Of a stretch of 32,000 nucleotides of DNA, positions 1 to 32,000 are shown in pieces. The position numbers were made by a program, and so were the translations under genes. This stretch comes from Promethearchaeota archaeon (lineage in GTDB: Archaea; Asgardarchaeota; Lokiarchaeia; Sigyniarchaeales; Promethearchaeaceae). Within the stretch, counting starts at the first letter, position 1. Each line of letters begins with the position of its first letter. The stretch is from NCBI GenBank assembly GCA_016933055.1, contig JAFGBS010000028.1, forward strand, positions 120,001 to 152,000. The letters are read 5' to 3'. The notes below the pieces were generated by a model. The model ran no database searches. It was not told where the DNA came from and saw only the letters and a list, made by a program, of their open reading frames with translations.

Positions 1-748
1 TCGTTGTTCCTAGATTTTTTATTGCTACAAAATAGCATAGAAAACTAATCACGGTTACGAATAATGCCATAATTATAATTGAGATCCAGAAAATCCAAGA
101 ATTCCATTGAAGTTGATCCCATTGATTTTCAATTATTGCTGCTCCTCCAAACATAAAAGCTCCTAATACTGTAGCCCAAGTTGTTGTTTCGTATGAAGTA
201 TGTGTCTGCATAACCGTTTTCCCTAAAACAGAATACCCTGCAAAACAAAAAAACGCACCCAAAACAATGATGTTTCCAATCACATGTTGAGAATTAAATT
301 CGATGAAGGGAGCTATACCTATAATCATAAGGACTCCCGCAAAACTAAACAATAAACCCCAATACCTCCATTTAGGTTCTAGTCGCTCTTTATGGATGAG
401 TCTACTTAGAAGAGTAATAATCGTTGGTTGGACTCCTGCTAGTACCGCTCCTTGAGCTGAAGTAGTAAATCGCATTGCAGTTAAAAACAGAATTCCATAC
501 CCGAAAATTCCCAACAATCCCAAAACAAAGAATTGGTAAATTGATTTCCACGTGTACACTTTTAAATTATTTCTAAATTTAATAAAATAAAAGACTATAT
601 ACACAAAACTTGCAATAATAAAACGAAAAAACCCAATTTGAAAGGAAGTGGCTAAAGGAACGAGAATTTTGGCCAGTGGCCAGGATATACCCCAAAAGAT
701 CATAGAAACTATAAGTAGAACATAATTAACTAGATGGGAATTTTTCAT
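1..748 (-). CDS. DMT/EamA family transporter, runs off the left edge of the window (not in the ORF track)
   Basis: Manual translation from the ATG at 748: MKNSHLVNYVLLIVSMIFWGISWPLAKILVPLATSFQIGFFRFIIA. This is the typical EamA first-helix pattern (FWG.S...AK, then RF) followed by hydrophobic sequence. Confidence 0.85.
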   Translation of the reverse strand, partial: MKNSHLVNYVLLIVSMIFWGISWPLAKILVPLATSFQIGFFRFIIASFVYIVFYFIKFRNNLKVYTWKSIYQFFVLGLLGIFGYGILFLTAMRFTTSAQGAVLAGVQPTIITLLSRLIHKERLEPKWRYWGLLFSFAGVLMIIGIAPFIEFNSQHVIGNIIVLGAFFCFAGYSVLGKTVMQTHTSYETTTWATVLGAFMFGGAAIIENQWDQLQWNSWIFWISIIIMALFVTVISFLCYFVAIKNLGTT

Positions 749-814
749 TTTGATATATGTCCTGATAGGATGATTAGAATTAATGTTTGTCAAACCAGAG
801 AGAACCTTAGAGGT

Positions 815-2626
815 CTATTTTTGACTTTGTTGTAATTGCCATTCCCAACTTTGGTGAACAAAATACTGATTATAAAGGGAGGCATATTTACCTCCCTGAG
901 AGAGTAATTCTTCATGCGTCCCTTCTTCTACAATTTTTCCCTGTTCCATTACTATGATTCGATCTGCTCCGACAATTGTTGACAATCGGTGTGCGATAAT
1001 AATAGCAGTACGGTTTTTAAGAATTTCATCTAATGCTTCTTGGATCATTGCTTCAGTATACGCATCTACACTAGATGTGGCTTCATCCAAAATCAAGATG
1101 CTGGGATCCAACAGTATAGCTCGAGCAAAACTAATTAACTGGCGTTGACCTACCGATAATTCCTTTCCTCTTTCTCCAATCCGTGTATAAATTCCATTAG
1201 GTAATACTCTGATGAAATCATATGCTTGAACGATCTGCAGCACTTTTATCACTTCTTCCTCGGATGCTTCCTTTCTTCCGTAGGTAATATTATCAAATAT
1301 TGTTCCAGGGAAAAGAAAAACATCTTGCTCGACTTTTCCGATTTGTTTTCGATAAGAACCCAAATCAATATCTCTAATATTATATCCGTCAATAAGAATT
1401 GAACCCTCTTGAAATTCATAGTATCGACCTAAAAGTGCCGTTAACGAGGTTTTTCCTGCACCGGTATGGCCAACTATAGCCAATTTCTCTCCACTATCAA
1501 TCTTTAAGGTCAGATCGTTAAAAACAACATTTTCATCGTCATATGTAAAATAGATATCTTTGAATTGAATATTTCCATTTAGGTTATCTACATGCAAGGG
1601 ATTCGAATTTTGTACTATCTTTGGTCTAGTGTCAAGAATTCCCAAAATTCGTTCAAACGATGCCATTCCTGCAGAAAGTTCTGGAAAAAATCGAGCTAAT
1701 GTCATAATAGGTCGGAAAAAAGTTTGAAGATATAAAATAAACATTACCACGGTTCCAGGAGTAATGGTTTCGGTTAATATCATGTTAAAACCATAGTATA
1801 AAACAATACACATAATTATTGATGTCAAAGTATTAATCAGAGGTCGCCAAAAATGCGTTACAGCAGTTAAATGCATCCAAGATCTTAAATATTCTCTATT
1901 TATTTGCTCAAATTGCAGTGAGATCGTCATTTCCTGTCCAAAACTCTTAGAGACTTGAATTCCCTCAATAGATTCCACAATGGATGAATTAACATCTGAA
2001 ATTGATTTTCGATACCCAACAGCTACTTTTTTCGACAATGATCGAAGCAAATACATCAAAATAAATAGAATGGGAATAGCAGCGATGGCGATAAGTGCTA
2101 ATACGAAATTAAAGAACAAAAGAATAACAAAAGTGAGAATACTAATAAATAGATTCCCTAGTGTATCACTAATTAACACCGCTGTATTCGTAAAGTCTAA
2201 TGTGTCATTTACAATAATTGAATTGAGTTTTCCTGTACTTCTTTTATCAAAAAACGACATATCTTGTTTCTGAATTTTCTGAAAAACTTCATATCGCAAA
2301 TTTTCTAAAAAGAAGGGAATATATTTGCCTAATTGTTTTTGCTGAGCTGAAAATGCTACCCAATTTATGACTTGTAAAGAAAAATATCCACTTGAAGCAG
2401 AGATAATTCCAATGAAGTTGGGATTTAGGGTTAAAAACTCATCTGATACGAATTTAACAAGTAACGGAGCTAGTATGTCACATACTGCTTGTATTATAAT
2501 AAATAAAGCAATCAAGATGATATTTTTCTTGAACGGAGTTAAATAGTGAATATAACGACGAAACAGCTCCCGATCGCGATATTCCCGTTCTTTTTTTTCG
2601 GTCATAGCGCTACTAAATAATCCCAT
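815..2626 (-). CDS. Type IV ABC exporter, TMD-NBD subunit (heterodimer partner)
   Basis: Hydrophobic N-terminal TMD, Walker A GHTGAGKT, canonical Walker B LILDEAT, H-loop IAHRL, degenerate signature LSVGQ. Confidence 0.95.
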   Translation of the reverse strand: MGLFSSAMTEKKEREYRDRELFRRYIHYLTPFKKNIILIALFIIIQAVCDILAPLLVKFVSDEFLTLNPNFIGIISASSGYFSLQVINWVAFSAQQKQLGKYIPFFLENLRYEVFQKIQKQDMSFFDKRSTGKLNSIIVNDTLDFTNTAVLISDTLGNLFISILTFVILLFFNFVLALIAIAAIPILFILMYLLRSLSKKVAVGYRKSISDVNSSIVESIEGIQVSKSFGQEMTISLQFEQINREYLRSWMHLTAVTHFWRPLINTLTSIIMCIVLYYGFNMILTETITPGTVVMFILYLQTFFRPIMTLARFFPELSAGMASFERILGILDTRPKIVQNSNPLHVDNLNGNIQFKDIYFTYDDENVVFNDLTLKIDSGEKLAIVGHTGAGKTSLTALLGRYYEFQEGSILIDGYNIRDIDLGSYRKQIGKVEQDVFLFPGTIFDNITYGRKEASEEEVIKVLQIVQAYDFIRVLPNGIYTRIGERGKELSVGQRQLISFARAILLDPSILILDEATSSVDAYTEAMIQEALDEILKNRTAIIIAHRLSTIVGADRIIVMEQGKIVEEGTHEELLSQGGKYASLYNQYFVHQSWEWQLQQSQK

Positions 2627-2627
2627 T

Positions 2628-4415
2628 TCATGACCCTCCTTGACCAGAGATAAGACTTTTTTCGACTTTTTCTAGTTGTTTTCCGAAAATTTTTCGATAT
2701 TCATCTGATGAATAAATTAAATCTTCGTGTGTCCCCATCGCACTCAAACCTCCTGAGCGGTCCATTACCAAAATATAATCAGATGTTCGTATCGTGTGTA
2801 ATCGATGAGTAATAATAATTGTGGTCCTATTTTGAAGTACATTTTCAATAGCACGTCCTATCTTTTCCTCCGTCTCACTATCAATGGCTGACATGCTATC
2901 ATCTAAAATCAGGATATCAGGATTAGTCAGGAATGCCCGAGCAATTGCAACTCTTTGTTTTTCTCCGCCAGAAAGTCGTGTTCCCCGTTCTCCAACAATG
3001 GTTTTATATCCATTTGGCAGCTTTTCTACAAAATCGTGTACATGAGCAAGTTTTGATACTTGAATTACTTCTTCTAATTCTGCCCGTGGTTGTCCGAATT
3101 TTATATTATCTTCTATTGTTTGTGAAAATAAAAAAATGTCTTGCTCAATTAGACCTATTCGCTGTCTGACTAGATCCAATGGATAATTATGGATGTTTTT
3201 ACCATCCAAAAGGATCTCTCCCTCAATAGGTTGATAGAGTCGTAAAAGTAACTTAGCTATTGAAGTTTTTCCACAACCTGTAGGACCCACTAATGCCACT
3301 CGTTGATTTGGGAGTATAGTAAAATTAAGATTTTTCAAGACAAGTGGATTTTGATTTCCATTGGATGGATAAGAAAAGGATATGTTTCTGAATTCAATTT
3401 TCCCTTTGAAAGACTTTCTCTGCGTTTTCGCCTCAGCTGTCCTTTTTTCTACTTTGTCAGTAGAGATCATCTTGTATAAACGCTCGCTAGCTCCAAATCC
3501 ACCAATAAAGTCTCTTACTGCCCAAAAGATCATACCAGTTGGTTCCACAAGTGTTAACTGGAGCAAATTCACTGCAGTTAAATCTCCCAAGGTCATTAGA
3601 TTATTATGTACTAAAATGCATGAAACTATAAAAGTAACTCCAATTGATATGTAAAGAACGAGAAGAGGATAAAAACGAGCTTGAACTCTGTTTTCTCCCA
3701 ACCAATTTTCACGGTATGCTTTTACTTTCTGTCTAAATTTTCTAAATTCTAGAGCTTCAGCGGAAAAAGCTTTAGTTACTTGTACTCCTGTTAAACTTTC
3801 TTGAAGCACAACCGTTACACCTGCGTGTTTTGATAAAGCTTGTTTAGAAAATGGTTCTAATTTCTTTCGATATTGAAGTACAAAGAAAGTGTAAAGAATT
3901 AAAAGCGGTCCCGTAAAAATAACAATGCGATAATCAAAGGATTCTATTTGTAAAATTATTGTGAGAATGCTTTGGGCAAAAGGATAGATATAAAAACTTC
4001 CATGGGATATCATGGTGTTTAGAACTCTCAGATCATTGGATGCAAGCGCGATTAAATCACCTGTACGGACCCGGTCATGATATCGAAGAGGTTTATTTTG
4101 CACTGAATCAAAAAACTCACGTCGAATTCTCTGTTCCGTTTTACTTCCAAGATTATGTCCGAGCATCCAAATTCCGTATTCCGTGAAATTTCTCAGAAGA
4201 TATAATCCTAGGAGCGTTAATATAATAATTAATACATTACCACTAAATTCTGGATCCAAAATTCCATCAATCAAAGTCCCAATTCTCACTGGTATAATTG
4301 TACGGGTTAAGGTTACCAGAACGATTCCGATAAGATTAAGAATAAATTGAACTGGATAATGAAGCATATGTTTCATAAGCCATTTGATATAGGATGAATT
4401 CGTGCTTTTTTTCAT
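2628..4415 (-). CDS. Type IV ABC exporter, TMD-NBD subunit (heterodimer partner)
   Basis: Walker A GPTGCGKT, canonical signature LSGGEKQR, degenerate Walker B ILILDDS. With the downstream gene (1 bp gap) this gives the one-consensus, one-degenerate-site pattern of TM287/288- and TmrAB-type heterodimers. Confidence 0.95.
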   Translation of the reverse strand: MKKSTNSSYIKWLMKHMLHYPVQFILNLIGIVLVTLTRTIIPVRIGTLIDGILDPEFSGNVLIIILTLLGLYLLRNFTEYGIWMLGHNLGSKTEQRIRREFFDSVQNKPLRYHDRVRTGDLIALASNDLRVLNTMISHGSFYIYPFAQSILTIILQIESFDYRIVIFTGPLLILYTFFVLQYRKKLEPFSKQALSKHAGVTVVLQESLTGVQVTKAFSAEALEFRKFRQKVKAYRENWLGENRVQARFYPLLVLYISIGVTFIVSCILVHNNLMTLGDLTAVNLLQLTLVEPTGMIFWAVRDFIGGFGASERLYKMISTDKVEKRTAEAKTQRKSFKGKIEFRNISFSYPSNGNQNPLVLKNLNFTILPNQRVALVGPTGCGKTSIAKLLLRLYQPIEGEILLDGKNIHNYPLDLVRQRIGLIEQDIFLFSQTIEDNIKFGQPRAELEEVIQVSKLAHVHDFVEKLPNGYKTIVGERGTRLSGGEKQRVAIARAFLTNPDILILDDSMSAIDSETEEKIGRAIENVLQNRTTIIITHRLHTIRTSDYILVMDRSGGLSAMGTHEDLIYSSDEYRKIFGKQLEKVEKSLISGQGGS

Positions 4416-4700
4416 ACTCTTCCAGCCAATCGGACAATTGAATTTTTTCTGGATTAATCATTAATTTCCTCGTTCTTAAGGGATTCTATGAATCCTAATT
4501 ACATTTTATTAAAAAAAGAGAATTGAATTATGGAGAGTGAAGAAAGATACATCCTCATCAATTCCTAAGTATAGATTTAAGAAATGAGTCTCAAAAAATT
4601 CGTGAAATCTTTATTTTACGAAAAATGACATTTTTAATCGAAACTGTAGATTCACAAAACAGTGATTGAATTAAAAATTCTTTACAACTTATATCACAAT

Positions 4701-4982
4701 ATGGATGCAGACCGTAAAAGAAGATACCGAGAAAAGATTGCATACATCATCGAAAATATGGAAAATCTTCCTGAAGCGACTAACTCGGTCAAAAAGAAAG
4801 CAATCTTTTATGATCTCCACACAAGTATAGAAGCTTGCTTAACTTTATTATCAATGATTGCGAAAGATTTAGGAATGGGAGTTAAAGATGATCGTACAAA
4901 TATCCATCGTATAGTTGAAAATCGGAATCTTAACAAAGAATTAGAGGAGGAGCTTTGTGTTATGCTGAGTTGTGTAAAATAG
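4701..4982 (+). pseudogene. 3'-truncated HepT/DUF86 (HEPN RNase) gene
   Basis: MDADRKRRYREKIAYII...IFYDLHTSIEACL...GVKDDRTNI resembles the N-terminal two thirds of DUF86. Similarity stops near LEEEL (about 4955), before the R-X4-6-H motif. No MntA partner is adjacent. Confidence 0.7.
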
Positions 4983-5010
4983 AGAGAAAAAAGAAAAGTT
5001 GTATTTAAAA

Positions 5011-5130
5011 TTAGAATCCACGCTTTTTCTTACGGAGCAGGAAGAATGCTGCAACTCTACCGATAATAACTGCTAAACCTACTGCTCCTACTGTATAGTA
5101 CCACGTCCAAACAAAACTAATCACGTCCAA
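5011..5130 (-). pseudogene. Orphan C-terminal membrane-anchor coding remnant (or a tiny membrane peptide)
   Basis: Open frame LDVISFVWTWYYTVGAVGLAVIIGRVAAFFLLRKKKRGF*: a hydrophobic helix plus basic tail, typical of surface-protein C-termini. It is preceded by stops, a 10-bp tandem duplication (aatcacgtcc/aatcacgtct) and a repeat copy. Confidence 0.4.
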
Positions 5131-5141
5131 TCACGTCTAAT

Positions 5142-5258
5142 CCTAAAGCCCAGAAAGTTCCCCCGATGTTTTTTCTCGGAAGTTTGACGGAATATAACTG
5201 CCGTATTACATACGTACGTTTACTCACTCACTGGATAGGGTAGAATAGATGTTGAATT
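5142..5258 (-). repeat. Dispersed non-coding repeat, segment A, 5' portion only
   Basis: Colinear with 9063-9180. Identical 16-mer atagggtagaatagat at 5235-5250 and 9156-9171, plus shared blocks aaacgt, actt.cgagaaaa.aca and tggg.tttagg when read on the minus strand. Confidence 0.7.
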
Positions 5259-5295
5259 GCAAAAAAAAATAAAAATAGATTTGATTTTTAATAAC

Positions 5296-7248
5296 TTACA
5301 AAGGTACAGGATACATTAAATATCCACCGACAAGTAGCCATGTAGCAATTGCAGGAATTATAAACGAACCTAACCAGATTTTTCCTGTCTTTCGATAGAA
5401 TATGATCAAGATTAAGTAAAATCCAGCTGCAAAAGGAACCGTAGCCCATAGTTGTAATACATTCATTGGTGCAAATGCCCAATTATTTAACCAAGGTCCT
5501 GTTAGACCGAGATACATAGGTACATATTGCAAGAGATTTGTAAGGATTAATCCACTTAGCATCACAATACAGATTTTTATCCACCAGATGAATATTGTTT
5601 TTGCTTCGGTTTCGTACTCTTTCTGTCTCATCATTCCGAACATCCAAATACCTGCGTTAAAGATGAAGAACAACAAGAGACCTGGGTAGTATAATATGAA
5701 CTCCAAGGCTCGTGCCCATGTCAGAACTTTCAATCCTGCCCATGGTCCACGAATTTCTACATTCAAGAAAGAGGCTCCATAGGTAACCAGGTACATATAT
5801 CCGATTAGGGATAATGCGATCAACAATGTTTTTCCAAAAACTTTCCATCCTTTCGGTTTAGCTTGCCCCTCTGCTAATTCATCATCAGGAATTTTGTAAC
5901 TTGCACCTAGTTCGTAGAATCCTACCCGTTTAGGACGATAGATGAATGTCCAAAAAACCAGAACTATCAACATCATCAACCCTGCATTTACAACATAGAA
6001 TGCTAGGAAACTATTTCCAATCATACTTGTATAGATTCGGATACCTCGGCTCCAGAAGAATTCCCCGATCATCCAACCATCAAATACCCATGTTGCAACA
6101 TCATTAGCTTGATCTGGGTAGAAATATTCTGTGTTGAAGACATATGTCACAAAGCCGATAGATGCATTTACTATTCCGAATATCCACCATGCTCCAGTTT
6201 TTGGAGCATAAGATTCACGATACTTTGGCATTGGTTTTGCTACTTCTTTAAAGAATTTAATGTTCATCAACAGAAACGCTAAAGGCACAATTGAGAAGAT
6301 TAAAGCAGCCATTGAGATGATACCTGCTAGATCTGCTAACCAATATATAGTATTGCCCATATTTATTGATTCATAGGCTTGTTCTTCAGTGTAACCGCTA
6401 AGAGATTGCAGGAAGAATGCCGTAATTGCAACAGTCGATTTACGACTGTGAGTTTGTCCGGGATGTGTTTTCTTAAGCATCTCCACTCTTGTTGCACCAC
6501 TATTGAAAGTACCATAAGTTTCACCATATTCAGCATCGGATATTCCTAAAAATGAATTCAATGCGTCTAATCCATTTTGAACATGCTGGTCAATGGTTAT
6601 ATTTGCATCTCTAAAGAATTCTTCACCCCAACTAGCAACATGGAGGATATCCAAATTCGGATTAATAGCGCGTGCTATTTGATAAAAACTAATACCAAAT
6701 GCAATTGTGGAACCGGGAACTTCAAAACCAAACGCAATCGGTGCAATAGCTTTAATAGTAGGATCAGCTAAGGCAATCGTATATGTATTGATTGCACCAA
6801 AACTATGCCCAGTCACACCTATATTAGTTTCATCTACAAAATCGAGAGCTTTAAGATAGGCTAGTGCTGCGAAAGGCGTGGGATTAGAAGTAGAGCGATT
6901 TACATTATCCGAGTCCCCGTGATTGAGAACATCTACGGCTAATACAGCAATCCCTCGCTTAGATAGTTCTATAGAATGGGGTCTTTGAACATCTTTATCA
7001 TTATTGTATCCGTGAATAGCTAAAACACCTGGAACGGGGGTAGAGGAGGATGCACCTACTGGTTTATATAATTTCGCAACAACTGTGCCATTCTCGTCTG
7101 GGAAGGAAGGATCATAATCCTCAAATTCTACAATACTAACATCAACAGTCCACCAGTTGCTTTGCACTCCGGACTCAACAACGAAACCTGCAACTGTCAA
7201 GAAGAATAACACTCCGAATACAATCGCAGTTTTTGTAGTTTTTTCCAT
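5296..7248 (-). CDS. Membrane-anchored alpha/beta hydrolase (N-terminal TM, extracytoplasmic catalytic domain, multi-pass C-terminus); probable start 7248, ORF track start 7275
   Basis: VLAIHGY oxyanion region, AVDVLNHGDS, nucleophile elbow GHSFG, candidate catalytic His in THPGQTH, and many hydrophobic helices in the C-terminal half. Confidence 0.85.
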   Translation of the reverse strand: MEKTTKTAIVFGVLFFLTVAGFVVESGVQSNWWTVDVSIVEFEDYDPSFPDENGTVVAKLYKPVGASSSTPVPGVLAIHGYNNDKDVQRPHSIELSKRGIAVLAVDVLNHGDSDNVNRSTSNPTPFAALAYLKALDFVDETNIGVTGHSFGAINTYTIALADPTIKAIAPIAFGFEVPGSTIAFGISFYQIARAINPNLDILHVASWGEEFFRDANITIDQHVQNGLDALNSFLGISDAEYGETYGTFNSGATRVEMLKKTHPGQTHSRKSTVAITAFFLQSLSGYTEEQAYESINMGNTIYWLADLAGIISMAALIFSIVPLAFLLMNIKFFKEVAKPMPKYRESYAPKTGAWWIFGIVNASIGFVTYVFNTEYFYPDQANDVATWVFDGWMIGEFFWSRGIRIYTSMIGNSFLAFYVVNAGLMMLIVLVFWTFIYRPKRVGFYELGASYKIPDDELAEGQAKPKGWKVFGKTLLIALSLIGYMYLVTYGASFLNVEIRGPWAGLKVLTWARALEFILYYPGLLLFFIFNAGIWMFGMMRQKEYETEAKTIFIWWIKICIVMLSGLILTNLLQYVPMYLGLTGPWLNNWAFAPMNVLQLWATVPFAAGFYLILIIFYRKTGKIWLGSFIIPAIATWLLVGGYLMYPVPL

Positions 7249-7447
7249 GATAATCAACTTATTTTTTATCAGCAAATTTTCTGCTGTGGAAATCTTCTCT
7301 AAAAGATATATAAATGTTGTTCAGTAAAATTATAGAGAACGAAGAGTCAGAATCGATTTCATAAAAGTCTTGATAGTATTTTGACTAATTAAAAATTCTG
7401 CCACCTTTTCCAAACACCTTTCTACACAGTACATAGTACTTAAGTAC

Positions 7448-7712
7448 GAACCTCTGTCCATTTGCCCATTTTAACGGATTGTAGATATAGATTCCTATAG
7501 CCTCATGCTACGCATTCGGCTTTTGTTTTAGAATGCTTATCCTCCCTCTAACCCGCACCAAGGACATCTGCTATATACATCTGAACGGGTATTTAGATGC
7601 AATAGATTTCCAAATTGGTTTTATAGTATCAATTCGGTGTAATTTTATGATAATTTTACGTAAATGGGTCAGTAGATTTATCGGATATACCCGTATAGAT
7701 GTTGACTAATAA
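7448..7712 (-). repeat. Dispersed non-coding repeat, segment B
   Basis: Reverse complement is colinear with 10168-10430: tcaacat.tatacgggt.tatcc, aaa.tatcataaaa, cagatgta, gtcct.ggtgc.gg, gggaggat, caaaagccgaat.cgtag, catgaggct, atctacaatc, ggcaaat.gacaga. Confidence 0.75.
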
Positions 7713-7860
7713 AAAACGTATTATATTCAAATTACGGAATCCTATTCTACCTCACCAAGTATTTACAGCATGTTCGGTTATTGACCTTAATCTTGCAGAA
7801 GAGCTTAGAAAAAAATTTATGGGCTTTTGGACAATTAATAGCGTGAGGAGTATCAAGTGA
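7699..7860 (+). CDS. Possible 53-aa ORF or gene remnant overlapping the start of the next gene
   Basis: MLTNKKRIIFKLRNPILPHQVFTACSVIDLNLAEELRKKFMGFWTINSVRSIK*. Its TGA overlaps the GTG at 7857 (GTGA). Its ATG lies inside the repeat terminal motif. No family recognised. Confidence 0.25.
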   Translation: MLTNKKRIIFKLRNPILPHQVFTACSVIDLNLAEELRKKFMGFWTINSVRSIK

Positions 7861-8690
7861 ACATATCAATATATTATTTTTCGGGAACAGGTTCCACGTG
7901 GTGGGTTGTTCAACAATTCAAATCGATTGCAGAAAAACGCAATCATCGAGTCATTTTAACCAATATTGAACATGTCGCCAAAATTGAGGGAAATATAGAC
8001 GAAATCGATGTTTTAGGATTTGCATACCCAATTTATGGTTCGGATATCCCCCAAATCATGAAAGAATTCTTAGACAGATTCAATTCGAATGTAACGGTAA
8101 GAGTGAGGATCCCTGTCCTCGTGTTAACCTCCATGCTATACTTCTCTGGGGATGGAGCCTTGTTACCTCGAAAATATCTTGATAAAAATATGTTTAAAGT
8201 ACTATGGTCTAAGAATATTTCCTTAACCTCGAATATTAGCATACCATTCTTTCGTGTAAATGCTGTTAGTCAAGAAAAGTTAGACAAACGGATGGAAAAA
8301 GCAAAAATCGCGCTCGTAAAACTTATTGAAGATATCGAACTAGGTAAACCAAGACTACGGATCCAATGGGGGATATTTGGATGGTTTTTAAGCTGGATCC
8401 AACGCATATTTGAACGAGGCATGGGTTTTATGATACGTTTTTCAGCAGATTCCGAAAGATGTATTAAATGCTTGAAATGCGTAAAGGAATGTCCAACTGA
8501 AAACATCCATTACGACAAGATTTCAGAAAAAATACTCTATGGGAATAATTGTACATGGTGTATGAGGTGCTATAATCGTTGCCCAACACAGGCGGTATTA
8601 GTAAGAGGCAAATATTGTGATCCCGAGAGGTATGTGAGACTAAAGTCTTTTTCTAAAGATTTTGAGATAATTCTACCCAATAGATTGTAA
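7857..8690 (+). CDS. EFR1-family flavodoxin-fold / 2x[4Fe-4S] ferredoxin protein
   Basis: N-terminal YYFSGTGST and GFAYPIYG flavodoxin motifs. C-terminal CIKCLKCVKECP and CTWCMRCYNRCP. A gaggag RBS-like sequence lies upstream of the GTG. Confidence 0.9.
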   Translation: MNISIYYFSGTGSTWWVVQQFKSIAEKRNHRVILTNIEHVAKIEGNIDEIDVLGFAYPIYGSDIPQIMKEFLDRFNSNVTVRVRIPVLVLTSMLYFSGDGALLPRKYLDKNMFKVLWSKNISLTSNISIPFFRVNAVSQEKLDKRMEKAKIALVKLIEDIELGKPRLRIQWGIFGWFLSWIQRIFERGMGFMIRFSADSERCIKCLKCVKECPTENIHYDKISEKILYGNNCTWCMRCYNRCPTQAVLVRGKYCDPERYVRLKSFSKDFEIILPNRL

Positions 8691-8691
8691 A

Positions 8692-8865
8692 TATCCATCT
8701 TTTTGAAAAACTTCAACTTAAAACTATCATAAAACAGCGTGAAACGTAGAAACACGTATTTAAAATCTGTATAGATATAGAATAGGTAACTGTGAAGTGC
8801 CAGCACTTAAGTAAGATATATAATCCAAAGCCAAATGCGTAGCATGAGACATATATGCATAGCAT
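8692..8865 (+). repeat. Dispersed non-coding repeat, segment B (more diverged copy)
   Basis: Shares tatccatc, aaactatcataaaa (8721-8734), cgt.aaa.gta.aaac, agat.tagaatag and aaagcc.aatgcgtagcatgag (8827-8848) with 10187-10370 and the 7448-7712 copy. Confidence 0.6.
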
Positions 8866-8934
8866 TTGATGGTCCACCAAATTGATGGCACTTCTTACTA
8901 TATACACCTATCCGATGGGATAAATTGGTATCAA

Positions 8935-9180
8935 GGAATAGATGTTGATTAATAAATTCCTTAATCAAAAGGGATCTTGTTGTATAACCTCGTCACACTA
9001 CGCTACAAGTCTACCTAGATGGTTCAACAGAACAATTGCAGTAGGTCTGCAGCGTTGGAGCACCTAAAACCCAAAAAATTTCCAAGGTGTATTTTCTCGA
9101 AAGTCTGGTGTAATACAACGATTATATTAAGTTCAAACGTTTCCTTATTCACTGCATAGGGTAGAATAGATTTGATTAAA
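8935..9180 (-). repeat. Dispersed non-coding repeat, segment A including the A/B junction motif
   Basis: Reverse complement contains attt..tgggtt.tagg..ctcc.acgct..aga.cctac ... tctaggtaga.tt.tagcgtagt, matching 18721-18795. It ends in gaatttattaatcaacatctat, matching the junction motif near 10167-10180. Confidence 0.7.
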
Positions 9181-9318
9181 TAAAACATGTTGTTTACCTC
9201 ATATTTAGAAGTTTTTCATCCTCCATCGTAAAAAGTAGGATTGCTAAAAGATGGATTCCCAATTTTTCAATACTAATCATAGTAAACTATTATTCATATA
9301 ATAAATGAGGAAAATACA

Positions 9319-9891
9319 ATGTTGCTGCAAATTCCATCATGGTTAGAATTTATCTGGGACCAGTTTAATCTCTTCTTAGATTGGTATGTTGCATTAGATA
9401 TTTCAGCCCAGATTTTGGTAGGAATCTTAATTTTTATGGGTTTGATTGCTGTCACCCAGATTATCAAAGGTGTAATTTGGATCACTAAAGAATCAGTGAA
9501 AGCATCACTGTTAATCACTTTCATTATCTTATACCTTATCTTCGCAGGATTCAAAATGGCAATTGTTGCTATTGTAAATGTGAAAACGGTAGATAATGAA
9601 TGGAAACATGTGGTTGATAACATCAAATGGCTTGTAGATCGGTTTTATCCCGAGAAAAAGAAGCATAAAAAACAAGAACCTATTATTATTCAAGAGCAAC
9701 CCGAACCCGTTCAACCACCACAAATCTACGTTATTAAGGAGCGGGAATCTGTTAAAATTGAAGAAAAAAAACCGAAACCAGAATACTGTCACAATTGCGG
9801 ATCACCTTTTAGCTTAAAGATGTTTGAAATGCTACATGAAAAAGGATTTGCATTCTGTGACCAATGTGGGGCAAAATATACTGCGGAATAG
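9319..9891 (+). CDS. Hypothetical membrane protein with a C-terminal zinc ribbon
   Basis: Two hydrophobic N-terminal helices, a Pro/Gln/Glu-rich linker, then CHNC...CDQC. Confidence 0.75.
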   Translation: MLLQIPSWLEFIWDQFNLFLDWYVALDISAQILVGILIFMGLIAVTQIIKGVIWITKESVKASLLITFIILYLIFAGFKMAIVAIVNVKTVDNEWKHVVDNIKWLVDRFYPEKKKHKKQEPIIIQEQPEPVQPPQIYVIKERESVKIEEKKPKPEYCHNCGSPFSLKMFEMLHEKGFAFCDQCGAKYTAE

Positions 9892-9917
9892 ATGTGTTTT
9901 ATTTTTCATCTTTCCAT

Positions 9918-10430
9918 CAATGAACATGTATCCTACATCCTACATGCTATTTTAAGCTCTATCTGTTATACTATTCCATATTTGGTCTCATTCTATGGTA
10001 AAACGTTACCCAAATGTGATGACCGCAGAAATACCCATGGGGTACCTAATATACAATTTCATGGGTTATAGGCAATCCCTACGCTAAAAAAACCTTTCCC
10101 GCGCTCTTTACGGATCGGCTTTTAGCGTAGTTCGTAATATATGGGGTAGTGGGTACAAAATTGGGTAATCAACATTTATACGGGTCTATCCATCAAAAAT
10201 TGAAGTCCTTTAACAGCAAACTATCATAAAAAACCGTCAAATGTATAAACCAGAATCAATTTACGAATCTACACCACTTTAATACCCATACAGATGTAGA
10301 ATAGATCGGTCCTCGGTGCAGGAACGTGGGAGGATGTCAAAAGCCGAATACGTAGTAGAAACATGAGGCTTATTCATGTTAGTATGAATCTACAATCACC
10401 TATCATAGACAGGCAAATTGACAGAACTTC
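9918..10430 (+). repeat. Dispersed non-coding repeat, longest copy (segments A+B, about 510 bp)
   Basis: Identical blocks shared with the 18.6-18.9 kb copy: aacgttacccaaatg (10002-10016), atttcatgggttatagg (10056-10072), ttttagcgtagttcgta (10120-10136). Perfect 11-bp inverted repeat at 10079-10089/10120-10130. The 3' half matches the B copies. Confidence 0.8.
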
Positions 10431-10573
10431 TTATGATATACCCCCTATTCACCTAACGTAACATTTTTGGGTATCACGGGATAAATTTTTACTGCCCAAA
10501 AAGGAATTAAATCCATAAACATCACTTTTTCAACGAAAATAAATATTAAAAATCTGGATAAGATACACTATCC

Positions 10574-11212
10574 ATGCAAAAAGGATTAATGCATTATATT
10601 TATGGAAATGGTCCTGGAAAAACTAGGTCTTCATTTGGTATTGTTATTCGATCCATTGGACACAATCATAAACCCATTATTATTCAATTTCTCAAGCAGA
10701 GCAGTGATTACCCTGAAAATGAACGAGCTTATCTAGAACGCCTCTTAATTGATTTAAACGATCTTTTAGATAAATATAAAATAGAAAATGCACCTTCCAC
10801 ATCCTACCCAAAAGGATTTACATATGGAGAATATTTGGTATTCACAAAACTCTTGAAGGTTCCAGTTATTCAAATTGGTAAACCCACCTTTTTATTACCA
10901 CATCAAAAACCTTCTAAAGAATATTTAACAAAATTTAAATTCGGTATGGAATTAATCGAACGAATTTTAAATAGCGAAGTTTATCATTTGGTAGTATTAG
11001 ATGAGATAAATACCGCTGTAAAAAAGCAGTTGGTAGATTTAAATCAGTTAATTCATTTGTTGAGAAACCGTAGCCCACAAATTGAGGTTATATTGACAGG
11101 TAGGGAAAAAATTCCTGAATTGGTAGAGATTGCAGATTATGTTACTCAAATTGTGGAAGAGAAACATCCTTTTACAAAAGGAATACAAGCCCGAATAGGT
11201 GTTGAGTACTAA
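10574..11212 (+). CDS. cobO: Cob(I)yrinic acid a,c-diamide adenosyltransferase (CobO/BtuR/CobA type)
   Basis: YGNGPGKT P-loop variant, IIQFLK, LVVLDEIN, EVILTGR, ADYVT, KHPFTKGIQARIGVEY. Located next to B12 mutase genes. Confidence 0.85.
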   Translation: MQKGLMHYIYGNGPGKTRSSFGIVIRSIGHNHKPIIIQFLKQSSDYPENERAYLERLLIDLNDLLDKYKIENAPSTSYPKGFTYGEYLVFTKLLKVPVIQIGKPTFLLPHQKPSKEYLTKFKFGMELIERILNSEVYHLVVLDEINTAVKKQLVDLNQLIHLLRNRSPQIEVILTGREKIPELVEIADYVTQIVEEKHPFTKGIQARIGVEY

Positions 11213-11330
11213 TAATTCTCCTTCCCAAGTTTAATAAATAGATGATATCCGTTTATTAAATAAATATTAAGTAAAATAAACATCCCTTCATAAACTAATT
11301 GGCATAGAGATTTTAGTGAGGTTGAGATCT

Positions 11331-13004
11331 ATGGATGAAAATAAGGAAAAGAACATCCAAAAAGAATTGGAAAGATGGGAAAACACAACCGTCAAGAAAG
11401 TAATAGATAAATATCCATTATTTAAAAAATACTTCCGAAATCTATCAGATTATGATTCAAAAGCACTATATACCCCGTTGGATATTATGGACTTAAATTA
11501 TCTAAAAGATCTTGGATTTCCGGGTGAATATCCATTTACGCGACATGTTCAACCTACAGCATACCGTGGGAAATTATGGACAATGCGGCAATTTGCTGGT
11601 ATGGCTAGCGCTGATGAAACTAATAGACGTTTCAAATATCTAATTGAAAACGGATTAACTGGATTAAGCGTTGCATTCCATTTGCCCACAATTTATGGGT
11701 ATGAAAGTTGTGATTCTATGTCTACGGGAGAAGTGGGTAAAATCGGTGTAGCAATTGATACTGTAGAAGATATGGAAAAGTTGTTCGCTGGAATTGATCT
11801 TAGTAAAATATCCACTTCGATGACAATCAATGCTCCTGCTTCCATATTATTATCCATGTACTTAGTAGTCGGTGAAAAACAAGGCGTTCCATCTGAGAAA
11901 CTCACTGGAACCGTCCAGAATGATATCTTAAAAGAATATATTGCGCAAAAATCGTATATTTTTCCTCCGGAACCCTCGATGCGATTGATAATTGACACTA
12001 TCGAGTACTGTACTAAACATGTTCCGAAATGGAATACAATAAGCATTAGCGGTTATCATATACGTGAAGCAGGCTCCACCGCGGTTCAAGAACTCGCTTT
12101 TACTCTTGCTGACGGATTTGCCTATGTAGAAGCAGGAATTGAGCGGGGATTAGATGTTGATGCTTTTGCACCTCGTCTATCCTTTTTCTTCAATGCACAC
12201 AATGATTTTTTCGAGGAAATCGCAAAATATCGCGCAGCACGACGCATATGGGCAAAACGAATGAAAAACAAATATGGTGCAAAAAATCCGGATAGTTGGA
12301 AATTACGTTTCCATACACAAACTGCTGGAGTATCATTAACAGCGCAAGAACCCGAAAATAATATAGTAAGAGTTACCCTTCAAGCACTAGCTGCAGTGCT
12401 TGGTGGTACGCAATCCTTACATACCAATTCGTTCGATGAAGCTTTATGTTTACCTACAGAGAAAGCTGTTCGTATTGCTTTACGAACACAACAAATAATC
12501 GCTCATGAATCAGGTGCAACCAATACTATCGATCCACTCGCTGGTTCATACTATGTTGAAGCGTTAACAGATGAAATGGAAAGACAAGCCGAAGAATATT
12601 TTAAAAAAATAGAAGAATTGGGTGGAGTTATCCCGGCAATACGACAAAACTTTTTCCAGAGAGAAATTGCACGAGCTGCCTACCGATATCAGAAAGAAGT
12701 TGAAGCAAAAGAGCGTATCATTGTCGGCGTAAATAAGTATGTAACAGAAAGTGAACGCCCCGAAATTCTTTATATAGATGAGAAAGTTGAAGAAGAACAA
12801 TGTGAGAGATTAGAAAATACTAAAAAGAATCGGGATAGTGAGAAAACAACTAAAGCTCTTTCAATCTTAAAACAAAAAGCACGCACAGAAGAAAATCTTA
12901 TTCCATTTATACTGGATTGTGTACGAGCGTATGCATCTATAGGAGAGATAATTGGAGCTTTAAAAGAAGTTTGGGGTACGTATCGAGAAGATGCAATCTT
13001 TTAA
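11331..13004 (+). CDS. B12-dependent acyl-CoA mutase large subunit (methylmalonyl-CoA mutase family, isobutyryl-CoA-mutase-type specificity residues); probable ATG at 11331, ORF track start 11316
   Basis: PGEYPFTR, WTMRQFAG, GTVQNDILKEYIAQK, ISISGYHIREAG, SLHTNSFDEAL, DPLAGSYYVE. gtgaggt RBS-like sequence before 11331. Confidence 0.95.
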   Translation: MDENKEKNIQKELERWENTTVKKVIDKYPLFKKYFRNLSDYDSKALYTPLDIMDLNYLKDLGFPGEYPFTRHVQPTAYRGKLWTMRQFAGMASADETNRRFKYLIENGLTGLSVAFHLPTIYGYESCDSMSTGEVGKIGVAIDTVEDMEKLFAGIDLSKISTSMTINAPASILLSMYLVVGEKQGVPSEKLTGTVQNDILKEYIAQKSYIFPPEPSMRLIIDTIEYCTKHVPKWNTISISGYHIREAGSTAVQELAFTLADGFAYVEAGIERGLDVDAFAPRLSFFFNAHNDFFEEIAKYRAARRIWAKRMKNKYGAKNPDSWKLRFHTQTAGVSLTAQEPENNIVRVTLQALAAVLGGTQSLHTNSFDEALCLPTEKAVRIALRTQQIIAHESGATNTIDPLAGSYYVEALTDEMERQAEEYFKKIEELGGVIPAIRQNFFQREIARAAYRYQKEVEAKERIIVGVNKYVTESERPEILYIDEKVEEEQCERLENTKKNRDSEKTTKALSILKQKARTEENLIPFILDCVRAYASIGEIIGALKEVWGTYREDAIF

Positions 13005-13009
13005 GGAGG
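13005..13009 (+). promoter_or_regulatory. Shine-Dalgarno sequence for the mutase small subunit
   Basis: GGAGG lies 7 nt upstream of the ATG at 13017, immediately after the upstream stop codon. Confidence 0.6.
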
Positions 13010-13016
13010 AAAAAAT

Positions 13017-13418
13017 ATGTCAAATGAAAGAAAGATACGAGTAATTGTAGCAAAACCGGGATTAGATGGACATGACCGGGGAGCAAAAGTTGTTGCACAT
13101 GGATTAAAAGATGCAGGATTTGAAGTTATTTATACGGGACTTCATCAAACACCTGAGGATATCGTTCAAAGTGTCATTCAAGAGGATCCTGATGCATTAC
13201 TTTTATCATTACTTAGCGGAGCCCACAATAAACTCTTTACTGCAATCACTAAGCAGCTTGAAGAGCAAGGAATCGACGATGTATTAGTAATCGGAGGAGG
13301 AATAATACCAGATCAAGATATTCCTCATCTAAAAAAACATGGGGTCGAAGAAATATTCGGTCCGGGCACAGAAATTGATGAAATAGTCGAATATGTTAAG
13401 ACCCACTTAAAACGATGA
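13017..13418 (+). CDS. Acyl-CoA mutase small subunit, cobalamin-binding domain
   Basis: AKPGLDGHDRGAKVV (DxHxxG), LLSLLSGAH, GGGIIP, FGPGT. Confidence 0.95.
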   Translation: MSNERKIRVIVAKPGLDGHDRGAKVVAHGLKDAGFEVIYTGLHQTPEDIVQSVIQEDPDALLLSLLSGAHNKLFTAITKQLEEQGIDDVLVIGGGIIPDQDIPHLKKHGVEEIFGPGTEIDEIVEYVKTHLKR

Positions 13419-13434
13419 TGTTCAGGCTAAGGAT

Positions 13435-14472
13435 ATGCAAATCAACGTAACCGATTCTGAAATAGACGAACAAGTACACAAATTACGGGCAGGAGATCAA
13501 AGAGCGATTGCGAAGTTAATGACCTATGCTGAAATGAATCTATTTCTCGCTTCCCAAGTTATAAAAAAACTCTATAAATATACTGGAAATGCATACATAA
13601 TCGGCATTACGGGCGCTCCTGGGGTTGGAAAAAGTTCCTTAGTCAACCAGATGGCTGCATTCTATATTTCTGAGGGTCATAGAGTAGGGATCATTGCGGT
13701 AGATCCTACATCGCCATTTAGTGGCGGAGCCATTCTAGGTGATAGAATTCGAATGAAAAAGAGTTTTAGTCTCAAAGATGTGTTCATTCGATCTATGGCG
13801 AATCGTGGTCAAATGGGGGGTCTTGCACGGGCAACTAGGGACATGATTAAAATTTTGGATGCTGCGGGATATGAGATAATTCTCGTTGAAACTGTCGGTG
13901 TTGGACAAGATGAGATTGACATATTCAAGGCAGCTCATACATGCGTTGTCATAGTAGTTCCGGGGATGGGAGATGAAATCCAAGCAATAAAAGCGGGAAT
14001 TATGGAAATCACAGATGTATTTGTGGTGAATAAGATGGATTTATCTGGTGTAGATCGCACCATAATGGATCTAGAAACCACTCTTCAACTCACCCATAAC
14101 TCCAAACCAAAAAAACCAATTACGCCTGCTCAAGGATTATTTGTAAAGGTTAATAATTGGAAACCTCCAATTATAAAAACTAATGCAATAACGGGTGAAA
14201 ATATTCCCAAATTCATACAAAACATCCAAACACACCAAGATTTTCTTAAAAAAAATGATTTACTTCCTATAAAGAAACTAGCTGCATGCAAGAATGAAAT
14301 CATGGATATTATGAAATTCCAACTATACAAAAAAGTGGAAGATTATGTTTTCAAAAACACTGATGTGAATGATTTAATTGAAGGAATTATTGAGGGTGAT
14401 ATAGATCCCTATAGCATTTCAGAAGACATTTTAGCAAAATTTGTGAAAGAAGCAAGGATTTTAGACAAGTAA
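13435..14472 (+). CDS. meaB: MeaB/ArgK (MMAA) GTPase chaperone of B12 mutases
   Basis: GITGAPGVGKSS, AVDPTSPFSGGAILGDRIRM, FIRSMANRG, ETVGVGQDE, KAGIMEI, VVNKMD. Confidence 0.95.
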   Translation: MQINVTDSEIDEQVHKLRAGDQRAIAKLMTYAEMNLFLASQVIKKLYKYTGNAYIIGITGAPGVGKSSLVNQMAAFYISEGHRVGIIAVDPTSPFSGGAILGDRIRMKKSFSLKDVFIRSMANRGQMGGLARATRDMIKILDAAGYEIILVETVGVGQDEIDIFKAAHTCVVIVVPGMGDEIQAIKAGIMEITDVFVVNKMDLSGVDRTIMDLETTLQLTHNSKPKKPITPAQGLFVKVNNWKPPIIKTNAITGENIPKFIQNIQTHQDFLKKNDLLPIKKLAACKNEIMDIMKFQLYKKVEDYVFKNTDVNDLIEGIIEGDIDPYSISEDILAKFVKEARILDK

Positions 14473-14484
14473 TCGGGATTATTA

Positions 14485-15300
14485 ATGACTTCAGAAAAAA
14501 TCTTAAACGCAATCTCCAAAGTCATTCAGAGGGTAGAATCTGTACAAATTTACTCTAATACTTATTTTATTTTAGGGGCGGGACAGTTTGGTCGTATTGC
14601 ATTGGAATACGCTCAGAATCAGGATAGTAAGCCTACAATCTTAGTGATTGATAAAATTGATACTCCATTAGTGCATGAGTATCATAGACTTGCAGATGAA
14701 CATGAGCTCAATATTATATGGAATACCTCGAATGGTCGATTTTTTCTCCAAAAAGATGTAAAAAATCTTCCTTTCCTATTTTTATTCGGTTTTCCTGATT
14801 ATTTTATTCCTGCAATTCCCCTTCACGTACTTGCATTTCTTCTTCAAGAATTTCTTCAGTCTATTCATGCTGACATTCAAGTAAGAAATTCTATACCTCA
14901 TGACAAATGGAATATTATCTTAAATTCTATTCCCAAACAAGTCGTATTAGATGCTGATCCAAATAATGGTGTGATTCTCCTCTCATGGGTGAAAGAAGGT
15001 GAAATTTGTCCTCCTAATTGCATCGCACCAATTCGATTTTGCCCCCACCATAATCGAAAAAAACCATTTACAATCACGGAAATCGTTCGGAAAGTGTCCA
15101 TTCCTGACATTCTTAATCTTACTATTGAAAGTCACCAAGCAACAGCAGGATTAGGGATAATAAAAGGAATGGAGTTAAAGAATCTATTATTAACTTGTTT
15201 AATTCAACTCCAAAAGAAAATTGAGTCCAAGCACCATCTATTGTTTTTCGTTGCAACCACATGTAATTGTCACGGAGTTGTTAATGTTTTTTATATATGA
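14485..15300 (+). CDS. Uncharacterised protein with an N-terminal Rossmann-like motif and a Cys-rich C-terminus
   Basis: FILGAGQFG, PAIPLHV, CPPNC...CPHH, terminal TTCNCHGV. Starts 12 bp after meaB. Confidence 0.8.
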   Translation: MTSEKILNAISKVIQRVESVQIYSNTYFILGAGQFGRIALEYAQNQDSKPTILVIDKIDTPLVHEYHRLADEHELNIIWNTSNGRFFLQKDVKNLPFLFLFGFPDYFIPAIPLHVLAFLLQEFLQSIHADIQVRNSIPHDKWNIILNSIPKQVVLDADPNNGVILLSWVKEGEICPPNCIAPIRFCPHHNRKKPFTITEIVRKVSIPDILNLTIESHQATAGLGIIKGMELKNLLLTCLIQLQKKIESKHHLLFFVATTCNCHGVVNVFYI

Positions 15301-15354
15301 TTCTTATCGATGAAGCTCAATCATTCTTTCAGATTTTGTGTAGGATTTAATTAT

Positions 15355-15657
15355 TTAGCTCACTTGAACATCATGCGCGATCTGCATTAAATCGTTTATT
15401 TCTTTTAATATACGAACGATTTTGATCCCTTTAGATGTTAATTGGATCACTTTTTCTTTATCCCGATTTTCCCTGTAATGAATAAGACCCATTTTGAGTA
15501 AATCTGTTCTTGCCCGGAAAAAAGAATTATAATTTGAGCCTAGCTCCTCTAAATTCTCAAAAAATTCCGAAAGTGAACATCGATAATTCTTTACACCGTA
15601 AAGTATGTGCAAAGTTTCGCGGACTCCACGTTTTTTGTACAACTGATAAAATATCAT
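15355..15657 (-). CDS. Small winged-helix-like protein; probable ATG at 15657, ORF track start 15666
   Basis: Basic, helical, about 100 aa, with ...DLLKMGLIHY...KVIQLTSKG (wing and LTxKG motif). gaggga RBS-like sequence upstream. Confidence 0.7.
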   Translation of the reverse strand: MIFYQLYKKRGVRETLHILYGVKNYRCSLSEFFENLEELGSNYNSFFRARTDLLKMGLIHYRENRDKEKVIQLTSKGIKIVRILKEINDLMQIAHDVQVS

Positions 15658-15816
15658 ATCCCTCAATCCCTCAAATGTAAAAACAGAACCAAGATTGCGA
15701 AAAGTTCTCGCTTATATATTTCAATCGATGGATTTTTAATATTTTTGGTAAGATTTGATGAAATTTCCCGAATTTTCTAAATTTCGCTACATAAATCGAC
15801 AAAAGAAGAAATTTAG

Positions 15817-17556
15817 TTAATAAGAATTTGGTGGTAAAAATTCCTCGGGATCTGTGATAACATCAATTAATTGGACTCCTTTTTGATTATGCAATGATGA
15901 TTTAATAGCTTCATCTAATTGGCTTATAGTTTTAACTTGTTTGCCTTTAATTCCAAAAGCTTCTGCAATTTGCACGAAATTCGTATTTACACGATCTGTA
16001 TCATAATATCTTCTATTATATAGCATGGCTTGTCCAAATTTCACAAATCCAAGAGCGGAGTTATTTAATACCACGATCGTGCAATTTATCTCCTTTTGTA
16101 CTATGGTTTCCAAATCGGACAAACCACTATTCATTAGTCCCCCATCTCCGGTGAGAAGTACTAATTTTGGAGTAGGTTCACCATATGTGTCTTGAATTGC
16201 AATGCCGGTTCCTAAAAGTGCTCCTAATCCAAATCCAGTAGGACCAACTCCTCTCGGGGTTATAATCTTTCTGCCTAAACCCTTAACAGGAAAATAAGGC
16301 CCAATCCATCTAGAACTTGCACTCGCATCTGTCACTAAATAATCTTCTTCGGTAAAATATTGAGAAATGGAGTATAAAACCCTTTGTGGCTTAATAGGTT
16401 CTGAATCCATCCATTTAGCAGCATCTCTTTCCCAGTATTCCGTATGATCTTGTTTTAATTCCTCCAAATTTCTCTTTCTTTCCTTCATTAATGATTCTAA
16501 AGATTCTCTGTCTCTAGTTAATCCTTCGTCTTGTAATCGCCGGATAATCATATCTAGTGCAATTTTGGAATCCCCAACAACACCCCATGCGTTAAATGAT
16601 AATCCGATCTCTCCTGGATCTAAATCAATCTGAATTACCGGCATTTTAGAAGAGGGAATTTTGAAATTAGCAGTATCATCTTCGGTCATTCGATTACCTA
16701 TAATAATTAGCAGATCTGCAGTTCTTCGAATGAATTTATGATTGGGTTTTTCACCGAACAAACCCACTGTCCCAAAATAATAGGGATCTTCTTGCTGTAG
16801 GATGCCTTTCCCGGATATTGTAGAAAATACAGGAATTTGCAACATATCTGCCAGCTTTTTTATTTCTGTAAAAGCACCCGATGAAACTGCTTGTGATCCT
16901 GAAAAAATTGCCGGCTGTTTCGCTTCCCGAATCATTTGGACTGCATTTTCGATTTCATTCGCCGCTGGAGCAATACTGCAACCTTCGATGGCACAAGATC
17001 CTCCTTTTTTTGTAGAAATATACCTCTTTAATGGTAATTCTTTGGAATTCATAACATCTTCAGGAATAATTAAAGCAGTAGGCCCGGGTTTTCCATTTTT
17101 AGCCATTCTTATTGCGTAATTTACATAACGTGGGACTTGGTCAGGGATATAAATAGATTGACAAGTTTTTGTTATAGGTTCAATTACCCCTTGAACATCA
17201 ATATCATGTGGTACATTGCGAAGTTTGTGTTCTTTTTTAATGACTCCAATAATAGCTAAAAGTGGAGTGCCAGATCCTCTGGCTTCTGAAATTGCAACCG
17301 GAAAGTTCATGGAACCTGCAGCACCAGCATCACAAACTCCTAAACCTCCTGTTACACGACTATATGCATCCGCTGCAAAAGCTGCAGTACGTTCATCATT
17401 TACAAGTATATGGTCTATTCCATCTGTTTGTAATATTCCATCATAGAATGCAAGAGTATGACCATCTGGAATACCAAATACTTTAGAAACTCCGTAATCT
17501 TTCAGCATTCGAGTAATTCCCATTCCCACTCTGACTTTATCTTCATTTTTTTCCAT
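15817..17556 (-). CDS. Thiamine-diphosphate enzyme, acetolactate-synthase-like superfamily, substrate unknown; probable ATG at 17556
   Basis: VFGIPDG, NDERTAAFAADAYSR (catalytic Glu), central domain TISGKG, TPP motif GDGG...VVLNN. Confidence 0.9.
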   Translation of the reverse strand: MEKNEDKVRVGMGITRMLKDYGVSKVFGIPDGHTLAFYDGILQTDGIDHILVNDERTAAFAADAYSRVTGGLGVCDAGAAGSMNFPVAISEARGSGTPLLAIIGVIKKEHKLRNVPHDIDVQGVIEPITKTCQSIYIPDQVPRYVNYAIRMAKNGKPGPTALIIPEDVMNSKELPLKRYISTKKGGSCAIEGCSIAPAANEIENAVQMIREAKQPAIFSGSQAVSSGAFTEIKKLADMLQIPVFSTISGKGILQQEDPYYFGTVGLFGEKPNHKFIRRTADLLIIIGNRMTEDDTANFKIPSSKMPVIQIDLDPGEIGLSFNAWGVVGDSKIALDMIIRRLQDEGLTRDRESLESLMKERKRNLEELKQDHTEYWERDAAKWMDSEPIKPQRVLYSISQYFTEEDYLVTDASASSRWIGPYFPVKGLGRKIITPRGVGPTGFGLGALLGTGIAIQDTYGEPTPKLVLLTGDGGLMNSGLSDLETIVQKEINCTIVVLNNSALGFVKFGQAMLYNRRYYDTDRVNTNFVQIAEAFGIKGKQVKTISQLDEAIKSSLHNQKGVQLIDVITDPEEFLPPNSY

Positions 17557-17641
17557 AACTAGTTTTACTTTGGTGGCTTCAAAAATATTATTCATGGAAA
17601 TTATAATGTCAGATTTATTAGTTCGAAAACGTATCAATTAA

Positions 17642-18160
17642 ATGGTTCGAAATCGGACTAACCCAAAAGATGTGCATAATAAATTGCGTATGAATAATGA
17701 AGAAATGAAGGATCTAAGTATAGAATTGATGAAATGCTCCGAATCCGTTTTTTTAAGTACTATTAATGAGGAGGGATTTCCAAATATTCGAGCTATGAAT
17801 AATCTAAGAAGTAGTGAGCAATATGAAAATTTAAATTCTCTTTTTATAGGCCACGATGATGATTTTATGATACTTCTTAGCACGAACACTTCCTCAGAAA
17901 AAATAAAGCATATCCAAAATAATCCAAAAGTTTCAGCTTATTATAAAAAACCTGGTGTCTGGCAAGGAGTGACGTTTATTGGTGAAGCTGAATTTGTGGA
18001 GGATCCAGAAATAAAAAAAGCAATTTGGCAGGAGGGATTTAAAAAATTTTATCCCCTCGGATTCGATGATCCTGACCACACTGTGTTGAGAATATATCCG
18101 ATTAAAGCCAAAGGATGGAATAGCGTGAAACTAACCAAATTTCAATTTAATATTCGATGA
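17642..18160 (+). CDS. Pyridoxamine-5'-phosphate-oxidase-like FMN-binding split-barrel protein (start uncertain, could be a later Met)
   Basis: VFLSTINEEGFPNIRAM, STNTSSEKIKHIQNNPKVS, GFDDPDHTVLRI. Confidence 0.85.
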   Translation: MVRNRTNPKDVHNKLRMNNEEMKDLSIELMKCSESVFLSTINEEGFPNIRAMNNLRSSEQYENLNSLFIGHDDDFMILLSTNTSSEKIKHIQNNPKVSAYYKKPGVWQGVTFIGEAEFVEDPEIKKAIWQEGFKKFYPLGFDDPDHTVLRIYPIKAKGWNSVKLTKFQFNIR

Positions 18161-18597
18161 TTAAAGTACCTCAAATCTATCAAGGGGGATTTTTAATTTC
18201 TAAAATCTATCAACCCAGTAGAAAAATCACCAACTAAAACTTGAAATCAATAATATCTTTATTCCTACTGGTCATGGACGAATCCTATCTTTTTTGTGGA
18301 AAGAAGATAATATTCTAATTAAGAAAATAGTAGAAAAGATGGGATTATCGAAATCTACCGTGACATCCATCTTAGATCGATTAAAGGAAGATGGACACCT
18401 TCTTCGCAACATTTTACCTCTCTAAACGAGAGACTTATGTAGTATAAACGGAGAAAAACTAAGAGCTCCACCATATATATAAAAAAATTTCCGAGGAGAT
18501 GATAGATTAATTTTATCACATCTTTAATGAGCAAGATATTGACGATTTTGAGCAAAAATTAAGACATTTATTAAACAACACATATCCCACAACTTAA
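18157..18597 (+). pseudogene. MarR-family regulator pseudogene
   Basis: ATGA-coupled to the upstream gene. Stitched translation: QGGFLISKIYQ / GHGRILSFLWKEDNILIKKIVEKMGLSKSTVTSILDRLKEDGHLLR / SKRETYVV*TEKN*ELHHIYKKISEEMID*FYHIFNEQDIDDFEQKLRHLLNN. TAA stops at 18235, 18445, 18460 and 18508, plus two frameshifts (about 18240 and 18420). Confidence 0.8.
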
Positions 18598-18609
18598 ACG
18601 CTCAATACG

Positions 18610-18855
18610 GTTCTATCTTGTATAGGATTCCCTATATATACTCGTTCTACGGTATAACGTTACCCAAATGGGATAATCCACGAATTTCCCATGGATAACC
18701 CTATTAACCCTTTGGGTTAGATTTCATGGGTTATAGGAACTCCCACGCTAAAAGAACCTACCGTATGCACTATCTAGGTAGAGTTTTAGCGTAGTTCGTA
18801 CTATGTGGGGTATCGGATACAAATTTGAGTATAGAATTTATTAAAATACGGTATC
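18610..18855 (+). repeat. Dispersed non-coding repeat, segment A
   Basis: Identical blocks at 18656-18670, 18721-18737 and 18784-18800 versus the 10 kb copy. Stem acgctaaaa (18745-18753) / ttttagcgt (18784-18792) with inner ctacc/ggtag. Confidence 0.8.
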
Positions 18856-18945
18856 TAAAATTTTTTTATTTTCTAAAGAAGCTATGGTTAATTTAATATC
18901 ATTTTTACCATATAGATTTTCAAAAATAAAAATAAGTGAACATAT

Positions 18946-19605
18946 ATGAAATATTTCTTAGATAGTGGAAAAATCGAGGAAATTCGATATGCGTATAAAA
19001 ACTGGGCAATTGATGGAGTTACTACCAATCCAAAACATATAAAAAATTCAGGGAAGACCTTCAAAACCGTACTCAAGGAACTTGCTGATGAATTTAAGGA
19101 TACCGAATTTCCAATTTCTGTCGAAATCAACCCTCACCTTGAAAAAGCAGAGGACATGATAAAAGAAGCGAAAGAGTACTCCAAGTTGTCTTCGAATTTT
19201 GTGATAAAAGTACCTTGTACAGAGCAAGGATTGATAGCTGCAAAAATACTTGAAGAAGAGGGTGTGCGTGTAAATGTTACATTAATCTTTTCTGCAAGTC
19301 AAGCAATTCAAGCAGCCCGCATTAACGCAACATTTATCTCACCATTTATTGGATGGCAGGAAGCAAGTGGAGTCGATTGCGCAACTTTGTTAGAAGATAT
19401 AATGCTAATAGTTGAAAATTACGGATTTTCGAGTGAAGTTATCGTCGCAGCTCTGAGGAACGGAAAGCAAATCGTTGAAGCTGCACGATTGGGAGCAGAC
19501 ATTGTTACAGCTGGTTTTGAGGTTTACAATGATTCCTTCGATCATCCGTTTACAGATCGGGGTCTAAAAATCTTCCAAGACGCATGGGATTCAACACCTC
19601 ATTGA
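18946..19605 (+). CDS. sqvA: Transaldolase, probable 6-deoxy-6-sulfofructose transaldolase (SqvA/SftT-like)
   Basis: D6, GVTTNP, E60, Schiff-base K88 (VIKVP) and F134 mark a transaldolase rather than FSA. SPFIGW and VAALRNG replace the usual SPFVGR and ASIR phosphate site. Closely resembles Bacillus SqvA as I recall it (MKYFLDS..EEIRYAY.NWAIDGVTTNP.H, FPISVEINPHL, VAALRNGKQIV). Confidence 0.8.
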   Translation: MKYFLDSGKIEEIRYAYKNWAIDGVTTNPKHIKNSGKTFKTVLKELADEFKDTEFPISVEINPHLEKAEDMIKEAKEYSKLSSNFVIKVPCTEQGLIAAKILEEEGVRVNVTLIFSASQAIQAARINATFISPFIGWQEASGVDCATLLEDIMLIVENYGFSSEVIVAALRNGKQIVEAARLGADIVTAGFEVYNDSFDHPFTDRGLKIFQDAWDSTPH

Positions 19606-19649
19606 GTATATTTTTGAAAGCAAATTTTTATAAAAATAACTCAATAAAT

Positions 19650-20195
19650 CTAATCCACATCACGTTTATAAGGAAACGGAGTATTCTGTAGACGTGTCAT
19701 GCATGGTGCGGATGGAGATCTCTTTTTTTGCACTTTTAGACGATTCTCTTTACGTACTTTCGCTTCCTCATATCTTCTTTTTTCTTCATTCGTTTCCGGG
19801 ATAATTTTCGGGACTTTCTTTGGGTTATCCTTTTCATCGAGTGCAACAAAAGTAAGATAGGCCGAATTCACATGGACAATTTTTCCGCTATTCAAACACT
19901 GGGCTTCCACACGAACTCCGATCTCCATACTTGAAGTACCCGTATAATTCACACTTGCCATTGCATGAACTACATTTCCTACAAATACGGGGCTAAGAAA
20001 ATCGAATCGATCGGCCGAAGCGGTTACCACGTTGCTAAGTGCGTGACGAGATGCTGCGATATAGGCTACTTGATCCACCATCTTCATTATTTTTCCACCT
20101 TGAACGTTTCCATGCACATTAGCATGTTCTGGCTCCATTAATTCCATGATCGATGATTTTGACTCAGTAACTGTGCGAGATTCTGACTGTACCAT
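19650..20195 (-). CDS. Hotdog-fold acyl-CoA thioesterase (YciA-like)
   Basis: HANVHGNVQGGKIMKMVD, ASVNYTGTSSMEIGVRV, YLTFVALD, RRYEEAKVRKE. Confidence 0.9.
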   Translation of the reverse strand: MVQSESRTVTESKSSIMELMEPEHANVHGNVQGGKIMKMVDQVAYIAASRHALSNVVTASADRFDFLSPVFVGNVVHAMASVNYTGTSSMEIGVRVEAQCLNSGKIVHVNSAYLTFVALDEKDNPKKVPKIIPETNEEKRRYEEAKVRKENRLKVQKKRSPSAPCMTRLQNTPFPYKRDVD

Positions 20196-20259
20196 AGAGA
20201 TTCCATTGTGTAATGGATTTTAACTGTTTTCCCCATTAAAAATAGTGTGGGCACCAGCA

Positions 20260-20838
20260 TTACTTCCATACCCATTTCATCCCGCAATATTCACAAGTTG
20301 TCGCATAGGGTTGAATTGGTGCTCCGCAAAAGGAACAATAAACTGGTGAATGACTCTTTTCGCTTTTTATACCTCCTTGGATATTTTTACTTTCTTCTAA
20401 TGCCTTTTTCGCTTTCGCTCTAATCGCTTCTGCTTGTTTATTAGGTTCCGTATCCTTCTTTACAACCTGATAAACAACAATAGCTGATACAGCAATAACA
20501 AAAATCACCACGAAAGCAATGAGTGGTCCTTTTTCCCATGTTGGAGATTCATGAATTGAAGAACCAAAGGAGCTAACAGAGTCAATTGCACTGATAGTAA
20601 TAGCAAAAAAGATTACAAAAACAAAACAACCAAATATAGCACCTATGATACCATCATAATTTTCGTTATTTTCTAATACATCCGCATAACATAGAGGGCA
20701 CATGACATATTCAGTGGAATGCGAATGGCTACCACTTTCTCTCTCATATCGGCATTCCAAACAGATACACTTACCACAAGTATCGCATTTTGAAACTGCA
20801 GTACGATCCTTATGAAAATAACAATTTAACTCTCCCAT
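20260..20838 (-). CDS. B-box-like zinc finger / two-TM / zinc-ribbon protein
   Basis: CYFH....CDTCGKCICLEC...CPLC, two hydrophobic helices, C-terminal CSFC...CEYC. Confidence 0.75.
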   Translation of the reverse strand: MGELNCYFHKDRTAVSKCDTCGKCICLECRYERESGSHSHSTEYVMCPLCYADVLENNENYDGIIGAIFGCFVFVIFFAITISAIDSVSSFGSSIHESPTWEKGPLIAFVVIFVIAVSAIVVYQVVKKDTEPNKQAEAIRAKAKKALEESKNIQGGIKSEKSHSPVYCSFCGAPIQPYATTCEYCGMKWVWK

Positions 20839-21034
20839 TATGAAAGGATCTGGGTAATCAACTATTTTAAATTTCGCTCTAAAGGATCAAATCTTATAGC
20901 TCGTTGGAAAGAATTCTGAGACTTTCTTTAAACCTATGTATTTAGTATCAATTTATCCCAAAACTGGTATCTCTTTTTCCATAAATAAATCGTAGAAATT
21001 ATAGCAGATACTGCAAAAAATAAAAAAAATAGAA

Positions 21035-22543
21035 TCATTCTTGTAGTGATTTTAGTCTGAGTAAAATTACGCCGTGTCCGGGAACCTTAGATGCAAATCC
21101 CCCATTATATATCCCTAAAGTTTTTTGTCTCCATAAATCCCTAACTACATAGTCACCTTTTATTTTTAATTGATCCCATTTTACATATAGATTGTGAGTT
21201 CTTCGGCTTCGATTGAATAATCCAACGATATTTGTCCCATCTTCCATTTTTTTTGCCCAGACCTCGAAATGGGGAACTATCTTTTTCACGATTCTCCCTG
21301 CTTGTTTCCCTAAAGGATCTTGATTAACTTCAAGAACCTCATCATTGGTGAGAAGATTAAGACTAAATTCATCCATACTAGGGATATCACAGCTTAATAA
21401 CAGTGGGGCGCACAATAAACACCATAAACTCATTTGTGAATATTGCTCATCAGCTGTTAGATGAGTTGAAAAAAAATCAGAAAATCTGTGTGGATGTCTA
21501 GTATTTCCTAGTTGAAGCATATCGGGATCATTCCAATGACCTGGTCCTGCAAAAATTCCCCATTTATTCTGGGAAAAACCTATTCTTGCTACTATTCTCC
21601 AATTATCCCGTATATCTCCTGTTGTTCTCCAAAGATTCGCGAGTTCTGACCATTTATCACCTAATTTATAAGGTGCTTTATTGGATAGAGAATATACAAT
21701 ATCTCGTCCACCCTCCAATAATGCTTTCTGCATTGCTTCTACATGTTCTATATCATTTGGATTCCAATCATATTTAAGGTAGTCAAAACCCCATTCTGAG
21801 AATTGTTTTGCGTCAATATGCGACATGTCTATACCAAAGAATCGCACTCGCTTTCGTAAAGCATTCTCCTTTCCAAAAATTTGATTATTTTCTTGTCGAT
21901 ACTTTTCCTCTACAATCCACTTTGAATAATCTACTTGAGAGTTTGGGATTGAACCCCCGCGGTAGCCCGCATAACTCCCTACCCATGGAGTGGAATAAAT
22001 ACCGACTTTTAAACCCAAAGAATGGACATAATCGCACATGCCTTTCATATCAGGAAACTTTGAATTGGGCTGTAAAGCTTCACCTGGTTTTCGCTCTCCT
22101 TGCCAACAATCGTCTATAACAACATATGTCCACCCGTGATCGATCAATCTCTTCTCTACCATCGCTTTGGCAATATGTTCAACCTTTTCTTGCGTAATCC
22201 AAAGACTGTAAACGTACCAACTATTCCATCCCATTGGTGGAGTTAAACAGATTCTATGCCCAATTTTAATGGTAAATTGTCGAGTATCTCTTCCTATATC
22301 GTTTGAAACAATTAATGTGGTTTCATACTCTCCCATCTCATATTTTTGACCAGTTATAACACCGGTATTTTGATCCACTGAAAATTCTTCTGGAAGATTC
22401 AATACCTCATATTTTAGTGGTCTTTTACCAGTAGCAGGAATCTTAAATATAATTGGTGACATAGGACGGACTCCAAACACTTTAGGACCCGTTATTTTCG
22501 GTTGTGGACCTGATTTAGGAGTTAAAACATACTCTTCATTCAT
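21035..22543 (-). CDS. GH27 alpha-galactosidase with an N-terminal Ig-like domain, no signal peptide; probable ATG at 22543
   Basis: TPPMGWNSW, VIDDCW, YLKYDW (nucleophile Asp), WRTTGDI (acid/base Asp), WNDPDML, NQDPLG. Confidence 0.9.
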   Translation of the reverse strand: MNEEYVLTPKSGPQPKITGPKVFGVRPMSPIIFKIPATGKRPLKYEVLNLPEEFSVDQNTGVITGQKYEMGEYETTLIVSNDIGRDTRQFTIKIGHRICLTPPMGWNSWYVYSLWITQEKVEHIAKAMVEKRLIDHGWTYVVIDDCWQGERKPGEALQPNSKFPDMKGMCDYVHSLGLKVGIYSTPWVGSYAGYRGGSIPNSQVDYSKWIVEEKYRQENNQIFGKENALRKRVRFFGIDMSHIDAKQFSEWGFDYLKYDWNPNDIEHVEAMQKALLEGGRDIVYSLSNKAPYKLGDKWSELANLWRTTGDIRDNWRIVARIGFSQNKWGIFAGPGHWNDPDMLQLGNTRHPHRFSDFFSTHLTADEQYSQMSLWCLLCAPLLLSCDIPSMDEFSLNLLTNDEVLEVNQDPLGKQAGRIVKKIVPHFEVWAKKMEDGTNIVGLFNRSRRTHNLYVKWDQLKIKGDYVVRDLWRQKTLGIYNGGFASKVPGHGVILLRLKSLQE

Positions 22544-22657
22544 GGAACTCACTTTAATGCATAAATAGCTCACTTATCTAGAGTAAGTAGGCGAGAGTAG
22601 TTATTAATTGATGCAATGAGTAATTCATAAGAATGGTGCCACAAAGATTACCATATA

Positions 22658-23974
22658 ATGAAACAATTAGTAAAAATTGGAGTGCTGTGTTTTGCTCGGA
22701 AGACCTTCGATTTTAACGCTGCATTTGATATATATAAAAAAATTCAAACAGATTTGAAAAGAATTTCACAAGTAGAGTGGAGATTTATACCCGAATTAGT
22801 GATAGAGGAAGATGAAGCAATTGCAGCTGCGCTAGAATTGAAATCAAAGAACATAGATGCGGTCATTTGCATTAGTGGCACTTTTCATTTGGGGCAGCTT
22901 ATTCTCCAATTCGATCGAATTCTACAAAAACCTCTACTTCTATGGGGTTTATATGAATTACCATATGATGGGGGTAGAATCCGGTTAAATTCTGTGTGTG
23001 GGCTTAATCTTGATGCCTCTAATCTTTATAAATCCGGTATACATAATTTTCATTATAAAATCGGGCCAAATATTGATGAAGATTGGATAGATGCAATCCG
23101 CGTCATCAAAGCTTTCACATCTTCCAAAATTGGGATTATTGGTCATCACGCATCGGGATTTTTCAATATCGATGTTGATGAGCCCATCTTATTCAAGGAA
23201 ACTGGCGTATTATTGCAACAGTATGAATTAAAACAAGTTTGGGATGCTGAAGTATCCGATATTGACGTAAACAAACGACGAGAACAAATAAAGGAACTTT
23301 TTGATATTAGTGGTATTTCTGACGATCAAATAAATAAGGTCGCAGATCTAACTGCAAAATTTGCTGCTTTTATGGATAAACAAGGGTTACACGCACTTGC
23401 AGTTCGGTGCTGGCCTGAATTTGCTGCAGAATTTGGCATAAGTCCATGTGCTTCAATGTCCATTTTGCAATCGGAACATTACATATTAGGATGTGAGGGA
23501 GATGTGCTTGGTCTAATGTCTATGCTTGCCCAAAAAGCGATTGGCGGAGAGACTCCGTTCTTGACTGATTTTTCTCAAGTAGATTTTGAACAAAATTATG
23601 CATTGTTATGGCACTGTGGGGTGGCTGCGTGTAATCTTTGGGATGGAAAATGCGTTAGATCGTTGGATTCTTATTTTGCTGGAGGTAAAGGTGTTACAGC
23701 TGATTTTGTGATGAAACCTGGTAAAGTATCCCTCTTAAGGATAGACTCGGTCGGAGAAGAATTTCGCATATTCTTACAAAGAGCAGAAGGATTACCTATG
23801 CAAAAAGAATTGAAAGGTACATATCTTAAAACCCGTTTTAAGGATAATATCCGTGTAGTCTTGGATAAAATTATTACAAATGGAATTGCTCATCATATAG
23901 CCCTATCATATGGGAACTTCATTCGTCCATTTGAAATTCTAGCAAAAATAAAGAAATGGCAAATTGTACAATAA
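22658..23974 (+). CDS. L-fucose/L-arabinose-isomerase-family sugar isomerase, candidate sulfoquinovose isomerase (SqvD/SftI-like)
   Basis: Metal ligands in CEGD, TDF and AHH, plus AVRCWPEF, WHCG and an N-terminal ARKTFD. Family assignment is firm; substrate is inferred from context. Confidence 0.8.
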   Translation: MKQLVKIGVLCFARKTFDFNAAFDIYKKIQTDLKRISQVEWRFIPELVIEEDEAIAAALELKSKNIDAVICISGTFHLGQLILQFDRILQKPLLLWGLYELPYDGGRIRLNSVCGLNLDASNLYKSGIHNFHYKIGPNIDEDWIDAIRVIKAFTSSKIGIIGHHASGFFNIDVDEPILFKETGVLLQQYELKQVWDAEVSDIDVNKRREQIKELFDISGISDDQINKVADLTAKFAAFMDKQGLHALAVRCWPEFAAEFGISPCASMSILQSEHYILGCEGDVLGLMSMLAQKAIGGETPFLTDFSQVDFEQNYALLWHCGVAACNLWDGKCVRSLDSYFAGGKGVTADFVMKPGKVSLLRIDSVGEEFRIFLQRAEGLPMQKELKGTYLKTRFKDNIRVVLDKIITNGIAHHIALSYGNFIRPFEILAKIKKWQIVQ

Positions 23975-24063
23975 TTTTCAGGTTCTAACCTAATTCAAAG
24001 CATTGCCTTGAATTTTTTTCTTTATCTTTTTAGTTTTAAAAAAAAAGGAGAATAAAATATATA

Positions 24064-24774
24064 ATGAACCATTTGGTGTCAATTGATGACAAACTAGCCG
24101 AAAATGGAGTAAAAGTGCATTTATACTACATAGTACTAAATAATATCGACAACACAGTCGAAAATTATGATTTCAATCGATCTATCATCATTCCCGAGAC
24201 TCAGCGAATCACTGGGCACTACACCATAGAGAATATAAAGGAAGATCCGATAATTGCTGCTTATCGAAGATTTTATTGGTCTTATTTAGGAATTGATCCT
24301 ACTAAAATCCGTCCATCAGGGGAGGCACTGGTTAGAAGAGTACTGCAAGGTAAAAACCTTCCTAAAATTTCTTATTTCGTGGACGCGTATAATTGGGGGA
24401 GCTGCAGTTCTTTAATTCCCATCGGCAGCTATGATTTAGATACCTTTTCAACGCCAATAACCATACGATATGCAAAAACGGGGGAAGAATTCGAAGCGAT
24501 CGGAGGAAAAAAAAGGATTATGAAAGGAAATGAGATTCTAACTGTAGGTGCAAGTAATGAAATTCTTTCACAGTTTCCATATCGAGACGCTAACGCAACG
24601 AAGATAACTAAATCTACCATAAATATAATAATTCTCAGTATGGGTGTAGAAGGAGTTCCGAAATCTGCAATTAAGAAAGCGATAACTCTCATACTCAGTT
24701 TTCTAAAAAAAGGTCTTTCTGGTAAACATCCAGAATTTACAGAAAATGAGATTAATTATGTATCAAATTTCTAA
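24064..24774 (+). CDS. Stand-alone B3/B4 (PheRS-beta editing-like) domain protein
   Basis: AYRRFYW.YLGIDPTKIRPSGEALVRR, VDAYN, PIGSYDLD, FPYRDA..TKIT. Confidence 0.85.
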   Translation: MNHLVSIDDKLAENGVKVHLYYIVLNNIDNTVENYDFNRSIIIPETQRITGHYTIENIKEDPIIAAYRRFYWSYLGIDPTKIRPSGEALVRRVLQGKNLPKISYFVDAYNWGSCSSLIPIGSYDLDTFSTPITIRYAKTGEEFEAIGGKKRIMKGNEILTVGASNEILSQFPYRDANATKITKSTINIIILSMGVEGVPKSAIKKAITLILSFLKKGLSGKHPEFTENEINYVSNF

Positions 24775-24777
24775 CAA

Positions 24778-25770
24778 TCACAAGAAGCCGTTTCCGATGT
24801 ACCAATCTCGTGCGTCCTCAACTATTTTTCGTAAGGGATAAATGGTATATCCTAATTCACGCACGGCTTTAGAGGAGTCATATCTTGGAAATTGCGACAT
24901 CCATCGTGCTTTGCTGGGACTAAGTTGGGGGGGATTATTCGTAAATTTTGAGATAAATTCCATTAAGTGGCCTAATAAAACTGCAGTTCTCTGAGAAAAA
25001 ACTCGGGTTGTAGGTAATTCTCTATCAATGGAACATGCTATTTCCTCAAAAACTTCTTTATAAGTATGAGCTGGTCCAGCACAGATATATCTCTCTCCTG
25101 ATTTTCCAAGGTCTAATGCATTTATATGCGCTTTTGCAACTTCACTTACATGCCCCCAAGATTGCCCACCACTTGGAATTCCGGGTAGTTTTTTATCTCG
25201 AATATTTAAGAAAATTCTCCCAAACTGAAGTGTAAAATCATACGGTCCCATAATGCCACCAGGGCTTATGATCGTAGCCTCTAATCCCTTCTTAACGGCA
25301 TCAATGACTATTTCATCCCCTTTACGCTTGTTAAATGAATATTCATATTTAACATGGGCAATATTATAGTTAGACCATGTTTCATCGGTTAATCCATGGG
25401 GGTTTATTCCAATTGTAGCTGCAGTTCCAGTGTGCACGACTTTTTTGACTTTTTGCTTGATTGCAGCGTTCATAACATTTCTAACGCCATCAATATTAAT
25501 TCTTCTCTGGCGAGAGACTAGTTTGGACCACCAAGAGGTATCTCCTGCTACGTGAATAACCTTATCGATACCCTTCATTGCTTTTTCGATACTCGAAGCT
25601 ACGGTTATGTCACCATAAACAATTTCTACACCCGGAACATTAATATATTTGGTTATTGAATCCTTTAAACCAAAAGCGCGAACACTGTACCCTTTTTCAA
25701 TAGCTTGAAGTGTTACATTTGTCCCTATAAAACCAGTTGCACCCGTGATCAATATGTCTGGAGTACCCAT
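24778..25770 (-). CDS. Extended SDR, NAD-dependent epimerase/dehydratase (DFR/HpnA-like)
   Basis: ITGATGFIG, GDIT, VIHVAG, YxxxK (YSFNK), HVSEVAKAH, GERYI. Confidence 0.9.
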   Translation of the reverse strand: MGTPDILITGATGFIGTNVTLQAIEKGYSVRAFGLKDSITKYINVPGVEIVYGDITVASSIEKAMKGIDKVIHVAGDTSWWSKLVSRQRRINIDGVRNVMNAAIKQKVKKVVHTGTAATIGINPHGLTDETWSNYNIAHVKYEYSFNKRKGDEIVIDAVKKGLEATIISPGGIMGPYDFTLQFGRIFLNIRDKKLPGIPSGGQSWGHVSEVAKAHINALDLGKSGERYICAGPAHTYKEVFEEIACSIDRELPTTRVFSQRTAVLLGHLMEFISKFTNNPPQLSPSKARWMSQFPRYDSSKAVRELGYTIYPLRKIVEDARDWYIGNGFL

Positions 25771-25786
25771 TTTTCATCGAATAACA

Positions 25787-27142
25787 TTAAGCTTTTTGGA
25801 ATAAATCCACTTCCTTCCTCTTCGCATCGAATTTTGCACTTTTTTTGCCTGAGATCAATCCATTAAAAGTAATTACAAACCATTCTAGTGATCCTACATA
25901 GTGGATTTTTTCCCACCCGATATTTAGTAATCCCCATAATAATGCAAGAATAGCGCCAATAATGATAACTCCGCCGAGACTGTCCCTCCACCCGGTGATA
26001 AATGGTATCTGATCCAATAATAATCCCAATGCAATCGCAGTCATTCCTTCAAAAATGTATATACTCATTGAGAGATTACCCATTCTGGCAAAAAACCGAG
26101 CGTTTCTCATGTTTATTTTCTGCCACTTTGGCGTAGCAAAATCAAAAAGTGCTAACCCCATAGAAAAGAATAAAAAACATACCCCTAATTGAGCTAAGTG
26201 ACGCCAATAGTCGTCCATAATTGCTATTGGAATAGTATCGTATATAAGACCTGGATGAATTCCTCCTCTTCGAATAATACCAAACAATCCCAGAGTAGTA
26301 AAAATAACTAACATAGATAATGTATAAGCATAAATTTTTCTTCGGGATTCATTTCTCGCAAGTGCTATTCCCACAATAGCTCCATAACATGCAAATGCGC
26401 TAACAGGAAAGATAGGAAAATTATCATAGGCTAGTAATGCAAGAGGCCATGCTAATATAGGATGCCCATTTATTAGTAATGATTCTACAAACGGTGCCAG
26501 AAAAATGCGAATTGGTATTGCAAGTAATAAAATGATGGTACCTGTTATAAATAATACCATATATACACTATTCCAATTTCTACGACCTCTTTTAATGAAT
26601 CGTGAGGAAGCAATACTAAGAATTTGTGGAACCAAGTAAGAATTAATCCCCAAAATCGTTAATGACGAACTACTAACTAACCAAAAATTTGGGATTGTTT
26701 TAGTATTGTATAAAATGGTGTAGCTATAAATTTCAGAAAGATCAGGCCATGTTCCTGTTCGTAATGCAAAATATAACATTCCCGAGTCCGCACTGAAAAA
26801 TACTCGAAAAAGAAAATTCAATGAAATCAAGAGCACGCATGCGATGAGACCCGAGAATACTAATTGTCTCGGTTTGTTTACTTCCGTATCTACGCGTTTA
26901 TAAAACATAAACGCGTTTACCGCACCCAAAATTGCTGAATAAATGCCCCCTATAGTTACAAAAAATATAAGAAAAGACATAAATGGGTCTGTTGCTTCAG
27001 TTCCAGATTGTTCTGTTTCTGCTCCGGTCCATAAATGCAATCCCGTATGAAGAATAATGAGGAATAACATAGCAAAACCCCTGTAAACATCCATTAATTT
27101 TATCCTTGCAAAATTCGCCATCGTGTTCTTCACCACTATCAT
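25787..27142 (-). CDS. Multi-pass membrane protein, DUF1624/HGSNAT-like acyltransferase fold
   Basis: N-terminal MDVYRGFAM...LH, many TM helices, C-terminal GNLSMSIY and GSLEW. Confidence 0.7.
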   Translation of the reverse strand: MIVVKNTMANFARIKLMDVYRGFAMLFLIILHTGLHLWTGAETEQSGTEATDPFMSFLIFFVTIGGIYSAILGAVNAFMFYKRVDTEVNKPRQLVFSGLIACVLLISLNFLFRVFFSADSGMLYFALRTGTWPDLSEIYSYTILYNTKTIPNFWLVSSSSLTILGINSYLVPQILSIASSRFIKRGRRNWNSVYMVLFITGTIILLLAIPIRIFLAPFVESLLINGHPILAWPLALLAYDNFPIFPVSAFACYGAIVGIALARNESRRKIYAYTLSMLVIFTTLGLFGIIRRGGIHPGLIYDTIPIAIMDDYWRHLAQLGVCFLFFSMGLALFDFATPKWQKINMRNARFFARMGNLSMSIYIFEGMTAIALGLLLDQIPFITGWRDSLGGVIIIGAILALLWGLLNIGWEKIHYVGSLEWFVITFNGLISGKKSAKFDAKRKEVDLFQKA

Positions 27143-27209
27143 TCTGTGTTACTCTAAGATAATTAAAAGCTTACTATGATCGAAAAAAATCCAAATAAAG
27201 AAAAAAAAA

Positions 27210-28433
27210 TTAGATTTTTATTATAATATTGAATTTATCAAGTGGCCATACAATTGCCCACATTAAAATCGTCGGAATGATTCCAACAAGCAACATATCC
27301 AATAAGGGACCATACCATGTAGGCAAACCAATTAAATTGAAAGATATGAGTATCATGTCCTTATAGATCACTTCATTAATGATCATCGATAGAAGGAAGA
27401 CTAGTAACATATTTTTACCTAATGGTGTCAACAAGGGAATCTTAAAATTACGTTGCCCCATTGCATAGAATGTAAATATCATCAATGAACTAAAACCAAT
27501 AGCCATTGTTGCTAAAGACATGTTCACTTTATGGTGATCTGCCCAATTGATAAACCATGACAAATAGGATAATACCATAAAACCTATCGCTAAAGGTAAA
27601 ACTTGTTTTTTCCAACCTTCTTCTTTTATCGTTCCATCTGGTTTGAAAATCCACCCTGCTACCCCAGCAGCTATGATTCCAATCTCTATATGACCGACAA
27701 GGGGCAGTAATGTGTCCAATAGATTACTTGTGAATAGAGGTGCTAACCCTCCATGAGTTGATGTGACATACCAAAGTGTTTCAGTTATTATCATTAATCC
27801 AAATCCAGTCCAGAATCGGATATTGCCATTCTGCATCAAGATGGAGATCAATGCCGCAAATAAGCCTGCCCAGGCAATATTAGCTAGAGTTCCTGTTAAA
27901 AACGCTTTTTCGAAATCAAAGGGAGGACCATCTAGGAAAAATTCAATTAGCACATGTAGTATGGATAAAGCAAAAATTCCTGCTACTCGAATACCCGTAT
28001 GTGTCCACACACGCCATTTTTCTTCACTCTTTTGTTTTCTCTTCATTACTGCAAATGCTTGCATAAATCCTACTAAAAAGATGAAGATTTGTTGCCCAAT
28101 ATCGACTAACGTGATGATCTTAGGAATCCCATCCCCAAAATTAATATATTTATATCCATGATTTACCATTGGGGGTAAGATCGGTAAGATACCTCCGCTA
28201 GGATTACCGCTAAAAGCATATGCAAACGTTTGTACAATAAAAAGCACGATCACAATTCCTCTAAATTGGTCCAACCATTCAAAACGAATTCGTTCCCGAC
28301 GTTTTGGTTTCTCTTTGCCTGGTTTTTTGGGTGGTTTTTCTTTCTCAACAATTATAGGAGGTTTCTGATCTTCCTCTACTTCCAAGGGTGCTCCTACCAT
28401 CATACTTTCACTCATAATATAACACCACATCAC
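27210..28433 (-). CDS. Multi-pass membrane protein, HGSNAT-like (start probably MSESMM or later)
   Basis: RFEWLDQFRG, ITLVD....IFIFLVG, PLGKNMLLVF, terminal LDKFNIIIKI. Confidence 0.7.
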   Translation of the reverse strand: MMWCYIMSESMMVGAPLEVEEDQKPPIIVEKEKPPKKPGKEKPKRRERIRFEWLDQFRGIVIVLFIVQTFAYAFSGNPSGGILPILPPMVNHGYKYINFGDGIPKIITLVDIGQQIFIFLVGFMQAFAVMKRKQKSEEKWRVWTHTGIRVAGIFALSILHVLIEFFLDGPPFDFEKAFLTGTLANIAWAGLFAALISILMQNGNIRFWTGFGLMIITETLWYVTSTHGGLAPLFTSNLLDTLLPLVGHIEIGIIAAGVAGWIFKPDGTIKEEGWKKQVLPLAIGFMVLSYLSWFINWADHHKVNMSLATMAIGFSSLMIFTFYAMGQRNFKIPLLTPLGKNMLLVFLLSMIINEVIYKDMILISFNLIGLPTWYGPLLDMLLVGIIPTILMWAIVWPLDKFNIIIKI

Positions 28434-28565
28434 TGTTAGTTGTTTATACTTTTAAACCTAGATCTCTCCTTATAATGCATAACTTAGAATATCTGGATGC
28501 TTCTGATTTCCCGAGAATTGATAATTTTTATTATATTCATACAACAGTAACATCATAGGCGTTCT

Positions 28566-29789
28566 ATGGAAAATTCAACTTTCGATAAAAAAGATATTTC
28601 GGAAAATGTTCAAAAATTATCTTCCAAGGAGTCTAGATATTGGCAAATTGATTTTCTGAAAGTTTTTGCCATGTTACTTGTTATTATGGACCATTCTACC
28701 TCGTATGATGACTTATTGGAGCTTGCTTCTCCATATTGGCAACGAATTGCAATCCCATTGTTTCTAATCATACTAGGCTTCAATTGGTCCAAATCCATGG
28801 AACAACACAAAAACAAATCGTTACGCTATATTTATTCATGGAATGTGTATTTCAAGAAGAAAATGCTACGATTTATTTTACCATTCGCAATAATTTACCT
28901 TCTTTCCATAATTTTGCTCATAATTCAAAAAACTATTCCAACTATACCCCAAATGTATATAAGTTACTATGCGGATCCTATGCTGAAGATTTTTTTATTT
29001 TTGCCCGTATGGGGTCCTGGTAATTGGTTCATCCCCCTATTATTCTTAACTATTCTAATATTTCCATTGATGCATAAGGCCTTTATGAAACAACCTGTAA
29101 TGGCCCTTGTAGGTTGTTTTTTAGTCGAGTTACTATATTATCTGATAATTTTTGTGGTGAGAATTTTTTGGCAAAATCGCGGTTATGTACCTGTTGGTTC
29201 ATGGAATTATTACAATACGTTGACAATTATACGATGTACACCATTTAGAGCAATGTCGGCCATCGGTTTAGGTATTTGGTTATCCATAGATCATAACTGG
29301 TTTTCCCGTCGAAATATTGTGATTTGGGTACTCGGTGGATTATCAGCAGTGTATTTATTTTTCTATACCTTTGCTGGATATCGATCGTCAATATTTATTG
29401 GAGACTATAGTATGCTACATTTTCCGTGGAGTGCATTATTAGTCATGCTTGCTTTGAATTTATTCCCCAAAGGTCCTAAAGGAAAACAAAATAGATTTAT
29501 CCGTTTACTCAGTAATTCCACTTATCATATTCTCATGGTGCAAATATTCTATTTTTCAATTATCTATAATTATTTATTACCACTTTTTGGAGATAATCCA
29601 ATATGGGCTCATGTTGGGGGTGAAAATTACAAGTTACATTATCTTTGGTATTATCCCGTGAATGTAATTTTCACTTTTAGTGTGGGTGGGTTATGGTACA
29701 ACTTGGAAAAAAAATACATATGGCAACGAATGACACGGATTGATAAAAATCGCTTGGACTATGCCAAAGCAAGGGGTTGGATTAAATAG
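28566..29789 (+). CDS. Acyltransferase family 3 (OafA-like) membrane protein
   Basis: IDFLKVFAMLLVIMDH, PLFLIILG, WFIPLL, STYHILMVQ. Confidence 0.8.
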   Translation: MENSTFDKKDISENVQKLSSKESRYWQIDFLKVFAMLLVIMDHSTSYDDLLELASPYWQRIAIPLFLIILGFNWSKSMEQHKNKSLRYIYSWNVYFKKKMLRFILPFAIIYLLSIILLIIQKTIPTIPQMYISYYADPMLKIFLFLPVWGPGNWFIPLLFLTILIFPLMHKAFMKQPVMALVGCFLVELLYYLIIFVVRIFWQNRGYVPVGSWNYYNTLTIIRCTPFRAMSAIGLGIWLSIDHNWFSRRNIVIWVLGGLSAVYLFFYTFAGYRSSIFIGDYSMLHFPWSALLVMLALNLFPKGPKGKQNRFIRLLSNSTYHILMVQIFYFSIIYNYLLPLFGDNPIWAHVGGENYKLHYLWYYPVNVIFTFSVGGLWYNLEKKYIWQRMTRIDKNRLDYAKARGWIK

Positions 29790-29945
29790 ATATACACGAT
29801 GCGGTGTCTTTTAATATAATTTTTAGTAAAAGTTAAACGGTTTTAAAACCTTTTTTTCTTAAAGCGATTTGAAAAAATCCCTTTTCATTAGAACAAGAGG
29901 GATTAAATTAACTTGATAATACTAAAAAATGTGAGGTAATCTTGA

Positions 29946-30194
29946 ATGGACACGAATGAGACCGATAAAATTGATAAAACATTAGATTGCATTGGACTAT
30001 TTTGCCCTCAACCCTTATTAGAAACCAGAACAGCTTTGAACCAATTGGAAATAAATCAAATTTTGGAAGTTTATGCAGATGATCCCGCAGCAGAATCGGA
30101 TATCAAGAGTCTCGTAAAGCGAACTGATAATGAACTAGTGAAATTTGAAGACAATAATGGTGAATTTAGATTCCTCATTAGAAAATTAAAATAA
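29946..30194 (+). CDS. tusA: TusA/SirA-family sulfur carrier
   Basis: LDCIGLFCPQP (Cys codon 30003-30005), LEVYADDP, DIKSL, FRFLIRK. Confidence 0.9.
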   Translation: MDTNETDKIDKTLDCIGLFCPQPLLETRTALNQLEINQILEVYADDPAAESDIKSLVKRTDNELVKFEDNNGEFRFLIRKLK

Positions 30195-30205
30195 ATGTGA
30201 AATAT

Positions 30206-30568
30206 ATGCCAGAAGATAAATTTCTATTATATGTTCAAACCTCCGACGACCCCGAGAGACAATACTCTCCCTTAGTACTGGCACAAACTGCCAAAGCTAT
30301 GGATATCGAAGCGAAAGTATACTATCTTGGTCAAGGATTACGGATACTAAAAGGAGACACCGCAAAAAAAATCCAGATGGGAAATTTCCCTAGTATATAT
30401 GACATGCAACAAAAATGCATGGAAATGGGAATTGAAATCTATGTTTGTGAAGCAAGCAAACAAATGCTTGGTTGGGATAAAATAGAATTAGCCCCCGGTT
30501 TAAAAATTGTTGGTGCTGGAACCTTAAATGATTTAGTACTAGATGCAGCAGGTACCATGTGGTTTTAG
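30206..30568 (+). CDS. DsrE/DsrF-family protein; probable ATG at 30206, ORF track start 30197
   Basis: PLVLAQTAKAMD..VYYLGQGL, GIEIYVCEAS (Cys codon 30446-30448), IVGAGTL. Confidence 0.85.
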   Translation: MPEDKFLLYVQTSDDPERQYSPLVLAQTAKAMDIEAKVYYLGQGLRILKGDTAKKIQMGNFPSIYDMQQKCMEMGIEIYVCEASKQMLGWDKIELAPGLKIVGAGTLNDLVLDAAGTMWF

Positions 30569-30615
30569 ATGAATGAAAATGAATTTTACTAATAGGAAAT
30601 AGGGTGCTAATAACA

Positions 30616-31806
30616 ATGACGACACAACAACCGTTTGCGTGCGAGGATGTGTATCTAGACTATCAAAGTGCAAAGCCTGTCGATCCTCGGGTAATTTCCA
30701 AAATGTTACCATATTTCAACGAACTGTTCGGAAATCCCTCCTCGTTGCATGGTGTCGGGGATGTAGCAACTAATATATTAGACGAAAACCGAGAATTGAT
30801 TGCAAATTTTATCAACGCGAAACCAGAAGAAATTATATTCACATCCGGAGCAACTGAAGCAAATAATCTCGCTTTAATTGGTTATGCAATGAGAAACCAA
30901 AAGAAAGGAAAACATATTATCATTTCTGAAGTGGAACATATCTCCATCCACAATATCGCAAAATATCTCACACGGCAGGGATTTGAAATCTCTAAATTGC
31001 CAGTAGATATTTACGGGCAAGTTATTATTCATAAACTAAAATCCCGCATTCGAAAGGATACAATTTTAATCTCTGTTGGATATGCTTCTAATGAAATCGG
31101 GACATTACAACCCATTCGAGAGATTGCAAAAATTGCCCGTGAGCGAGATATTGCATTCCATGTTGATGCGGTTGCCGCTGAAGGGCTAATTCCCATTGAT
31201 GTACAAAAGGATGATATTGATCTTCTTACTTTATCCTCAAATGATATTTACGGTCCTAGAGGAGTCGGTGCTTTGTATCTCCGAAAAGGATACCGGGTAA
31301 ATCCGATATTAATCGGTGGTGGGCAAGAACATGGACTACGTTCTGGTTCTGAGAATATTCCCGGAATTGTAGGTTTTGCTGAAGCTGCTCGTATTATGAT
31401 GGAAGAGATGAAGGAGGAGACCAATAGATTGGAATCCTATCGAAATAAACTTCTTGAAACTATCCCCAATCTAATTCCAAAGGCATATATTAACGGTCAT
31501 CCCACTGAGAGATTACCTAACAATGCTCATTTTCGCTTTGAAGCGATTGAAGGGGAAAGCATTTTACTATCACTTAAAGACGAAGGTATCGCTATCGCTA
31601 CTGGTTCTGCTTGTTCATCTAAAACCTTAGAACCTTCCCATACTCTTATTGCTACTGGTTTATTGCATGAAGAAGCTCATGGGAGTTTGCAAATTACGCT
31701 TGGTAGGTTTACTAAGGAGGAAGATGTTGATAAATTGATTAAGATACTACCTGGGGTCGTCTCACGTTTACGTAAATTATCACCTTTATGGAAAGAGGAA
31801 CAATAA
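30616..31806 (+). CDS. iscS: IscS/NifS-like protein lacking the PLP Schiff-base lysine; probable ATG at 30616
   Basis: YLDYQS, FGNPSSLH, FTSGATEANN, NEIGTLQP, FHVDAV, SSNDIYGPRG (Asp at 31243-31245 in place of Lys), RSGSENIP, GSACSS (Cys at 31612-31614). Confidence 0.93.
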   Translation: MTTQQPFACEDVYLDYQSAKPVDPRVISKMLPYFNELFGNPSSLHGVGDVATNILDENRELIANFINAKPEEIIFTSGATEANNLALIGYAMRNQKKGKHIIISEVEHISIHNIAKYLTRQGFEISKLPVDIYGQVIIHKLKSRIRKDTILISVGYASNEIGTLQPIREIAKIARERDIAFHVDAVAAEGLIPIDVQKDDIDLLTLSSNDIYGPRGVGALYLRKGYRVNPILIGGGQEHGLRSGSENIPGIVGFAEAARIMMEEMKEETNRLESYRNKLLETIPNLIPKAYINGHPTERLPNNAHFRFEAIEGESILLSLKDEGIAIATGSACSSKTLEPSHTLIATGLLHEEAHGSLQITLGRFTKEEDVDKLIKILPGVVSRLRKLSPLWKEEQ

Positions 31807-31810
31807 AAAA

Positions 31811-32000
31811 ATGAAGTCAACAAACTATTCTGAAAAAGTTATGGACCACTTTCGGCATCCCCGAAACCAAGGGCACCTCATTGGTTTTGATGTGAGTTGG
31901 GGGAGGGTCGGAAATCCCGTCTGTGGGGATCTAATGGATATTTATATTCGGGTTCATGATGATATAATTATAGATATCAAGTTTGAAACCTTTGGTTGTG
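31811..32000 (+). CDS. iscU: IscU/NifU-N Fe-S scaffold, runs off the right edge of the window (not in the ORF track)
   Basis: Manual translation: MKSTNYSEKVMDHFRHPRNQG...VGNPVCGDLMDIYIRV...IDIKFETFGC. Confidence 0.92.
   Translation, partial: MKSTNYSEKVMDHFRHPRNQGHLIGFDVSWGRVGNPVCGDLMDIYIRVHDDIIIDIKFETFGC

Follow-up and report, generated by a model that had tools for sequence, protein, structure and literature searches.

The question raised by this locus is what the diverged repeats in its long intergenic gaps are. The window, by which we mean the whole 32,000-nucleotide stretch analyzed (C2:120001-152000), belongs to a 3.76 Mb assembly (36 contigs, 91% complete) of a Loki-type Asgard archaeon. 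It has a G+C content of about 35%, lacks tRNA genes, and carries ordinary metabolic genes, including those for an ABC exporter, an alpha/beta hydrolase, a ferredoxin-domain protein, CobA, and methylmalonyl-CoA mutase. The initial annotation read the repeats as an old, non-autonomous, MITE-like mobile element and named an IS200/IS605/REP-like element and a multi-copy structured ncRNA as further options. Our findings favor the first of these, as the repeats have inverted ends and TA flanks, lie dispersed between genes in both orientations, include truncated and tandem copies, and contain no ORF. They form a superfamily that probably represents decayed, gene-less, non-autonomous DNA transposons of the MITE type.

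Element copies in the window

BLAST of positions 9918-10430 against the whole assembly returned 52 matches, which split cleanly at query position ~250 into two modules. This segment had been described as one bipartite A+B element of ~510 bp; the similarity behind that description is real, but the single element is not, as A and B are independent elements that abut and have the TA at 10166-10167 in common. Iterated nhmmer searches of the whole assembly converged on models of 243 positions for A and 250 positions for B, and a third, hybrid type was hand-aligned from 18 copies and then given a dedicated nhmmer model. The window holds seven copies, namely a truncated hybrid-type copy, three B, a full hybrid, and two A, with E-values that span 7e-60 to 5e-5. 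These values, together with a repeat search that paired 5142-5250 with 9063-9171, 10078-10167 with 18742-18831, and 8703-8753 with 10200-10250, place the similarity first noted among these regions far above chance.

Both A-type elements are full copies on the forward strand. The first (9918-10167, 250 nt; A positions 1-243, nhmmer E 7e-60) has a degenerate 5' end (CAATGAACATGTAT) and the 3' end ACAAAATTGGGTA in the end alignment, and the second (18572-18831, 260 nt) covers the same model positions with an E-value of 3e-53. The long hairpin of the A module lies at 10079-10130 (+), where the outer stem CTACGCTAAAA/TTTTAGCGTAG surrounds a variable inner stem. This 11-bp stem is present as originally reported, and folds recover the hairpin in 44 copies with different inner sequences. 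Similarly, the reported motif aatcaacatctat was found both at the start of A and at the A/B junction.

The full B-type element that adjoins the first A copy (10166-10494 (+), 329 nt; B positions 1-250, E 2e-58) begins with TAATCAACATTTAT at 10166-10179 and ends in ...GATAAATTTTTACTG. Alignment of the 3' flanks of 32 copies moves the end of B from 10430, where it had been placed, to ~10494, 64 nt further. A second full B-type element (7386-7708 (-), 323 nt; B positions 2-250, E 8e-46) has, by sequence and motif match, the 5' end TAGTCAACATCTAT at 7695-7708 and the 3' end ...GAATTTTTAATTA. In the third (8670-8951 (+); B positions 12-250, E 3e-26), the 5' inverted repeat is gone, but the 3' one, ATAGATGTTGATTA at 8938-8951, is perfect. 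An ORF for a ferredoxin-domain protein at 7857-8690 extends 21 nt into this copy (8670-8690); homology to its congener ortholog ends at 8669, so the last seven codons and the stop are supplied by the B element. Within B elements, the 5' end also recurs as an inverted internal copy, TATTCTACATCTGT and TATTCTATATCTAT (10290-10303; 8771-8784 (-)), and the leftmost ~140 nt of B may therefore represent a shorter element of greater age. The block GTAGAATAGAT, previously listed at 5240, 9161, and 10296, occurs at all three positions, and its instance at 10296 is this internal copy.

Two regions that had been assigned to A, 8935-9180 and 5142-5258, represent a third type in which a B 5' module is joined to an A hairpin module. 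The full copy of this type (8962-9178 (-), 217 nt; hybrid model positions 8-268, E 1e-36) combines a B-like 5' module with the A-like long hairpin and has TA at each end. The truncated copy (5141-5258 (-); hybrid model positions 31-167, E 7e-16) retains a 5' inverted-repeat end that matches the motif, AATTCAACATCTAT at 5245-5258, and is missing the 3' hairpin module. The proposal that a copy fills every large gap comes close to the truth locally, where five of the six window gaps of at least 300 nt are occupied; genome-wide, only ~18% of such gaps are.

The genes around the truncated copy offer some observations of their own. A HepT-like ribonuclease toxin ORF (PF01934, E 6e-6) lies at 4662-4982 (+), with a 246-nt gap upstream. 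In the gap adjoining the element copy, a 39-codon ORF at 5011-5130 (-) encodes a hydrophobic single-helix peptide with a basic tail, RKKKRGF, at its end; it is kept in the congener (DNA ~76% identical, peptide 83% over 36 residues) and looks like a small, unannotated membrane-protein gene. On the other side, a 659-aa membrane alpha/beta-hydrolase gene at 5296-7275 (-) shares at least 60% identity with paralogs at other places in the genome, and element copies directly flank both this gene and the hydrolase copy at C30:1304-3193.

Family size, element ends and target context

Across the genome, nhmmer found 53 matches to A (19 near full length), 69 to B (31-32 full length), 89 to the hybrid model, and 18 to a younger, related family X; hybrid copies number ~18-28, with 28 near-full by the dedicated model. 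When the matches to A, B, hybrid, and family X are merged, they amount to 119 loci that cover 28 kb, or 0.75% of the genome. The high genome-wide number expected by the initial annotation is thus right in kind (~120 loci), and the window itself is a hot spot with ~6 times the average density. All A and B matches are intergenic and occur in both orientations, and truncated, tandem, and head-to-head copies are found. Lengths fall between 217 and 430 nt, in classes of ~250 nt for A, ~290-430 nt for B, and ~220 nt for hybrids, which consist of the first ~90 positions of B joined to A positions ~125-215. The three types are built from interchangeable 5' and 3' modules, as would be expected had the non-coding ends of one or a few parent insertion sequences undergone internal deletion and recombination.

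No copy has coding capacity, as stops occur in all six frames of each, in agreement with the reported absence of a long ORF or transposase from the element; the assembly contains no multi-copy ORF family. Pairwise identity over match columns has a median of 0.57 for A, 0.64 for B, and 0.56 for hybrids, and the best pair reaches 0.89. The copies are old, and no recent burst is visible. The chief value of the finding lies in annotation. Much of the long intergenic DNA of this Asgard genome that otherwise lacked an explanation is accounted for by these elements; ~120 loci, along with several contig breaks, can be attributed to the superfamily and one related family, and recognizing them should keep them from being taken for novel RNAs.

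A second, younger MITE-like family of ~245 nt (18 matches, median identity 0.80) occurs outside the window. Its members, found for instance at C17:785257-785511, have TAATC...GATTA ends; the family starts with TAATCTTTTTTTACCGAAGC and ends in ...CAACAAATGTAGATTA. Another copy, at C2:179153-179390, ends in the A/B inverted repeat, and several contigs break inside copies of this family.

A, B, and hybrid elements all begin with TAATCAACATCTAT, and their common terminus is TA-ATCAACATCTAT. About eight B copies close with the exact reverse complement of this beginning, which creates a perfect 14-bp terminal inverted repeat, TAATCAACATCTAT/ATAGATGTTGATTA; copies bounded in this way measure 317-422 nt. 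According to the alignment of 32 copies, the terminus of B is ...GGTATCACGGAATAGATGTTGATTA, with ATAGAATTTAACTA and ATAAATTTTTACTA as variants. The inverted repeat is shorter (TAATCAA) in A and in the other B subtypes, and those A copies and hybrids whose 3' end can be aligned finish in AAATTGATTA, of which TAATCAA is the only inverted part. With at most one mismatch, the end motif occurs 65 times in the genome, against 2 for a reversed control. The only congener has 14 against 4 in the control, and in 59 other relatives the motif stays at background level.

The flanks of the elements are equally distinctive. Abutting copies have exactly one TA in common at all seven junctions, whether tail-to-head, head-to-head, or mixed. 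Beyond this TA the flank consensus is palindromic, TTTTGAY-TA-RTCAAAA, and is the same on both sides when read towards the TA: T occupies flank positions -7 to -4 in 63-89% of left flanks and, reverse-complemented, in 53-80% of right flanks, against a background of 32%. A SINE-like retroposon, considered on account of the T-run in the 5' flank, was rejected on finding the run mirrored on the 3' flank and no duplication of variable length. The 12-mer TTGAYTARTCAA occurs 19 times where 1 is expected; 17 of these sites are intergenic and most lie at element ends, which means that unoccupied sites are rare.

On the preferred reading, a transposase supplied in trans would bind the inverted ends, and the element would be cut and pasted into a TA inside the palindrome TTTTGAY-TA-RTCAAAA, which resembles two abutted element ends. 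A preference for such targets would explain local pile-ups like that in the window. The TA may then be a target duplication. No longer duplication was detected, with direct repeats in the flanks averaging 2.76 against 2.92 in the control, and no 3-bp flank repeat was present at any offset. Among other assemblies, only the source sample contains this DNA, and aligned contigs showed repeat-induced joints but none that skip an element; the Fer4 ortholog in the congener sits in a different gene neighborhood, with no synteny at that one locus compared. As no empty site was recovered, the TA could belong to the repeat itself.

The same flanks could suggest that a site-specific recombinase moves the elements, with crossover at the central TA of TTGAY-TA-RTCAA and the TA as a common core. 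The resemblance of the palindromic consensus on both flanks to abutted ends agrees with this idea, as do the excess of TTGAYTARTCAA mostly at element ends, the one TA common to tandem copies, and the failure to find a known DDE transposase. However, the assembly contains neither a serine recombinase (PF00239) nor an IS110-type enzyme (PF01548), very few unoccupied palindromes are available as possible targets, and long inverted ends are a usual mark of DDE elements, which together make a recombinase of this kind quite unlikely.

Missing transposase and related systems

Profile searches of the assembly gave no matches to PF13358 (IS630-type DDE_3), PF00665 (rve), PF13359 (PIF/Harbinger DDE_Tnp_4), or PF01359 (mariner), the last being a weak search whose control matched 0 of 14 control genomes. 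Likewise, TnpB (PF07282) and the Y1 transposase (PF01797) had no matches in the assembly. The only transposase found is a decayed PF01609 (IS4/5-type) relic on contig C8, whose ends do not match those of the elements and which has no repeats elsewhere. The assembly is thus almost free of transposase genes, yet it carries ~120 MITE-like loci.

The absence of a Y1 transposase and of TnpB bears directly on the IS200/IS605/REP-like option, according to which the repeats would be palindrome-associated or REP-like sequences that a Y1 (HUH) transposase mobilizes in single-stranded form. Conserved hairpins inside the elements are in keeping with that origin. Nevertheless, the ends of the elements are genuine terminal inverted repeats and their flanks are symmetric, whereas that class lacks inverted ends and has an asymmetric, one-sided target. 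At 220-430 nt the elements are also much longer than REP units, which are short; we consider this option highly improbable.

A search for an autonomous relative of the MITE-like elements gave similar results. Among pairs of end motifs within 6 kb, none encloses a recognizable transposase gene. Two candidate long elements, at C13 29734-33062 and C17 58723-60690, were rejected, as their ORFs comprise one for a GATase and others that match no Pfam family. In the congener, PF13358 had no matches and ~10 end motifs that were checked revealed no transposase; the ORFs beside them are host genes for an M24 peptidase and an AlaX-like protein. IS630-type genes exist in related Loki genomes, where one two-copy element has quite different ends, and public collections contained no autonomous element that carries these ends. 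Many contigs terminate within the repeats, which leaves room for an autonomous copy in the unassembled part. Given the age of the copies and the lack of a transposase in the assembly, the family has probably died out, or almost died out, in this genome, its transposase presumably lost.

MITEs are known in archaea, and Sulfolobus SM1 with ISC1048 is reportedly a prokaryotic example derived from the IS630/Tc1-mariner group. Like MITEs of that group, the elements described here are small and gene-less, have inverted ends with TA at both, and occur in many intergenic copies in an archaeon. Unlike them, they are found without a DDE_3 gene in this genome or its congener, and they show a strong palindromic flank preference well beyond TA; their ends also differ from those of the IS630-type element of a related Loki genome. 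Bacterial MITEs with TA ends include the Correia/NEMIS, ERIC, and RUP elements, and BOX elements are modular. The present family resembles the first three in its TA flanks, lengths of 100-400 nt, foldable inverted repeats, and about a hundred copies, and resembles BOX in having subtypes built from interchangeable modules. It differs from all four in its Asgard host and in the lack of any sequence relation. Compared with TA-ended bacterial MITEs, its copies are also much more diverged (median identity 0.56-0.64), with sharply conserved inner blocks. IS30-type elements target ends, inserting beside sequences that resemble their own inverted repeats. The target consensus here, which approximates two abutted ends, and the side-by-side copies with a 2-bp flank in common recall this habit, but no rve-type transposase was found and the likeness is one of behavior only.

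The elements are therefore of an ordinary kind, and their only oddities are the strongly conserved inner blocks and the lack of a mobilizing enzyme in the assembly. IS630 elements have been reported in archaeal genomes (PMC13343696). The words MITE and miniature are absent from two papers on Asgard mobile elements (PMC8813620, PMC11529989), and our search found no relevant paper that pairs "miniature inverted-repeat" with "Asgard." In view of the literature checked, a written description of an Asgard MITE superfamily would be modestly new.

Folding, conserved inner blocks and relatives

In an alignment of 18 copies, pairing in the long A hairpin reaches 83% of cells and drops to 30-46% if the partner column is shifted, and 15 cells carry double changes, against 5.9 in shuffles (0 of 500 shuffles as high). 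These counts indicate that the hairpin is maintained, mostly by sequence conservation and with some compensation. RNAalifold applied to 18 A copies returned no consensus structure. As for whole elements, the fold z-scores on the two strands are -1.47/-1.83 for A, -1.32/-1.24 for B, and -1.66/-1.72 for hybrids, so the gain over shuffled sequence is modest and does not differ between the strands. Such strand-equal folding fits inverted repeats at the DNA level better than a strand-specific RNA. The description "hairpin-rich" was overstated, as whole-element scores for two copies in the window are -0.79 and +0.12.

Two further folding candidates were set aside. B and hybrids at first seemed to fold better on the antisense strand, with more G-U pairs and lower energy, but controlling for base composition removed the difference. 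A separate mobile mini-hairpin family, CCTATC...GATAGG, was rejected, with only 14 occurrences (3 expected), most of which lie within the elements.

Conservation along the elements is concentrated in blocks. The variance of column identity is 2.7 times the binomial expectation in A and 5.8 times in B, a degree of unevenness well beyond that expected had the copies simply decayed neutrally from a master. The inner blocks, nearly invariant among copies of otherwise ~60% identity, recur almost unchanged in a congener copy, for example ACCCGAACAGATGTAGAATAGGT, GTGCGGGAACGT, and GCCGAATGCGTAGCATGAGGC (a tandem-GA hairpin), while the Fer4 protein, the one ortholog compared, is only ~64% identical between the two genomes. 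The simplest reading is that long-lived, constrained master copies lie behind the block conservation, with the blocks corresponding, for example, to transposase-binding or regulatory ends of a lost parent. It is unlikely, if conceivable, that the blocks were selected as protein-binding DNA or structured RNA, or that the elements were moved by an unrecognized recombinase targeting TTGAY-TA-RTCAA. If true, the latter would amount to a transposition system without a known enzyme in a nearly transposase-free genome.

Blocky conservation, with variable hairpins between invariant blocks, is also what a multi-copy structured ncRNA family might show, for instance a guide or scaffold RNA in which blocks and hairpins act as RNA, and both the compensatory change in the A hairpin and the persistence of the blocks in the congener agree with this. 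On the other hand, Rfam gave no match at the gathering score across the window or at E<=1 over 4950-10600, fold scores are equal on both strands, and window copies fold no better than shuffles. Orientation to the downstream gene is not significantly biased (33 co-oriented versus 22, counted by hand), and neither a TnpB nor an IS110 partner is present in the genome. The inverted ends and TA flanks, like the truncated and head-to-head copies, speak for mobile DNA rather than a ncRNA family, which we regard as improbable. An outward promoter in the conserved TTCGTACTATATA block was rejected on the same orientation count. Two metatranscriptome runs of the source study contained only short, low-identity pieces on conserved genes and were uninformative on expression.

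The MITE-like family has a narrow range. Among the relatives searched by BLAST, it appeared only in this genome, with one weak match in the congener, where profile searches of individual loci identified clear B and hybrid copies, several of which measure ~230 nt and carry an inverted end on each side. Enrichment of the family is confined to this genus. One metagenome contig that carries the end motif has no similarity to this genome, and IMG/VR viral contigs gave no matches.

An exact 21-mer from the B core was absent from all other species representatives, with the exception of a repeat in Peptoniphilus. In this Firmicute (Peptoniphilus sp. MAG, NZ_JBMNPQ010000002.1), the 21-nt B-core hairpin AGCCGAATGCGTAGCATGAGG occurs as an exact match at 2141-2161 and 2581-2601 of the locus examined, in some copies of a tandem GTCATCCTGAGCG...CGAAGGATC repeat and not in others. 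We read the match as chance, as it represents one independent locus against ~0.3 expected by our own estimate; it is still curious.

Follow-up and report, generated by a model that had tools for sequence, protein, structure and literature searches.

Sulfoquinovose is a sulfur sugar of plants and algae, and the pathway considered here for its breakdown has so far been characterised only in bacteria. The question raised by the present locus is whether an Asgard archaeon possesses it. The window, that is, the whole stretch analysed, comprises 32,000 nucleotides of contig JAFGBS010000028.1 (assembly GCA_016933055.1). It holds a transaldolase gene and a sugar isomerase gene which a preliminary description, made from the letters alone, had interpreted in terms of sulfoquinovose catabolism in a probable Asgard archaeon. 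That origin agrees with the closest homologues, found in metagenome-assembled genomes (MAGs) labelled Promethearchaeota, Hodarchaeota, Hermodarchaeota and Thorarchaeota, and the metabolic interpretation is supported by our analysis. With a probability of roughly 0.7, these genes form the core of the sulfo-TAL/sulfo-SFT pathway in a dispersed form, and, judging from sequence, the archaeon probably feeds on sulfoquinovose. Our literature search yielded no paper dealing with the breakdown of sulfoquinovose by Asgard archaea.

Gene content of the locus

18237..18407, plus strand: MarR-family regulator remnant upstream of the transaldolase (tblastn with the MarR of the related locus L054)
18946..19605, plus strand: SftT/SqvA-type sulfofructose-transaldolase orthologue, 219 aa (PDB match, pocket residues, tree, PF00923)
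19650..20195, minus strand: 4HBT-family thioesterase between the transaldolase and GH27 genes, a syntenic passenger (Pfam 4HBT)
20260..20838, minus strand: Zn-ribbon protein, 192 aa, syntenic passenger (Pfam Zn_ribbon matches, below cut-off)
21035..22573, minus strand: GH27 alpha-galactosidase-like protein, divergent from the isomerase (Pfam Melibiase_2 and Melibiase_C)
22658..23974, plus strand: aldose-ketose isomerase of AraA/FucI fold, 438 aa, predicted to convert sulfoquinovose to sulfofructose (fold, context)

The transaldolase and isomerase reading frames have the positions, lengths and strand first reported for them. As was also stated, they are not one operon, being separated by 3,053 bp with the thioesterase, Zn-ribbon and GH27 genes on the opposite strand, and no shared upstream motif linking the pathway genes was found. 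The thioesterase shares 82% identity with its counterpart at the equivalent place in L054 and also adjoins the pair in L068, and the position of the Zn-ribbon gene is occupied in L066/L067 by a Zn-ribbon gene of 216 aa. The GH27 protein probably starts at the Met codon at 22543. Its best PDB matches are the putative alpha-galactosidases 4nzj and 4ogz (about 248 bits), the motifs DDCW, LKYD and WNDPDM are present, and by eye no signal-peptide-like N-terminus was seen. Within this sub-clade GH27 is a conserved partner gene, its divergent pairing with the isomerase recurring in L054, L066/L067 and L068. Both genes are under purifying selection (dN/dS 0.06-0.09), with values of 0.064 for the isomerase, compared with L054, and 0.087 for GH27.

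The transaldolase

The transaldolase is orthologous to the characterised sulfofructose transaldolase (SF-TAL), and its pocket is conserved. Its top PDB match by phmmer is BmSF-TAL of Priestia (Bacillus) megaterium (8bc2, 8bc3 and 8bc4; 316 bits, E 1e-93, residues 1-217). The best ordinary transaldolase, TalC 1vpx, scores 168 bits with the same query, and on the ordinary fsa/talC model (TIGR00875) the protein reaches 193, under the cut-off of 246. It is 64.7% identical to the Peribacillus orthologue, which itself scores 444 bits against BmSF-TAL, and about 65% identical over its full length to SftT/SqvA of P. megaterium and Bacillus aryabhattai SOS1; the likeness to Bacillus SqvA put forward earlier is real.

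The pocket reads D6, K30, E60, K88, F134, W137, A169 and R171, the first seven as already described. In the alignment the catalytic D6, K88 and E60, the sugar-orienting N110 and S132, and W137, A169 and R171 are all kept; in BmSF-TAL these residues have the catalytic, sugar-orienting and, for the Trp/Ala/Arg set, sulfonate-orienting roles (PMC11659671). At these columns, ordinary enzymes of the TalC type, six Asgard ones among them, have S/T30, R137, S169 and R171; the Trp/Ala/Arg set of BmSF-TAL and the window enzyme replaces a phosphate-binding Arg/Ser/Arg. With ordinary TalC/FSA enzymes (Thermotoga 1vpx, Thermoplasma 3s0c) the protein shares the fold, the decamer-type short transaldolase form, the Schiff-base Lys and Phe134, where aldolases have Tyr, but identity is only 39-46%, and Arg137/Ser169 are changed to Trp/Ala and Ser/Thr30 to Lys. 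BmSF-TAL has Arg in place of Lys30, and this had been a worry; it is settled by the finding that most members of the family (136 of 159 sequences), and most of its archaeal branch, have Lys here. It also occurs in archaeal loci with full clusters and in a Lactobacillaceae locus with GH31-like, SftI-like and GPH-type neighbours.

In the tree, a branch of length 2.26 (support 100/100) splits the SF-TAL clade from ordinary TalC, the latter including six Asgard sequences. The window enzyme falls inside the SqvA/SftT clade, as the sulfo-TAL reading proposed, within an archaeal subclade (94/95) whose neighbouring group is bacterial and contains the Peribacillus orthologue of BmSF-TAL. It differs from BmSF-TAL in that its host is an archaeon and its gene lies outside a pathway operon.

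The isomerase

Assignment of the second gene to the fucose-isomerase family is borne out by its AF2 model (pLDDT 91.4), which has the AraA/FucI fold: Foldseek aligns it with L-arabinose isomerase at TM 0.87 and with L-fucose isomerase at about 0.8. The metal ligands had been called intact. E254, E280, H319 and H412/H413 are indeed invariant across 24 homologues, although with respect to solved isomerases they are candidate ligands only. The sole NCBIfam match is SftI, and membership of the curated SftI equivalog was rejected, the score of 218 bits lying below the cut-off of 700. Since this score barely exceeds the 170-200 bits of unlinked Asgard paralogues, and identity to the SftI-like genes of bacterial clusters is about 25%, it is context that assigns sulfoquinovose as the predicted substrate. 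The proposed SftI identity stands as far as the company of SF-TAL and YihQ-type genes is concerned, but not as membership of the curated family.

Related loci and Asgard genomes

That context comes from 41 related loci, nearly all from archaeal MAGs and mostly Asgard-labelled. In 22 of them an isomerase orthologue (56-66% identity to the window isomerase) lies directly downstream of the transaldolase, and in 17 a YihQ-type sulfoquinovosidase then follows. On the YihQ model (cut-off 553) the GH31 protein of these loci reaches 793 bits, and against the E. coli sulfoquinovosidase 5aed 630 bits. As far as sequence can tell, many Asgard loci have the isomerase travelling with SF-TAL and a sulfoquinovosidase of the YihQ type. 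Genes for an HIBADH-family reductase, an auxin-efflux-carrier-type permease and a GPH symporter, families which occur in bacterial sulfoglycolysis clusters, are also present in related loci. The logic is that of bacterial sulfo-SFT clusters such as sftAGXITRE of Eubacterium rectale (PMC7491151, PMC11968277), with sulfoquinovosidase, isomerase, transaldolase, reductase/dehydrogenase, exporter and GPH importer.

The Asgard operons (L008, L010, L011, L023, L042 and others) are compact, with a YihQ-type GH31 and often an HIBADH reductase and permease, and their transaldolases are 66-73% identical to ours and have an identical Lys/Trp/Ala/Arg pocket. In the sub-clade of the window, by contrast, three genes separate the pair, GH27 accompanies the isomerase, there is no GH31, and a GH188 gene lies elsewhere. 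Among 201 Asgard genomes the SF-TAL type occurs in nine, the isomerase orthologue in all nine of these, and YihQ-type GH31 in the eight other than that of the window. A genome of the same order (G065, containing L006) carries a Hodarchaeota label, which also supports the Asgard origin of the window.

Remaining steps of the proposed pathway

The preliminary description had seen no sulfoquinovosidase, mutarotase or sulfolactaldehyde dehydrogenase. This is correct for the window, but its proposed genome-wide search for sulfoquinovosidases yielded a candidate on contig C17, unlinked to the transaldolase and isomerase: a homologue of the GH188 NAD-dependent sulfoquinovosidases. No YihQ-type GH31 was found in this genome; the GH188 homologue explains the sulfoquinovosidase missing from the first description. 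This protein aligns full length with SqgA of Flavobacterium (8qc2/8qc8) and Arthrobacter (8qc3/8qc5/8qc6), with E values of 1e-57 to 1e-60 (7e-60 to FlSqgA, 9e-57 to ArSqgA). It keeps all the catalytic and sulfonate-binding residues (K107, Y136, E189, H193 and H321; sulfonate contacts R166, L170 and K172), and differs from SqgA in being archaeal and unlinked to other pathway genes. Contigs C2 and C17 do not differ in composition. GH188 homologues occur in only two of the 201 Asgard genomes, that of the window being one, and their distribution is complementary to that of GH31 sulfoquinovosidases, as reported in the SqgA paper, where archaea are mentioned only as 'a small number of archaea'. The protein is 53-55% identical to GH188-like genes inside the SF-TAL clusters of Peribacillus (L034) and SAR324 (L005); there the two genes share one locus, whereas here they are spread over two contigs.

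In comparison with the bacterial clusters the genes of this genome are scattered, the isomerase belongs to a divergent branch, and a DUF4867 (SftX) homologue was not found. Neither were orthologues of the cluster-encoded reductase (best 32% identity) and efflux-carrier permease, nor a dedicated sulfolactaldehyde reductase or exporter, in a genome that is 91% complete, such that absences are not proof. Generic candidates comprise one HIBADH-family gene, three aldehyde dehydrogenases, two TauE-family permeases, one aldose epimerase and 43 GPH-type matches.

The three genes, although unlinked, would act together in a route whose substrates and products, like the specificity of the isomerase, we infer as follows. 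Sulfoquinovose glycosides, for example sulfoquinovosyl glycerol, would be imported, possibly by one of the many GPH-type symporters, and cleaved by the GH188 homologue. The isomerase would convert sulfoquinovose to 6-deoxy-6-sulfofructose, and the transaldolase, through a Schiff base on Lys88, would transfer the C1-C3 unit to glyceraldehyde-3-phosphate. The fructose-6-phosphate so formed would enter glycolysis, and the sulfolactaldehyde set free would then be reduced or oxidised and exported.

Alternative interpretations

The pair might instead act on another C6-modified hexose from algal or phototroph glycans, supplied by the GH27 neighbour. Conservation of the divergent GH27-isomerase pair on four relatives' contigs would fit this, as would the sulfatase, GH2 and GH4 genes flanking clusters in other Asgard loci, the sulfotransferase adjoining the L054 transaldolase, and the position of the isomerase outside curated SftI. 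We consider it improbable, as the pocket is residue by residue that of the sulfonate-specific enzyme, bar Lys for Arg, a YihQ-type sulfoquinovosidase above the family cut-off is the third gene in most Asgard loci, and the GH188 protein of this genome has intact sulfonate contacts. Furthermore, the C3/C4 configuration that transaldolases require is D-threo, and ketoses derived from galacto sugars lack it.

It is also conceivable, if unlikely, that the genes are intact remnants of a route that stopped after loss of transporter, regulator, reductase and exporter. In close relatives an intact MarR gene precedes the transaldolase, while here the 146-aa L054 MarR query matches by tblastn only over residues 28-84 (58% identity) and the local ORF has 43 aa. 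The MFS transporter found beside the transaldolase in L054/L055 has been lost, and the window locus likewise has neither the sulfotransferase nor the OYE gene seen in L054; the missing YihQ-type GH31 and reductase and permease orthologues point the same way. Against decay, the three genes (transaldolase, isomerase, GH188) retain their full length and every key residue, the isomerase is under strong purifying selection, and the incomplete assembly and the generic candidates leave room for the other steps of a working sulfoquinovose pathway.

The weakest alternative, a general transaldolase of sugar-phosphate interconversion beside an unrelated isomerase, draws on this being the only TAL_FSA gene of the genome (a single PF00923 match) and on the products of bacterial SF transaldolases, fructose-6-phosphate or sedoheptulose-7-phosphate, which imply that these enzymes must bind sugar phosphates, but it is very unlikely given that no transketolase was found and hence no non-oxidative pentose-phosphate pathway in which it could take part, that Asgard housekeeping-type enzymes keep Arg137 and Ser169, that two Asgard genomes hold both types, and that the isomerase is present in all nine of the sampled genomes with SF-TAL. 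A pentose-phosphate role is accordingly unlikely for the sole transaldolase of a genome in which transketolase was not found. Because this 91%-complete genome yielded neither transketolase nor a second transaldolase, and 132 of the 201 Asgard genomes, two thirds of the sample, have no transaldolase of any type, the gene is an accessory one and not housekeeping.

Gene content and origin of the window

The transaldolase and the isomerase encoded in the window would, judging from the sequences, serve the catabolism of sulfoquinovose (SQ), and we put the probability of this at about 0.7. A preliminary description had proposed as much, namely the core of a sulfo-transaldolase (sulfo-TAL/sulfo-SFT) pathway in a probable Asgard archaeon, and the proposal is now supported by the phylogenetic tree, the pocket residues, the gene context in relatives, the co-occurrence of the genes across genomes and a GH188 homologue elsewhere in the genome. 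Both reading frames on which it was built were recovered in their entirety, with three genes on the opposite strand between them:

18946-19605, plus strand: transaldolase, 219 aa, TAL_FSA family
between the transaldolase and the isomerase, minus strand: 4HBT thioesterase
between the transaldolase and the isomerase, minus strand: Zn-ribbon protein
between the transaldolase and the isomerase, minus strand: GH27 alpha-galactosidase-like protein
22658-23974, plus strand: isomerase, 438 aa

The isomerase gene lies 3 kb from that of the transaldolase, on the same strand, and is transcribed divergently from the GH27 gene.

The source genome, G000, in which the window is C2:120001-152000, is an assembly of 3.76 Mb in 36 contigs, with a completeness of 91% and a contamination of 3.3%. 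The nearest homologues of both proteins are found in MAGs labelled Promethearchaeota, Hodarchaeota, Hermodarchaeota, Thorarchaeota or Lokiarchaeota, so that an Asgard origin of the genes is well supported and, by the same labels, so is the Asgard host suspected earlier. DNA of the window was found in a sediment metagenome, from which it may have come, and in part in a hot-spring metagenome; no RNA dataset is among the listed carriers, which is evidence neither way on expression. The genome also has 43 matches to the MFS_2/GPH sugar-symporter family (for example C16:184484-185713, C22:132403-133653 and C9:20073-21371, by contig), a striking expansion for an archaeal genome of this size that suggests a glycoside-scavenging lifestyle.

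Identity and phylogeny of the transaldolase

The top matches of the transaldolase among solved structures are those of the Bacillus megaterium sulfofructose transaldolase (BmSF-TAL; PDB 8bc2, 8bc3 and 8bc4; E 1e-93, 316 bits, residues 1-217), and the best ordinary transaldolase in the PDB, Thermotoga 1vpx, reaches 168 bits. On the ordinary transaldolase/F6P aldolase model, TIGR00875 (fsa_talC_mipB), the window protein scores 193 bits, below the curated cut-off of 245.95.

As far as the structure paper is quoted by Borusak et al. 2024 (PMC11659671), BmSF-TAL has the catalytic residues D6, K89 and E61, the sugar-orienting residues N111 and S133, and, to orient the sulfonate, a 'WAR' motif with W138 as one of its residues. 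With the roles as they are quoted there (PMC11659671), the window transaldolase keeps the catalytic Asp-Lys-Glu triad (D6, K88, E60), the sugar-orienting pair (N110/S132) and the sulfonate-orienting Trp, Ala and Arg (W137/A169/R171). The same columns in ordinary TalC-type enzymes, including six from Asgard genomes, hold S/T30, R137, S169 and R171. The alignment thus bears out the observation, made at the outset, that Trp137 and Ala169 stand in place of the phosphate-binding Arg and Ser of ordinary transaldolases. Snow et al. 2023 (in Structure) are said to have described an 'Arg-Trp-Arg' triad in the BmSF-TAL pocket, the first Arg being that of the NPRH motif. This position is Lys30 (NPKH) in the window transaldolase and is its sole departure from BmSF-TAL. 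Among 159 sequences of the family the position is Lys in 136, Arg in 18 and Asn in three, and Lys is also found there in archaeal loci with a complete cluster and in a Lactobacillaceae locus (L037). The exchange is conservative and would appear, from this distribution, to be part of the normal variation within the family rather than a defect; the residue itself, noted previously as a possible discrepancy, is confirmed and is the commonest in the family.

In a maximum-likelihood tree of 59 sequences comprising SF-TAL (the BmSF-TAL type, also SftT/SqvA) and ordinary transaldolases, the SF-TAL clade is set off from the ordinary enzymes by a branch of length 2.26 (support 100/100). The possibility had been raised that the window protein might branch outside the SqvA clade; it falls inside it, within an archaeal subclade (94/95) whose sister is the bacterial group with a Peribacillus protein (444 bits to BmSF-TAL). 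Bacterial sequences surround the archaeal ones in the tree, those of Lactobacillaceae, Planctomycetota and Bacillaceae being basal, and this suggests acquisition from bacteria, the direction being read from a backbone of weak support (88/66 and 86/60). A MAG labelled SAR324 (locus L005, JANQGX010000038.1) has a transaldolase inside the archaeal subclade, 71% identical to that of the window, and its neighbours are a GH188-like gene and one for an SftI-like isomerase of bacterial type (310 bits); this locus represents either a transfer from archaea to bacteria or a binning error.

Fold and family of the isomerase

The isomerase had no match in the PDB by sequence even at an E-value of 1, so that a fold search was needed, and in Pfam it has a weak match to Fucose_iso_C only. 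Its AlphaFold model (pLDDT 91.4) has a TM score of 0.87 to L-arabinose isomerase (AraA) and of approximately 0.8 to L-fucose isomerase (FucI), and E254, E280, H319 and H412/H413, which are putative metal ligands, are invariant among its homologues. The modelled fold indicates that the protein is an aldose-ketose isomerase of the L-arabinose/L-fucose superfamily.

The single NCBIfam match is to the SftI/SqvD equivalog NF048012, at 218 bits and far under the cut-off of 700. On this model isomerases within bacterial SF-TAL loci score 288-310 bits and Asgard paralogues from genomes without SF-TAL 79-200 bits. The score was rejected as proof of identity because these unlinked paralogues score nearly as high, and since the model is unable to separate the window isomerase from them, the protein is not assigned to the SftI equivalog. 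Its role as an SQ isomerase is predicted, and it is the gene context that points to it.

Gene context and co-occurrence in relatives

Most of the new evidence comes from gene context, surveyed in 41 species-representative loci with a relative of the transaldolase. Immediately after the transaldolase, 22 of the 41 have an isomerase orthologue (56-66% identity), and in 17 a GH31 gene is next. This GH31 scores 793 bits on the model of the YihQ-type sulfoquinovosidase (SQase; cut-off 553) and 630 bits to the E. coli sulfoquinovosidase 5aed. Many of these loci also contain a reductase of the HIBADH family, to which the sulfolactaldehyde reductase YihU belongs, several GPH-type symporters and an auxin-efflux-carrier-type permease of a family that is also present in the Peribacillus cluster. 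Taken together, the relatives' loci contain everything of which the sulfo-SFT pathway of bacteria is made up (PMC7491151, PMC11968277).

Within a sample of 201 Asgard genomes, SF-TAL (at least 65% identity) occurs in nine, G000 included, and all nine have the isomerase orthologue, which only 11 of the 201 possess. An ordinary transaldolase alone (39-46% identity) is found in about 58 genomes, both types in two and no transaldolase at all in 132. The eight other SF-TAL genomes all have a YihQ-type GH31, whereas G000 has none. Two genomes of the same order as G000 (G171 and G135) have an isomerase orthologue (62% identity) and no transaldolase of any type, and G171 also has a YihQ-type GH31; in these organisms sulfofructose may be passed on to another downstream route. 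In one Asgard YihQ-type GH31 (relative's locus L008:10028-12001) there is a KRxxW motif, which we take to contain the sulfonate-binding Arg and Trp by the numbering of E. coli YihQ. In the same protein Phe replaces Tyr in the DIGGY stretch when it is compared with E. rectale SftG (8r56).

A GH188 homologue as the candidate entry enzyme

The best GH31 of G000 (91% complete) is only 27% identical and reaches 225 bits on the YihQ model, and no YihQ-type GH31 was found in this genome. The SF-TAL clusters of Peribacillus and SAR324 include a gene of the Gfo/Idh/MocA family, and a tblastn search of G000 with it gave a gene 53-55% identical at C17:813044-814291, on another contig than the window. The best solved relatives of the encoded protein are the GH188 (SqgA-type) NAD-dependent sulfoquinovosidases FlSqgA (E 7e-60) and ArSqgA (E 9e-57), against values of about 1e-15 for other Gfo/Idh/MocA proteins. 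When the GH188 residue numbering is translated by the 13-residue offset of the deposited chain, all of the residues named by Kaur et al. 2023 are kept (K107, Y136, E189, H193 and H321), as are the sulfonate contacts R166, L170 (backbone) and K172. The earlier statement that no SQase is visible holds for the window; elsewhere in the genome the GH188 homologue is a candidate SQase.

This type of GH188 gene is present in two of the 201 Asgard genomes, one of which is the sole SF-TAL genome without GH31. With GH188 present and GH31 absent, G000 fits the complementary distribution of the two families described by Kaur et al. 2023, who mention homologues in only 'a small number of archaea'. The contigs carrying the window (C2) and the GH188 gene (C17) are alike in base composition, with GC contents of 0.348 and 0.352 and a tetranucleotide correlation of 0.996. 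On C17, close to where the contig ends, a phage-integrase-family gene (L064:13017-14060) is separated by about 2.7 kb from the GH188 gene, and the latter may be on a mobile island.

Pathway completeness and the case against a housekeeping role

The transaldolase is the only TAL_FSA gene in G000. A housekeeping role for it is opposed by the failure to find a transketolase in this genome, by the lack of any transaldolase in most sampled Asgard genomes and by the two genomes that have both types. The gene behaves instead as an accessory gene acquired with a pathway.

In G000 (91% complete) neither the cluster-type reductase nor the permease was found to have an orthologue, and there is no gene of the Mem_trans family. 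The one HIBADH-family gene, beside a sulfatase, is a generic candidate with 133 bits on the YihU model (cut-off 348), and other generic candidates are three aldehyde dehydrogenases (about 30% identity), two TauE-family permeases and one aldose epimerase. The pathway genes have no promoter motif in common. The TPP enzyme at 15817-17637 was considered as a sulfoacetaldehyde acetyltransferase and rejected, its top matches being acetolactate-synthase models, with no Xsc model among the 25 best listed.

Relation to known pathways

According to a 2026 review, every known SQ degradation pathway is bacterial and none has been characterised in archaea (PMC12890257). The literature we found on sulfoquinovose or sulfoglycolysis in archaea comprised only papers on glycan biosynthesis, the remark on archaeal GH188 homologues and a note on GH188 in Hikarchaeia. 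We found no paper on sulfoglycolysis genes in Asgard archaea, although a prior description is possible in subscription journals, which were outside our coverage. Judging from our results, sulfoglycolysis of the transaldolase type would recur in a minority of the Asgard archaea (about nine of the 201 sampled species genomes) and in some MAGs labelled Bathyarchaeota. The system belongs in kind to the known pathway, with its isomerase divergent, Lys in the transaldolase pocket and, in G000, a dispersed layout with GH188 as the candidate entry enzyme, and the window adds a second archaeal configuration, in which the genes are dispersed and entry would be by GH188 rather than GH31. If SQ catabolism is indeed the function of these genes, archaea would take part in the turnover of sulfoquinovose within the sediment sulfur cycle, and for the Asgard archaea, whose cultivation is very difficult, SQ would be a cheap and selective candidate growth substrate. 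Enzymologists would also gain a natural Lys-for-Arg variant of the transaldolase pocket and a divergent branch of isomerases.

The locus in close relatives

In close relatives the transaldolase is 77-84% and the isomerase 72-82% identical to those of the window, and the methylmalonyl-CoA mutase genes, the TPP enzyme and a PNPOx-like gene are syntenic upstream. The relatives' gene order is MarR, (sulfotransferase), transaldolase, MFS transporter, thioesterase, (old yellow enzyme), and GH27 divergent from the isomerase. Of these, the window locus lacks the MFS transporter, the sulfotransferase and the old yellow enzyme, and it retains the thioesterase and the GH27-isomerase pair. A fragment of the MarR-family regulator (a 57-residue match) is seen at 18237-18407; the regulator is intact, at 146 aa, in close relatives. 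The operon at 10574-15300, syntenic with relatives L054 and L055, encodes ATP:corrinoid adenosyltransferase, the large subunit of methylmalonyl-CoA mutase, its B12-binding subunit, MeaB and a protein with an AF_1314_C domain.

The dN/dS values of the isomerase (0.064, against the close relative L054) and GH27 (0.087) indicate purifying selection; for the transaldolase and the thioesterase, whose dS is saturated, there is no dN/dS value. GH27 is paired with the isomerase across four relatives' contigs and has, by eye, no signal-peptide-like N-terminus. As the missing SQase it was rejected, since its motifs are still like those of alpha-galactosidases, which are also its best matches among solved proteins, and with GH188 in the genome such a role is unnecessary. 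We consider it improbable that in this sub-clade the YihQ-type SQase was replaced at the locus by a cytoplasmic GH27, whether as a new sulfosugar glycosidase or, more modestly, as part of a module for thylakoid-glycolipid head groups. In the modest version the breakdown of an alpha-galactoside (digalactosyl-glycerol) could be coupled to that of sulfoquinovosyl-glycerol; a link of GH27 to digalactosyl-glycerol, the second thylakoid lipid head group with an alpha linkage, is speculation.

A 14-nt element, GTAATTCATAAGAA, at 22620-22633, approximately 25-38 nt upstream of the isomerase start, recurs at the same position with 0-2 changes in four relatives' contigs (L054, L066, L067 and L068) and is probably a promoter or operator element. 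No copy was found ahead of the transaldolase gene or of the GH188 gene, and the element was rejected as a shared regulon motif, its eight near-matches genome-wide being without pattern and giving no evidence of a regulon. Further downstream, on the minus strand, 25787-27142 and 27210-28433 encode proteins of 451 and 407 aa without a Pfam or NCBIfam match, and the relative L066 has an unannotated gene of 446 aa at the corresponding site downstream of a B3_4 gene.

Follow-up and report, generated by a model that had tools for sequence, protein, structure and literature searches.

Lysine-Less IscS Proteins and Sulfur Carriers in Described Systems

The IscS2-IscU pair of Archaeoglobus fulgidus (PDB: 4EB5, 4EB7, and 4HVK; D199K variant: 4R5F) combines a type I desulfurase fold, in which Asp replaces the PLP lysine (motif SSNDIYGP), with a GSACSSKT loop motif and an IscU encoded directly downstream. 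PMC7585200, with reference to Marinoni 2012, Yamanaka 2013, and Pagnier 2015, reports that this Lys-to-Asp IscS is without desulfurase activity and that it supplies a Cys ligand to the IscU cluster; in the A. fulgidus crystal, the [2Fe-2S] cluster on IscU has the loop Cys as its fourth ligand. A Lys-to-Asp IscS protein as such is therefore already known. The origin of the sulfur in the cluster of this inactive IscS has remained a question, and reviews still call the minimal archaeal sulfur route unclear. The crystallized locus contains no tusA and its dsrE-like ORF is N-truncated (94 aa from the first start codon), so the pair apparently functions without adjoining carriers of its own. A. fulgidus does possess a complete set of tusA, dsrE, lysine-less iscS (hereafter iscS*), and iscU at a paralogous locus approximately 164 kb into the chromosome.

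Methanosarcina acetivorans also encodes an IscS without the PLP lysine, IscS1, in the isc1 locus, where four genes lie side by side (PMC7585200, text and Fig. S1 legend): MA0807 (IscU1), MA0808 (IscS1), MA0809 ("DrsE superfamily"), and MA0810 ("SirA-like"). The same paper terms the extra genes "of unknown function," proposes no relay, and notes that IscS1 and IscU1 were not consistently detected in proteomes. The minimal ISC (MIS) system, MisS-MisU, pairs an IscS-like with an IscU-like protein and has no chaperones, ferredoxin, or A-type carriers (PMC13066941); its definition comprises an active cysteine desulfurase, a scaffold, and nothing further.

TusA and DsrE-family proteins are otherwise found together in sulfur-oxidizing archaea and sHdr systems, where DsrE3A/TusA carriers (SSO1125; PDB: 3MC3) serve dissimilatory sulfur oxidation and are encoded beside shdr/dsr genes. 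In the sulfur relay of Escherichia coli, sulfur passes from IscS to TusA and on to TusBCD, with TusE. The donor there is IscS, acting as an active PLP enzyme; TusBCD forms a heterohexamer from three genes, and TusE/DsrC is required.

Two Predicted Sulfur Carriers Precede iscS* and iscU

The 32,000-nt stretch of Asgard archaeal DNA analyzed here (the window) ends in a four-gene operon on the + strand, identified from ORFs and profile matches, in the order tusA, a DsrE3-like gene, iscS*, and iscU. These are the same four families as in isc1 of M. acetivorans. The intergenic leader (29790–29945, + strand), read directly from the sequence, includes a T7 run (29851–29857), downstream of an acyltransferase gene, and a GAGGT ribosome-binding-like site (29933–29937) 8 nt ahead of the tusA ATG. 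Intergenic gaps are 2, 35 (or 47), and 4 nt, and a scan of the cassette sequence found no terminator-like sites within it. The metatranscriptome run of the source study yielded no contig on this stretch and is uninformative on expression.

The tusA gene (29946–30194, + strand; Pfam TusA, E = 1.7e-24) encodes an 82-aa predicted sulfur carrier of the TusA family, with the active-site Cys20 in FCPQP (codon TGC, 30003–30005). It scores 85.9 bits against the Pfam family (cut-off 28.6) and 61.4 bits against the NCBIfam equivalog that represents E. coli TusA, which is under the 78-bit cut-off. All 33 cassette orthologs compared keep both the Cys and the CPxP motif.

The dsrE-like gene (30197–30568, + strand; Pfam DsrE, E = 1.8e-13, 51.1 bits with a cut-off of 22.7; DrsE_2, E = 4.7e-14) starts at a GTG or at the ATG at 30206, giving a product of 120–123 aa with its Cys in YVCEAS (codon 30446–30448). 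The best solved relative is SSO1125 (3MC3, a DsrE3A-type trimer; E = 1.1e-11), and the alignment places YVCEAS on YVCVQS with the Cys matched. In 36 orthologs the mean column identity is 77% and the Cys is invariant. By sequence, the product is a predicted sulfur carrier of the DsrE3 type. Like the DsrE3A carriers of sulfur oxidizers it is paired with TusA, but here the neighbors are IscS* and IscU and the hosts are anaerobes.

IscS* Has Lost the PLP Lysine and Kept the Loop Cys

The iscS* gene (30604–31806, + strand; start GTG, or ATG at 30616; Pfam Aminotran_5, E = 6.5e-76) encodes a type I desulfurase homolog in which LSSNDIYGP replaces the SxHK motif, with Asn at 31240–31242 and Asp (GAT) at 31243–31245. 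The mobile-loop GSACSS is intact (Cys codon 31612–31614). The protein aligns with A. fulgidus IscS2 (4EB5_A, E = 2.7e-142) over residues 16–397, including the same SSNDIYGP motif, and shares its GSACSSKT loop motif; the kinship with the Lys-to-Asp protein of A. fulgidus drawn in the original prediction is borne out, and that protein's inactivity and its Cys ligation are as reported in PMC7585200. IscS* belongs to the A. fulgidus-type lysine-less class, with a type I fold, Asp for Lys, a retained loop Cys, and an adjoining IscU, and it is of a known kind because it is a close relative of the crystallized protein.

The sequence does not place IscS* among canonical IscS/NifS cysteine desulfurases. 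It falls under the NCBIfam equivalog cut-offs for NifS (TIGR03402, 473.7 versus 530.75) and IscS (TIGR02006, 409 versus 643.2), and the equivalents of the canonical residues Q183 and H205 are Ala and Asn, in addition to the missing PLP Lys. Only five differences consistently separate Lys-less from Lys-bearing sequences, and all are in the PLP pocket (A83/G, S114/A, A191/Q, N213/H, and D214/K); the loop Cys is invariant in this comparison. The IscS* family is under strong constraint, with a mean column identity of 75% across 23 members from both domains.

IscU Carries a Degenerate Reductase-Like Domain

The ATG of iscU is at 31811, 4 nt past the iscS* stop codon. The 5' part of the gene occupies 31811–32000 (+ strand), and the gene runs past the window end by approximately 640 nt; the full gene (ORF 2663–3493 of sequence L002) encodes 276 aa. 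The original prediction had described SSND with an intact loop Cys, tusA (CPQP) and dsrE (YVCEAS) directly upstream on the same strand, and iscU 4 nt downstream; each of these readings stands, with ORFs and Pfam matches in agreement.

The IscU domain (residues 1–125; Pfam NifU_N, E = 6e-46) contains all cluster ligands, and C38, D40, C63, H106, and C107 are invariant among 31 orthologs. It is followed by a disordered linker (residues 131–155) and a C-terminal domain (approximately 157–273) that is a degenerate NADPH domain of the TrxR/FNR type. Residues 160–273 match the TrxR-like ferredoxin-NADP reductase of Thermus thermophilus (2ZBW) by sequence (E = 6.7e-9). In Foldseek searches with the AF2 model (pLDDT 86.9), the N-domain superposes on 4EB5_C with an rmsd of 1.5 Å, and the C-domain matches 2ZBW, 3F8D, and 3LZW (Bacillus subtilis YumC); over the N- and C-domain matches together, rmsd is 1.5–1.8 Å over ~120 residues, and the 2ZBW match itself has E = 9e-12 and rmsd 1.8 Å over 122 residues.

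Although the NADPH-domain fold is shared with 2ZBW and YumC, the IscU C-terminal domain has FNGDKS in the GxGxxG region and TDEP in the HRR region, the consensus reads VLDTGDES, and neither an FAD domain nor a CxxC nor a conserved Cys is present. An NAD(P)H-binding or redox-active role is disfavored, as the fold is present but the nucleotide motifs and CxxC are lost; a docking or structural function is more probable than a reductase one. Dependence of the domain on DsrE was also rejected, since loci without dsrE retain the long IscU. The extension distinguishes the window protein from the short IscU of A. fulgidus (156 aa), and the 24.2-kDa IscU1 of M. acetivorans implies an extension different from that in the window.

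The Cassette Is Conserved across Anaerobic Archaea and Bacteria

We surveyed 80 loci from named genomes, the nearest genomic relatives of the window locus, which come from Asgard, Bathyarchaeota, Methanobacteriota, Thermoplasmata, Deltaproteobacteria, Actinomycetota, WOR-3, Aminicenantes, and other taxa. The IscS lysine is absent in all 80. Directly upstream is tusA in 78 (the remaining two are cut by contig ends), iscU is directly downstream in 78, and dsrE is also present in 65, leaving ~18% of cassettes without it. Among distant Lys-less loci (51–68% identity, second phylum), tusA and/or dsrE occurs in 27 of 28. Cluster representatives of the SSSA and SANS Lys-less variants have the full cassette, and the SGSD variant has neither carrier gene adjoining. 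In a second Lys-less clade the partners are DsrE2/TusA, with no adjacent IscU; a TusA and/or DsrE-family gene adjoins in three of five members. As controls we examined 18 Lys-bearing desulfurase loci, comprising 11 of the IscS/NifS type (seven of them paired with IscU) and seven of the SufS type, and neither tusA nor dsrE lies within 1.5–3 kb of any of them. These counts strongly support the expectation that tusA and dsrE would be conserved beside Lys-to-Asp IscS (78/80 and 65/80 near loci; 27/28 distant; 0/18 Lys-bearing).

No other neighbor gene is conserved in the 80 loci: the most frequent family occurs in at most 15 and is lineage-specific. A rhodanese, ferredoxin, reductase, or thiolation enzyme as a fifth gene of the unit was accordingly rejected. 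Given that no further gene is conserved around it, the tusA-dsrE-iscS*-iscU cassette is a functional unit. Its gene order and tight spacing are maintained across phyla and both domains, and the whole set seems to have been transferred together; it is a self-contained, conserved cassette of strictly anaerobic archaea and bacteria, with some exchange among them. The original prediction spoke of a module in a sulfidic-habitat archaeon; the cassette is not peculiar to one such organism but occurs in many phyla of anaerobic bacteria and archaea, with hosts that live in sediments, bogs, and hot springs.

In the literature that we could search in full text, we found no published interpretation of the link between tusA/dsrE and a lysine-less IscS; in the literature searched, the gene order had been drawn only in the M. 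acetivorans supplementary figure, uninterpreted. The recurrent linkage of tusA and dsrE to Lys-less IscS-IscU yields a testable idea about the sulfur source. With two predicted Cys-persulfide carriers beside a lysine-less IscS and never beside the Lys-bearing relatives sampled, the sulfur-source question becomes experimentally tractable. Because roughly half of the 400 Asgard genomes sampled carry the cassette, it also bears on how Fe-S clusters are built in the archaeal relatives of eukaryotes.

Other Sulfur and Fe-S Genes in Cassette Genomes

A search for a second, canonical IscS/SufS and for SufBC found that this genome encodes a Lys-bearing NifS/IscS-like desulfurase and a sufC-sufB pair. 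Its sole IscU and its sole DsrE-family gene are those of the cassette, it encodes a tandem-rhodanese protein, and no TusE/DsrC was found in the assembly, which is 91% complete. A Lys-bearing desulfurase of the NifS/IscS type (SxHK, GSAC) or the SufS type (SxHK, RSGxHC) is encoded in all 11 cassette genomes examined (this one and 10 others), and we reject the notion that cassette genomes lack a real desulfurase.

The cassette resembles the E. coli relay in joining an IscS-family protein to TusA and to a DsrE-family protein, all with a Cys predicted here to carry persulfide. With a Lys-less IscS*, one DsrE-family gene, and no DsrC found in the 91% of the genome recovered, it is nevertheless not a TusA-TusBCD-TusE relay of that type. 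It likewise falls outside the MIS definition: the pair resembles MIS in lacking chaperones, ferredoxin, and A-type carriers, but its "desulfurase" has no lysine and the conserved unit includes two carrier genes.

Source and Direction of Sulfur Transfer

On balance, we favor a model in which TusA and the DsrE-like protein feed sulfane sulfur to IscS*/IscU, replacing the desulfurase step, for a cluster built on IscU. Without the Lys, no internal aldimine with PLP could form, so IscS* would make no persulfide from cysteine, as in A. fulgidus IscS2. It would retain its fold, dimer, IscU partner, and mobile-loop Cys. TusA and the DsrE-like protein would each hold sulfane sulfur on the conserved Cys and pass it to the IscS* loop Cys and/or IscU, substituting for the missing desulfurase step, after which the cluster would be assembled on IscU. 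The sulfur may come from the Lys-bearing desulfurase encoded elsewhere, comparable to transfer from IscS to TusA in E. coli, or from inorganic sulfane sulfur (polysulfide or thiosulfate) or a rhodanese; these two classes of source seem about equally likely. We infer the direction of sulfur flow, the sulfur source, and the mutual binding of the proteins from anatomy, homology, and conserved linkage. Complex prediction for IscS* and TusA with DsrE as partner gave a score of 0.14 (mark 0.32), which is no evidence either way. Several observations count against an inward relay. The E. coli flow, in which IscS donates to TusA and TusA to the DsrE-like TusBCD, runs in the opposite direction. The second Lys-less clade has DsrE2/TusA but no IscU alongside, so the conserved partnership may be that of IscS* with TusA rather than Fe-S assembly as such. 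The ~18% of cassettes without dsrE, the SGSD variant without either carrier gene, the crystallized A. fulgidus pair without its own tusA, and the inconsistent detection of IscS1 and IscU1 in M. acetivorans proteomes point the same way.

A special case of this carrier relay would be independent of cysteine: DsrE and TusA would take up sulfane sulfur of inorganic origin (polysulfide, thiosulfate, or sulfide once oxidized) and deliver it via the IscS* loop Cys to IscU, with no desulfurase involved. We entertain this only tentatively. It is consistent with the dismantling of the PLP pocket alone while the rest of IscS* is conserved, with the anaerobic habitats of the hosts, with the tandem-rhodanese protein in this genome, and with the nearest type of the window DsrE, archaeal DsrE3A being an established thiosulfonate carrier (PMC11094781). 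Sulfide, not cysteine, also supplies Fe-S sulfur in Methanococcus and for SMS systems (PMC7585200, PMC12192291). The original prediction proposed that sulfur may enter by such a relay "rather than from cysteine," a claim that finds no support here; against it speak the Lys-bearing desulfurase in this genome and in 10 of 10 other cassette genomes sampled, and the absence of any polysulfide- or thiosulfate-handling gene conserved beside the cassette in the 80 loci. If the cysteine-independent route were true, a persulfide adaptor role would fall to the "dead" desulfurase found in A. fulgidus, in Methanosarcina, and in hundreds of anaerobes, and archaeal minimal ISC systems would have their missing sulfur donor identified.

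Sulfur could also flow outward, from IscS* to TusA to DsrE and on to thiolation targets (tRNA, molybdopterin, or thiamine), with IscS* as a persulfide hub that some other enzyme loads and IscU as just one of several clients. Both the outward flow and the hub role strike us as unlikely. The E. coli relay is a precedent, and members of the second Lys-less clade adjoin DsrE2/TusA and no IscU. However, IscS* would be unable to make persulfide and would need an upstream donor anyway; TusE/DsrC was not found in this 91% complete genome, a single DsrE-family gene stands in place of a TusBCD-like trio, no thiolation enzyme is conserved by the cassette in the 80 loci, and IscU adjoins in 78 of them.

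A looser arrangement, which we judge quite improbable, would have IscS*-IscU hold or transfer clusters formed from free sulfide, with TusA and DsrE co-regulated for a purpose such as reactive-sulfur buffering. In its favor, IscU can be reconstituted chemically in vitro from sulfide and iron (PMC7585200), a role in detoxifying reactive sulfur species has been suggested for DsrE4-type proteins (PMC11094781), and the crystallized A. fulgidus pair has no adjoining tusA. Such an arrangement would not account for a cassette apparently mobile as a unit, with order and spacing kept across phyla and both domains, or for a linkage that is specific to Lys-less IscS and missing from Lys-bearing IscS-IscU pairs.

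That the Asp codon is an assembly or sequencing error, or the gene a decaying pseudogene, can be dismissed: an independent hot-spring metagenome contig spans 31028–31261 with zero differences to the window, S[SGA]ND stands at this position in 120 of the 120 best database homologs of IscS*, and the frame is intact in a family as well conserved as that described above.

Four-Gene Cassette with a Lysine-Less IscS

Four genes on the + strand fill the final 2 kb of the window. The first, tusA (29946-30194), encodes an 82-aa protein (Pfam TusA, E 1.7e-24) with an FCPQP motif, the Cys codon lying at 30003-30005. It is followed by a DsrE-family gene (30197-30568; Pfam DsrE, E 1.8e-13), which starts with GTG at 30197 or ATG at 30206 and carries its Cys (codon 30446-30448) within YVCEAS, and by an IscS/NifS-type gene (30604-31806; Pfam Aminotran_5, E 6.5e-76) starting with GTG at 30604 or ATG at 30616. 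The fourth, iscU, begins at 31811 and continues past the window end (2663-3493 of L002, the locus that extends the window end). The intergenic gaps are 2, 35–47, and 4 nt, and no terminator-like sites were found within the cassette; its 156-nt leader is bracketed by a T7 run that follows the acyltransferase gene upstream and by GAGGT ahead of the tusA ATG. As the gene next downstream of iscU is convergent, the operon ends after iscU.

That convergent gene (L002:3520-4089, minus strand) encodes a stand-alone 2-oxoacid dehydrogenase E2 catalytic domain (Pfam E 6.8e-15). On the 5' side of the cassette (25787-29789) are three multi-pass membrane proteins of 450 aa (minus strand), 406 aa (minus strand), and 407 aa (plus strand); the last belongs to Acyl_transf_3 (Pfam E 1.1e-18), and neither minus-strand protein has a Pfam match.

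The IscS homologue, here IscS*, contains LSSNDIYGP in place of the PLP-lysine motif (Asn 31240-31242; Asp, GAT, 31243-31245) and retains a GSACSS mobile loop (Cys codon 31612-31614). An independent hot-spring metagenome contig spans 31028-31261 with zero differences, and all 120 of the 120 best database homologues have S[SGA]ND, which rules out an assembly error at the Asp codon. The SSND motif and four-gene layout of the original prediction are confirmed. Within 29800-32000, near-identical DNA is also present, in difference-free pieces, in two hot-spring metagenomes of 2017, and in a 2021 sediment metagenome, probably the source.

The closest characterized relative of IscS* is Archaeoglobus fulgidus IscS2 (4EB5/4EB7/4HVK; E 2.7e-142), in which SSNDIYGP is identical; IscS* does not reach the NCBIfam NifS and IscS equivalog cut-offs. 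When 103 Lys-less sequences were compared with 7 distinct Lys-bearing ones, a small sample of the K type, consistent differences occurred at five positions only, all in the PLP pocket (Lys-less/Lys-bearing: A83/G, S114/A, A191/Q, N213/H, and D214/K, A191 being equivalent to E. coli Q183). About 70 further positions, including the loop Cys, are invariant in both sets, and mean column identity of IscS* is 75% across both domains of life. This is the pattern of a PLP site lost selectively, with strong purifying selection on the rest of the protein.

Linkage of Carrier Genes to Lysine-Less IscS

At least 562 relatives turned up when 185,579 species genomes were scanned, and the best 80 (59–72% identity) were analysed. 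Their archaeal hosts are Thor-, Hel-, Hermod-, and Promethearchaeota, Bathyarchaeota, Methanobacteriota/Halobacteriota, and Thermoplasmata; bacterial hosts include Deltaproteobacteria/Syntrophaceae, Actinomycetota, WOR-3, Aminicenantes, Zixibacteria, Stahlbacteria, and Clostridia. The lysine is absent from all 80 (76 SSND, 3 SAND, and 1 SSNA). A same-strand tusA lies immediately upstream in 78, the remaining two being cut by contig ends, dsrE stands between tusA and iscS in 65, and iscU, nearly always of the long form, is immediately downstream in 78. The carrier cysteines are invariant. Any other gene family is shared by 15 loci at most, so these four genes are the unit.

Within the Asgard phylum, 336 of 400 genomes have an IscS-like match and about 200, counted by hand from the table of genomes, encode an orthologue (61–69% identity, E ≤1e-150), with the same cassette at the 29 loci listed. 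From 301 sampled genomes of a second archaeal phylum, 30 loci were listed; 28 are Lys-less (51–68% identity), 27 of these 28 have tusA and/or dsrE, and the more divergent of them have a short IscU (130–170 aa). The other two loci, of similar similarity, are Lys-bearing (SSHK) and have iscU and neither carrier gene. In all, tusA and dsrE were found near none of 18 Lys-bearing control desulfurases (11 IscS/NifS-type, 7 of them with adjacent IscU, and 7 SufS-type). By this survey, which the original prediction asked for, the linkage is conserved and specific to Lys-less IscS.

Archaeal and bacterial sequences are interleaved in the IscS* tree, in which internal branches are short and, for instance, a Thermoplasmata/Methanobacteriota pair is nested within Actinomycetota (SH-aLRT 99); this topology fits occasional movement of the cassette from one domain to the other.

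Of the 150 best 50%-identity cluster representatives, 18 are Lys-less, with replacements including ND, SA, NS, GP, SD, QG, QQ, QS, NQ, and HT; these fall into two main clades, with singletons besides. The SSSA and SANS variants occur in full cassettes, and SGSD with IscU and no carrier gene. In the second clade, SAQG is found in an iscS*-dsrE2-tusA arrangement, SAHT in iscS*-tusA, and SAQS beside a divergent DsrE-family gene, and SAQQ and AGNQ have neither carrier; none of its five members has an adjacent IscU. DsrE2-like and/or TusA genes adjoin at 3001-4933 of L215, a locus of this clade, and at the loci of P0205 and P0225. The SGSD operon (L214:1957-5739) differs: it has, in this order, a PF04060 "FeS" protein gene, iscS*, a short iscU, and a second, atypical Aminotran_5 gene, and lacks tusA and dsrE.

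Archaeoglobus fulgidus and Published Systems

A 382-aa A. fulgidus ORF matches 4EB5_A over its full length (838.7 bits) and marks the crystallised IscS2-IscU locus. No tusA is present there, and the dsrE-like ORF (L210:2476-2826) has lost its N-terminus: no ATG, GTG, or TTG precedes the Met from which 94 aa can be read. A reading frame overlapping its 5' end has motifs that we take to resemble a DtxR-family metal repressor. Of the carrier genes, the crystallised locus retains only this remnant; the intact tusA-dsrE(VCDRS)-iscS(SSND)-iscU cassette belongs to its paralogue at ~164 kb.

Lys-to-Asp IscS was already known from work of 2012–2015. As reported in PMC7585200, A. fulgidus IscS2 lacks desulfurase activity, and the [2Fe-2S] cluster on IscU has the IscS2 loop Cys as a ligand. 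For Methanosarcina acetivorans, a supplementary figure legend labels MA0809 "DrsE superfamily" and MA0810 "SirA-like" beside IscS1 and IscU1; in the main text both genes are "of unknown function" (PMC7585200). Recent reviews treat MIS as a two-component system (PMC13066941) and bring in TusA solely as an acceptor for E. coli IscS. In the limited literature searched, we found no proposal linking TusA/DsrE to Lys-less IscS-IscU. The present analysis adds the Lys-bearing controls, the finding that desulfurases co-occur with the cassette, the signature of five PLP-pocket positions, the second clade of Lys-less proteins, and a correction regarding the A. fulgidus loci.

Sulfur Source and Possible Mechanism

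The host Asgard genome (3.76 Mb, 91% complete) has a single IscU and a single DsrE-family gene, both in the cassette, as well as a second, unlinked TusA, one tandem-rhodanese protein, and an SMS-like sufC-sufB pair without SufD. Its only Lys-bearing NifS/IscS-type desulfurase, a canonical one (SAHK with a GSAC loop), is on another contig (L001:334-3808, contig C11), flanked by a 4Fe-4S dicluster protein on one side and a full-length thioredoxin reductase on the other, with no IscU adjacent. All ten other cassette genomes checked (five Asgard, WOR-3, Bathyarchaeota, two methanogen-related MAGs, and Aminicenans) likewise have a Lys-bearing desulfurase, indicating that the cassette adds to this enzyme and does not substitute for it. 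The carrier linkage of the original prediction stands; its proposal that sulfur comes from elsewhere than cysteine is not supported, and cysteine could be the ultimate source.

On balance we favor a model in which TusA and DsrE bring sulfane sulfur to IscU, to the loop Cys of IscS*, or to both, a delivery that would stand in for the lost desulfurase step. If so, an inorganic sulfane source and loading of TusA by a Lys-bearing desulfurase (or rhodanese) are about equally likely. The leading alternative is an outward relay such as that of E. coli; the second Lys-less clade, which is without IscU, favors it, yet it seems unlikely given the lack of acceptor genes (no DsrC/TusE was found in the 91% complete host genome) and the near-constant IscU of the main clade.

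For the DsrE-like protein, the closest match is SSO1125 (3MC3), a DsrE3A-type trimer (E 1.1e-11), with the Cys aligned. The full IscU, read beyond the window end, has 276 aa: an N-terminal IscU domain with the complete cluster ligand set, a ~25-residue linker predicted to be disordered, and a C-terminal part that folds like the NADPH-binding domain in TrxR-like ferredoxin-NADP reductases (2ZBW, sequence match E 6.7e-9; AF2 model pLDDT 86.9; Foldseek rmsd 1.5–1.8 Å over ~120 residues). This C-terminal domain has no FAD partner domain, GxGxxG, HRR, CxxC, or conserved Cys, and is more likely to have a docking or structural role than to act as a reductase. The long IscU, with its degenerate TrxR/FNR-type NADPH domain, is the usual form in the clade of cassettes with ≥59% identity, and IscU is short in more distant cassettes. 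At two loci (L204 and L205), the IscU ORFs reach ~460 aa.
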